Assembly (NCBI GenBank): GCA_003344405.1
Contig: NOWV01000001.1
Location: 930,001-994,000, forward strand
Direction of reading: 5' to 3'
DNA: 64,000 bases
Source: Trichoplax sp. H2
Taxonomy: Eukaryota
Of this stretch, positions 1 to 64,000 are shown piece after piece. Each line of letters opens with the position of its first letter. The stretch's first letter is position 1. The position numbers were made by a program, and so were the translations under genes. Below the pieces are notes generated by a model. The model did no database searches. It was given only the letters and a program-made list of their open reading frames with translations, and was not told the DNA's origin.

Positions 1-465
1 GTATAGACATCGATAGACTGTATCTTAACAGGAATTCAATTATTATACTGTACTTCTTTCTAAAAGGCTATGTGGACATATTATATTTCATATAATGACT
101 ATACATAAACAGTCTATATTCTCAGCACGATTAATATTGTGCTTGTACACTTAGTTGAACGATAAAATTATACTTTAGACAGCAGGGCAACATACAGTAA
201 TCAAATACAGTTTTAAAAGCTTCTGCGAACATAGCGACTGCATGTGAAGCTTCATACTCATTCAAAATGCTGCAATGTTATTTATGTTGATCAATATTCC
301 CTAATGTTATGCATGTGAGAGTATATCATACGTAGCACATTTACGTACTATCCCAGTTGCAAATGTACAATAACAACACACACTTGATTCAGTAGCAAAT
401 TTGAAGTATTTACACATTGATTTTGTACAAGGAGATTGAAGCTTTTTTTTTATAATTAATCAATC

Positions 466-3400
466 ATGCAGGAAGAAAGTAGTCCGCTAGCTGAAAATGA
501 AGGTAACAGATTCTATTCTTTGATCTAAAATTACAGCCCACACCATAACTTTAACATACTGCATGATAAATCCTTTTCACTATTTTATGCATTATTATTT
601 AGGCGGTTCTGAAAACCTACGGCAAAAGACTAGAGCGAGATTTGCCCAACTACTTGAATCATCCAAAAACACATCTGATAACCAGTAATTAAAATTTCTA
701 TTAAATGACATGACTAAAGAATACAGTACACCTATATCAAGCTAATACGATAGCAGTACATGTAAATGCTGTATATTTATCTGAAGATGTCATCCATCTT
801 AGCTTTGCTGCTACAGTAATGTTATATAATTTATTTATTTACAATCAGATTGAATTCATTAGCGATAAAATAAATTATTAAACGATATGAACTATTAGTC
901 ATCCATCATCAGAATCGATAGCTTTGATAGAAAAGTAATTACATCAGGTTTCGACATCTCTCTTTTCTAAATTTGTTAGACTTAATGAAAGCCTTAGTAA
1001 GAAAAGGCGATCGCCTCGCGGAGCATCTACACTGGTACGACAAAAATAATTCACTCAAGTTTATCATTATGAAGTACTTGCATTAAATTATTTTATCAAG
1101 AGAAATTACAATTGCTAATACATAAATATTATTAGCTCATTATCTTTAAACCCCTTTCAAATGGTTATCCATTTATTGATATTTCATGTTTATACGCATC
1201 CCGTAGTCCAACGAAGACGATGATGATCGGTTGCAGCCCCACGTGAAAATCCCTACTAAGGATAAATCTCTAAATAAAAATAAAAAGAAGTCCAAATCAA
1301 CTAGTATGTGAATAAATCACAGATACAGAAGCTATGGCTAATTGCAATAGCGAAACTGTTATTATAAATATACCAATGGCTTTATACTCTGAACTATACC
1401 GTAACCTTAACGTTATCAGGGAAAGCAAGAGATAATGACAAGGAATATGAAAATGACGAGAACACTCCAGAGAAAGTTAATTACGCAGATAATGAAGGTT
1501 ACATCCACGACGATAACAATGTATCACAGTCTATTCCGGAAGGGAAACGTACTAAGAAAAAAGCTAAATTTAAACTTAGCAACAATGAAAATCCGTACGT
1601 AGATTTTAGTACTGAGGCATAGTAAAGAATTCATCTCTAAATAATATGCCATGTATTAGTAGTGACTAAATCTATTCCTATTTCGTAGTCTACAAATCGT
1701 TTAGTAGACACCAGTTTTCAGAAAAATAGCTTTATCTTCTTTTCTGATGTCAATTTACAACCAATCTACAAATTTATCACTCTTCAGAGACGCAGATTAC
1801 ATCGACACCCCTAAAAAGCCAGACGATCAAGGGAAAGCTAAGACTGTACGCCCTACAGGCGATATTTGTAATATTGATCACCATCGAACAAATTTATATT
1901 CAAATTTTAATTTATGCTATAACAATCTGCAGATATCGCTCATAATTACGTAATATTAAAAATTGTTTTACGGTAGGCAAAATCCAAGAGTAAGAAAGAT
2001 AAAAGAAAAAAAGCAAAAGAAGATCCCGAAGCGAAAGATAAAAGTAATAAAATGGATATCACATCACTATATCCTTAATTTTACAGATCTAAAATTAGGA
2101 AATATGGTGTATCGTCACAAATATACATAATCGTAAATATGAGTTATACTTGCCCTAATGTTAATAAATTAGAAATGCTAGATTAGATGCAGTTACAGTA
2201 TATAGCAATGATTAAATAATTAAAATTAAAAGATATCTATAAAGTAAAAACAATTAGTGTTTCACTTATTGTTACTTTACCGGTTAAAGATACACGCTGG
2301 CGTACAAAAAAAGTACATGTATTTTGAAATTGTTTTGATAACTTCACTGCTATTCTTTTAAATCTAGAACGAAAAAAAGATAAATCCTTAAGGATTCCTG
2401 TGGAAGGTAATAGAACATTGCAAATGTACATGCAATTCATCATCATAGATAAATTTTGAAGCTTATTTGCGATCATAATATTTAATAGCTATACCTTACT
2501 ATCTAGAGCCGATCCTGACTATTGCTGTACATAAAGCGGATCAGTTAGAACTTGATGTACATGTTAAGCACCCATTAGTGAGAATACATCTTGTAGATAT
2601 TTCAAATGGACAATACGTTAAGAAGTCAAATAGGTAAGCATGCATTGTCATCTATTTCTATGACTCCCATAACATGTCGCTAACTTGCTATACACCAAGT
2701 ATTTGAGTTTGTATTAAGAGTCACTTAGGCCCTGACATGTATAAAAGCGTACACTAATCTACTGTTTATGATTTCTCGTAGAGAGAAGTCTGTTGTTTCT
2801 TATTATGAAAATGAAAATGATGCTGTCGATTATATCTTACCAGTGATGACACAGCCATACGACTACAAAAAGCACCGGTGCAAAAATGCTTTCAGTTATT
2901 TTACTCACTTTACAAAATAATTCTGCTGTACATGCTATGAACTTGACTACTGATTATGCATCCATATTGTAATCCAAACAGATCCTTTACACCTCATTGG
3001 GAAGAATTGATCCTGTATAATGAAGCATTTTCTTGCTTCGTTAAGCAAGATCAATCACAAACTATAGTATTTTTTGAGGTAAAGCTATATCTTAAAGGTG
3101 CCATAAGTTCTTTTAAGTATTTTGATAAACTTTTTAACAGTTAAAATTTATTTTCGTTTTATTTCCACGATCACTTCAGATTCTAGATTTTCTAGGTATG
3201 AATATTACTAACACCGCCGCTGCGGCTAATCAAAACGGAGGTTGGCACAAAATTGCGTGGGCATTCCTAAAGGTATGACTACAGCATAAAAGAACTTTGA
3301 TTATTACTATAGAATTAGTTTTGCTGACAGAAATGCTTAAAATTCCTTTAAATATGAAGCCCACTAAATATTCTAATTAAATTAATTGTGTTTATATTTC

Positions 3401-6400
3401 TTGATTCCTTAGTTAGTAGGAGGGAATGGAGAATTTAATACTGACAAAAGAGTCCGTTTACAATTATATCGTTGTCCTAGGACTGCTATTCATCGAAAAA
3501 ATGATTCTGCAGAGGTAAATATCGAGCAGGTTAATGACAGTTTTCGAACGATTCATATATACAGTATACCTAAATTTTGCAAAAAAATTTGGTTAACCAT
3601 AGATTTATAAATGGTGGAAAGACTGTCCAAGAGTGAAATACCCATCCACACTTTACGTAACTGTTAAAAGTACTAAGCCTCCTCAGAATGTCGATCCTTC
3701 AATGCGATCAATGTTCCCTGTACAAAAAGTAACGCTTAGTAAATTCTATCTAGCTTACGGTCTCTATTTGCTTGTATTTCGCTATATGTAAATATCAAGC
3801 TTTACATTCAGTAAGGTGCCTGATTTAATTTCAATCCTTACGTATATAATTAATCGGTTCTTACTATTTCTACCATTTAGGAAGAAAGTAAGATTACTTA
3901 TGATGAATTATCAAATACTATTATTGATGAAAAGAGACTAAAAGACTTGTAAGGACTGCCTTCTATTCGATTAAGTATTTAAGTCTTGCGGTAATTTGAG
4001 ATTGAACATAGGTTGATCGAGATAATTAAAAAAACAATTTATAGGAAAGCAGAAGAAGAATCGAAAATTCAATGGAGTAAATTACCAAGCCAGGTCTTCT
4101 TGACTTACATTCAATTATGATCGATCCTATGCTTATTTGGTTCGATTTTTATTATATAATTAAATTACTATATGTAGGACTGTCGTATACCTAATAAATT
4201 ACTGCATAACTTCTCCACCGGTATGAGAGGGTGCCTCGTTGTAAAATTTTCTCATAACGGAAGGTATTACGGTATATAATGTTCATGCATCGAAAAATTT
4301 TCAAATATATAACTGACAAATAAACTAAATGTTTAATATGAAATAATATCCAAAAACAGAAAAATAGCGGCAGGATGTGTAGACAAGCAAAGTTATCCGA
4401 TTCTTGTGTATGATGTAAGCAAGCAATAATGTTGTATAATTTACACACTTACTATAAATCTAAGTTGTGATAACGTTAAACTTTTCGATGTCATAATCAT
4501 TTTTTAAGTCCTATTCTTAGGGGAATTATGAGCGTAACCTATAATTCTTTAACTGCTTATGACTTTTAGCTTAAAACTGGTAAATGCTGTAACACCTTTA
4601 CCGGTCATTTTAGCATCATTTACGATGTATCATGGTCTGCTGATGACGAAGAAATTCTAACAGCATCGTCAGATGGAACGGCTAGGTTAATTTTTACCCT
4701 CTAAAAGTTACAAATTAGGCATTATCATCTTGATAAGTTTAAAGAAAAGTTTATTAACACGAATGTAGCAACCTCTTTCATTGAATATCTTTCATCATTT
4801 GTATCTATTATAGAGTCTGGAATTTTAACGAAAGTGGCGGTGCATCTAAGATTTTACCACACCCAACTTTTATTTACACAGCTAAGTATCACCCAGTAAC
4901 CTCTACCTTGGTTATTACTGGAGGGTATGATTTTGTAATTCGTATTTGGAACACGTATACCTTGGAACAAAGCGGGCAGGCAAGTCTATAATTCAGTAGT
5001 AAATCACAGAGTTAATATTATCTGTTTTCCTTGTAAATGTAAAAAAATGTTTATATATTTAATTAGTTACTAGCGGAATTACCTGGTCATAGCGGATATA
5101 TTAATACCATTGCTTTCAGCAAAGACGGTAAAATTAAAATTTAAACTAAATTTTTATAACAATAGTAGTCATAAAATTATAGCGCTGTAGTATCTGATAA
5201 TTCTTAGTAATTACCATCTACAACGTCTGTTCAGGTGATAGAATGTTTAGTGGCGATAGCGTTGGTGGCTTACTCGCTTGGAGAACTGAACTTAATATTA
5301 AAGAAACTCCTGTAAAGATAGGTAACCCTGTTCTATTAAATAATTTGTAAGAAATTCATGCTGTAATTGACTGCGTCTAAAATTTTAAAGCCGATATAGA
5401 AAAGTTCTCAATGCTGGAAAACTTAAGCGATAGCCTAATGAGTGTAAGTGTGCTCTAAATTCTTAGATATTTTGAGAAAATCTAGAAAGTATCTAAATAT
5501 ATTTGTTTATGCTAACATTTTTAACTTAGACTGCCAGCATCAATCACATTGAGTTACATCCTAACGGTCGACAATTGGTAGTTTTATGCAAAGATAGTGC
5601 AATACGCGTTGTAGACTTAAGAATGTAAGTGCTCTTTGAAATTAATTATGAGAACCTTTGTTTCGATGAATTTCTATCGACATCTCTTTTTATCTACTAT
5701 CTTATTTGTAGGGGTTCTGTTATACAAACATTTACCGGATTAACTTGCTTTAAAGATCGTATCCGTTGCACCGTTACACCTTGTGGTACATATATCATAT
5801 CAGGATCTGAAGATTGTAATGCCTACGCCTGGAATATTACCTCTGGTTAGATATCCAAAAATATCCCTTTTTCTTCTGATTCTATTCATGAATTAAAAGA
5901 TTTAACTGATCTATATTGGAATAGGCAAAAGTGCCGGAGACTTCTCTTCATTACAATATCGTTTTCCAGTTATTGATGTTGACTTTCACCCCTATGATAA
6001 TATCGTAGTCTTCTGTGCTTTTGGAGATCACCAACCTATCTTGATTTATTCTTATGATGCAATACGTAAGTAATATCATGGGTTAGAGTAGCATTTTCTT
6101 TTACAGAATTTACGTCTACGTTAAAAATGATGATTATAGACAGAATTTTGCTAATCTTACACCATTTCATTTGCTAAATAGTAAAAGATGTTAAAACGGA
6201 CAGCATCCTTAAAAATACACAGACCATGGATAATAAAGCACAAGATAGCACCGAGTTATCACGATGTAAACAATGTTAACATTATGGATGTTATTTTTAA
6301 AGAGCATAATCAATTCTTCATGTTCCTGTATACATAAATTCAATGCGGCATGTCTTTAGTTCAGGCAGTTATAACTTATACATAGATTTGACATTGCTAT

Positions 6401-8287
6401 TTTACCCTGTCTTTAATACTGGTATAATTGTCAACGTTAGCTGTCTCTCTCACTGCGACAACCGACATCAAGGCACTAAAGCAGTCAATGTTCGATGTAG
6501 CCATGTCGAAATTAAGTCTAGAAAAAGCAAAAGAAAAATTTCAAGACCCGGTGGTAAGATTTCTGAAGTAGTCTACTTTAAGACACTTGCAATATAAGAT
6601 TTGACTGATATTTATTTAATTTAATAGAAAGTCATTGAACCAGTATTAGATAGAACGGCAGGAGTGTCTCCTTTTCCTAGTAAAAGTAGTATTAATGAAA
6701 CTTGGGGCGATTCAACATTTGATAAAACGTACTTTCCTCCTTCGGGAAACGAATACAGTAATCAGACTGCTCAGCACTTGCATCCAAGTGAAATGAATTT
6801 CGGTGGTCAGATGCAACCCCAATTATCAAGATTGGGAAGTATCGTTGAGGGATACGATGCTATTGATCGATTAAGGCAAAGGACATCATCTGCTATGAGT
6901 AATGAACTACCAGATTTTAAAAATATTCGACGGGGATCTTCCGTCTTAGAAGGAAGCATAATAGCTGGATTATCGTCATTTAATGCCGGAACAGGTATAC
7001 CATATTTTCGACTATCTTTTTGAGATTTGCTTATCGCGATGATGACATCAGTCATAATCTGCAATAGAAGCTATGTATACCATTTACGTATTACGAACCA
7101 TTTTAGTTCATTTATTAATCAACTCTCCACTTAGGAACACGTCGTCCGTCTCTTATTGGAGGATATGGTGGTTATTTGGATCGTCAGTTCTCGGTTCATC
7201 CGGACGGAAACCAACCTCTATTATTTGGGCCATCATCTTCACATAGCGGAACAGTAGTAATTTCCTCTACCTAGGCAATATTTCATGTAGACCGAAAACT
7301 ACAGCAGTAGAAAGTTTATTTTTAAAATTGTTGCAAATTTATCAAATGTTTATAGGCTACCGCTTTATATGATTATGAAGCAAGTCGTTCTGATGAATTA
7401 AGCGTACGGCAAGGTGATCAAATAGCGGTCTTATACGTGGAAAACCAATGGTTGATGGGAATGCTACCTAGCGGCCAGCAGGGTTACGTCCCTATCAACT
7501 ACTTGGCAACTGATAGAGGTTACAAATGAATAATTTTATTTGATGGCTACTGGCTAGTGTATTCTTATATCGGCGTTATGGGTTATGGTGAATTATCGAT
7601 TTTATTGTAGATATATTAAAAAATTCCTCAAATGCAGACATTTCCGAAATGGGTGCAAGCGCATCAACTCAAAACCAGGCCATTAACAGTAATACGGAAC
7701 ATGTTAGTAAAAAATAGATAATGTTGTATCTTACGCATTTGAATTGTTTTTATCGACAAAATATCTAAGGAAAAGTTGCTCACTTTAGCAATTTCTTACC
7801 TAAATGTGCCACAACATCCAGTACTCAGTTTTAGTTCCAAGTTATTGATTATCATTAAAGTATCTAATGGTAATTGTTAATTTTCATCCAACTATACCTT
7901 ACAATAGTCTTAATGTGTAAATATAAAATTCAATTTAGCTTTCAGCTGTTATTAGTAAAACTGGAGAACTAAAAATTGTTTCTGGACCGGAAGATTCGGA
8001 TATAGAAAGGTATCACAAAACTAATTTATGGATAAACTGAATACTTATTTCTTTGAGACAATTATTCTTCTGCGTTTAAGTAACAAATACTTATTATAGC
8101 GTATAGTGGTAGCTAATTTACTGTCGAAAATTTGAAATACATGCAAATTTTTTATAAAGCAATTGCGAAAGTATCTTATTTTCACGTACACAGAAAAAGG
8201 AATCAAAGGCGGAAAGTTGATAACTCAGAGAAAGGCACCCGTAGGAAAGGAAGCAAAAGCCGTAAAAATCTACAGCAAACGCATTGA
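466..8287 (+). CDS. AHI1: Jouberin (AHI1), ciliary transition-zone protein; N-terminal charged region, C2-like region, WD40 repeats, SH3; about 30+ short exons
   Basis: Manual splicing gives ATG 466, exon 1 ending at 502 and exon 2 from 603 (GSENLRQKTRARFAQLLES). The exon at ~2507-2632 reads EPILTIAVHKADQLELDVHVKHPLVRIHLVDISNGQYVKK. Later exons give GWHKIAWAFLK, KYPSTLYVTVK, DCRIPNK and WD40 segments ([57 protein letters not shown]). The SH3 exon ~7356-7518 reads ATALYDYEASRSDELSVRQGDQIAVL...GYVPINYL. The stop is TGA at 8285-8287. Some internal exon borders are approximate. Confidence 0.93.
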
Positions 8288-11200
8288 TGCAGTTGTAAAG
8301 TTAAAGAGGTTCCTATTTTATATTTAGCTAACTTTTATTTTTTATCAGCTCTATTTGATATTTATAGAAATCTATTTCTTAGCAATAATCTCGTATGCTA
8401 AATTCGTAATATAGATTACTTTCTATAATTGATTTATTGACTTTTATCGCTGGGTTCGAAATAAGATTTTATCTTTTCAAAATGGATTACTTTTCATTGT
8501 ACTGTATGCTGTAATTTAATGCTGTATCAATATCCGAAATCAACTATTGATTGATTCCTTTTAATTAATCAAATGTAATATACCATGAAGCCACTTTTTA
8601 ATTCTCAGCCTAGTTTGATGATAGCTAATGTAATATGGCCATTATGGTTATCGTAATATTTCATCGACAGTACATCGGTCTGACTAGATATCAGACATAG
8701 AATGTGAATTTAAAATGTTGTCATATAGTAGTACTTTGAGTTTGTAGTAGCAAGACAAATCTCGATTATTTACGATCAAAATGTTTTGCAAAGAGATACG
8801 AATGAATTAATCGAAAAGTTTAGGTACATCTGCTAACGCATTTACTTTATATTTTATGGTCTTGTATAGTAATGAAATTTCATTAAATCTAATATTTAAA
8901 AGAGTTATTACTGGTACAAATTAATTTGGCTTGGCATTATTGAAAGATAGTTTGACAAACCTGTTTTGCGTGAGTCGTGTAAGATCTTTTAGGATACTTT
9001 TTAATGCTCTATACTGTACAATGCATAGATTTGTAATCATCATAATTAGGTTAAGCTTCTGTAATGGAGCATATGTGATTATCATATTGAGTGACGAGTG
9101 AGTCATTATTTGAACACGTTAACAGATCGTTCAAGGTCACTCAATAGGAACAAAAAAATCAGTAGAAGCGTTAGTAGTTAGGACATTCTGCAGCATATCG
9201 AGTTACGGTAATAAATAGAATACACGTATATTAAATAATCTAATCAATGATGAATTCTATTATATAGCGTACTTGAAGACTGAATGAGGTGTATATTAGT
9301 AGCCCGCTAATCGTCCATAAAATTCAACGAATCTAAGGCATGAATTTTAATATCTTCTTGCCAATACTGTAGAGCGCGATTGCGTTGGGCAATACTTACA
9401 GTATATTCATATCATTTTATTGTACTGTACAGTGTAATGAAAGCGATTTGCATGCTGTAGTTTATTGTAGATCATCATAGGCATACATTAACCTCAGTTG
9501 TAGCATGTTCTCATTCGATATTGTGCTTCAATTTACACGAAACTTATCTTGAATTAAGAAAAATATCTGCAGTTTTGCAACGAGACAGAAAAAGGAGCTG
9601 AGAATAGATCTAAAATGTTAGCTAAGCATAAATGCAGGTATCTAGAATTTAAATAGTCCTAATAGCCTTCATCCATTCTTGCAATTGTAACAAGGCCACT
9701 CACGACTAATGATGAGATGACCCACTATAAGGAATTAACTGTTCACTGAACACAAATGCTATTATCAAACATGTAATAAGTTGGCTTTCTTACAATGTAA
9801 CGCCTAAATAAGTCATCTTGATTATGATTTATGTTCAATATCACAGAAGAAACCTTCACGTATTAGTATTATGTACTGCTGAAGATCCTAATCTATACTA
9901 ATTTATTTATGTTGAAGATTTTCTTATGCTATGTTTGTGATCTCCCTTAAATACTGACCAAGTTAACATTAGACATAATTGATTGAACGACGTTAACTGG
10001 CTATAGCCAAATAAGTGAACAAATATCCCCGATAAAGAGAGTCGACATGTACGACGACTTCGAAAATGTAGAGTACTCACAGAAATTATTAATTTGAATC
10101 CCATTAATGATATATTATAATTCAATCAATTAATATCATATTGATGCAATCGAAGGCCATTTTAATCCGGGAGTCAAGGTTAATGCTGAAATTTCTTCAC
10201 ACAGGAAGAGAAAAAGTGTTGTTTGAAAATTCATTTATCGAAAAGTCTCGACATTATTGTGTAGTTTCCTGTCCATATGATTTTTATAAATAATTAAATT
10301 GATTAATAACGTCAACTAGCCTATGTCAGTCTTCGCCTATATTGCTCATCAATTGATAATATTATCAAATTAATCTAATTACGTCAGCAAATATAAACTT
10401 ATAGAAAATCTCTCTATCGACGTTATTACCGCATATTTTTGTAATTGAGGCAAATATCTATTAAGTATTACCAATTTAGTGTATAATTATAATTATAATA
10501 CATCAATGTATTAGACAATTGCAAATGAGATCGTCCACCTATAGCAAGAATTACAACTTTCAGATCGTAGCAATAGTTTTTATTGCAATCATGTTACAAA
10601 TAATCACAATAGGTGATAAAAAGCTGCCACGCCTTTGAACAGCAAAAATGTTTTCAAATAGGAATATCGTAGTTTTAGATTCAAAAATGAAAACCAGTAT
10701 TGAATTGTTACGTAAATTTGTAGGTGCGTAACTACTTGATTACAACTATTAATCCCTAAGAATTAATTCAATTTTTCCAATAAATCCCCTCCAGGACGGA
10801 TAGGAGTGACAACTACGGTATAATGCCGTCAAAATACAATTCAATTTCACTATTATATGATTGTTGTCTGTAAGTTTCGTAAAATTGCATACTTGAACTT
10901 TAGAAATTGTAATAAGTATTGATCGGGTGATTTAATAGTAACGCTAATGCAAGTATTAATAACTGTACACAAAGTATCAATCATACTCAGATCGTACTGT
11001 ATTCAAATAAATTAAAAACAGAACAAGTGCCATGTTCTAGATCTAGTCAAAAAGAAAAATTACAGATCAAAATTATATCTTTTCTACCACTAGAAGCAAG
11101 TATGCAGAATTATGACGAAACACCCTGGGTTGAAAATGAAGTTGTATTTTAATTGGTTACAATAAGTTTAACAACTGAGTATAACTAAATCTTTGAAAAA

Positions 11201-12845
11201 TGTGTAAAATTAATCAGCTGTAAAATAATCAATCTAAAGCAAAAAATGATTATTATACAGATGAAAAGTGCATGAGGCAGTTTATCAAAGTAAGCAAAAG
11301 ATATAACGTAATTTTAAAAAGGTAATCTATTGAGTATAGCTATTGAAATGCAACTCGAAAATTTGTACAATTAAAGACTAACTATGCAACGTAGTTTAAC
11401 GCTTGCGTTTAATATCTACGGTATTAAATTACTGCCAGGAAATTAAGGATGATAATTTGTAACACATTTGGCGATGAAGACAATAAATAATTATAATTTA
11501 GCCGAAATCTAAATTGCTTCGTAATGAAGAATGAAAAAGGTATTTTAAAATGATTGATCTTCCTCTTAAAGAAAGAAACAAAGATCAAGTGAATTTAAGA
11601 GTCTTCAATATCAGTTTAGCATAATAAATTATTTTAACTTACAAAGTGTAAATGAATTCTTAATAACCATCATGTTATGTTACAGTAAATGTGTAATCAT
11701 GACAATCAACTTAAATAAGTACGTGATGTATACAGAAATGATTATAATCAACCTCCTTACAATCGTATCAACTCAGCCATACAATCATTTTTAGCTCATA
11801 CAAATTATAGAGGTCGATTAATAATTAGAAAAACTGATATATTATGCGATACCAAATGTCTTGAGATGATAATTAAACGGTATTTGCAAGAATAATAATT
11901 AATAATGAAATTATAAGAGCTATCATACCAAGCTAGATATTAGCCTTTATAACTATGTCATTAATGAATGATTACTGATTCAATAATACAATAGCTATCG
12001 AAATGTAGCAATGTTATAAATTTTATGAAAAATTAACGATACATAATAAATGGATAGGCAAATAGTTAAATAGATGAATATTAAACAGTGCAAGTTAAAC
12101 ATAAATCTATGGAGAATAATGTTGGTTATAGCAGTTAAGATAAAATCATTAACTTTGCTAAAGTATAAATAGTAGAAGTATTGCTTTTGTGCTTCCCTAT
12201 TAATAAACACAAGAGTTGCACTTGCGTAGATAAAAAAGAATAGTATCTATTAACGCAAGCGAAACATGATGTAATCTATGAGAGTGAGAGAAAAAAGTAT
12301 AAGAACTCATTACAATCATTATTAGCGGTTGACAAATTAGGATCCAGCTAATTATTGCAAATTATTAGTTATTAACACAGCCTTGTTATCATGGTAATAG
12401 ACCACCGACCAGCCTTTTACATATGTAAATTATAGTCCTTATGGAAGATAAGCGAATTATTTAAAGGCTGGCAATTTAGGTAGCAGTTAGAATGGTTATA
12501 TTTTCAAGTTAGATTGCAACTAAGTGAATAGAAGACGATATCAGCGTATGGTAAATAGTGTTGATGGATAATATAATCTTATATACTGATATTAACAAGA
12601 TTTTTTAATACTTAAAAGTTGATATATCAGTACATAAATAAAGAAACTATGATGATAAAACACAGATATTTTAACTTGGATAACCATGAACCTAAACCCA
12701 ATTATGGTTTCACTAAAAAGTTTGCTGTAAATCCGATATAATAAAACTTATATGTTATACATACGAAATAGTGCATAATCTAGGATGTCTATCTTATGGT
12801 GAAAATTACATTTACATGTGAGTTAAATAACAATTTAAGCTTACG

Positions 12846-12899
12846 TATATATATATATTATATTACATATTTATATCTATCTATATATGTATATATATA
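12846..12899. repeat. Imperfect (TA)n microsatellite
   Basis: tatatatatatatta...tatatctatctatatatgtatatatata. Confidence 0.6.
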
Positions 12900-13330
12900 A
12901 ACATGATGATAAATCGTGTGTTAATCGAACCAGTACGGCCTCATTAGATTATTGTGCATTGAATAATACGTTCATCTGCCCTGATTTCATATCCATGATC
13001 AAATCACCTGATACGATATCGATGCAAAGTTTTAATTATGGCAATCACCATTAATTAAAAGAAGAAGCATACTTTCAATTGAAAATCGAGGACAAGCATT
13101 TTTTAGTATGAACAAAGTTTTAACTGTTGATTGCTACGTTAATCAGTTACATTATTATTTTTCTCAACTTCAATAAAGCCATGAGTATATATCACTTGTA
13201 TGAATACAAATTAGTTATGTTGCAGAAATATTTAATCTTGCAAGTTAACAAATTGCCATAGGTATATGATATCTATCCCTGACTCGATAATGTAAATGGA
13301 TACAATCCAGCTTTCATCTCTACCTTATAA

Positions 13331-16300
13331 CTACCGTTGGCATAAGTTACTAGATCTATTTTGGCGTACATTAATGCTAAAGGTATTGTTATTATTATTA
13401 GTGATGGTAATATCATCATCCAATGTTGCATAGAGCTCATTTTCTTTCCTATCCATTTTACCCAAACAGACTGGGACAATATCATTTCTAACATTGTTAT
13501 TATTAAGGGAAACTTGACAATAAGGATTAGAGACAATGTGAGTATTGCTGCAACGTTGATTACCAGCAAATGAATTATTATCCTTCTTGACAATAGTACC
13601 GGTATTATTAATGATGGTTGTTGATGTTGATGCCAATTGTGTTACAGGACCCATTGACGTAGTGGGCTGCGATCGAGATTTTCGACTAGTAAAGGCATTC
13701 TTCAGACGTTTTCGATAATAAATAGCAGCAATAGTGGCAAGGGCAGCTACAACACAACTAGTAGCGATAATTATGTTTATCGTCGAAGATTTATGATCTG
13801 TTAAAGCACCATTATTAACCTGAACAACGACAAATGCGTAGCCAGATATCGATTTATTGTATCTGTTGTACGTTCTAACAAGTAACTTGTAAGCATTAAC
13901 TCCAATGATTGGCTTTTGATTTAGGACAATATTACCGAATCGATCAGTAGTAAAGATATGGTAATAACTACTGCCACCAATAATAGTATAAACTAGATTA
14001 TCTCGCGAAACTTGATTAGATTGAGATAATTGAATTTTTGCAACTGCTGTCCCAATTTCAGTATTGGATTTCATGGTTACGTTATAATATTTCTGACTCA
14101 ACTGCAATGCATTGCTATCGTAAGTGATGTAAATTGTCATCAGCCATTCACTACTTTGAGGTGGCTTACCACTGTCTGAAACACGAATTTTTAACTTGAT
14201 TATTGCTGGACCGCCACTTGGAATTTCTTTGACATATCGAATAACACCCGTTGTTGGATCGATTCTAAACCAACCATAACTATTACCGCTTGCGATGGTA
14301 TAAGTCAGTGGTGGTCCATTGTATGGTTCATCCGCATCAGTTGTTATTAATTTTGCGAAATCTTGCCCAAAACTCATAGTATTATGAATGTAACCTAAGT
14401 AAAAATTTGAAAAATTAAATATTCCCATTGTAATGATAATAATGATTAATATGGAAAGATCTTAATAAGATAGGCATAGTTGCCCATCATCCATGTCTTA
14501 TTATCGTTTTAAATACTAATCCTAGATCTGATGTAACCTAAAACAAAGTTTGAAAATAATATATCCTATCATTTACCAAACATTATTTTAGCTGTTGACT
14601 AAGCAGTTACTGCAATTTCGGACTAACTCCAACGATAAATTTTGATTTGAATTGAACTAGATCCTCATATAATGAATCTGTTATTCTCCGTATGATTTGG
14701 AAACAGTAAATTTTTTATACCTATTAACTTAAAATTAAATTTTAAACTTTCAATGACTGCTTTCAAGTTTGAGGGGCCCCCATATATTGCAGAATTACAG
14801 TGAAAGTAATGATTTTCGGCTGACTTCGACGATGAATACATAATTATGCAGTAAGCGTTTCTAGCAGTGTAATATCTGAAATTAATCGCTGATATTTTAC
14901 CGCAACACAATAAATTAGCGAACGAAAAATAAGTTATTTGAATCTACCAAATAGATAATTTGCTAATTATTATATAGGCTCCGGTAGCTGAGCTTGCGAA
15001 TTAAAATATGCGGCAGAGTCAAATATATTCTATAATCAAGAGTATCTGCGACGATACCTTAGGCGTCATTATGGAAAGTAATTTATTAATAAATAAACGA
15101 CTCTTCCGCTAAAATGGTATTCCGAATGATAACTTGGATTGAAATACCACTTTAGAGGCATATGCGCCGTTCAAGTTAACTTCTGCGACGACGCCCAATA
15201 TATCGTCACAAGTCCGCCGAAATGGCGGTACTTTCTTTCGTTATTATAGTGATCAATACATAAGATTGAACCAAGATATTACACACTTCCACCTCTCATA
15301 TATTACAATCATTTACTTGGCATTAGATTTAAATAAAGAAAAAAAATGTTGAATACTCTAAGCTCTCTTCCCACTTATTACTCGCAGTTCAACTCGTACG
15401 TAAGTCAACATATTTTACAAATATTTACACAGATGCTCACTGCCTGTATCAAATGACTTATGCTTAGCTTAAGTTGCAACATTGACTTTAAAATTGGCTT
15501 CTACAGTAATTGCTCTTCGTGAATAACATTCCAAAGGTAAGATATTGGTAAACTTATATATCGGCTGATCTTGAAACATAATGATTGAGGAGTTAGGCTT
15601 TCAGTACACTAAATTGCAATACTCAGAATAACTGCTGTCAATTATCGATTGGTAAGATTGTAACTCTATTTAGCTACATATTGATTCGTTTTAAGAATTT
15701 TTTAGCTATTTATAATGCTATAGGATAAAGTATAAAGTATTAGCCTATAGTTTTCAATAGATAGTATTAAAGCTAGCGTCAAGCTTAATGATTGAGAAAT
15801 GCTATTGCGGAAAAGGAAAAGATCATGTAAGCGAGCACATCGATTGAAACTATATCCAACCACTAACTGATTCTATGCAAATTTCAATATCTTAACGATA
15901 CCTTCGGTGCATTAACTATAGCTAAACGATTGTTAAAGCCACTGAGAGTAAAAAGTAAAAAAATTTCTAGTATAATAATTGATTTCGATTATCTACAAAT
16001 ATTCTATATAAAAATTTTTTAAGTTCTTCTCACTCATCAAGTATAGTTTCAGTCTAACGACTATGGCCAGCTTTACAGTAGTGTAAAATGTAACCATCTG
16101 GTGCATATAAGACATGAAATTTAAACTACCCTATCTTCTGTATTTGCTTTTTTTAATCCATGGAATAGCTTGATAAAGTGGCGATTGTATAATAACACAA
16201 AGAGGGTGCGTTCTATACCATACTAACTAAAGCGATTTGTGGTAATTATTCTAGTAAAATTTTAATAACTGTTGCAATCCTGCTGTAAACTGATATAAGA

Positions 16301-18485
16301 AACTTCGCTCTACGAGTGTATGGTATCGCCGTATTGTCTAACATACACTTTTAATTAGTACTTGTATTAGATAGAAAATCTATGACAGCTTAAAAAGGGC
16401 TTTCTAACTCATTGGAATCTAATACAGTGTCTCCTTGAATCAACAATTTTATCTAATATAATTAAAACTCATCTTCCAAATTTATACAATTTTTACGGTA
16501 TAGCTTCTCTTTATTTTAATTTACATACCTACTAAGCTTGAAGCATTAACCTTAGGTGGGTTATCGTTAATGTCGGAAACATAAACAGAAACATCGATTT
16601 TGCTATTACGAGATGGTATTCCCTCATCCGCTGCTTGGATAGTTAGTCTGTAGGCTGCAACAGTCTCACGATCCAGGTGGCGTCGTAAAGTAATATAACC
16701 AGTTTTAGCGTTAATTAAGAAAGTATCGCCGATGTTGCCGTCGACAATAGTGTAAATTATTTTGCCATTATTACCACTATCAGGATCAGTTGCTATTACT
16801 GCTAGCACAATTTCTCCAATAGCAGCATTTTCATTAATTAATCTCATGCACAGACCTTGTATAGCATTTGGATAGCATAGAACATTTAGCATGATGTTGC
16901 CGACATAAAGAGAGAATGGAAAGCAAATAATCAAAATAAGTTAATAATATTAGGTTAAACCTATGCCTGTCTCAACATTCTAATTGACTGAAGGAGTATT
17001 TACTAACAAAATTGCTTTACCACCTTCTCTATTAACATATAAAATCGTTTCTATACTAGTCTAATATTTTAATTTTCACTTTGTATACAGACGCAAATAA
17101 GTGATAGAAATTCAAAGATCTGTTTATATAAACCTATCATTCCATTTGGATTTGGACTCACCTTGTCTCCTTTGAGCTGCAAATTTTCTACTTTTCTCAT
17201 CGGTTAAGCAACTAGCATTAAATTTTGGTGCATTATCGTTGACGTCGATTACTGTAATCTTGACTACGGCATCATCATACAGCATTGGATGTTTCTTACT
17301 GGTTGCTCTAATTGAAAATTGGTATGATGATTGCCTTTCTCGATCTAATGCTTTAGCCACAGTTAAATAGCCTGTATTCGGATTCAATAGGAAACTATGA
17401 TTGTGATTGCCAGAGGCAATGTAGTAAGTGATTTGATCATTCATTCGCGCCGATAGTATAGTACTAGCATGGACTCGTAAAATAGCACTTCCAATAGTGG
17501 CATTTTCACTAACATTGTCATGATAGATTCCTTTCCAAGGATGGTGGCTACTTTGAGTAGGTTGAAATAATGGCCGGAATGGACTGCGTACAACATGGAT
17601 GATTACTTTAATGGTGGAAATTCTTTCACTGATATCTTTAGCGCTAACAATCAGTGTAAAAGTGTTGCTTGTCGGTGAATAAACTAATGCCCGTGTAGTA
17701 TTTAAGTTGCCATTATTTTGGCCTATAGCAAAGCTAGAATGCTTATTGCCCGAAGCAATGGCATAAGTGATTTTGTCATCGGATAACGCTTCAATGCGGA
17801 TCATGGGAGTATTGGCTGGTAGCTGTTCTGTGACATTAACTTGATAAAGTGGTTGGCGAAATATTGGAGCTCCACCAGGAAAATAAACATGAATGTAAAC
17901 TTGAACAGTGTTGTGTAAATTTAAATTAGAATTGACTGTTGCACGCACAATTAATTCATAATCTTGGATACGTGGTGTTGCCAATAATCGTATATTTCCA
18001 TTTAATTCGCCGATAAAGAATAAGCCATCTTCATTACCGCTATCGATTGAATATCGAATAATACTGCCATCGGGTACTTTTGCACCGACAGTGACTACAA
18101 TCGATTCGTGCTGTAAAGCGCATTCTATCGATTTATAATAAAATCGTGATGTAAAATTGGGCCTTTGATTGTTGGATGGGACTTCGCGCCGTGGTCGATC
18201 TTGGAGAGAATTGCTATTTTGATGGTGTAATGGAGACGGCCGATGAGGATTGTTTCCACTTGGAATACCATATGGTATGGAAGGGTGACGACGACGATTA
18301 TCATCATTCTTCCTCGTTAAGAGATTCCATGATAAATCTTGGTGTGATTGCAAGTCTGTTTTGCCATCTAGGATTCGTTCATTTTTCCACGTTTTATCCA
18401 AAAGGGCTAGACATTGATTAATTTGGATTGTTGCCAAAACTGACAATAACAGAACAATACTTTTACCTTTCAGAAGGGTAGACAT
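13331..18485 (-). CDS. Single-pass cadherin-superfamily protein (~904 aa): signal peptide, prodomain, 6 EC repeats, TM, ~125-aa cytoplasmic tail
   Basis: Three coding exons join in frame through phase-1 GT-AG introns: 18485-17162, 16855-16529 and 14394-13331 (2715 nt). Cadherin motifs are LDRE, DVNDNAP, ATDPDSG, DINDNPP and TDADEP. There is a hydrophobic N-terminus (IVLLLSVLATIQINQCLA) and a TM segment (IIIATSCVVAALATIAAIYY-RKR). A polypyrimidine/AG acceptor just upstream of the ATG (~18496) implies an unlocated 5' UTR exon. Confidence 0.9.
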
Positions 18486-18611
18486 ATTTTATCTTCTAGA
18501 ATGGAAAAAAAATAGAGAGTATTTAATCGTCAAAGAGGTCAATAAATCTTTCCGCATAGCCTATTTACTAACTATAAAGTAAAATTCCAGGAAAAAAAGA
18601 GAGAAAGTTCC

Positions 18612-18780
18612 TGTAGATAGAACAAAATAGTTTGTGACGTGGATCTAAGGAAAAGCGTGCCTTAAGATTATCGTAATATCAGATATGGACACTTTTACCC
18701 TTGTAGATAGAATAAAATAGCTTATGACATGGATCTAAGAAAGGCGTTTGGTAAAGATTATCGCAATATCAGATATGGAC
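18612..18780. repeat. Two-copy ~90-bp tandem duplication upstream of the cadherin start
   Basis: tgtagatagaa(c/t)aaaatag...tggatctaag...aagattatcg(t/c)aatatcagatatggac occurs at 18612-18690 and 18702-18780. Confidence 0.9.
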
Positions 18781-21700
18781 CGGTAAACTAATGCTACTAC
18801 AACGTTAGTATTGTAGACAGTTTGAATTGAAAATGCTCTAAAAATGATGCGTGCGTAATCCGTATTATGCCTATCAACGTTATACGGAATCAAATTCTTC
18901 AATGGGATGCTTTGAAATTCAGCTTAAATAATAATAAAAATGAGCTTATCCTGTTAACAAAGTAAGATAGCGAGAATCAATAGCTATTATTCATCGTTGT
19001 GAATGCTCAAGTCTGTCTGGAGAGGAGGAAGGAAATTGAATTTATAAATTTCTTTACATTGGTTGCAAATCATTAATGCCGCGAAGTTTTCGGTAGGCAA
19101 GATGGCGACTGTCTTCGTCAATCAATCTTAGCTATGATAACAACTCGATGAAATCTCAATAAAGAGGAGATTAATTAGTAAAATAAGAGAGAGATAAAAG
19201 ATCTTTCGCGACTTGGTAAAAAAGTTTGCCTGCCAAGATGTTAAAAGTCGTTGTGATAGCCAAGTTATCTAAGTACTACAATAACATCAAAATTGCATGA
19301 AATTCACCTGGTTTCCTTACAAATCTCATTATAATAACTATTAATTTCTCAAAGCATTGAGAACATCTTGGGATGGCAAAAGAATCTCATCTCTAGGAGA
19401 CGAAGAATAATAGCCGGAAGGGCGCCATTATGTATCATTAAAGTCCCAGTCATCGAATTATTAATCGTCGTTCATTTATGGGATTACGAGTAGACATAGG
19501 AAGATCTCTCGTCCAAACTAATTTTCAGAGCATAGTACTTTGCATGGGCATTAACGAAAGACAAAGGCAATCCGCATAAATTGGATAATAATTTCTAACG
19601 AAAGATTCAATTTTCTTTGAAGCAAACAAACAGAAAAAATGCGAAAATAAATGAAATGAAAAAATTTGATTAAATCAAAAACATTCAAGATTAGAATCTT
19701 GATATCAAGCGGTAAATGCAAGAATATTATGCTAAGGAAACTGATCCATAGTAAAAAGTAGAAATTAAAGTTATTCTATCTGAAATGAACAGATTGAAAA
19801 ATAAGGTGCTGAACACGCGTATCTATCCAATTGATAGGGATGAAGAGTTGATAATAAAATTTCCAATTTGAACAACCTTGATAATAAATTAGTGCTGGCA
19901 CAAATATTTGCTAATATACGTTAGCTTAGACAGATCGGCAACATTGACATGAATGTAAGAAAATCTGAGTAGTTTCGTGTTAATCGGTATAAATATGGAA
20001 TAGAGTAGAAGGAATATATTTAACTGCTGTTGCCGCCATAGCAAAAAAAAAATGTAGAAAAGATAAATTCGTACTACAAGCCTATTTGTGACCGTGATCA
20101 TGATGGGTATTTTATTGCCAATGTTTTTAGAATAGTTTATCATGTAAAATAGGTTAAAAAAAATGATATACTGGGTAATAAAGCAACTAGGATAGAAATA
20201 ACACATAGCAACGTAAAGGTAAAAGTTCAAAAGTAACGATGCAAGTTAATAAAAAAGTAGCGGACAAGAACTCGCTAAAAGGACTATTTGAATATCTGTT
20301 ATCCCAAATTGAATTTGGATCATGTAGCATGCCTGTATTTCACTAGTAGGATAAGAACATTTCATCTTCTTCTACCTTATTTTGTCGCAAGCTATTACAC
20401 TACTTTATTTCCTTCACTATCAATGTCATTCAAGCATTTGCAAAGGTATAGCGCAAAAGACAAGATACGTACATAGGCCTCCCTCAAAGAAATATTTTTA
20501 ATCTTTGTATTGTTAACACTAAGCATATGTCAAGGTCCAAGTACGATAGTGTTGGTTAGGGGCGCATAATTAATGCTGCTGCCTATCGAGCCCGGTAGAC
20601 TACGGTATTAAAATATTCCAGGAATAAGGCAAGGTAATCACCTTTTCACTAAACACTGAAGTGGATATTCGAGGAGAAAAATGCGACATTTTATTACACT
20701 CTACTTGTATCCCAACTTCTTTCATTAATCAATTCTACCCTAGGAAATCAAGTTATGACTATATCAAGCCATATTATTGCGATGAGGACGTAAATTAATA
20801 AATTTTTTTCTCATCCTGTTGATCTGCCTCCCACTCAACGAATTTACGACAATAAAACTAATAACGATCATGACAGCAAAGAAATAACTTGATATAATAC
20901 AGAATTGTTGGAATCACTTATATTGCACTAAAAATAAAGTACATCCAACTTTTTATGCAATGAAAAATGCCGCTATAAAGAGTAAGACCGAATCATTAGA
21001 GCTCTTGTTCGCTCTATATTGGATTTATACTGTTGAAAGGAATCACGGCACGTGTTATAACGCCAATATTTCTTTACCTGTTGTATATTGTATGTGTTAT
21101 ATCTATATATATTGATACAAATATTGGCAATAATTGTTTTCAGGTCATCCAATATCCAGCATAAAATATGTTATGACAACTTAGTATAGCGTGGCGTAGG
21201 GGTAAATAATGTTATTGTGCCAACATCGATTGGGTCGAGTATATTTTCATCAACTTCAACGTCTAGAAATCCATCAGCACATTTCTGTAGTAGGCTTATT
21301 TTCCCAATCCTTTTGAAATGAATTTCCTAATATACCAGGCCTAGGAATGAGGAGTAATGTAAAAATATGCCTTATGATATCGTAAATCTGTTGCTTTCAC
21401 TCTCAATTGCGCTGAGGATCAGAATTACTGGGGAAAAAAAAGTGCCTGCTCTAAATTCAAAGCACCAATAGCGGTAGTCATCGTCATAGAAATCAGTTTA
21501 TTGCTGATGAGAGGAAAAAGCAATGCCCAAGCAGTGTACTCCGTCGATAGTTAAATAAATGATCGATACAACTAAGGTGATCTTTGATTTGCTTTCAACA
21601 GTAATTGAAAATTCTCTTATTTAATTTCAAGTAGTAAAAAGGAATTTTCTGGTATTGGAAAAAGTAACCAAGGGCTAATTTGAACTACTCAAAAAGGACT

Positions 21701-24700
21701 AATGATATCATTTACGCCTATAAGATTTGCTTCATGGCTGCTATTCACGGTTAGATGTCCAATATTAAAAGAGGAAAGTCAATAACAAGAATACACCCGC
21801 CTAGTGCAAAAATTAAATTGATGTAGACTACAATAAATGACAATCGAGCGATCTTAAGTACCAACTGTTAGAAAGAATACAGTTATCACAGTGGGAGGAG
21901 GAAATGAAAGACGGGGAATAATGTCGTCCATAACGATAACTTATTGCTATTAGAGGAGGTAATAAAAGAAAAAAATATAAAGTAGCCGTCCTATTATCTG
22001 CTAATTTACAGCCCGCATGGGGCCAGTCCAGGTATTGAAAGTTGTTAATTTTAAATTGAACTAGCTATGATAAAATTAAATTCAGTCATCATCAAATGAA
22101 ACTATTACGTTTTGATGTCATGTATGATTCTAACGAGCTAAAACATCACCATAATGTTGGTCTTAACAAAGCAAAGAAAATTGATTTTCTCATTCTTTAG
22201 CAGCACAAGCAATCTAAATAATTAGCCCATCTGTAGAGTATGTTCGCAGTTATTCATTTAAGGTTAAAAATTAGCTCGATTGGTATGTTGGTATAGCGAT
22301 AAACTCATCTCTTAAAAAAAATCCATAATATTACTAACAACTTGTCAATGCAAAAATGCGATATTGATTAGATCTAACAAAATATTATAAAACTATCAAA
22401 ACAATATTCTCCTGGAATGCTTGCCATCTAATTGAATTAACTTCAATAAAATACAAAATACGATTAAACTTTTGCTGTTGTATTGTTATCATGAATAAAT
22501 GGTCTTTTGCCATACAATAACTCATTTTTTCCTTCAATAATATTTTTACTGGTGCCAATTTCCCATAGCGAAACTGTCCTACGCTAAAATTGTATCTTTT
22601 GCATAGGATATAAAAAATGATTAATCCAAATCATTAAATGCATAGGTAATTAATCTAAATGATTTATAGGAGGAAATTCTACAGTTTAATAAGGCAATCG
22701 CAACTTGCTTGAAAACTCTAGAATCTCTATTCTCCGTTTGGATAAGTGCATCAATTCGCGTTTGTAAATTTGCGCGTACATGTGTACAGTAGACTTGGCG
22801 AAAGGTTACAATACTCTAAATCTATCGGCACTACTTTTGTGCATAATACGCGTCGACATATTTTCTACACATGCATTTGATTCTGGCGAATATTAGCAGT
22901 ATATATCCACAAATAAGCGATTGCATTCTTAGTCACTCAACTGATTAGTTATTATAAACGATAGCTGGTTACCTTATAAATTTTCAATATTCCTTGCCTA
23001 TGTTGCAGGTATAGTAGAGGATTGAACCCAAGTCTTGTCGGCAAATATGGGCAAAGAAATAGATTAAACTTTCCGATCTGGAATTTTTTTTTAAAGTAGT
23101 AGCTTCAATTGGAGACTCTTCCGACACAATTTGCTTAGTTCATATGACATACGTCCACATCCCCAAAACCCAATAAGGGATGAAGAAGAAATTGATTGAA
23201 ATATAATTGAAATGATTTTAACGGGTTGATTAATTGATCGATGGTTGAAACAGGCAAAAATTCTTTTGTGAAAGAAAAAACTTTTTCATGGATTGAGCTC
23301 GTTAAAATAATTTAACTGATTGTAACTTTAGCAGATGCCAGGGTAGTAACTACTGATATGAAATGAAAATCTTAGTATTAATTTAATACAAGATTAAAAA
23401 AGGATAGAAGAGCAAGTGATATGAAGAGGTAGATAGTAAGTATGTATATAGTTACTTGGAAATGGCGTGTTTGCAAGCGTCTGGCGTTGAACTCCTTTCT
23501 TGGTTAACATCCGGTAGAAAATAGGAAGATAATGCAGAATAGACTAAGTAACGGTATGCGAGGCGCAACTGCTCAAATTCTTTCTGACCATACGAGCCAG
23601 TTAGAATACAATAATAAATTCAATTTCTTGATTAATTTTATGCTAAATAGATCCCTTAGTATTCAAATCAGGTCAGGTCATTTCATATTAATATTAAACA
23701 ACATTTTTAATCAAATAGTGTATAATCATCTTTTGTTTTATGTCTGCGAATAGATTGCTGCGTCGGTTAGTGTGGAGACAGGCGGGATAATCATGTTTAA
23801 TACATTAGTCATATTTTAGAATATATAATTATCATCGTCACAATGCTGGTAATGTTAATAACAATAGTAGTAATAATTTTACTAATAGTAGTAATTCTTA
23901 TTTTGTGGTGATAATGATGATGAGAACAGTAGGAATTATAACATGGGCTAATATATATTCAACTACGGTAGTCCTTGGAAACAGTATGGTCGTTGTCGAC
24001 TAGCATGATACCTTGTCAAACAGGCATTTTTACTATATTTTACGATGTATATGTTAAGACTTGGATAAAAGCCAATAAATGCATAATAGAATGATGCATA
24101 CCATTCATTGCAGAGTGTAGAAGAGATAGCCAAGTTCGCCATTTTTAAACTAAAGCAAGTCCGAGATTCAATACAGCTAATATATAAGTTGCTTTAGAGA
24201 AGCCTTACTAGATTGATAAGGCTAATCGATAGAAATATTTTATAACCCTCCCCTTTATTTCAATATAAAAACAAAATATTGGATAGATAGTACAGCAACA
24301 CTAGAAATGCAAGTAGAATGACCATTGGACAGAAATGTTATATGAATACTTCTACTTCATAACCACATTGTTTTACTGAAAGAAGTAATTACAAGATATG
24401 AATAAGATAATACATGGAATCAATGTTGGATATTCAATCAAATTTGTTTAACTATACATAAGTAAACAAGTCAACTATGATCAAACAGATGGTCATTTAA
24501 CAACAGGAGAAAATCTCCACGAGGTCATTTAAATTAGATTGAAATATTAATAGTACTACATCACCTCACTTATGTTATACAATATAAAATATGCGCTTTT
24601 ACTCTACAATGGGTGTTGACTATTCACTTTACGGTTTTTCCTAATGTGGTATTCTATCAATTGCAAGCAGCCATTTTTTATACCTTGGTTGATTTTCTCT

Positions 24701-25974
24701 ACATGATATTTTACATAAATAGACTAACAAGTCTATACTGTACCCCAGTTTTGCAATACGCTTTGAATCAATCCATATAATCTCATTTTTCTAAAGTATA
24801 CTCTCTTTCTACATAAAGATTGATCGATATTTACTTATATGATAAAATAAGGTTTAACTGATAATGATAGCACTCGTGAACAGTTTGTCAATCTTAAAAA
24901 ATAGCACAGGGAATGACTTAAACAAAAAATAAGATTTCATGACAAAATCTTTTACATTGCTATTAAGATTGCTGTGGGCCCTACTAATATAAGAAAGGTA
25001 CGATTAATGTAAGCATGAAGATAAAATAACCTATACGATAAAAATGTTACCCTTTCTTCAGTAGATAGATTTAGAATAGCAGTACTGTGATTAGCTTTAT
25101 GCTATAATCCTAGCATTATAGTATACAGCATTAAAGGTAGCGTCTAAGTTATACTAGAGTTCTGAATGTAACTTGTCAATACCAGATACTTTAAAAATAG
25201 GGAAGAATGAAATTTGAAATTTATTTCGAATTTCAGCTGTTAGCAAAATAAGCTATTTTAAAATAATTGATTAAAACGTTATTGGAATGTCTAGTTAATA
25301 TTTATGTTACAATTATTTTAGAGAGATAATTTATTTCAGTAATAACGTCGATTTTCAATTTTAGCATGCTTGAATACTTCAAAAAATTAAATCATTATCA
25401 TGATAATATTACCCGCCACCGTGGACGTAATTATACCTTGACGTTTATCATGCCGTCTTTGACCTCATCTCAATAATATTTGGATTTACGCATTTTATCA
25501 CGAAAAAGCTAACTGCCATGACGACAATACAACTACAATAGCTGCTGCTATGATTATCGTATTGCTATTACATTAGCTAGATCGTTATTTCTGCAACATT
25601 TTATTCATAACATCGGTTATTGTAGCTCGAAAGCAATGATGTAACAGCGACCCTTTCTACTACTTCATCGTTAGGTATTACACAATGTCCCGTCAATTTT
25701 ATCCACAATATTTTATGTTTGGAATGTTAGTATTTTATCTTACTACGAAAAAAATATGTTAAAAATTTATTGATTTTATGGAGCAATTAATGCAACTTTT
25801 CTAATTGGTGCCTTAATTGCTATCGATAAAAATTGTATTTTGTTTCTTCTTATTATTAAATACATATTTGCAATTCTAATTGGATTACACGTGCTAGACT
25901 TCCAGTTAAAGCTATATTTTATTTAATGATTACTTAAACTAGAACTCTAACGTACATTATACAACATATAATTG

Positions 25975-28900
25975 GATGGAAAATTGGGAAGTCCTAGTAA
26001 GTGTGACGACAGTAGAGTAAACAATGTGGAGGTGTTGGCGAACGTCATTCAGAGCAATCTCGTTTCGATCACATTTTTACCGTCTAGCTATACCAGCGTT
26101 ATTACTTGTTTTGCACAGTACTACAACCTAATTCTATTAGCTATCACATACAATATATCATGATAACGCCTTATTACTTGATAGATATCGACGACAAACG
26201 GTAACTAATAAGCCAGTGAAAAATGCGTGTAATAATGAAAGATGACAAATCATCGAAGGCGAGAAGTATTTTTACCTTATCTGTAAAAGTCATAGACGCT
26301 TGAGTACAGCCAACCATTATATTTAATTGAAAGTTCATGCCGTATAAATTTTCTTAGAAGTTACATTGGTTCTCGCCTATTATTTATCGGCTATAGATAT
26401 GCAATGAAATTTGTCGGTAAAAATAGGAGTTTTCCTAGCATGTATAGGAGTCTGGTGCAAAGGGATATCGATTTAATCTGTGTCATTCTTTCAGTAAAAG
26501 AATGCAATCAAAAATGTGCTAGCTCTTATCGGATAAACTGTGTCATGATAGACAGTCTTTTATTAAATATAGTTACGCTATAGAAATGAATACGGGAATA
26601 AATATAATCATAGAATATTGCAGAAATAAAATATGAAATGGAAGACAAATTGTAATATTTGATTATTGAGATAATACTGTATGGTCTGTTGCGTATTTTG
26701 ATGCTATTATATTCCTTTGACAGATTTCCAATTTCATGCTTGAGGGTTATTTTTAATCTCAGTAAAGTCGTGATTGACAAAGAAGTTATTTTAAAGATTT
26801 ATCTTTATTCAGTTCATAAATTGGTTTAATAAATTTGGAAAATTCGAAATATTATCAGGAGTGGTATACAGCTTAACCAATGGATGTTTCTGATAAAAAT
26901 CAGGGAATATCCAAATTATACAATATCTTGATACATTTTCTTAAATTCAGGTAATCATAATTATATAGGTACGAGCAATATCACTGCTAAAGAGCAGAAA
27001 ACTAATAATAATAAATATTTGGAATCGGTGACACTTTGCATAGCTGTAGTTATTGTTACGATTTTACCTTCGATATTATTCTTGACAATCCGAGTGCTTT
27101 AAATAAATAGAAAAATACTTTTAAGAATTAAACTATTTCAAGGCGGTTATCCTGATTTATAGTACAAGCGATCTTAATATACTATTGGTGTTTATTTAAC
27201 AAAAACAGGTATTCGTATTACATTAATATCATTTTTTAGTAATAAGAATATTTAATATTTCTATACTAGGGCGGATAATGTTGATTGTTGATTTAATTTT
27301 CCATTTTATTACCATACCATGCCCTATAACATACTGCTAGCGCATAATTTTCCACAACTTCATATCATATTCTCAATTCTGATGTATTATATACCAAAAA
27401 TATTGGTAACATGCAAGACATTCAAAACATGCGCGGTACGTAAATTTTCTTTCAATGATCTCACAGCGAATCACACAAAATTCCACGTATTTATCGTCAA
27501 CTTAGTAGGACAAACAACTGAGTAAGTAAATGTCATGATTCATGTGTGATATCGGAATAATTAAATCAATAAATATGAGATGTCATGAATGAAATTTTTC
27601 TTGGCTAAATCATGATTCGTCGAGTATCGCAGCAATAAATAATTATCCGCATGACTTAAGTTAGGTATTTGGTGCCGTTTTCATAAGTCTATACGATAGT
27701 GATTATGATTTGAGTACCATACATAGGTAAAACTTCAATAGGGAGCAGTTAATAGTGGCCAGAAAGAATGTTGAAATATTCCCTATGTTGAAGCTCATTT
27801 AAGTTGCTTATTTTCGAAGGCCAGCTTCTTGTATCCAAAATAATTATTCATTGATGATGCTTTACAATTTAATGATATAGGTATATAATAGTTATAACTC
27901 GTCCTAGCTGAGCTACTATTTTATTTCTCTATTATGCTCTTACGATCATTATATAGATATACAAGAATATAAAAGTATTTTTTAGAAAGAGTTCAATAAG
28001 TTGGGACTAGCAAAATTCTAATTTGAAATATTGCACTACAAGATGATAGAATAACTGCTATAGCTAATTACATGATGATGGAGCAAAGCAGAAGAATAAT
28101 TGTCATCGTGAATCCCTTAAAAAGAGTTCCTTTGATTTAGCTACAATAATTATAACTTACTGATCGCCTATCAATTCACTGATGATCTGTATTTCAAATG
28201 ATCTTTATTCTTGCTGTGTTGTTGTCGATCATTATATTAATTTAAATTATTGATTACTGGTATGTGTCTGATTAAAATTTTTGTTGTTAAGCAATTGTCA
28301 TAATGTATTTATCAATGTCCGGTTACAGAGGAAAAAACGAGTAAATTAGCATAGATTTGTTTTGTAATTTTACACCAAGATTCTTATGCTGACTAATTTA
28401 GCTATTGAACCACGATTAAACAATTTCGTTTATTCTGTAGTTTCGAGAAATGAAATATAACATGATAATTTCATGTAGACAAATAATAATAATCGAACAC
28501 GAGTGTCATGTGTGTAAAGCATTAAATTATTCAGTTATTTTATAATATCCAAATTTAAATAATTCAATTTAGTTTATAATAGAAGGAATTTAACGGAGTT
28601 CTGTGTTAGACAAAATAGTCATCTCGTAATAACGTTATATTATACTGACAAACAAGGCTCTTTATTTTCTCTCTTGCTACTCATAGTTTTTCGGCCAAAG
28701 GTCATCTTGGTGCCAATTATGATCTAGTATAGGCACATTTATAGTTAGCTAGTTAGCTGTAGCAATGGTAATAGTGTAAATAGGTACACCAATATCTTTT
28801 ATAGGTAAAGTTAGCAATTTCCATTTCTCTAAAATTGATTAATAGTAAATGGATTGCACGAATTAGTGGGGTGATAATTTTCATTGTGTAGTATAATTCC

Positions 28901-30267
28901 GTAACATTTTCGATTTAATTACCTTAATTTATAATTCAATGGTATGTCACGATAATTATAACCGATTATAGTTTCTAGAAATAATTTTCTTCTATATTGA
29001 CGATAGATATTGTTGAAATATTTTAAAAAATACCAAGTACAAGTTTTCGATTTATAATCTGATTTTATAGCTCTTCCGAAGTCAGTTACATCAATTGAAA
29101 TTTAATATTATTGTGTTTATTTTGATACAATAATTGAAATCGTTTTATTTTGCTGTAGAATTGAATTGAAGTATTGTTCAAATGTCGAAAGTTAAATTTT
29201 AGTTTTCGATAGATTTTTACATTCGAATTTTAAAATTAGTCTCTTCTCGATTTCATAACATCTATTATGTATGACTCTTGAAGCAATTTGTGTATCCTGC
29301 CGATTTAAAAACATCACTCAATTTTGTCAATTATACTAAGTAATTCTATCTATGTTGAGACCTAGACCAACTTATTAGCATGAAAAGTGATGATGACTAG
29401 ACAGCGTACAGGTTCTGAAGTGTGTTTTGCTCTGTTAGGTATTTCTGTTATTTTAATATAAAAATACGTTATAGAAATAAAGTTCAATTTGTTGAAATAA
29501 GTTCTTGAATAATAAATATTGGGGTAATAATATAACAGTTAAAATTTTAAAAGAAAATAGTTGTTTTTAAAATGTTGATTTATAGAGACTACAATATAAA
29601 TAAAGACCTAATTTAATTTCTTATCAAATTTACTGTGATCTTATAAACGTAAAATTGTTTTAGCTCTATCCTTATGAGACCTGATGAACCATAGAATAAT
29701 TTTGCTAATGCAAGTTTAATGAAGATTCACTACGAGTAACGGATTAGGATACATTTCGATAGGATAGTACCTAGAGATTATTTTATTAACAAGATTGGTC
29801 GAGCTAAGCCTATCTATTAAGGCAGATTCATCTACATGATGCCTTCTGTCATTCAGCAATTTATAAGGAGTATTCAATCAACTCATGAATGATTGACTGA
29901 GTTAAGGTGTAATACTGTAAATCTTTGTTCTTGCAGGTTATACATTGGCAGAGCGAGCTGATTGTTTCGCCTATAGAATAATTTTTTCAGTAGTCAATAT
30001 GGCAAAACACTGCAGCAGTTGCAGCTTAACTGGTACAGATATCTCAAATGGCAGCAGGGTGGTGGTTGCAAACATGTTGTAATCGCATATTAAATGGTAT
30101 GTACTAGAATTCTGGAAAGAAAAATTTGCTGGATACAATTGTATTTTTAGGTCGCGATTTTATTTTTTAAATTTTTTGCTGAATTGAGGAAACCATAATT
30201 AAATAATTACATCAATATGCTTTGTATTTCATGTTAGCGAATGATGTCACTGGCAGTAGTTGTAACG
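25975..30267 (+). pseudogene. Probable decayed gene for an extracellular protein with TSP1 and EGF/laminin-EGF-like modules
   Basis: Fragments in gene order: 25975-26033 DGKLGSPSKCDDS/SKQCGG (needs a 2-bp frameshift; resembles the TSP1 pattern DGxWxxWSxWxxCSxxCGG); 26447-26520 GVWCKGIS...VKECNQKCA (TSP1 C-terminal half, interrupted); 28316-28340 C.GYRGKN; 28755-28783 SCSNGNSVN; 30005-30083 KHCSSC..NWYRY..GGGC..TCCN; 30238-30267 NDVTGSSCN. Several fragments end at GT donors. Stops and frameshifts occur throughout. Confidence 0.4.
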
Positions 30268-33133
30268 GTATTATTGCATGACATGGGCCCTTTTACGGAA
30301 AAAATCTGCAATTAAACAATTTCTATTGCCGGGACAGGGATTTTTTTTGAAACCACACAATCCAAATACTCATTAGTAACATTTAGTAATATATTTTACT
30401 TGCAGAGTTTGAAATACTATCTAATAAAAACTTAAATATGAGCCGCGTTTTGTTTCATTTCATATAGCCTGTAGAACAAATTCCTATCTGATTGCCAGTT
30501 ATTACGCTCATTCTGAAAATTTTCGTCCATTATAGTAACTAGTAGGGTTTTTCAGAATTTTTTTACGGTTTTGTTGATTACTGTTTATATGAATTCATAG
30601 CAGCTCCGAACATTTCTAATGGAAAATGATTCGTAAACTTATGCACATTTTTTACTGTCAATTCCAAAATTTATAGTCATTTTTATGAATATTTCATATA
30701 GTTTCTGGCTACAATCACATTTATATGGTATTAATTATCGATAGTTATTCACAAGTCTCAGTAACCTGTACTGTAAAATGACCTTAAATCTGCATATTAG
30801 CTGTCTATTTAGATCTTTACACGGCAATTGCATCTGCAAATGTTTTCCGTATTTTTCTACAATTATACCGATTTTCATTGATATTCATAAAGAATCCGCA
30901 ATATCGCATCATATTTCTGAATAACTATGACTCCTAATGCGGATATTTGCTGCTGCTTTTCCGGCATTTACCGCATACCTGCTTTTGTGAAGGTTTTCGA
31001 GCTTCTTCTATAGTTTTTTTTGATACAAACGAATATCACAGGTATTTCCTCGCAACTATTATTGCTAAATGATTTAAGGTTATACTTTTACTGATAATTC
31101 TGATAAGCGGAATTACTGAAATATGACCGTTTTTATTGACTATCTTACTAAGCCAAATTATGATTCTAATATCGTATGGATTTATGAAATGATTAGTAAC
31201 TTCCATAAGTAACTGATTGCACCAGTTCATAGTTTGTATAATTACAGCTACATTACGGATTCGTAAATTTTGAGAAAAAAGTATTTTATAACGTTTTTGA
31301 GGTAAAATGTATTTAAAATGCAATATCTTGGAACAGTTTGCTTTTGTTCGAATAAGGAAATTGTTGCTAATTTTCCTATATACAAGTATTCATTCATGAT
31401 ATTTATTTTTTTAGTTTCAGAAGATTTGAATTTTTAATTCGAGTACTTTTTTCTGATCATTTCATGTGTATGTATCAGAATAATCTACCCAATTAATGAC
31501 GCATTGGAATATAAATGTGGACTGAAATTGATGGAGCACGTTTACGTATTACAATATTACTAATAAAGCTTTTAGTATAGGTACTTTAAATGACTGTAAA
31601 CAGTGTTAACTACCTGGGTAACGAAAATGTATGTAAACTCTGTAGCTTAAACTACAATTTATCAATACTGTAGGTTTTCTGTTATTGTATGGACTTGTTC
31701 ATTCAGCATTCACTTTTTCCAAATTTTTTGGAGTTAATTTAAAACACTATACTATTTCTAAACTAAGGAACGATGCAATGTCGTAGTATGAGGGAATTAA
31801 TAGCAAGAAGTAAACTGTCCTATGATACTTGATAGCAATTTTGGGCTCTGATTTAGCTTGTAACGAAATTTATTTAAGAATTTAGAGAATACAGTTTTTA
31901 TTGAAATGAACTGGAGTGAGATTTAATTCATATTACGACGCTTCAAATAACACAGCAGTGATGACAGGAATTATTTCAAGTTTAGTTTTTATATTTAAAT
32001 TACAGCAATACGGATGCGTCATTGTCTAATTGCACATACAGTATGTATGCTTTTGCATTGAAAAGAAATGGCTTCAGTTTATACTCCAAATTTTATTACC
32101 CGTAAAAATACATGCTTCATTAGTACTTGGCAAGTAATTGCTATATGTACTTTACTGGTAACGAAATAAGAATACTTCGTGGATGATTTCGATTCGCCCG
32201 TTAATGGTAATTGTGATTACATAATTGTACGAAATCATAATATTATACACTGTATCAATTACCCTAAATTGCGAGCGAAATAATGCGTAATTTAAAATAA
32301 ACGGCAGTTACACTTTTCCAAATCTGAAGTCCATATTTTATAAAAATTCTACCGTATATTGATCTTCTAGTTAATAATAAATTGAAGGATAACTCAGAAT
32401 AAAACAAGATTGATACTAGCTTGTTTTAAATTTCCAGTAAGGCCGAGTAGACGGAGTAACATGTAAGTCTTTCAATCTTATTCTCTTGGACAAGCTATTG
32501 CAGGTACTCACGTTTTTAATCACACTGTGTAGGTCGCTAAAGTGCTGTGAAAACTTTATTGACTTTCAAATAGCATACAGCGACAGTTTTAAATCACCGG
32601 ATAGGACGTAAGATTGTTTTAAATTAGGCTAATGAAACATAGCATACTATAGTACTAAAAGTATAGTACATCGTAATTCGTACATTATAGAGCATTCCAC
32701 CCAAGTAAATATTGCAATTTTACGATACTGATAACAAAAAACTTGACATCAGTGCATTCGATTTTAATCATTAATAATCGTAAGTAGACATATTAGAGTT
32801 TGTTGTCAATTTGTATAGGTCATTCTTATTTATCAAAAATTGGAAATTAACATACAGCATAGAGGGATACATTTGGCATGCATACAGTAAATTTGTACAG
32901 AAATGAACAGTTGTGGTGCCATTCCATAAGATCATTTAAAAAATTATCAGATACTGCAATACTAAATATCACTCATATGAAGCTGAGCTTTTATAGTAAG
33001 AGCTACTCTTTGATTTTATTAATTAAACAATATGGTGCGATTATAGATAAATCATCCTGAGGGAACAGATCCAGTTAAGAGTACACTTTTATTAGTTGCC
33101 TGTAATATTTTTATCATAAATGCAATTGGTTTG

Positions 33134-33967
33134 TTACGAATAACTCATTTCAGCAGCCGTTGACATCGGCTTAGGTAAATACAAATAGTGTTCGAGATAG
33201 CTGGCTAATTCATCTGGCGTTGTGTCATCTTGGTAGTTTGGACTGTTTTCTGTTACATCTCCATTGCCACAATCTGTGATAATGTTCTCATTCACTTCCT
33301 TTCCTTGATTATGTTCTAACCAGGCTTTAGCCATATTTAACATAACTGGTTTATTTTTATTGGTATTCATTTGAGACATCTTTGTAGTGTCGTTTTGATC
33401 AATTAGCGAAAGGTTGGCTACATGATGGTCTAAGTTAGGATTTCCTTGGTCAATGTCTGAATTTATACATTTGACAGATTCATCGTTGTTATAAACTGCA
33501 ACCTCTTCTCTATAATTCTTTCCGCTGTTTGCAGCAGCGGCTACATCTGATACTGCCCGGCGACTATGGTCGAAGTTGCAAGTTGAATCTGGATACACTT
33601 GATTAATATTAGTCATATTTGTGTTCATTGAATGCTTAATTTTCTGATGCGGCTGATATGGGTAACGGTATGAATGGGGAGTTGGAGTATAACGATAAGC
33701 ACATCTACAATGCATCTTACTTAAATCATAACCGGCGGATAAGTGTAATTGATCCAATCTATCAATGGTATCATCGATCAGGGGCAGTTCATCACAGTTA
33801 CAATTCCGGTAAGGATGGCAGGGTTGTATTGGATCTGGATATATTAGGTTCAATGTTAATTACATTAGTTGACTTATGATAAGATGAATACAGCTTCACT
33901 TATTTCTGAATTTAATAAAATCAGTTATAAATTAATCAATAAATTGTATACCTTGCATGCGTGCCAT
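33134..33967 (-). CDS. OSER1: Oxidative stress-responsive serine-rich protein 1-like (OSER1/C20orf111 family), ~238 aa
   Basis: The C-terminus DDTTPDELASYLEHYLYLPKPMSTAAEMSYS* fits the conserved OSER1 C-terminal motif (DxTIxELxGYxExYLYIPKKMSxMAEMMYT as I recall it). A short first coding exon 33967-33952 (MARMQ) splices in frame to 33834-33134. A probable upstream UTR exon ends at 35911 (GTAAGT donor). Confidence 0.8.
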
Positions 33968-36199
33968 TTTATCAGTAAAACGTTAGTACAAAGGTGGAGC
34001 AGCTTTTAATTCGCAACGCCAAAGCCTTAGATTCACTGCAATGTAAAAATTGAATGTCAGTATCACAAGCGGAATGAAAAGTGCATCGTTAGATGTTTGT
34101 GAAAACCTGCGACCTAATGCTTAGTCTAATGAGTTTATGGTTGTTAAATTTCTGATGCTTACAAAGGTTGGATAAAAAGAAAGCTAGCAGTACTACATGA
34201 TGAGTATAGTACGAATGTTGTACCTCTCGCATTTAATTACGCTAAATGCATATTCATGTCTATTCATAGAGTAATTCAAGATTTTATACTTCAATTTCAG
34301 TAGCCAAAAACAAGCCTTTCAATGATAGGTGTTATTGAGTAACTGTGATGACATTACGACTTACTATAGGTATACATTAATTACGCTAATATTGCGATTT
34401 AATTAATAAGGTTAAGCCAAGATTTGTCGTATTCATATACTCGTATACGTTATCAATCAGTCGGGGATTGCTTTAAATCTCTTTCAATGCTGTTTTAATG
34501 GAAAATTGTGTATAATACTATCTTGCATGGTCAGTTCCGACATTTCTGAAAGAGCTGAGGTAATCGTATAATTCGTATAATTAATAGTCGTGTGTGTCAT
34601 TTTCTATTGCTACTTTAAGGTGAAGTCATTGATCAAATGCGAATCAACTTCTGAAATTGGAGAATTAAATTAACTGACAAGGTATCAACATATCGATATA
34701 TCATGACGTTGAACAGACTTACTGTATTATACAAAACAACTGTCTCAACCTGTCTTCATACGAATAAACGTATGATTCAGTTTTCTCACACAAAGTAGTA
34801 GCAAGGTATTCATTAAGGATTTCATTCAGATTGGATGATATTGAATAAATTTAGAATTCCAATCGAAGAAATATTATGAACAACTTCTTGAACTCAAATC
34901 ATGATGACTATGTAAAAGCAGATAAGATTGGAGATTTCTTTTTAGAATACAGTACAGTACTTTGTTGTCTGGCAAAATATGCTGTTGATAGAGTCCAAAA
35001 GCAAGTTTCTTGTCTATTTAATGTACATTATTTGCCTCCCGTAGATTACTATTTGGCATTAAGCAGTACTGCTATCTTTTGACCTCATGTGTACTATTCA
35101 TAATAACAACAACCAATATACTGTACTACTATAAAAAATGGGGTTGGATTATTTTATGGAGTAGGTACTGTAATGTGCAGACCACAAAAAGTTGGAGAAA
35201 GATTGATTGCTTATTACAAAATTGAAAATAATTGAAAGGATTCTTGGCCAACTATTAGTCTATCCGATGGTACCCGGATATCCAGTTATAGTTCCATAAC
35301 GAGTATCACATTATTAGCCTATAGTCCAGTTGTGTGCGTCATTTGAGTGTATTTTTTCTGCTATCATGTTTGAGTTGTCGTATTTGTTGTCTGAGTTATC
35401 AATGTCGACTGGAAGATCATTGTAATATAGTAGTCACAAAGAATCTATCCTATGCGTCAAAGTGTTTTTGAATGATACATATTACATAGCTAGCTCATGA
35501 TAAAAATAATAATGAAAATCCTTCAGCTGTTATTGCATGGAAGGCATCCACAACGTTAGACTCCAAATAAGCGCAAATGGGAGTCCATATGACAAATAGG
35601 ATACATCGATGAGTTAAGTACTGTATGTGTTTATAAGCAATTTCCAGAAAGATATCGTGGGCGAAAAAAAAACACACTTTAGCAGGGCTTTTGTCATTCA
35701 AGATAATGATGATCATTCTGTATAGATTGAATCAATGAGGAGATGACTGTATAGGAAATGTAGGAATGATGTACATGTAGGTGAATTTGTTAAATCGAAC
35801 TAGATTGGAGAACTTTTCCAAGAGCATAAAATGTAGACATAGCTAAGAGTATTTTTAGTTTTCCTTGACGCTTTAATTGTATCGTCATGGAGTCGTTGTA
35901 GCTTACTTACCACAAACTGTTTATTCTATTTTATTACTATCTCTGATTGGATCAATTGGCGAAGACGTTCATCGGCTTTATTTCAATCAGATTATAACTA
36001 TACAACATCGGTAGGATAGAGTAGAAGGAAAGTTGGCAACGTTCTGATGTAAAATGGATAGAATTTGCCACTCTTTTTCAAGCCAAATATTGATGCTTGT
36101 CACTACGATACTGTCAAGCGTATCAACATACTACACTAGTACACAGTAGCATCGTACTATTTTGTAGGTTAACTCTGTCAGCATTGATTGCCCGACGGT

Positions 36200-37580
36200 A
36201 CTATACCCACTGTCCTATACGTAAGGATAATACAAAGGAAAGGGTACGCGAAGTGTACTGACGAACGAGGGACGGACTGGAGATAAATGGAAAGGTAAAC
36301 CCTTGATCTCTATGCTCAATGGGGCTAATGATGGCGAACATACGGCAAACCGACAGTCCATGGTATGAGCCTTCTGAGCTTTCTGGGCTATAGTAGTACA
36401 GTATCATGGTCAATGAATTAATTAGAATATATTACAATATACTGTAGAGAGGTAAAAGAAAAAAGAAAGGGCACAGTAGTATTGCGGACTTGAGGGAGAA
36501 ACAAAAGGCGAATGGCGAATGAGAAACCTTTCAATCCATTATTCCGATTTTACGAGAAGGAATGGATACAGTACTGGTACAGTACAATGTACTGTACAGT
36601 ACTTTATTACAGTACATCGTACCGTGCCACCATAGTACAGTACAGTACAGTACTGTACTGTACATACTGTATCCAAAACTTTGCCAACTACAGTACAAAT
36701 CCCTGTATTGTACTGTACACTGTACTGTACAGTACGGTAGGTTCTCGGCTACAGTACGTACTGTACAGTGTACTGTATTGCGATTTGCTTTTCGGAAATG
36801 ATGGAAGGTTTCAGGCCGAACCAGACCGTTATTGGTGAGATTTTACGAGAAGGAATTGTTATAGTACTGTACAGTACGTACAGTACAATGTACAATACTG
36901 TACAGTCGAGATTTTTTGGTACTGTACAGTACTGTCATGTACTGTACATGTACTGTACTGTACAATACAGTACAGTATCCTTTAGTACAGTACAATACTT
37001 TATCACAGTACATTGTACTGTGACACCATAGTATTGTACTGTACTGTAGCGGTGTGTCAAAACTTTGCCAACTACAGTATAGTACAGTACTGTACAGTAT
37101 AGTACTGTACTGTACAGTACAGTACAAGTGACTGCATTGTACCGTACACTGTACATACACTGTACACTGTAGGTTCTCGGCTACAGTACAGTACTGTACA
37201 TACTGTACAGTGTACTGTATGTCGGTTTGCTTTTCGGAAATCATGAAAGGTTTCAGACCGAAACAGACCGCTATTAAGAGTACTGTACTGTACAGTACAG
37301 TGCATTACCTCGACTGTACAGTCTACAGTGCACAGTAGAGGCACTGTAGGCCAAGAACTGCCCACAATGCTCGGTGGTGAAGCCACAAGATATGAGACTA
37401 CACTAGCTCGATGTACCAGTGTAATGTACAGTATAGCAACCGCGAACATAGAGTACTGTACTGCACTCCGACATACAGTATCTCTACGTGTCTACTACGC
37501 TTCAGCACGCGCACCTCACAGTAGACACTCGTATAAAAGAAAGCAAAGTTTTGGACACCAAGCAAACGTTTACTGAATCA
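36200..37580. promoter_or_regulatory. Probable bidirectional promoter region of OSER1-like (-) and RCC1 (+)
   Basis: Head-to-head gene orientation, with locally higher GC/CpG content at both flanks of the array. Transcription starts are not determinable from sequence alone. Confidence 0.55.
36523..37320. repeat. ACAGT/ACTGT pentamer array organised as a two-copy tandem unit with an imperfect terminal inverted repeat, in the OSER1-RCC1 divergent interval
   Basis: Dense TACAG/CTGTA runs. Unique islands are repeated in the same order: TTTTACGAGAAGGAAT (36548, 36841), CAAAACTTTGCCAACTACAGTA (36674, 37058), GTAGGTTCTCGGCTACAGTAC (36737, 37169) and TTTGCTTTTCGGAAAT.ATG.AAGGTTTCAG.CCGAA.CAGACCG (36784, 37226). 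Confidence 0.92.
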
Positions 37581-40500
37581 ATGCCAGCAAAGAGATCCAC
37601 AACCTCGAAAGAGATTTCACGTCGAAAAACTTCAGCCAAAATGCCCATCAGCAGCAGTAGCAGCAGCAGGAAACGCAAAAATAAAACTCCCTTGGATACT
37701 CAATCAAAAAGGCAAAAAGGTAAACCTTGACAGTTGCTGCTCTTCTCTTGGACTACGGCGGGAATTTTAGAATTTCAATTACTTTAGACATGATCGACTT
37801 TTCTGTAGCCAGTAAAAAACGAAAGCAGTTGACGACTAGGAATGAGTAAATCCCCGATCGATGCCAGTCCAATCAGAGTATAGTAGGGTTTGGTTAGTAA
37901 TAATTGACGCATTATGATGAACGCAATAGTCTGTAGATACACTCATATTTGAATTGGAGCAATCCAGATGAACTGCAGGTGTAGTTAAAGGACACCAGCT
38001 ACTGCAAGGATTTCAACACGGTATTGGTGTTCCTTATACGACTACAAATATGCAGTACTTCAATATACTGGATTACCCATACTGTTGAACAGTAATTGAT
38101 TTTCCTAAAGCAAGTTACGGTCCATGTTTCTCCTTGAGTAACGCTGTTACTGTCCCAGTATAATCAGTTTAATAAGTTAACCATATTTCTCGCTCAGTTT
38201 AACTGAGTTGTACTTAGTAAATAACTGCTAATAATTCGCAAGAAGAGTAAACCTTCACTCTATGGTACTCTATGAATTATAGTTGAATTATACAGTACTA
38301 GACGTTGCGATAGATGATAGTTGAAGTGTTTGTATAAAATAGATAACGGTATCATAGCTAGATTAAATATTGCATACGCCTAATTTGCATAATATAAAGT
38401 AAAGAAAAAGTGCAAGTGTGGAAAATGCTAATTCTTTTTGACCTGTTTAAAGTAAGGCAAAGGCTATTGAGTTCAATGCAAAGTTAACTGATTTATTCAT
38501 TTATAATATAAATTGCGGTCATCGTTTAGCTCGGCTTTCATTGGCTTCCGATGAAGCCGGGATAGTACTTGTATTGGGACAAGGGGAGCTTGGCCAGTTA
38601 GGATTGGGAGAAGAGATCTTAGAACGTAGCAGACCGACGGCTGTTAAGAAACTCCTTGAAGTAGAATTTATTCAAGTTGCATGTGGTGGTGTTCATACTG
38701 TTGCCTTGACTAAAGCTGGCGAGGTAGGAAGAGAAAATTTGTGAGTGTACTTGGATTAAACTGAAATGACTATTCTAAATTTTTTAAAAGCAAAGATATT
38801 TAACTAATGATTAGGCTGTATATCTAAATTCTCCTTTTGGGTCAGCACGGTAGATCCACAGCATATGCATTACTGTATTATTAGATTTATTTTAATTTCT
38901 TAGCGTTGTGTACTTGCCTATCAGGCTAAGTTGTGGTATCAGAATTAACGGTCAGCTTTGTACAACATCCTATATTACACTGTATTTTTATATTTTCGAA
39001 GCTTAAGTTCTGCTGAGATGTTCGCGAGATTACTATTGTATACAGTACTCTAATGCTTGAATAATGGCTATTATATACCTGGGTTAACACCTTTCTACAT
39101 TGTTTGAGAATGCTTAAATAGAAGTTAAATTAATTCAGTGATTTGTATCAAACAATGTACTCGTATAATGATTATTGTAGCCGTGTTCGTAGCGTTTAGA
39201 CTATAAAAAGCTCAGAAATGCAATTTACCCACTAGGTTTAAAGTATATATTAGCTAGCAGTAAGAAATACTTTTGTAAAACAGTTTAAGAATTAGTGTTT
39301 GCAATAATATATACCAAAATACCAAGAAACATCCAAAGCCTATTGCTGAATTGTATGTATCATTATTATGCATTGGTATCGTGTTCTTTAATACATAATC
39401 GATCTTCAGGGATCGGTAATATCGAAGGCGAAATGCCTGGATATAAATCTATCTTACTATTAGAAAATTATTTCGTCTTTACTTTTTAGAGGCGTACAGT
39501 ACTTAGATAGGCTTATTAGTTGCATAGCTGTATACCGTATTGCAATTTACTGGTGGTTTGCTAAAAGTTATAATTATTAACTGATCCTATAGATATATAC
39601 GTGGGGCTGCAATGATGAATGTGCCTTAGGTCGCGATACTTCTGATACAAGTGAGGCAGAATATTTGCCTGGGCTAGTTGATGGTCTCGATAATGTAAAG
39701 ATTATCCAAGTTTCAGCCGGTGATAATCACACCGCTGCCTTAGCCGATGATGGTCGCGTTTTCTGCTGGGGAAATTTCTGGGTACATGACATTTTTTCGT
39801 AGAATACTTCAAGGATGTAGTACTGTAATGCAAACCAACTAAAATTTTTTATGTATCTATATTAGGATAATCGGGGGTCTATAGGACTGAACCTTGCCGG
39901 TAAACAACCTCGGCCCATTGTTATGTTAGGAGATCCGAATGACCCAGTGATAAAGATTGGATCTGGAAATAATCATGTCGCTGCGTTGACTGCCAACGGA
40001 CTTATCTTTACATGGGGTTGTGGCGAGCAAGGTCAGTTAGGGAGAGTCGCAGAGAGATTTTGTAGTCGCGATACACGCCAAGGACTTAAACGCTTCTTGC
40101 AGCCGGCAGTTGCTCGTGTTACGCAAAGGAGCAAAAAAGATATAAGGTTTAGCGATATTTTTGTTGGCCCTTATAACTTATTTGCCGTAAATGCAGCAGG
40201 CGAAGTTTTTGCTTGTGGTTTAAATAATTATGGTCAAATCGGTAACGGTAACATCACTAGTTTATATTATTTGGCGAAAATTGATAGTTTATCGGCTCTA
40301 AATGATGGCAATGATGAACGACAGATTCTTATTGCCTCCGGTGAGCATCATACCTTAATTCTCGCCCGCAATGGTCGTGTTTATAGCATAGGTAGAGGTG
40401 ATTATGGACGCTTAGGGCTTGGTCCTGATGTTAAAGAATGCTCTCATCCCACTGAGATCGAAACTTTAGCAAATTCAGATATAAAAGCTGTTACCTGTGG

Positions 40501-40693
40501 CTTAGCAGTGTCTTTTGCCGTCTCCAATTCAGGCGATGTCTATTCCTGGGGCATGGGTACCAATTTGCAACTAGGTAGTAGCACCGACGATGATATATTA
40601 ACACCAACCTTGGTAAAAACGAAAGAAAGTTATAATTTCTTTGCGGCTTCTGCCGGTGGTCAACACACTGCCATCTTGGGTAAAAAGAAATAG
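37581..40693 (+). CDS. RCC1: Regulator of chromosome condensation 1 (Ran GEF), 4 coding exons
   Basis: Exons 37581-37719, 38530-38723, 39593-39781 and 39866-40693 join in frame. There is a basic N-terminal tail (MPAKRS...RKRK). RCC1 repeats read [75 protein letters not shown] and AGGQHT. Confidence 0.95.
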
Positions 40694-42874
40694 CTTGAGG
40701 TCTAATTTAGTGTTTGTAATTGACTAGCATATATTTAATCGTAACGTAGGAAATTTTGTATATATATTTACGTATATATATACATCTATATAAAGATTTG
40801 GATAGTGCGTTATTCGGTACCTTTTTATGGAAACCGTGCTAGGTTCCAGTTATTTCCGTAGCACTGATCGTTTGATTATGACCGTGCAAATTCTAATTAT
40901 ATAATCATTGAGTAATTTCCTTCAATGCGCATTATATTATATCTTGTAGGTCATGAATAATTGCAAAGCAGGGTTATTGCAGTCTCTTAATGATATATTT
41001 ACGAGTCTTAGTAAATTAATTTTTATAAAAATCTCTCGAGGTACGGTTGTACAACTTGTATTAGGATGCATTCATGAAATAGTGATTGGCCGTTATGGCA
41101 ATGACTGTACTGAGAAAACAGATCATTAATATAATAGCATATATAGAGCAATTTAGCTTTCCTTCCTTGGCATCTTTGGTTTAAGATGAGACCAGAATTG
41201 TATTTTAATGGTGGAACGATATTATGGGAGATGGATGTTAAAAAATGACTAAAGTATCAACATAGTGCTTGAAAATATGTCAGTAGTGTAGTTTACCGCC
41301 CGCTTAAGGTTACGAGGATATGCTACTTCGCTCTATTGCATGTCTGTGCTTTATGCGGAATATTCTATTTTATATATGTAAAACACGATTATCACTTTAT
41401 GTTTGTACTGTACTGTATATGTTATAATCAATAAAAGAATTATACGTACAAACGTTATTTCGATCTCCGGCTTGCAAGTTTGTCAATTATAACTTCATTT
41501 ACTTGATTTAATATGGTAGCGAGAGTGAACTAAAGTGCAATTGATCGCCAATTAAAATTATTCGCATACCCCCAACTGTATTATAATGTGGAGTTTATAA
41601 TACAGTGTACGAGTATATGTTGTATTCCGACAGCTATTCTAATGTGCATCACTATACAGTATTATACTTTATTTAGCTGCGCAAGTTATATTTGTATTTA
41701 TATGAGCTACTCTTTAATCATACACTAATAATTAGTTTATGATTTCACTTTATTTACCTTAAAAAGTTTCAGACTATTTTGGACAAGGTTTAAAATAGAT
41801 AGGTTATATACTGTGATGCAATGTGGCTACAATACAAGCACAATGTAAACAATGAAGTTTTTTAATCAATCAGTCATTGGTAAGTCACCAACAATAGCAT
41901 GAAAGGAAGCTAGAAATTTTATTTTGCGAATAACAAGGATTTCTTATTTTACCATGCACGGTATACTGTACTTGTCCATATAATTAGTATCATTGTTCTG
42001 ATTTGTACGTAAAGGCTCTCAGAACTCCGTTTGATAGATGATAGTACTCTTATAACTAATGATTTTCTAAAGTAATGTGATGGCACTCGCACAGAAAGGA
42101 TATCACGCAAAAATGCGTATAACATTATGATATTTGATCGGCTGCTTATATGCGTACAGGTTAATTGATTAACATCCTACTGTGCATGCTGTACTAGCAT
42201 GATTGATGATCGTTTAATTAATTTTGATTTCTTCACACGATTGTAATGTTAGCTATTCTTGATAGAGATGACACGATAATTGAAGGTAGATATCGTTTAT
42301 TGAAAGTTAGGATTAGGAGGAGGCGACACAGATAAGTTAGCCTCGTAGCAGCGTGATTCAAGACAAGTATCGAAGATAGATTAGTTATTAATCTTGTTTT
42401 AATTTAATTTATTGCTTTCTGCAGATTACCATTCATTTAAATGGTTGGATAGTTTACTAGTTTTAACTAGACATTTTGCAAACTGACTAGGCATTATGCA
42501 AAATTGCCGGAATTCTTCCCATAGACGGTGTTCAATCTACCGTAACATTGCTAATGTAGGTTTACCAAGTCAGCGTGTAGGAAGTAGCTCATGAGGTCAC
42601 ACATAACAACACCCTTCTTTCTTCTAAACTTTAAGAATCACTTTATTATGGTGCTACTTCGATTTATGATCTGTAATATGTTTCAAGTGAACCTTAAGAA
42701 CATACTGTACGTCTAGAAACAGGATAGTCTTCTGCACAGTACGTCATAAACAGTTTACGCACATTGTTCGTATTACGTAATCAAGCATCTGTAAATCACG
42801 TGGAGTAGAAAGCCTCCATGATGACAGTTCTCTTTAGCATCCATTACTGTTAATAATAATATTATAATAACTAC

Positions 42875-43525
42875 TAGTACAGTACAGTACAGTACAGTAT
42901 AGTTGTGGTGTGGATCATAGTCTGCTTTATTTAGGTCTCGCTCTTCTTCTACAGTACTGTACGCATGTGCAGTACAGTACAGTATAACAAGTAGTACAAA
43001 TTAGCAACAGTACGTTATGGTATCGTACCGTTTCATCGACAGCTATCTTCACCATAACAGTACAGTACAGTACTGTACTACCACTACCAGGTGCCATGAA
43101 TCTGTTCACTGTTCTCCTCTTGCAATACCAGAGGAAAATTAGTTTAGCATAATTTAATTTAATTTAGCTTAATTCATTTATACAACCATTATGGCTTTCT
43201 TTTTGGACCAGAAATGAAATGATGTCATAGGCTGTACCATGGATTAGTGGGTGTTTAGTAGTAGTCCGTGATACAGTAGACTGTCGTGCTCAGTACAGTA
43301 CACACAGTAGTCACTACATCTCTTTGTTCAAGTGTTAGTGATACAGTACAGTACTGTACACTGTACACTGTACAGTACAGTGTACTGTACACTGTACAGT
43401 ACAGTGTACTGTACACTGTACTGTACTTTCGCTTAACTCCAAGTCGTGTTGACTGCACGACTACAGTACATTACAGTACTGTGTGTACAGTATAATAGTA
43501 TACAGTACACAGTACTGTATACTGT
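42875..43525. repeat. ACAGT/ACTGT pentamer arrays upstream of the ARFGEF gene
   Basis: (AGTAC)n run at ~42876-42899, clusters at ~42950-42985 and ~43058-43080, and a palindromic array at ~43343-43427 (cagtacagtactgtacactgtacactgtacagtacagtgtactgtac...). Confidence 0.88.
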
Positions 43526-43776
43526 ATACCATGACCATGATTAGGGAGGGATTTTCTATTAACTATAGTACTGTAGTATACAGTACATAATACTACTGTA
43601 CATATACCGTACAGTATACCATGACCATGATTAGTGATTTTCTATCAACTATAGTACTGTAGGATACAGTACATATACCGTATATCATAACCATGATTCG
43701 GGATTTTCTATCAACTATAGTAGGATACAGTACATATACCGTATACCATGACCATGATGAGGGATTTTCTATTAAC
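43524..43776. repeat. Four-copy 60-90 bp minisatellite
   Basis: Core GTATACCATGACCATGATT...GATTTTCTAT(C/T)AAC starts at ~43524, ~43614, ~43680 and ~43741, with spacers made of ACAGT-type units. Confidence 0.9.
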
Positions 43777-44124
43777 CCACAAGAGTGTGACGACGTCATA
43801 CAGTAGTGTCATGCTACTCTGGAACCTCAACACTGAGTCAACAGTACAGTCACCAGCTACAATACGATGCACTGTAAACAGCATCGTAAATAGCAGTTTG
43901 TACTGTAGCGAATTAGACGTGTAGGATTATACCGCAATTTGCCGTTATACGTTGTACGCATGAGACATTGTGTTGTGAAGGTCTTTTTCAATGCTGCTTT
44001 CACTGGCTGTACTACAGTTGCTAACCTAGCCATCCTGGTGATACCCATTGCTTTTTTAGCCCTTAAAGGTGATCATGGCGTTACCATTTGACCAACTTTG
44101 TCTTTGAGTTTACTTGGAGAAAAT

Positions 44125-47100
44125 ATGCCCCAAGGTAGTAAAACAAAGATTATGTTCCTCACCAGAGCGTTGAAGAAAATTCTTGAAGATAAAGAAATAC
44201 GCAAGAGTTATCATGAACAATTACGTAAAGCCTGCGAATCCGCTCTTAGTAAGTAAAAGAAGCATTCAATGGTGCCATTTTATGTGCAATACGTTTGTTC
44301 ACAACGACATATACACTGATTTCCACTCAATTCGATACTGCATAGAAATAGTACGTTAATTAGAAGGACTATTTCAGCTTAATACTTGGTGACATACCTT
44401 ATGAAAAGAACTGGATAGAATTTCCACAAGAATATTACCCCAGTATTTTGCATGCTAATGGACAGGGCAGTAGCTAGACAATCTGACTCATCAAACTAGA
44501 ATCGTATAGTATCCTGTGGTACAATAGGGCGGCACGTACGTATGACTAACGCCATGGTGCTCACACACTTAAAAATCAATCCATGCAATAACATGTCTTT
44601 AGCTTCAATTACTTTCTTCAAAGATTGTTGTAAAAAGCATCAATGCATCGTGTAATGAATGTTATAGTTGATTAGCTACAATTCATGGTTATGTAATGGT
44701 CAAATTGATATTAACACTGAACCCATAACGGTATGTAAAGTGCTGGACATTATCATGAATAGTTCTTAGTCCAACGATCACCATGTTGAATGAAATTTGA
44801 AGTTACTATAGTAAGTCATGGAAACGATACCAATTGAATTATGTGATGTAGATGACATGAATTTAGGATAATCCAAAATTGATATTTGCTTCAAAGTAAT
44901 TGCAAGGACTGTAGTCGAAAAATAGCCTTTGACACTCATGATTGTACTTAAAATGGTCATTTAATGATAACTGATATACTTTGCCCTTACTGTTTACTAG
45001 CAAAGGAAACATTCCAAAGAGGTTTTGTGTTTCTAAATCGCTTAATACACTATATACATTTACACAGATGCTAATATGGATGCTAACTTCTGCACAGATG
45101 ATACACAGACTAAAAGGGAATGTGGATTACATTGAGTATACGCATACTTAGTAGAAAAGTGTTAGTTATTGTGGACATACGCATTAACGGGATAATGTCA
45201 TTATTAGCTTTGGAAATTTTCTCCAGCTAACCACTTTATTTTGGCTACTGATTTACTATCATAAGTACGATTTGGTGAAAATTGAATGAAAATTCGACTG
45301 GAGTTAAACTTGCGGTTTGTTGCAATAGCTTAAAACATAAACAACATCACGATTTTCCGGACTTACATTGTCACAATCGTAGATATTCTTAATCTAGTTT
45401 ACTGGATAGATTGTACTATTCAGTGAATGGACGCGGATACGATACGTAGATGTCAGTTTTAAGTGTATTTTTCGATTCCTGTATGTCAAATACTGTGCCT
45501 TGGTTTTGCATCGATTGAAGTACAGTATTTGGTGCAGATTCGTTACAAGATACAGTAGAGAATAGAATTTATAAGTTTAGGTCTTGCCGAGATGAAAGGT
45601 AAGGTCGAATCAAGTTGATTAAGTATTTAAGATAGAATTGAAAATTTCTTTTGTGCTGAAGTATTTCACAAGAATCCAAAGCCAATCAAGTTAAGCATGA
45701 TTTACAGTATTAATATTATTATTGTACGCGTTTACGCGGCATTGAAAGTGCCGGAAGGTTGGATAATTACGTGTCGAAACGAGAATCAGCACACTTTAAT
45801 ACCGTTGCGTGCAAATACATAGAGTATCATACAGGCTACAGCATATTTACATGCTATCATATCTCATTACGATATTTGTTAAATCACTGCAAAATAGCTA
45901 GTGGAATATAAGTAAAAATGTATCGCTATCATTTGTGCTATAATTATTGAACTATGTTTATCCATTAGTACTCTACATTAGTATGACTTTGAGTGATCGC
46001 AATTATAACTAGTGCAATGTACTACATATAATTAGAGTGATCAGCAGCAATAATTTTCTTATTTCTCCAACATACAGTTCATAAACATGTGTGGACAGTA
46101 TGGTGGGGGGTTACCTTCAACTATACAGTATATTCCTATGATACATACATACGGGCACATAGTTAATCCAGTAACAATGTTGTTATTTAATATAAGTGTT
46201 TTTGTCGTTTTTAAACGCATTTATAAATTGATTCGGGCTTATGCAACTATTCCTTTAATTAAGTCATTGCAAAGGAGCGTTTAATTTAAATTGTCATTAT
46301 TAATTATTTGGATCCCGTTTGATAAAAATCAAGAATTTATTGACAAATCATGCATGTAGTGTAAAATTAGTCAACGACAATACTACAGTTCCTTTTTTCG
46401 TTTGAATGAATGCTGATGATTTGATACTGTATCATAAAGTTTAAAAATGATTTATATGTAATTATCATGCTGAAATCATCGAAAGTAGTTTTATTTATTT
46501 TTATTATAGAAGAAATTGACGTTAAATATAGTATACTCGTCAGTTACATTGACATCAAGGCAGTAATAAGGTCTGTCCTATTGAAACTGGTATAAGCTAT
46601 GTTCGACCTGCCTCTTTTGTCATATGCTAGTCATTAAAATTTTTTTGGGGTGCAATATCAATTTTCATCGATAGGTGCAAATATATACCTTGCTCGACGC
46701 AATTGGGACTGTAAATTCACAACTGTTTTTAATATTTTGTAGTAACTATATTAAAATGGTTCTAATCGGTAAATTTGGTACTGAGAGTTTGCATGCATCT
46801 TTTGACCATCATAAATTGTTAATTCACGAATCTATAGATAATTCCATCAAACAATCTTCATCACGGTGTTAAGACGCTACTAGCATATACTGTATGTACC
46901 ATCATCATATACCATGCCGTTTGGTGTTACCGTATGGCACAGTAAATTTTTCATTTGTGTCCCACCCACAATGGTATAAATGAGTTGTAACTTTATGCAT
47001 TTAATCAAATCGATCTTTTTAGATAGTATTTTCGGTAAATCAGTACTTACTGATGCATCTACTACAGAAAGTGTGCAATGCACTATTTTTATTTAGCTTT

Positions 47101-50100
47101 GATGCAACAGGTCAGCTTTTATAATATTAAATACTTATTCTTGTAGATCAACTCAAAGCAGAAGTAACCAAATCCAATCCAGTGGCCCAAGAGTAAGTAA
47201 ACACCGTACTAGTTACTTTGTAAAATTTAAAAGAGACTTTCAGCTGGTGTTATCGTTAGCTTAATGTTTCGTGAGGTAAACGTTAAATTGAAAGTTATTA
47301 TTGCTTTCTCACTATTGAAGTAAATCCTCGACTCTACCGCTACCTAAATCACAAGATCCGGATGTAAATGCTGACGATTATTTTCTGCCGTTCGAATTGG
47401 CTTGCAAGTCGAGATGTTCACGAATCGTAATTGCTTCTTTGGATTGCCTACAGGTTAATTTTAGCTATGTTACGGTCAATCCTTGGGAATAGTCAAGTAA
47501 ATTGTAGCATAGCATGACGTAAAATTTGTCGATACGAATCTCAGTATTTAGATTTAGTGGATATCAAAGTTGTTATTATATATAGACTTTTAAGTATCTG
47601 TTTTGAGATAAATCAATATCTACGCACGTTTTTCGATCTAAGTTCAGTACCCAATGATAGTAAATTGTAAACTATAGCAATTTTAATTTCATGATAATGG
47701 CAACACAATACTATTTATACTAGCATTTAGACAAGTTTATTATCGCTGTACAGTCCTTGAGAATAAGGCTACAGAATAGAGTTGATTTAAAATTAAAAGT
47801 GCCTTATTATTTATTTTAGAAATTAATAGCCTATGGCCAGCTAACGGGCAACGGACCTGATAAAGCTGAAGATGGAAAGAGAAGATTAATCGATAGAATA
47901 ATAGAAACGATTTGTAAAAGTTTTAATGGAACTCAAACGGATGATGGAGTTCAGTTACAAATCATCAAGGTATAACAATTTGAGATATTTCTTCCCTTTT
48001 CTTTTGTGCAATGCAGACATTACATTATTTATTTGTTTACATTTTTATAATTTCATAAATTGAATGCGAAAGTTTGCGATGGTGTTTTAAGTTAATCCAG
48101 CTTGTATATTATAGTTTTTTTATGAGAATATTATGTTGTACTGACTAGTTTATCCTATATTTTAGGCTCTCTTAACTATAGTTACCTCGACATCTTGTGA
48201 AGTACATGAAGGAACATTATTACTAGCAGTGCGAACATGTTATAATATTTATCTTGCTAGTCGTAACACCATTAATCAAACTACAGCAAAGGCGACGTTA
48301 ACGCAAATGCTTAGCGTGATATTTTCCCGAATGGAAGTAAGTAATGTAACTATAACTAATCAATTAAATTTCTCAATTTTATGGACTTAGCAACATGTAT
48401 TGAATGTCTCCTGTAGTCACAAGCGGCTGCGGAACAAGCCAGTAGAGATAGTAAGAAAAGAGAAGGCCCTAAAGAAACAACACAATATGCGAATCAAGAC
48501 GGAAATCGAAGCAGAACTGATACTGACATCGACATCGACAATGTATCTGTTGTTAGTGAAAATAGCTTAGCTACTTCATCGGATGAAGTTCGTAAAAGCA
48601 CATCAACCACTTCAGATACTGTTAGCAAAGAAACAATACAATCAAAAGCGGAAGAAATTCATGAGCAAATATCACAAGCTGCTAATAATGATAAAGCTAC
48701 GTCGGATGCAGAGGAGCCGGAGGCTAAACATAATTCATCTACGAGTAGTCACCTTGATGGAATAGCCAATTCGGCTGTATCGTGTAATGATCACGAAGAC
48801 GCTAATAATGATAAAGCTGCTAAGGTATCGAATGAGGAGAATGCAGAAACTTCACAAGCAGAACAGCCTGAAGAAGAAGTTAAAGCGGAGGTTGTGACAT
48901 CGCCCGAAGATACCAGTAACGTTAGCACTGAAAACTCCATTACTAATAATATTCAAGACGGTGTCGCTAATGAGCATTCAGCAGCTGACGCTGCTAGCGA
49001 ATCTGAAAATATCACTAAAACGGTTAACATGAATACATTATTCTAACACTGTAAGTTTTTAGGAATTAATTATTGAATATATAAAATCTTATTTTCATTT
49101 AGGACGGTAATAATGCAGAGATTCAGGAAGTGGAAAGCGAAACACCAAAGGCTGAAAACAATGAGAACAGTTTGGAAGCAGTTCCTTTGAAAAATAGTGG
49201 ATCAAGCGATGAAATACAGTCTGCTACTGGCACTTCTGTAGAAAAGTATATAATAATGCATTGCTGTGGATGATTAAAAATTTTTAATGATATAAATGTC
49301 CAAATTGTATATCGAAATTATCTTGCTTTTATTAGTGAAACCGAGCAACAGCCAACTGACGAAGCTAATAATGCTGATGAGAAAGCAAATGCTACAGGAG
49401 ACTCAGTATCGCATGCTAAGTTCTCGCATATTCTTCAAAAAGATGCCTTCATTGTTTTTCGTTCTCTTTGCAAATTATCAATGAAACCTTTAGAAGATGG
49501 ATATACGCCCGATTCAAGGCAAATTATAGGAGTTATTAATAATATTTTAGAGTGCTTGTTTTATCGGTAATTGATGCCGGTTCGATCTTCATCTTATCAT
49601 TATTGCTATCTTAGATCCCACGAATTGAGATCCAAGGTGCTATCGTTGGAGCTTTTACTTTCGATTTTACAAAATTCGGGTCCAGTGTTTCGAACAAATA
49701 AGACATTTATAGATGCCATCAAACAATATCTTTGCGTTGCCCTGTCGAAGAATGGAGTTTCGTCTGTCCCTTCTGTTTTTGAATTGTCATTGTCAATATT
49801 CTTAATCTTAATGGAAAAATTTAAAACTCACCTAAAGATGCAGATTGAGGTATCCAATGATCTTGGTATTTCACATCTTTTAGAAGTGTTGCATTTAAGA
49901 GTCCTTCTGATTCAAATTCTAATCGTCTACTAGGTATTTTTTAAAGAAATTTTTCTCAGTATTCTGGAGACTTCGTCCAGTTCATTTCAACACAAATGGA
50001 TGGTAATGCAGGCTCTTACCAAGATTTGTGCTGGTAAGCATTGGACCGTAACCTAATTAACATGCTATATCGTATCTTGTCTATTAATATTTTAACTTGA

Positions 50101-53100
50101 TTTGTTTTAAATTTTCTGATCTAGATCCTCAAAGTGTTGTAGACATTTATGTAAATTATGACTGTGGCTTTTCGTTAGCGAATATCTATGAGCGCTTAGC
50201 TAATGACCTGTCAAGAATAGCGCAAGGTCGGCAAGCTATTGAATTAGGTGCTAATCCTGTACAAGAAAAAAGTATGCGTACTAAGGGATTAGAATGTTTA
50301 GTGTCTATCCTAAGATGCTTAGTCGAATGGTCAAAAGATCTCTATACTAACCCACATGCGAGCATTCATGCCGGTTCCAGTATTGCTTCATCAGCAGATT
50401 TTGCCTTATCTCAAGATGAAGAAAGAGATGCTACCGTAGGAGATTCAGATACGGAATCTTTAGCCTCTTCAGTATCTATAGTACCTGCCGATAATCCTGA
50501 AGAATTTGAAAGTATGAAACAACGTAAAGAAGTTATGGAACACGGTATACGATTATTTAATAAGAGTTCTAAGAAAGGCGTTGCATACTTACAAGAGAAA
50601 AATCTCCTTGGCTCCGAACCCTCGGATGTAGCATCATTTTTCCATAAAGATGATCGTTTAGATAAGGGACAGATGGGCGATTTTATGGGAGAGAATGAAA
50701 AATATAACAAGGAAGTCATGTATACTTACGTAGACCAAATGGAATTTAGTGGCAGAGACATTGTAACCGCTCTACGATTATTTTTAGAGGGATTTAGACT
50801 TCCCGGTGAAGCTCAAAAAATAGATAGATTAATGGAAAAATTTGCTGCACGTTATTGTGAGACGAACTTATCGTAAGTAGCATTAAAATTTTCTAGGTAC
50901 GTCAAAATAAAAATTAATGAACTTATCTTCGATTTTTAGGAATGGAATTTTTGATAGTGCGGATACTGCTTATGTATTAGCATATTCTATCATTATGTTG
51001 ACAACTGATTTACATAATGCTCAGGTATATAAGTAAAATAAATCGTCTGCAATAATTAAGCCACTGTTTATATTTTGATGTAAAAATACAATAAATAATT
51101 ATTGCTGTTATACAGGTAAAAAACAAGATGACAAAGGAGCAGTATATTAAGATGAATCGAGGAATTAATGATAGTAAAGACTTGCCGAAGGAATATTTGG
51201 AAAAAATTTATGACGAAATCGCATCCAATGAAATCCGTATGAAGCAATCTAGTTCCAATCGTCCTTCAAAGCACCCTAGTCAAAGTAATAAAAACACACT
51301 TCTTTATTACATTTTTTATCATGATAAAGCATTCTTTTAATTAATTTTTTTCGTAGCTATGTTGAGTGAGAAACACCGACGTAGTGCTTACAAGTTAGAA
51401 ATGGAACAAATGGCTGAGACCGCAAAGGCTTTAATGGAAGGTGTCAGTCATATGGATACGGATTTTATAGCCGCAACACGTGTTGAGCATGTTCGTCCTA
51501 TGTTTAAGGTAATAAACTTTTTTTCGATCTTTGCAACTGATCGTTACTAATTTCTCACTGACTTTCCCACTTTAAGACGGTTTGGACGCCTTTAGTAGCT
51601 GCGTTTAGCGTGGTTCTACAAGACTCTGATGATCAGATTACGTCCTCACTTTGTCTGGAAGGTCTTCGCCAAGGAATAAGAATTGCTTGTATTTTTGGGA
51701 TGAAGGTATTCATAATTAACGATGAGACATCTATTATTTTCAGTACTTACAAATTTATTACTTTTTCTCATGTTTCTATACAGCTGGAACGTGATGCTTA
51801 CGTGCAGGCTCTATCTCGATTTACACTTTTAAGCACCAATTCGATCCTTGCGGAAATGAAAGCTAAAAATATCGAGACAATAAAGACTTTAATTTCTATT
51901 GCGCATACCGATGGTAATTACTTGGGAAGTTCTTGGTTAGAGGTACAATTTTAGCAGTAACTGTCTTGTTGTATGTACTAACAATAAGTCAATAGTACCC
52001 TTTTGCCATGATACGTTACCATAAATTCTTAAATTTTATATAGGTTTTGAAATGTATATCTCAGCTGGAATTAGCTCAGTTGATTGGTACTGGTGTGAAA
52101 ACTCATCCACTAGAGGATCCTGATGCTACTAGTTAGTTTTATTTTTAGAATGAGTATATACTTGCTCCTCTCATTCAATGATAGAGTATTAACGTAATAT
52201 TTTAATAAACGGATTATGCTTTTAAATTAATTTTAGATTTGCATAAAGCAACAAATAGTAAACGGCTAGCTTTGCTACAAGAATCAATCGGAGAAACTAG
52301 TTCTCAGAGTGTTGTAGTAGCTGTTGATAGGATATTTACGGGATCGGTCAGATTGAATGGAGATGCTATTGGTAAATGAAGCTAGGGTTATAAATTGTAT
52401 ATTGTTGTCGAACCCTTTCTTTAAATCTTATTATTATGCCCATTTTTTTTGCAGTTGATTTCGTTCGGTGCCTATGCCAAGTATCATTAGAGGAGCTACG
52501 ATCGGCACACAGACGTATGTTTAGTTTGCAGAAAATTGTGGAAATCTCGTATTACAATATGGGTCGCATCCGTCTAGAATGGTCTCGTATATGGGCTGTA
52601 CTCGGAGAACATTTCAATGAAGTAAATTTTCTAGCATAAAATGTTGAATAATGTTAGATTTAGCAATATTTCATTTAAGACTGTGTCAGCCGTAAATGAG
52701 AATCAAGAAATTGATAAATTTACTGTATTAAAAAATTTTTGCTCTTATGTATGCATTAATTCAGGTTGGTTGCTATCCAAATGAGGAAGTTGCCTTTTTT
52801 GCAGTAGATTCACTACGGCAACTATCAATGAAATTTATAGAAAAAGGAGAATTTGCCAATTTTAGATTTCAAATTGATTTTCTTCGTCCTTTTGAATACA
52901 TCGTGAAACACAACGGGTATAGTATTGATATTTTTATAATATAGTAAAACGGTATTACTATCATTTACTTTGACTAATATAAATAAATTATTTTAAAAGA
53001 TCAATTACAATTCGAGATATGGTCGTACGTTGTATAACTCAAATGGTACATTCGCAAGCGCATAATATAAAATCTGGTTGGAAAAACATTTTCACTGTAT

Positions 53101-55864
53101 TTCACTTAGCAGCCGCAGATCAAAATGAAGCTATAGTGGAATTAGCTTTCGAGACAACAAGTAAGACGCCTATTTCTAAAACTCTATTTTGGTATAAATA
53201 AATAAATAACGGCTTAACTAATTCAACGTACTATAATTTTCAGATAAAATCTTTGAAAGACACTTTAGTGCAGCTGTGGATTCATTTCAAGATGCTGTGA
53301 AGTGTCTATCTGAATTTGCTTGTAATACAAGTTTCCCTGATACCAGTATGGAGGCTATCAGATTAATTAGGACATGTGCGAAGCACGTTGCTGATTCTCC
53401 AAATGTAAGTCATCGTGTTAATTATTGGAGTTGTTGCAAACGGAATGTTACTCTTACAAGTGACTTTGTGTCTATATAGTTGTTTCGTGACCATGGTTCA
53501 GAAGAAACTACAGTCGTTGATCCAGACCGCGTCTGGCAAAAAGGATGGTTCCCAATTTTATTTGAATTATCTCGTATAATTAGTAGATGCAAACTTGATG
53601 TTAGAACAAGGTAAAATTGTTTGTTATTATGACTGTATTATGGTTCTATAAAAATGAAGTGCAATTAAATATAATATTGGCGTATATAGAAAATTGATGT
53701 CTGACTTAAAATTTCGTACATTGTAGGGGATTAACGGTGATGTTCGAAATCATGAAGACTTATGGACAATCATTTAAACCTCAATACTGGAAAGATTTAT
53801 TCAAGATAGTCTTTAGAATATTTGATAATATGAAATTACGAGAACAAAAAACCGATATCGAAGTACGTTTTGATTTAGTAGAGTGATAAGTAGAAGATGG
53901 ATTTATATACATACATACAGGGTTGAATAAGAAAATTAAAGAGATTTTTTGGTAAAATTTTGAATTACCATGATTAATAATTTTTAGAGAGCAGAGTGGA
54001 TGACAACAACGTGCAATCATACTTTATATGCTATCTGTGACGTATTTACCCAGTATTTCGATGTTTTGTCGCAAGTCCTGTTGGATGATATATTCGTACT
54101 TTTGAATTGGTGTGTCGAACAAGGTAAATTTTATTATGCTAAAGTTACGTGAGCTGGTCATAGTTAATGATTGTTTTTTGGCATATAGACAATGAACAAT
54201 TAGCTAGGTCAGGAACTAATTGTCTCGAGAATTTGGTAGTCTCTAATGGATCGCGTTTCACTGTTACTCAATGGGATAAAACATGTAGTTGTATTGAGAA
54301 GATATTCAGTAATACACTTCCTCGGCAACTGATTTGTTGGCGCCCTAAATTAAGAAAAGATTCTAGTATAGAAACAATGAGTACTGAGAAACTTAATCGT
54401 TCTGAAGTTGTATCTCATATGAATGTATCTAATGACGATGCACCTTTACCGAGTGAAGAATCAAGTACCGAAGATATGATAAAAAGTAGATCAAATGAAG
54501 ATATCCAGAACACTAGTACAACAGGTTTGCATAATTGTCAACATTTACTGTGAAGCAAATGTTATGTCATTATGTCATTTTAAAACGCAATTTGTATTGA
54601 AGATGGTCCAGATGGCACAGATATTAATGTAAATGAGGCCAATGCATCAAGTGAAAAGGTTGAATTTGATCATTTGAAAGACGAAGAACCTGTAAAAGAA
54701 CAAACTAAAGGTATAGTGATAATTTCAATTTCTTCGGTACTTGAGGGAATAAAATAAATAAAAATTTTACCTTGATTTATGTTGCAGAACTGACGGATGC
54801 AGAGTTATTAGCTGCTTTAATGATAAAATGTGTTGTCCAATTGGAACTAATTCAAGCTATTGATAACATCATTTTTTATCCCGCAACAAGCCGTAAGGAG
54901 GACACTTATTATTTATCAATTGCGAGGGTAAGTTATATATCTATACCTAACACCGGAGATAATTACCTAATTAGTAATGCAATCCAACATATAGAAATCT
55001 CAGGAAGTAATCGAAAGCTTTGATCCAGAAACTATGAAAACTTCTGGCATGTTTTCCCATTTACTTTCTGGAGAGTTGTTTATCCTTTTGGATTGTTTGG
55101 AGAGATCGCATAAATTTGCGTCAAGTTTTAATTCTAACGATGTGCAGAGAACTTTGTTGTGGAAAGAAGGTTGGAAATAGCAAAATTACTTATATCTGTT
55201 GTTTTCATTATGATCAGCGTTATTTATAATTTTTTTGGACCTATCAGTTCATCGATGTTGTAACTTTGAAATACTCTCATTTATAGGTTTTAAAAGCAAG
55301 GCCAAGCCCAATCTTATCAAACAAGAAATTAGCAGTTTAGCGTGTTCATTACGAATGTTATTTTGTATGTACACGGATCAGAAACATAGCGATGTTAAAT
55401 CTGAAGTGGAAGCTAGGCTATTAAGGTAGACGAGCGTTTTTTGTAAAGAATTTACTCGATTGTTCACTTACTAATAACTCTATTATTCGAAGGTCGATAA
55501 CTGATGCCTTAGTATACTATCCCAGCGTGACGTCAGAACATCATAGAGATGCATGGACTATTCTAATGGTTCTTTTGTTTTCACGATTGTTACAATTAAA
55601 TGATGATGATGTAAGTAGAAAATATTTATTAGCCATATGCATTGTTGGTTACTGTTGATGTATCATGTTAATGCAGCATCTAAAATTTGTTTTTTATCCG
55701 TTTTGTGATTATAGTTCCGGGCCCATGTATCTCATTATTATGAGAAACTCTGTAATTTAATGGAGTTAGAACTTAAACCAGAAATTCGTTATCTACTCCG
55801 ACGTACATTTTTACGCATTGGATCGATGTTTGAAGTAATACCGCCATTGGATGTCCATGATTAG
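44125..55864 (+). CDS. ARFGEF1/2: Brefeldin A-inhibited Arf guanine nucleotide exchange factor (BIG1/BIG2, Sec7 family), multi-exon
   Basis: Exon 1 (44125-44248) reads [44 protein letters not shown] region: [36 protein letters not shown] region: [30 protein letters not shown]. Sec7 motif: [34 protein letters not shown] regions: [29 protein letters not shown]. Stop TAG at 55862-55864. Confidence 0.97.
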
Positions 55865-57135
55865 TAAAATCCATGTAGAATTTGTTTTAAAACATATTAT
55901 CAAATTTAATATACAGATTGGCTATCTAAACGCGTTATAGTGGCTCATAATGCATGTCTCATAACCATTATTGTAATTATTGGTTTTATTTTATTAACAT
56001 CAATCTCAGAGGAAATATACACTTGTAACTTCCGCTATTACTCTCAACCTTCCCTTAGAATATCAAATAATTACACTAACAAGTTAAACTGTTGATGTCA
56101 ATTCAACTTATGAAAATTTTGTAAATGTTCTTAATGTAATATTTGCATCTGCCAAATTATGGACCTATTGAAATTGAAAGCATCTGGCCCATTCTTTACT
56201 AAAAATAGAAGGTATTGGGGGGTTATCGTTTCTTGTCCGTATGTGTAACATGTTGTTGCAATACTTAAGAGGCTATCACTACAATCGACCAAAATGTGCT
56301 ACATAGTCTAACATATATATTATTCTATTAGTAGTTTTTACGGAGTCAGACGTCTATAAATCGCTACTGTACTTAGTTTTTGAAGTTAGAAATTTAAACA
56401 ATATCTGTTAGAGAACTTTGCAAAAACGGTACTTTGAGTTACTGTATAAAGTGGTTAACTCCATTTGATACTGTAAATCACGGCTCTTGCTTGGTCGTAA
56501 AGACTGAAACTAATTTAGCATGCTACAGCGCTTGTATTACTTTAATTCAATCTATAAAATTTTTTTATTGCCAAATCATAAATATTTCCACATAAGAAAT
56601 AAAATTTAGCAAGAATAGGGTTTACCTAATTTTAATGGTTTGCAATTATTTAGTTAAATTTATTATGTGATTTTTTAAAAAGAGCGCTATAGTATGGAGG
56701 CTGTTAGGAAGAATCTTTGCGGGATTCTTCAATAATAAAAGCTAATAAGTATGAAATGACACTAATATTGTTACTGCCCTTTATCTTTAAAGCAATCTTG
56801 TTAGTTTAATAGCTATACATGACGCATATTAAATGTAGTTAGTACTGGTTACCGGCTACGTACCGCTTTTTTTGTAGAAATGATTGTAAATGTAAAAAAA
56901 TTTATAATTTGGTACGCAGATCTAGCGATATATTCTTTTACGTATCACGTAATGACTTCATTTATATCATATTACTGGTATAAAACAATCCTAGAGTAAG
57001 AATACTACCACAAAAGACAACGTTAATGTTATGATTACTCTCCAGCTTGTGAATATTGTTATATCGAGTATCTACAAAAAAAATTGCAAAGGATTTGCTA
57101 TCAACGTACAGTTACTAAATTTTTTTTATCTATGT

Positions 57136-58985
57136 TCATCGGAGATGTGCTACTTCCTGGTCTAACCTCCATCCTAGTGATTTTTCATTGTCGGTCCCGT
57201 ATTGTTTGAGAATGTTAATAAATAAATGAAACACGTTGACATCTTGTTCTAATATATTAAACAAAATAAATTTATTGCGAATAAATGATGAAGACTCAGA
57301 TTGTAGTTGGTTAAATTCTGACAAAGATAAAATGCCATTTTCATATAACGGACGGATTAATAGATTTGCATCCATGATTTGACAGATTGCAGCAAAGTTT
57401 CTTCTTAATATGTTTTGAAATTCTTTATCTGTAACGAGAATTGCGACTGTTACATTTCATCTATATGTACAATATAGGAATAATAATCATTTACTATGTC
57501 TGTAAGCCTATACGATAAAATCATTAAATAAGTTTTAGGGCGATATAAAAAAATTAATTTATCTGCAGTTCGATTATCAAACGGAGAATTAAAGGATAGT
57601 CAAGGATTTATGTGTATCTTACCTGATTCCACTATGGTATGTGATGCATTAGTAGTATTAGAATTTTGCATCTTAATTGGGGCTTCATTAGTAAGCTCAA
57701 AATCGACTGACGAATCTTTATCATTATTTGTGGCTGGATCTTCAACCGGTGCAGATGGAGATGGCGGTAAATTACATTGAACATCTTGGCCATGTCTTAA
57801 TGGTTTTAGACAACATCCATAAACCATAAGATTTCCTTTAACACTAGTGCACTTGTTAATTTTTATCGTTAGACCGTTATTATTTCTCATGTATCCCACA
57901 TTGGCAAGATTTTGCCATATTAGCTTGGATAAGTAAGTATTCACATCACCAACAGGTATAGGATTAGGTGACCATAAGCCTTTGACTCTAGCGCTATAGC
58001 AATCAATGGATTGACCGTTAATTCCTTTCTTAATACTGCTACTGGTACGCTTAATGTTTACATACTCAATTTGTCTAGCTTGAACCTCGTCGAAGATGAT
58101 AGAAAATGTTAGAAAGAATCCTCTTGGTGCTTTATTAATACCGTTGTTATCTGGATATCTTCTGACACCGTCAATAATTAAAAATAATTGTCTATGTTTA
58201 AGAGCATTTTGAGTGCCTTCTTCCCAAGATCCCATTAAATCGTAGACCTTTCTTTCAAAATATTTGTATACAACGTTCTTTCTAAAAATAAGTTTTCCAT
58301 CATCAGGTTCAATAAAATCATCGATATAGGGAACCTTATCGGCACTATTATATTCTACGTAAGAGCTAATACTAATTGCTTTATCAATCCATGCTTTTGA
58401 TTGCGGCACTTTATATCCATAAACAAAAATCAATCTTTTGTTGGAAATATAACCAGCTGCTGGGATTTTATTCCCGTTTGTGAGATTGATTGTACTTAAA
58501 TGAGATGATTTTGTAGATGTGATCTGGTGAAGATATGATATAATATTTTCTTTAGGAACAACATCCGGGATACCTGTGATAATACCCTCAAATCTTTCCA
58601 ATAATTTCCCTCTTATAAACTCAGTGCCAGCTGATGATATCCCTATATATTGAAGCTTTTTGATAACTTCGTCATTAACATCAACTGAAAATGATATGTA
58701 ATGGCCAAGTATACCCTTTGTAGAGCCCAAATTATCTGGATACCTCCTAACTTCACCAATAACAAGGCAAAGTTGCTTATTCTCGATAGCCTCTTTCATT
58801 TGAGATTCCCAGCAATTAGATTTTAAATTATGGACTTTACGTTCATAGTACCTTATAACCTTTTGATTACTATATTGTAGCTTTCCATCACTAGGTTCAG
58901 TAAAATTTTCAATATATGGCTGATCTCCATGAGGTTGCCTGCTAATGCAAAACAAAGAGATTTTAGCTGCACCTGAACATAACAT
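57136..58985 (-). CDS. Protein with two tandem ~196-aa repeats of an unrecognised domain and a C-terminal CARD-like death-fold domain (~551 aa if the ATG at 58985 is used)
   Basis: Exon 58985-57623 (GTAAG donor, phase 1) splices to 57428-57136, giving DKEFQNILRRNFAAICQIMDANLLIRPLYENGILSLSEFNQLQSESSSFIRNKFILFNILEQDVNVFHLFINILKQYG, which has the CARD helix pattern. Internal repeat: PYIENFTEPSDGKL...YYERKV...VRRYPDNLG...VYG versus PYIDDFIEPDDGKL...YFERKV...VRRYPDNNG...VYG. The 5' end is uncertain because of a possible acceptor at ~58973. Confidence 0.8.
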
Positions 58986-60699
58986 TTAAGAGCATGGTCA
59001 AGATAAAGATATGATTAATTACTCGATATAAATCATTTCTGTAATTAATTCTGTACAGTGTCATATACTTGTCCTACGTCTTAATTACGAAGATAGGCAA
59101 CCACATAATTGCGTTCTTTATGCTAAGTATACAGTAATTAATTTCAATTTTATAATGCACAAAATATACGAAATACTAGAAGTACGATATATTGGTTTAC
59201 TGATGCATCGAATTATCAATAGAATATTGTGTGCAGTCTACTGAGATACCTACAATACGATAAAATAAACAAAAATATGATAATACTTTATAGCAGTACG
59301 CGTATGATACTAGTCTAATGAGAATAATATCGATTGGAGCACTTAATACGCGTGCTGTATGAGAATATTTTATTTCAAAGTCTTCAGCTTTATCTAAAAT
59401 TATGTTTCGTACAAGCATTAAGAAGAAGTAGACAATCATCCTAGTCCACTTGTAGAGATGGAATCATCGAGTATTTGTATCATACAGTAGTTATTAGTGT
59501 AAAGGTATATGAAGAATTAGGATTGAGCAGCAATCCTCGTTGATTTTTGAAGCAATTAGGTATAAGTTTAATTGATTGATTTGTGTGTCATCGGCTGAAA
59601 GTACTACTGTACTTCAACTTTATGAAGAAAAGAAATGGTAAAATATTGATATAATTCTGCCAAGTTTCTGTTATTTACGGTGAAGTAACAAACTTTATAT
59701 GTTGGGAACGATTGGTTATCCCGTTGTTATATATTAGGTTAAATTGGCTGCGTTTGCTCAGCATCATCTTACTGAAATAGCTACTACAGATGCCGTATTC
59801 TATTAGGATTTAAACTTGTGATAGTCAAAAATGAAGGCGTAATTACAAAATACCGTATATGATCATAGCAGTAGCGATCCTTTAATCTGTTATTAGCTTA
59901 AAAATACGTGTAGAAGTTAACTCAGCCATTTCAGTTGACTATACGGTATACAGCACTCGTCTACTGTCACGCATAGTACTAGTAGCGAACTGAAATTGTT
60001 ACTTCAGTCTTATTAAGATTTAAATCTATAAACCAATGGCGAAGACGAACGTTATTTGGTAATATGCGACAATCCATTACGTCAAGTTGTTATTAATTGT
60101 AATTACTAATGATAGATCACTGATCTATGTATTGAATTTTGAATTGTTGGTAATGCAGTAAGTTAAGTCGATATCAGTGTTGATCAAGTTGCCATTACAG
60201 TGGCGTTTTATAAGGAACGAACTTACGTTAGTCTACAGTGAAGTTGTAACATCATCACGTCCAATTACTATTATTTTTATGATATTTGCATAGCATTGCA
60301 CTTTAGCCATTGAGTTTTATCGTCTCAATATACAGTACTATACGAATACATGCAGGATATCAAGAGAACAATTCATGATCATTGCACTAGTTAATCTTCC
60401 ATCATTCTGTTTACCTTTTAAAATTCAGCATTGTGATGAATTATAATAACCATCAACTCTAGTAGCAATAAGGAAATGACTGTATCCAGGCTATCAATAT
60501 TCCAGATATCTTTATGAATAAATGGTGATCTTTCTTCTAGTCTTGACTGATTGATTGTTATTCAATTACTTGATTTCAAAAAATAGCCGATTGGAGCACT
60601 CAATCAATCAAATAAACCTTCAACTCCGGTAAATTATACTGTACTACACTGAGACAGATTTTGGAGGGCAAACCTCCAACCTACTATGTTAATAACTGT

Positions 60700-60845
60700 C
60701 ATTACGTCACTAACTGTAAATTACGTCAGCTACTTACAACATTAAATACAGTAAAGTACTGAGGCACGTGACTGCAATAGTGTCTCATATGGAACCCTTA
60801 CAAGGCCCGGTTTGCAGGGATTCCAGCGATACTAAAATGGCGCAG
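60700..60845. promoter_or_regulatory. Possible promoter or enhancer motif cluster
   Basis: TTACGTCA twice (60702, 60721), CACGTG (~60765) and a YY1-like AAAATGGCG (~60834) lie within a locally GC-richer patch. Confidence 0.3.
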
Positions 60846-61882
60846 ACCTTGACTCCTTTGCTACCATCTATCGATCATAACTTTCTTCAGTTCCGTTAAT
60901 AAACTAACTAGACTCGCATATAAGCTCTCGAACATATGCATTTCCTTTATAGCATGATCAAGGTGAAATTTTTTATAGATGTCACCAGCTACACTGATTA
61001 TCTTTATGGATCACAAATTGCAGTCTCGTTGAAAATGGAACTATCAATAACAGTAAATCGGTACCTCCAATCGTCTACCGTATATTGTATTTGGGTTTAT
61101 AATACCCTTACTACGAAGTTTTCAATTTATCTTTCCTAACAATATCGATATCTAGTTCTTGCACTACCGCAGACAAATACTGCAACAGCTTTAGTTCCCT
61201 ACAGTATTTTGTTTTTGTTAGTGTGCAATACCTAATAAAAATAACGTTGCCTACTTACTGTTGTACAGTAAATTATATATAAATTATCTCTTGTACATTA
61301 ACCATAAACTATACGATTATACGCGTACAGGTTGTACAAGAGATATCAATTAATTTTAATTTAATCGAAAATAGGAGAAAATTATCTAGGGTTAAAGTTA
61401 TCGTTATTTGGGGATTCAGAAATACAGATTGAAACTATCCTTTGTTCTTAATTCTACCTACAAGTATCACCAGATCTGTTATTACTTGGGCTCGGCTAAA
61501 TAACATCGATCCCAAAACATAGAAAATTTTTATTTCTCCGCGAAGGCAAATCTGCAATGAAACAATTTCATTCGTAAATTTATCAAGTGATATCAATAAT
61601 CTCTCATTCTCAGCTATTTAAGGATAACCACACGTGTATATCATTACTTGATTTTGGGGTAAATAAATTTAGAGCGCAAGTTATCTAAGCTAAAATTTTA
61701 TTAATTAATCAATAATAAAATAATGAATTAAATTAAAACTAAGCTTTATTAGTTTTAATTTATAGCCAGGACATATATCCAGTAAAGCAGTTTTAATTAA
61801 ATTCGTCGATTATGCTCGACGATAATACAATGCTGACTCCTGCAATATTCCGATAGATGGTAAGATAAGTCCGTCAGAAAAA

Positions 61883-61930
61883 TGACGTCTTTAAAACATT
61901 CATTTGTAATTTAATGTTTTAAAGACGTCA
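61883..61930. repeat. Perfect 18-bp inverted repeat with a 12-nt loop
   Basis: TGACGTCTTTAAAACATT (61883-61900) pairs with AATGTTTTAAAGACGTCA (61913-61930). Confidence 0.95.
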
Positions 61931-62320
61931 ATTATCATTCAATATCTTTTTTAATACAAATACAGTTTACAGCAGTATAAATGACTTATGTTGTGAAATT
62001 TATGATTATTATTCCAAAAGGCAAAAATCACAATAATCAAATCTAGATTAGTCTAACAAACGTTAAAATTACAGATTTAATCTTTGCAAAGATTAGGCAA
62101 ATTATTAAATTGATGTTGGAATTTACTACTAATGGCTGCTAGTTTAAGAATACGTATAACCTAAGCAAACGGTTCAATTGATTTTGCAATTACCAATAAT
62201 GACTGCTAACGTAAAATCATTATCTTAGCAAAATATTAAATTGATCTTTCAATCATTAATAATTAGCGGCGAACGTGAGATATAACCTAAATTGGACCTG
62301 AATCTAATTGTGCTGTTAAA

Positions 62321-64000
62321 TTAATAGATGTCGTAGCATTTCTCGTTTTCCATTTTTGAATAGACGGTCATTTCTGCATCAATAATTGGATTTTCAAGAG
62401 TATCGCTGTTACTATTCCAAGAGAATGTAAGGAATCTAGCTAGTCGTTTTCTTGTTATTGCAATGCTGATCGCTATACCAAGCACAACTAGAATAACAAC
62501 TGGTACAACCACCGCAGTAACGGCGTTGGAATTACTGGGCTGCTCTAAAAGGTATAATATGCAAGAGTTAGGTTATGCTATAATTAAAGAAGAAAAGACT
62601 TAAAGACAGTAAATCCTAAATAATGTGATAAGAAAGGTATACCCGTCGAATTAGATTGATCTGGTACAGATACGTTCCTTCCTGGTATTATTGTACTAAA
62701 AAGGTATGGAGGATCAGTTAGTATCATAGTATAAATATTCTGAAAGTGACTTTATTTCATGCAACAAATATCATGAACAACTGTATATATATACTTTCAA
62801 GTAATTTTATTTTGCTCGTAATCTGTATAGATATTGATCACTGGGATATTCATCTTTATAAAACTGATGATACTGATACTTTTATACGCCACACTTACCT
62901 AATTGTTGAGGTTGGTATAGTTTCTACCACAGACATAGTTGATGTAATGTGCTTTGAATCGAACCACGTACTTCTTTCCATGTGCATGTTATCACTGCTC
63001 TTCTTATTGGTATCACCATCATTTGCAAGAGTGATTGTTGTCAATATAGTTCTAATATTACTACTCGTATGACTAATATCATAGCCGCTAGTGAAGGAAG
63101 AAAAAGTTGTACTAGAAGATAGTAGTTTATACTCAGAGAATGTCGATCTTGACGCTACTGTTCTTTGACTTGTAGTTCTCCAAATTTTGGAATTAAACGT
63201 AGCCATAGCTGAAGGTGTAGGAGGCTTACAACTTTGATTTTTCAAAATGATTGGCGCCACTGTGGTCGACGTAATGTGGGTGTTAAAAGATTTAGTCAGA
63301 AAGAGAGGGACGCCTATTCTTAGAAGTTGATCATGACTATCGCTATTCCTAATACGATAAATATTAATAAAGTGATAAAGGATAGTTTTAACTAATCATA
63401 CTTAAGATCATGCTGTTAGTATTAAAAATTTAATATAATTTAGATAAAATTAAGTAATTATGTATGGTGCTGTGATATATTCATGGCATAAATCTTACCT
63501 GATTTCAATTTCTAGCATAATGATGCGATTAGAAAGGACTGGATGAGTTATAACATGGATGTTAGTTAATGCTTGTTTAATTGGATAAATCCATAAATGA
63601 CCAGTTCGACTTGCATCTGTGATATTAGCTATTTCCATAGCTGAATGAGGAATTATGGCTATTATTTGATTCTTGTGATACAAATGATGAGTATCGATTG
63701 AGATGATATAATCATTGGGAAAATTCTGATCAGAGTGGGGTGATACAGCAACATATTTCCCATCACCATATTGGTTTATCCCTTTTATAAATGTACAATT
63801 GTGACAAATTAAATTCGTAATATTCTTTGGAAAGAATAGCTGACCAAAATCGATCATGAATACATTGTTAAAAAATTGAGTATATGGGCTAGCGACGTTA
63901 ACCATGGCATCCCATAAACCGCCAAATCGAAAAAGGCAGTATTTTAAGAGACTTGATCGATTATTATGGTAGAATGTAATCCGATTCCAACGAGTAGACT
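62321..64000 (-). CDS. 5'-truncated type I membrane protein: parallel beta-helix-like segment, Ser/Thr-rich stalk, TM, short Tyr-motif tail
   Basis: In-frame exons are >=64000-63499, 63348-62899, 62695-62643 and 62544-62321. The frame is open to the window edge (STRWNRITFYHNNRSSLLKYCLFRFGGLWDAMVNVASPYTQFFNNVF). The stalk is S/T-rich and the TM reads AVTAVVVPVVILVVLGIAISIAIT-RKR. Confidence 0.78.

Follow-up and report, generated by a model that had tools for sequence, protein, structure and literature searches.

A placozoan protein joins two copies of a lineage-restricted domain to a C-terminal CARD and is a candidate adaptor of the DNA-damage response

CARD proteins wire sensors to caspases. 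To our knowledge, nearly all known CARD proteins pair the CARD with a widely shared module, for example NB-ARC, helicase, kinase, PYD, or FIIND. A C-terminal CARD, as in the protein described here, is found in NLRP1, CARD8, ASC, and RIPK2. PIDD1 and RAIDD, which form the PIDDosome, are death-fold adaptors linked to genotoxic stress; PIDD/RAIDD adaptors are damage-induced and act for caspase-2. The Trichoplax locus described here recalls them in two respects, a match to the CARD of RAIDD and a record of induction by X-rays. Placozoans show extreme radiation tolerance. According to PMC6321704, Trichoplax sp. H2 is without RIG-I-like receptors, cGAS, STING, and RIPK, and placozoans are without LRR-type NLRs. 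The same source counts about twelve Apaf-1-like genes in Trichoplax sp. H2 that include CARD or death-like domains, and it reports TIR-CARD proteins as well as two CARD-caspases (PMC6321704). Hence, partners for a CARD exist in this animal.

We analyzed a window of 64,000 nucleotides (the whole stretch of DNA, positions 930,001 to 994,000 of contig NOWV01000001.1 of Trichoplax sp. H2); all positions below are counted from its first letter. The gene under study lies on the minus strand and is TRIADDRAFT_58120 / TrispH2_000588 of Trichoplax, annotated "hypothetical." The protein from Trichoplax sp. H2 (RDD47764.1, TrispH2_000588, 551 aa) is the letter-for-letter translation of the gene model drawn in a sequence-only reading of this DNA that preceded our analysis. 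The Trichoplax adhaerens (H1) model, XP_002114377 (TRIADDRAFT_58120), has 488 aa and a single residue difference, Y58 for C58. The GenBank entries date from 2008 and 2018 and are labeled "expressed" or "hypothetical." None of TRIADDRAFT_58120, B3S0X6, RDD47764, XP_002114377, TRIADDRAFT_57186, and TRIADDRAFT_57032 is named in any paper that our literature search found. The same search found no published description of the tandem domain or of an architecture in which the domain pair is joined to a CARD.

We take TriadG58120, a gene in a published X-ray experiment, to be TRIADDRAFT_58120 by the Ensembl naming rule; we found no support for this equation in the literature. At 2 h after irradiation with a near-lethal dose of X-rays, 74 genes were over-expressed, TriadG58120 among them, in a design with three replicates of 40 animals per condition (PMC8635375). 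Its logFC 2 h after X-rays is 7.37 (P, 2.4e-4; FDR, 0.035), in a table in which the logFC values are very large and for which two doses are stated, 218.6 and 181.1 Gy (PMC8635375, Table 1). The list also includes RAD52, LIG4, DCLRE1C, XRCC6, POLB, POLL, and LIG3, and the main text of that paper gives no annotation for TriadG58120 (PMC8635375). TriadG57189, the number of which is near that of the paralogue TRIADDRAFT_57186 (see below), is likewise listed as X-ray-induced (PMC8635375, Table 1). A scan with the human p53 consensus found 4 sites in the window, compared to 1.8 expected, and none in the interval of 55 to 62.3 kb. X-ray induction is the sole functional datum for this gene, and it points to the DNA-damage response. 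We tentatively favor the reading that the gene encodes a lineage-specific protein that, through its CARD, docks on the Apaf-1-like/CARD-caspase machinery of placozoans as part of that response.

Transcript structure was read from contigs of four public runs (X1, X5, X7, and X10) mapped on positions 55500-60500. X5, X7, and X10 come from three different studies, and X10 is recorded as an RNA library. Run X1 had zero joints and covered introns and intergenic DNA equally, and it therefore behaves like DNA. The minus-strand open reading frame at 57600..58985 is 461 aa long from stop to stop. A donor GT follows position 57623 and an acceptor AG precedes position 57428, both in phase 1. Contigs of X5, X7, and X10 contain precisely this joint (57428/57623), which skips the 194 bases of a minus-strand GT..AG intron (intron 2, 57429..57622). 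Hence, the phase 1 junction predicted in the sequence-only reading was borne out exactly in three runs from three studies.

That reading had also placed the coding start at 58985 and divided the coding region between two exons. Neither point agrees with the RNA contigs. In X5, X7, and X10, the contigs break off at 58940/58941, immediately behind an AG acceptor, whereas X1 reads through. In both X5 and X7, the starting position of contigs is 60415, after which there is a donor GT, and X5 alone contains low-depth joints, 58941>60415 and 58937>60414 (depth 3.2 and 3.8, respectively; their sides of 30 and 27 letters are slightly below our 31-letter rule). The frame that begins with the ATG at 60431 reads MLNFK, a split Ser codon, and RQPHGDQPYI..., and it stays open for 542 codons. 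We conclude, with moderate support, that the start codon lies in a small upstream exon, the coding part of which is 60415..60431 on the minus strand (ATG at 60431-60429, MLNFK, and two bases of the split codon). Since this exon is located beyond an intron of 1,473 bases (intron 1, 58942..60414, minus strand, GT..AG), the coding region would have two introns rather than one. The ATG at 58985, which is the start of RDD47764, falls within intron 1. The 5′-UTR extends to 60500 at least. A short minus-strand upstream open reading frame of 11 codons starts at 60453, is in another frame, and overlaps the ATG at 60431; its stop codon (60420-60418) is within the mini-exon, just ahead of the donor after 60415.

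On the other side of the gene, RNA contigs continue without a joint from 57428 to 55967 or 55715, and a plus-strand GT..AG intron (55611-55714) follows. Transcript ends cannot be read from contigs, and the extent of the 3′-UTR (55967..57135, minus strand) is accordingly uncertain. As drawn, it overlaps the 3′ end of a convergent plus-strand gene, and the 3′-UTRs of the CARD gene and of this Sec7/BIG-like neighbor probably do overlap. In the last exon, the H1 model XP_002114377 uses an acceptor at 57248 and a donor at 57167, with the result that the first half of the CARD is deleted; the contigs mapped on 55500-60500 have no RNA joint at either site. We conclude that both public gene models are partly wrong, XP_002114377 at the CARD exon and RDD47764 at the start. 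The loss of half the CARD from the H1 model has probably hidden the protein from domain-based surveys.

The 542-aa product consists of four parts: two domain copies, a linker, and a C-terminal CARD. No hydrophobic segment was found in it. The CARD is encoded by the last exon (57136..57428, minus strand; phase 1, 96 codons, residues 455-551 in P0011 numbering, stop codon at 57138-57136). The Pfam CARD profile (PF00619) matched this exon with 18.0 bits (E, 0.003; profile positions 2-73 of 85), which is below the curated cut-off of 23.9, and the score was 13.2 bits in the full-length protein. A phmmer search of the PDB with the last exon returned the RAIDD CARD as its sole chain (E, 0.07), and word-based searches with the CARD exon returned nothing besides the protein itself. 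In an AlphaFold2 model of the 551-aa protein (mean pLDDT, 69.2), the pLDDT of the CARD region was 58-81, this part of the model being built on a single sequence with no alignment depth. The model places seven helices at residues 452-550, with a break that divides the first into 452-464 and 466-472. Such a broken first helix (H1a/H1b) is a hallmark of CARDs. The predicted structure is a six-helix antiparallel bundle of about 90 residues, and it is nearer to the CARD than to the PYD, DD, or DED subfamilies.

Comparison of the CARD model with known structures gave consistent results. Foldseek against the PDB matched the CARD of Apaf-1 (1cy5) with a probability of 1.00 (target-normalized TM, 0.78; rmsd, 2.1 over 92 columns), and the same probability was reached by the Apaf-1/caspase-9 complex, ICEBERG, caspase-1, CED-4/CED-3, MAVS, and CARD8. 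The E-values of these matches were 0.06-0.3, modest values that we attribute to the length of the query. With VIA-align against 48,161 representative chains, rows 1-30 were all CARDs except for one designed protein. We concluded that the last exon encodes a genuine CARD, as the sequence-only reading had supposed for a separately encoded C-terminal exon that we find spliced on in RNA; the match is sub-threshold by sequence alone and is backed by the predicted fold. That fold is closest to the class of Apaf-1/CED-4 and caspase-9/CED-3, to the CARDs of which the Trichoplax CARD is 8-21% identical. Unlike those CARDs, it is C-terminal, with no NB-ARC ATPase or protease joined to it. A FIIND, PYD, or kinase domain N-terminal to it was not found with Pfam.

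A CARD of this kind might instead be a brake, occupying the CARDs of caspases or Apaf-1-like proteins and thereby damping apoptosis after damage. ICEBERG and ARC are CARD-only proteins that act as such brakes in vertebrates. However, decoys are usually CARD-only, whereas about 80% of this protein is conserved tandem domain, and fold matches do not tell activators and inhibitors apart. We regard a brake as unlikely.

The large exon (57623..58941, minus strand), which is defined by the open reading frame, the splice sites, and the RNA contigs, encodes both domain copies and the linker. Copy 1 (58410..58925, minus strand; residues 21-192 in P0011 numbering) and copy 2 (57810..58337, minus strand; residues 217-392 in the same numbering) match a purpose-built single-domain HMM of 173 positions with E-values of 8.8e-72 and 1.2e-77, respectively. 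As had been noticed from the sequence, the two copies are diverged and offset by 196 aa: BLASTP aligned residue 23 with residue 219 and found 55/173 identities (32%; E, 3e-29). All of the motifs quoted at that time are present, namely PYI..F.EP.DGKL, Y.ERKV, QL.L.I..VRRYPDN.G..K...G....FS, and VYG. The Pro/Ser/Asn-rich linker (57624..57809, minus strand; residues 393-454 in P0011 numbering) was also confirmed. It is 62 aa long, contains seven residues each of P, N, and S, is acidic (pI 4.55), and is predicted to be disordered (pLDDT, <50 at 397-453). A flexible linker of this type suggests a tethered module that may act independently. The domain copies are mildly basic, with pI values of 8.9 and 9.4.

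The single-domain HMM identified 17 copies or part-copies across 9 proteins. Columns with at least 90% identity among the 13 complete repeats include E and V in ERKV, E in SWE, and PD in YPD; one of the 13 has PE at the last of these sites, and no conserved His or Cys was found in this alignment. The near-invariant residues in ERKV (E), SWE (E), and YPD (PD), taken with the mildly basic charge, suggest that each copy has a defined surface for binding or catalysis. Phylogenetic analysis of the copies grouped five repeat-1 sequences, from four proteins, in one clade (99/98) and three repeat-2s in another (96/95). Since these clades are separate and well supported, the tandem duplication is older than the split between 58120-type and 57032-type genes. 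The paralogues TRIADDRAFT_57186 / TrispH2_003268 and TRIADDRAFT_57032 have the same tandem pair, with 33-53% identity, but in contrast to 58120 their current models (57186 and 57032) lack a CARD, and hence the domain presumably works without one.

Three further observations concern individual relatives, of which P0013 and P0012 are encoded outside the window. The CARD-less paralogue P0013 (TrispH2_003268, the H2 model of 57186) has the C-terminal tail PPLPPDY, which is PPxY-like; WW-domain ubiquitin ligases bind motifs of this type. The docking tails at the C terminus may differ from one member of the family to another. P0012 (RDD44879, Trichoplax sp. H2, 1,229 aa, named "Spermatogenesis-defective protein 39-like") contains the orphan domain three times (at 11-182, 211-381, and 489-660) together with a Vps16_C region, and it is probably a merger of two family genes with a VIPAS39-like neighbor. 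A third, partial C-half that we suspected by eye in the tail of P0010 was not detected with a half-domain HMM.

The repeated domain had not been recognized in the sequence-only reading, and database searches upheld this. For the 58120 protein and seven relatives, Pfam gave nothing credible for the repeated domain, no weak family recurred, and no family besides CARD rose above chance support at E-values up to 10. DUF1173, Yqai, DDE_Tnp_1_3, and REase_II were weak matches in one of the eight members each, and we therefore took them as chance. There was no match below an E-value of 0.008 in NCBIfam and PHROGs and nothing credible for the tandem domain in the PDB by sequence profile. In the ESM Atlas, the entries for the two Trichoplax proteins had neither a model nor a usable feature match. 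A word-indexed search of 5.8 billion clusters returned 4 proteins, and a profile search that read all 1.84 billion representatives returned 6, each with an E-value of 3.5e-27 or better and with no twilight-zone matches behind them. All the named family members are from T. adhaerens or Trichoplax sp. H2, and five others are from assemblies without a name. Pattern matches were obtained in viral contigs (178), prokaryote genomes (22), and JGI metagenomes (334), but none in any of the three collections was confirmed as a relative. A tblastn search of phages and plasmids returned no match. We concluded from these searches that the tandem domain is known solely from a small family of which the named members are all placozoan.

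The intron-free coding of both copies had raised a retrocopy or horizontal origin. The third-position composition of the large exon (A,.32; C,.14; G,.12; T,.42) matches that of the pooled neighbor open reading frames (.30,.17,.12, and.41 for A, C, G, and T). Neither origin is supported: the composition is neighbor-like, the start codon maps to an exon of its own upstream, the same genomes contain paralogues, and no relative was found in the viral, prokaryotic, and metagenome collections.

PADLOC gave one match, between copy 1 and the model of the Septu nuclease PtuB (PtuB1, PDLC00350; E, 1.8e-6), covering profile positions 81-198 of 224. As given in PMC12673091, the catalytic residue of PtuB is H57, and zinc is bound by C43, C46, C78, and C90. 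We rejected membership in the Septu PtuB (HNH) family, since the match misses the catalytic His and most of the zinc ligands, occurs in one of the eight family members, and has no counterpart in conserved His or Cys among the 13 repeats. PtuB1 sequences for a profile comparison were sought in 400 genomes that share their class with one E. coli genome (none at an E-value of 1e-10) and in two single E. coli genomes (none at 0.001).

We modeled the structure of the domain from copy 2 folded alone (9 alignment rows; pLDDT, 78.3; pTM, 0.67). The model consists, in order, of a beta-hairpin that includes ERKV, a helix, four short and long strands, a helix, two long strands, a long helix, and three strands. 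In the full-length model, copy 1 has the same order of elements, with pLDDT values mostly of 62-88. The domain is thus predicted to be an alpha+beta domain of about 173 aa. Foldseek with the single-domain model found no match at an E-value of 0.001 in the PDB and BFVD, and TM values were 0.4 or lower. With VIA, 20 of the best 50 rows were phage neck, tail, baseplate, or T6SS chains, judged from entry titles. The likeness to phage tail-tube, tail-terminator, and Hcp-like proteins is restricted to the C-half of the domain (model residues ~104-201) and gives a weak hint that this half resembles the tail-tube/Hcp class. A new fold and an imperfect model would both be compatible with these results, and weak or absent matches are proof of neither; the matches bear on the C-half.

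These models and searches also bear on whether the tandem domain might be catalytic, e.g., a pseudo-dimer nuclease, so that the protein would be an effector enzyme brought to, or released from, a CARD platform. Consistent with this, a D...ExK-like pattern (EP.DG, about 15 residues, and ERK) is predicted to lie on the beta-hairpin, followed by a helix and a strand. In the PD-(D/E)xK nuclease superfamily, D...(D/E)xK is part of an alpha/beta core of the restriction-endonuclease-like type. The basic character of the domains, the PADLOC match of repeat 1 to PtuB, and co-induction with DNA-repair genes (PMC8635375) point the same way. No enzyme fold matched the tandem domain, and we consider such an effector doubtful.

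The surroundings of the gene are unremarkable. Long open reading frames in the window encode cadherin repeats (13276-18488, minus strand), RCC1 repeats (38451-40690, plus strand; an RCC1-like gene), and HUS and Sec7 domains (49571-51337, plus strand), and the Sec7/BIG-like neighbor on the plus strand converges on the CARD gene. We concluded that the neighbors are ordinary housekeeping or adhesion genes. There were no other death-fold or immune-type domains in the long open reading frames of the window, and Rfam and tRNA scans of the window gave no match. A 63-base tandem repeat (62097-62253; 2.4 copies, 72% matches) lies upstream of the CARD gene, and a 19-base repeat is located at 60693-60728.

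Between 57277 and 58813, the four runs have nine coding single-base differences, 3 synonymous and 6 nonsynonymous. The nonsynonymous variants (C49Y, K276R, S308N, R324S/K, and D413N in 542-aa numbering) are in loops and the linker, and C49Y is the difference between H1 and H2. Replacements at such positions could fit a version of the proposal made in the sequence-only reading, in which the protein would be an innate-immune receptor of the cytosol that binds a microbial or viral ligand and brings in CARD partners. The layout, a ligand-type module followed by a flexible linker and a CARD, resembles that of CARD-coupled receptors, and lineage-specific sensors would have room in placozoans, from which RIG-I-like receptors, cGAS, STING, and LRR-type NLRs are reported absent (PMC6321704). 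However, the number of variants, nine, is too small to demonstrate diversifying selection, and the sole expression datum is for radiation, not infection. We consider an immune receptor unlikely.

We return to the reading that we tentatively favor, a lineage-specific protein that docks via its CARD on the placozoan death machinery in the DNA-damage response. The CARD would dock by homotypic CARD-CARD contact, and docking would tie the binding or activity of the tandem domain to caspase activation, in loose analogy to the damage-induced PIDD/RAIDD adaptors for caspase-2. Against this reading stand the result of the p53 scan, with no site near the gene, and the CARD-less models of other family members. 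A more specific proposal, which we regard as a long shot, is that the tandem domain is a new, placozoan-evolved fold that recognizes what genotoxic damage produces, be it broken DNA or a metabolite or protein induced by the damage, and clusters the CARD, leading to activation of CARD-caspases. The protein would then be an independently invented, PIDDosome-like damage sensor in an animal of very simple build.

CARD adaptors as such are known; what is new here is the undescribed, lineage-restricted domain on which this candidate is built. The partner of the CARD in this protein has no detectable relative in sequence or predicted fold, and RNA evidence corrects two public gene models. Given that placozoans have few canonical cytosolic sensors, an expanded Apaf-1-like family, and high radiation tolerance, the reported X-ray induction of this gene would offer a testable entry to how DNA damage is coupled to cell death or extrusion in these animals.
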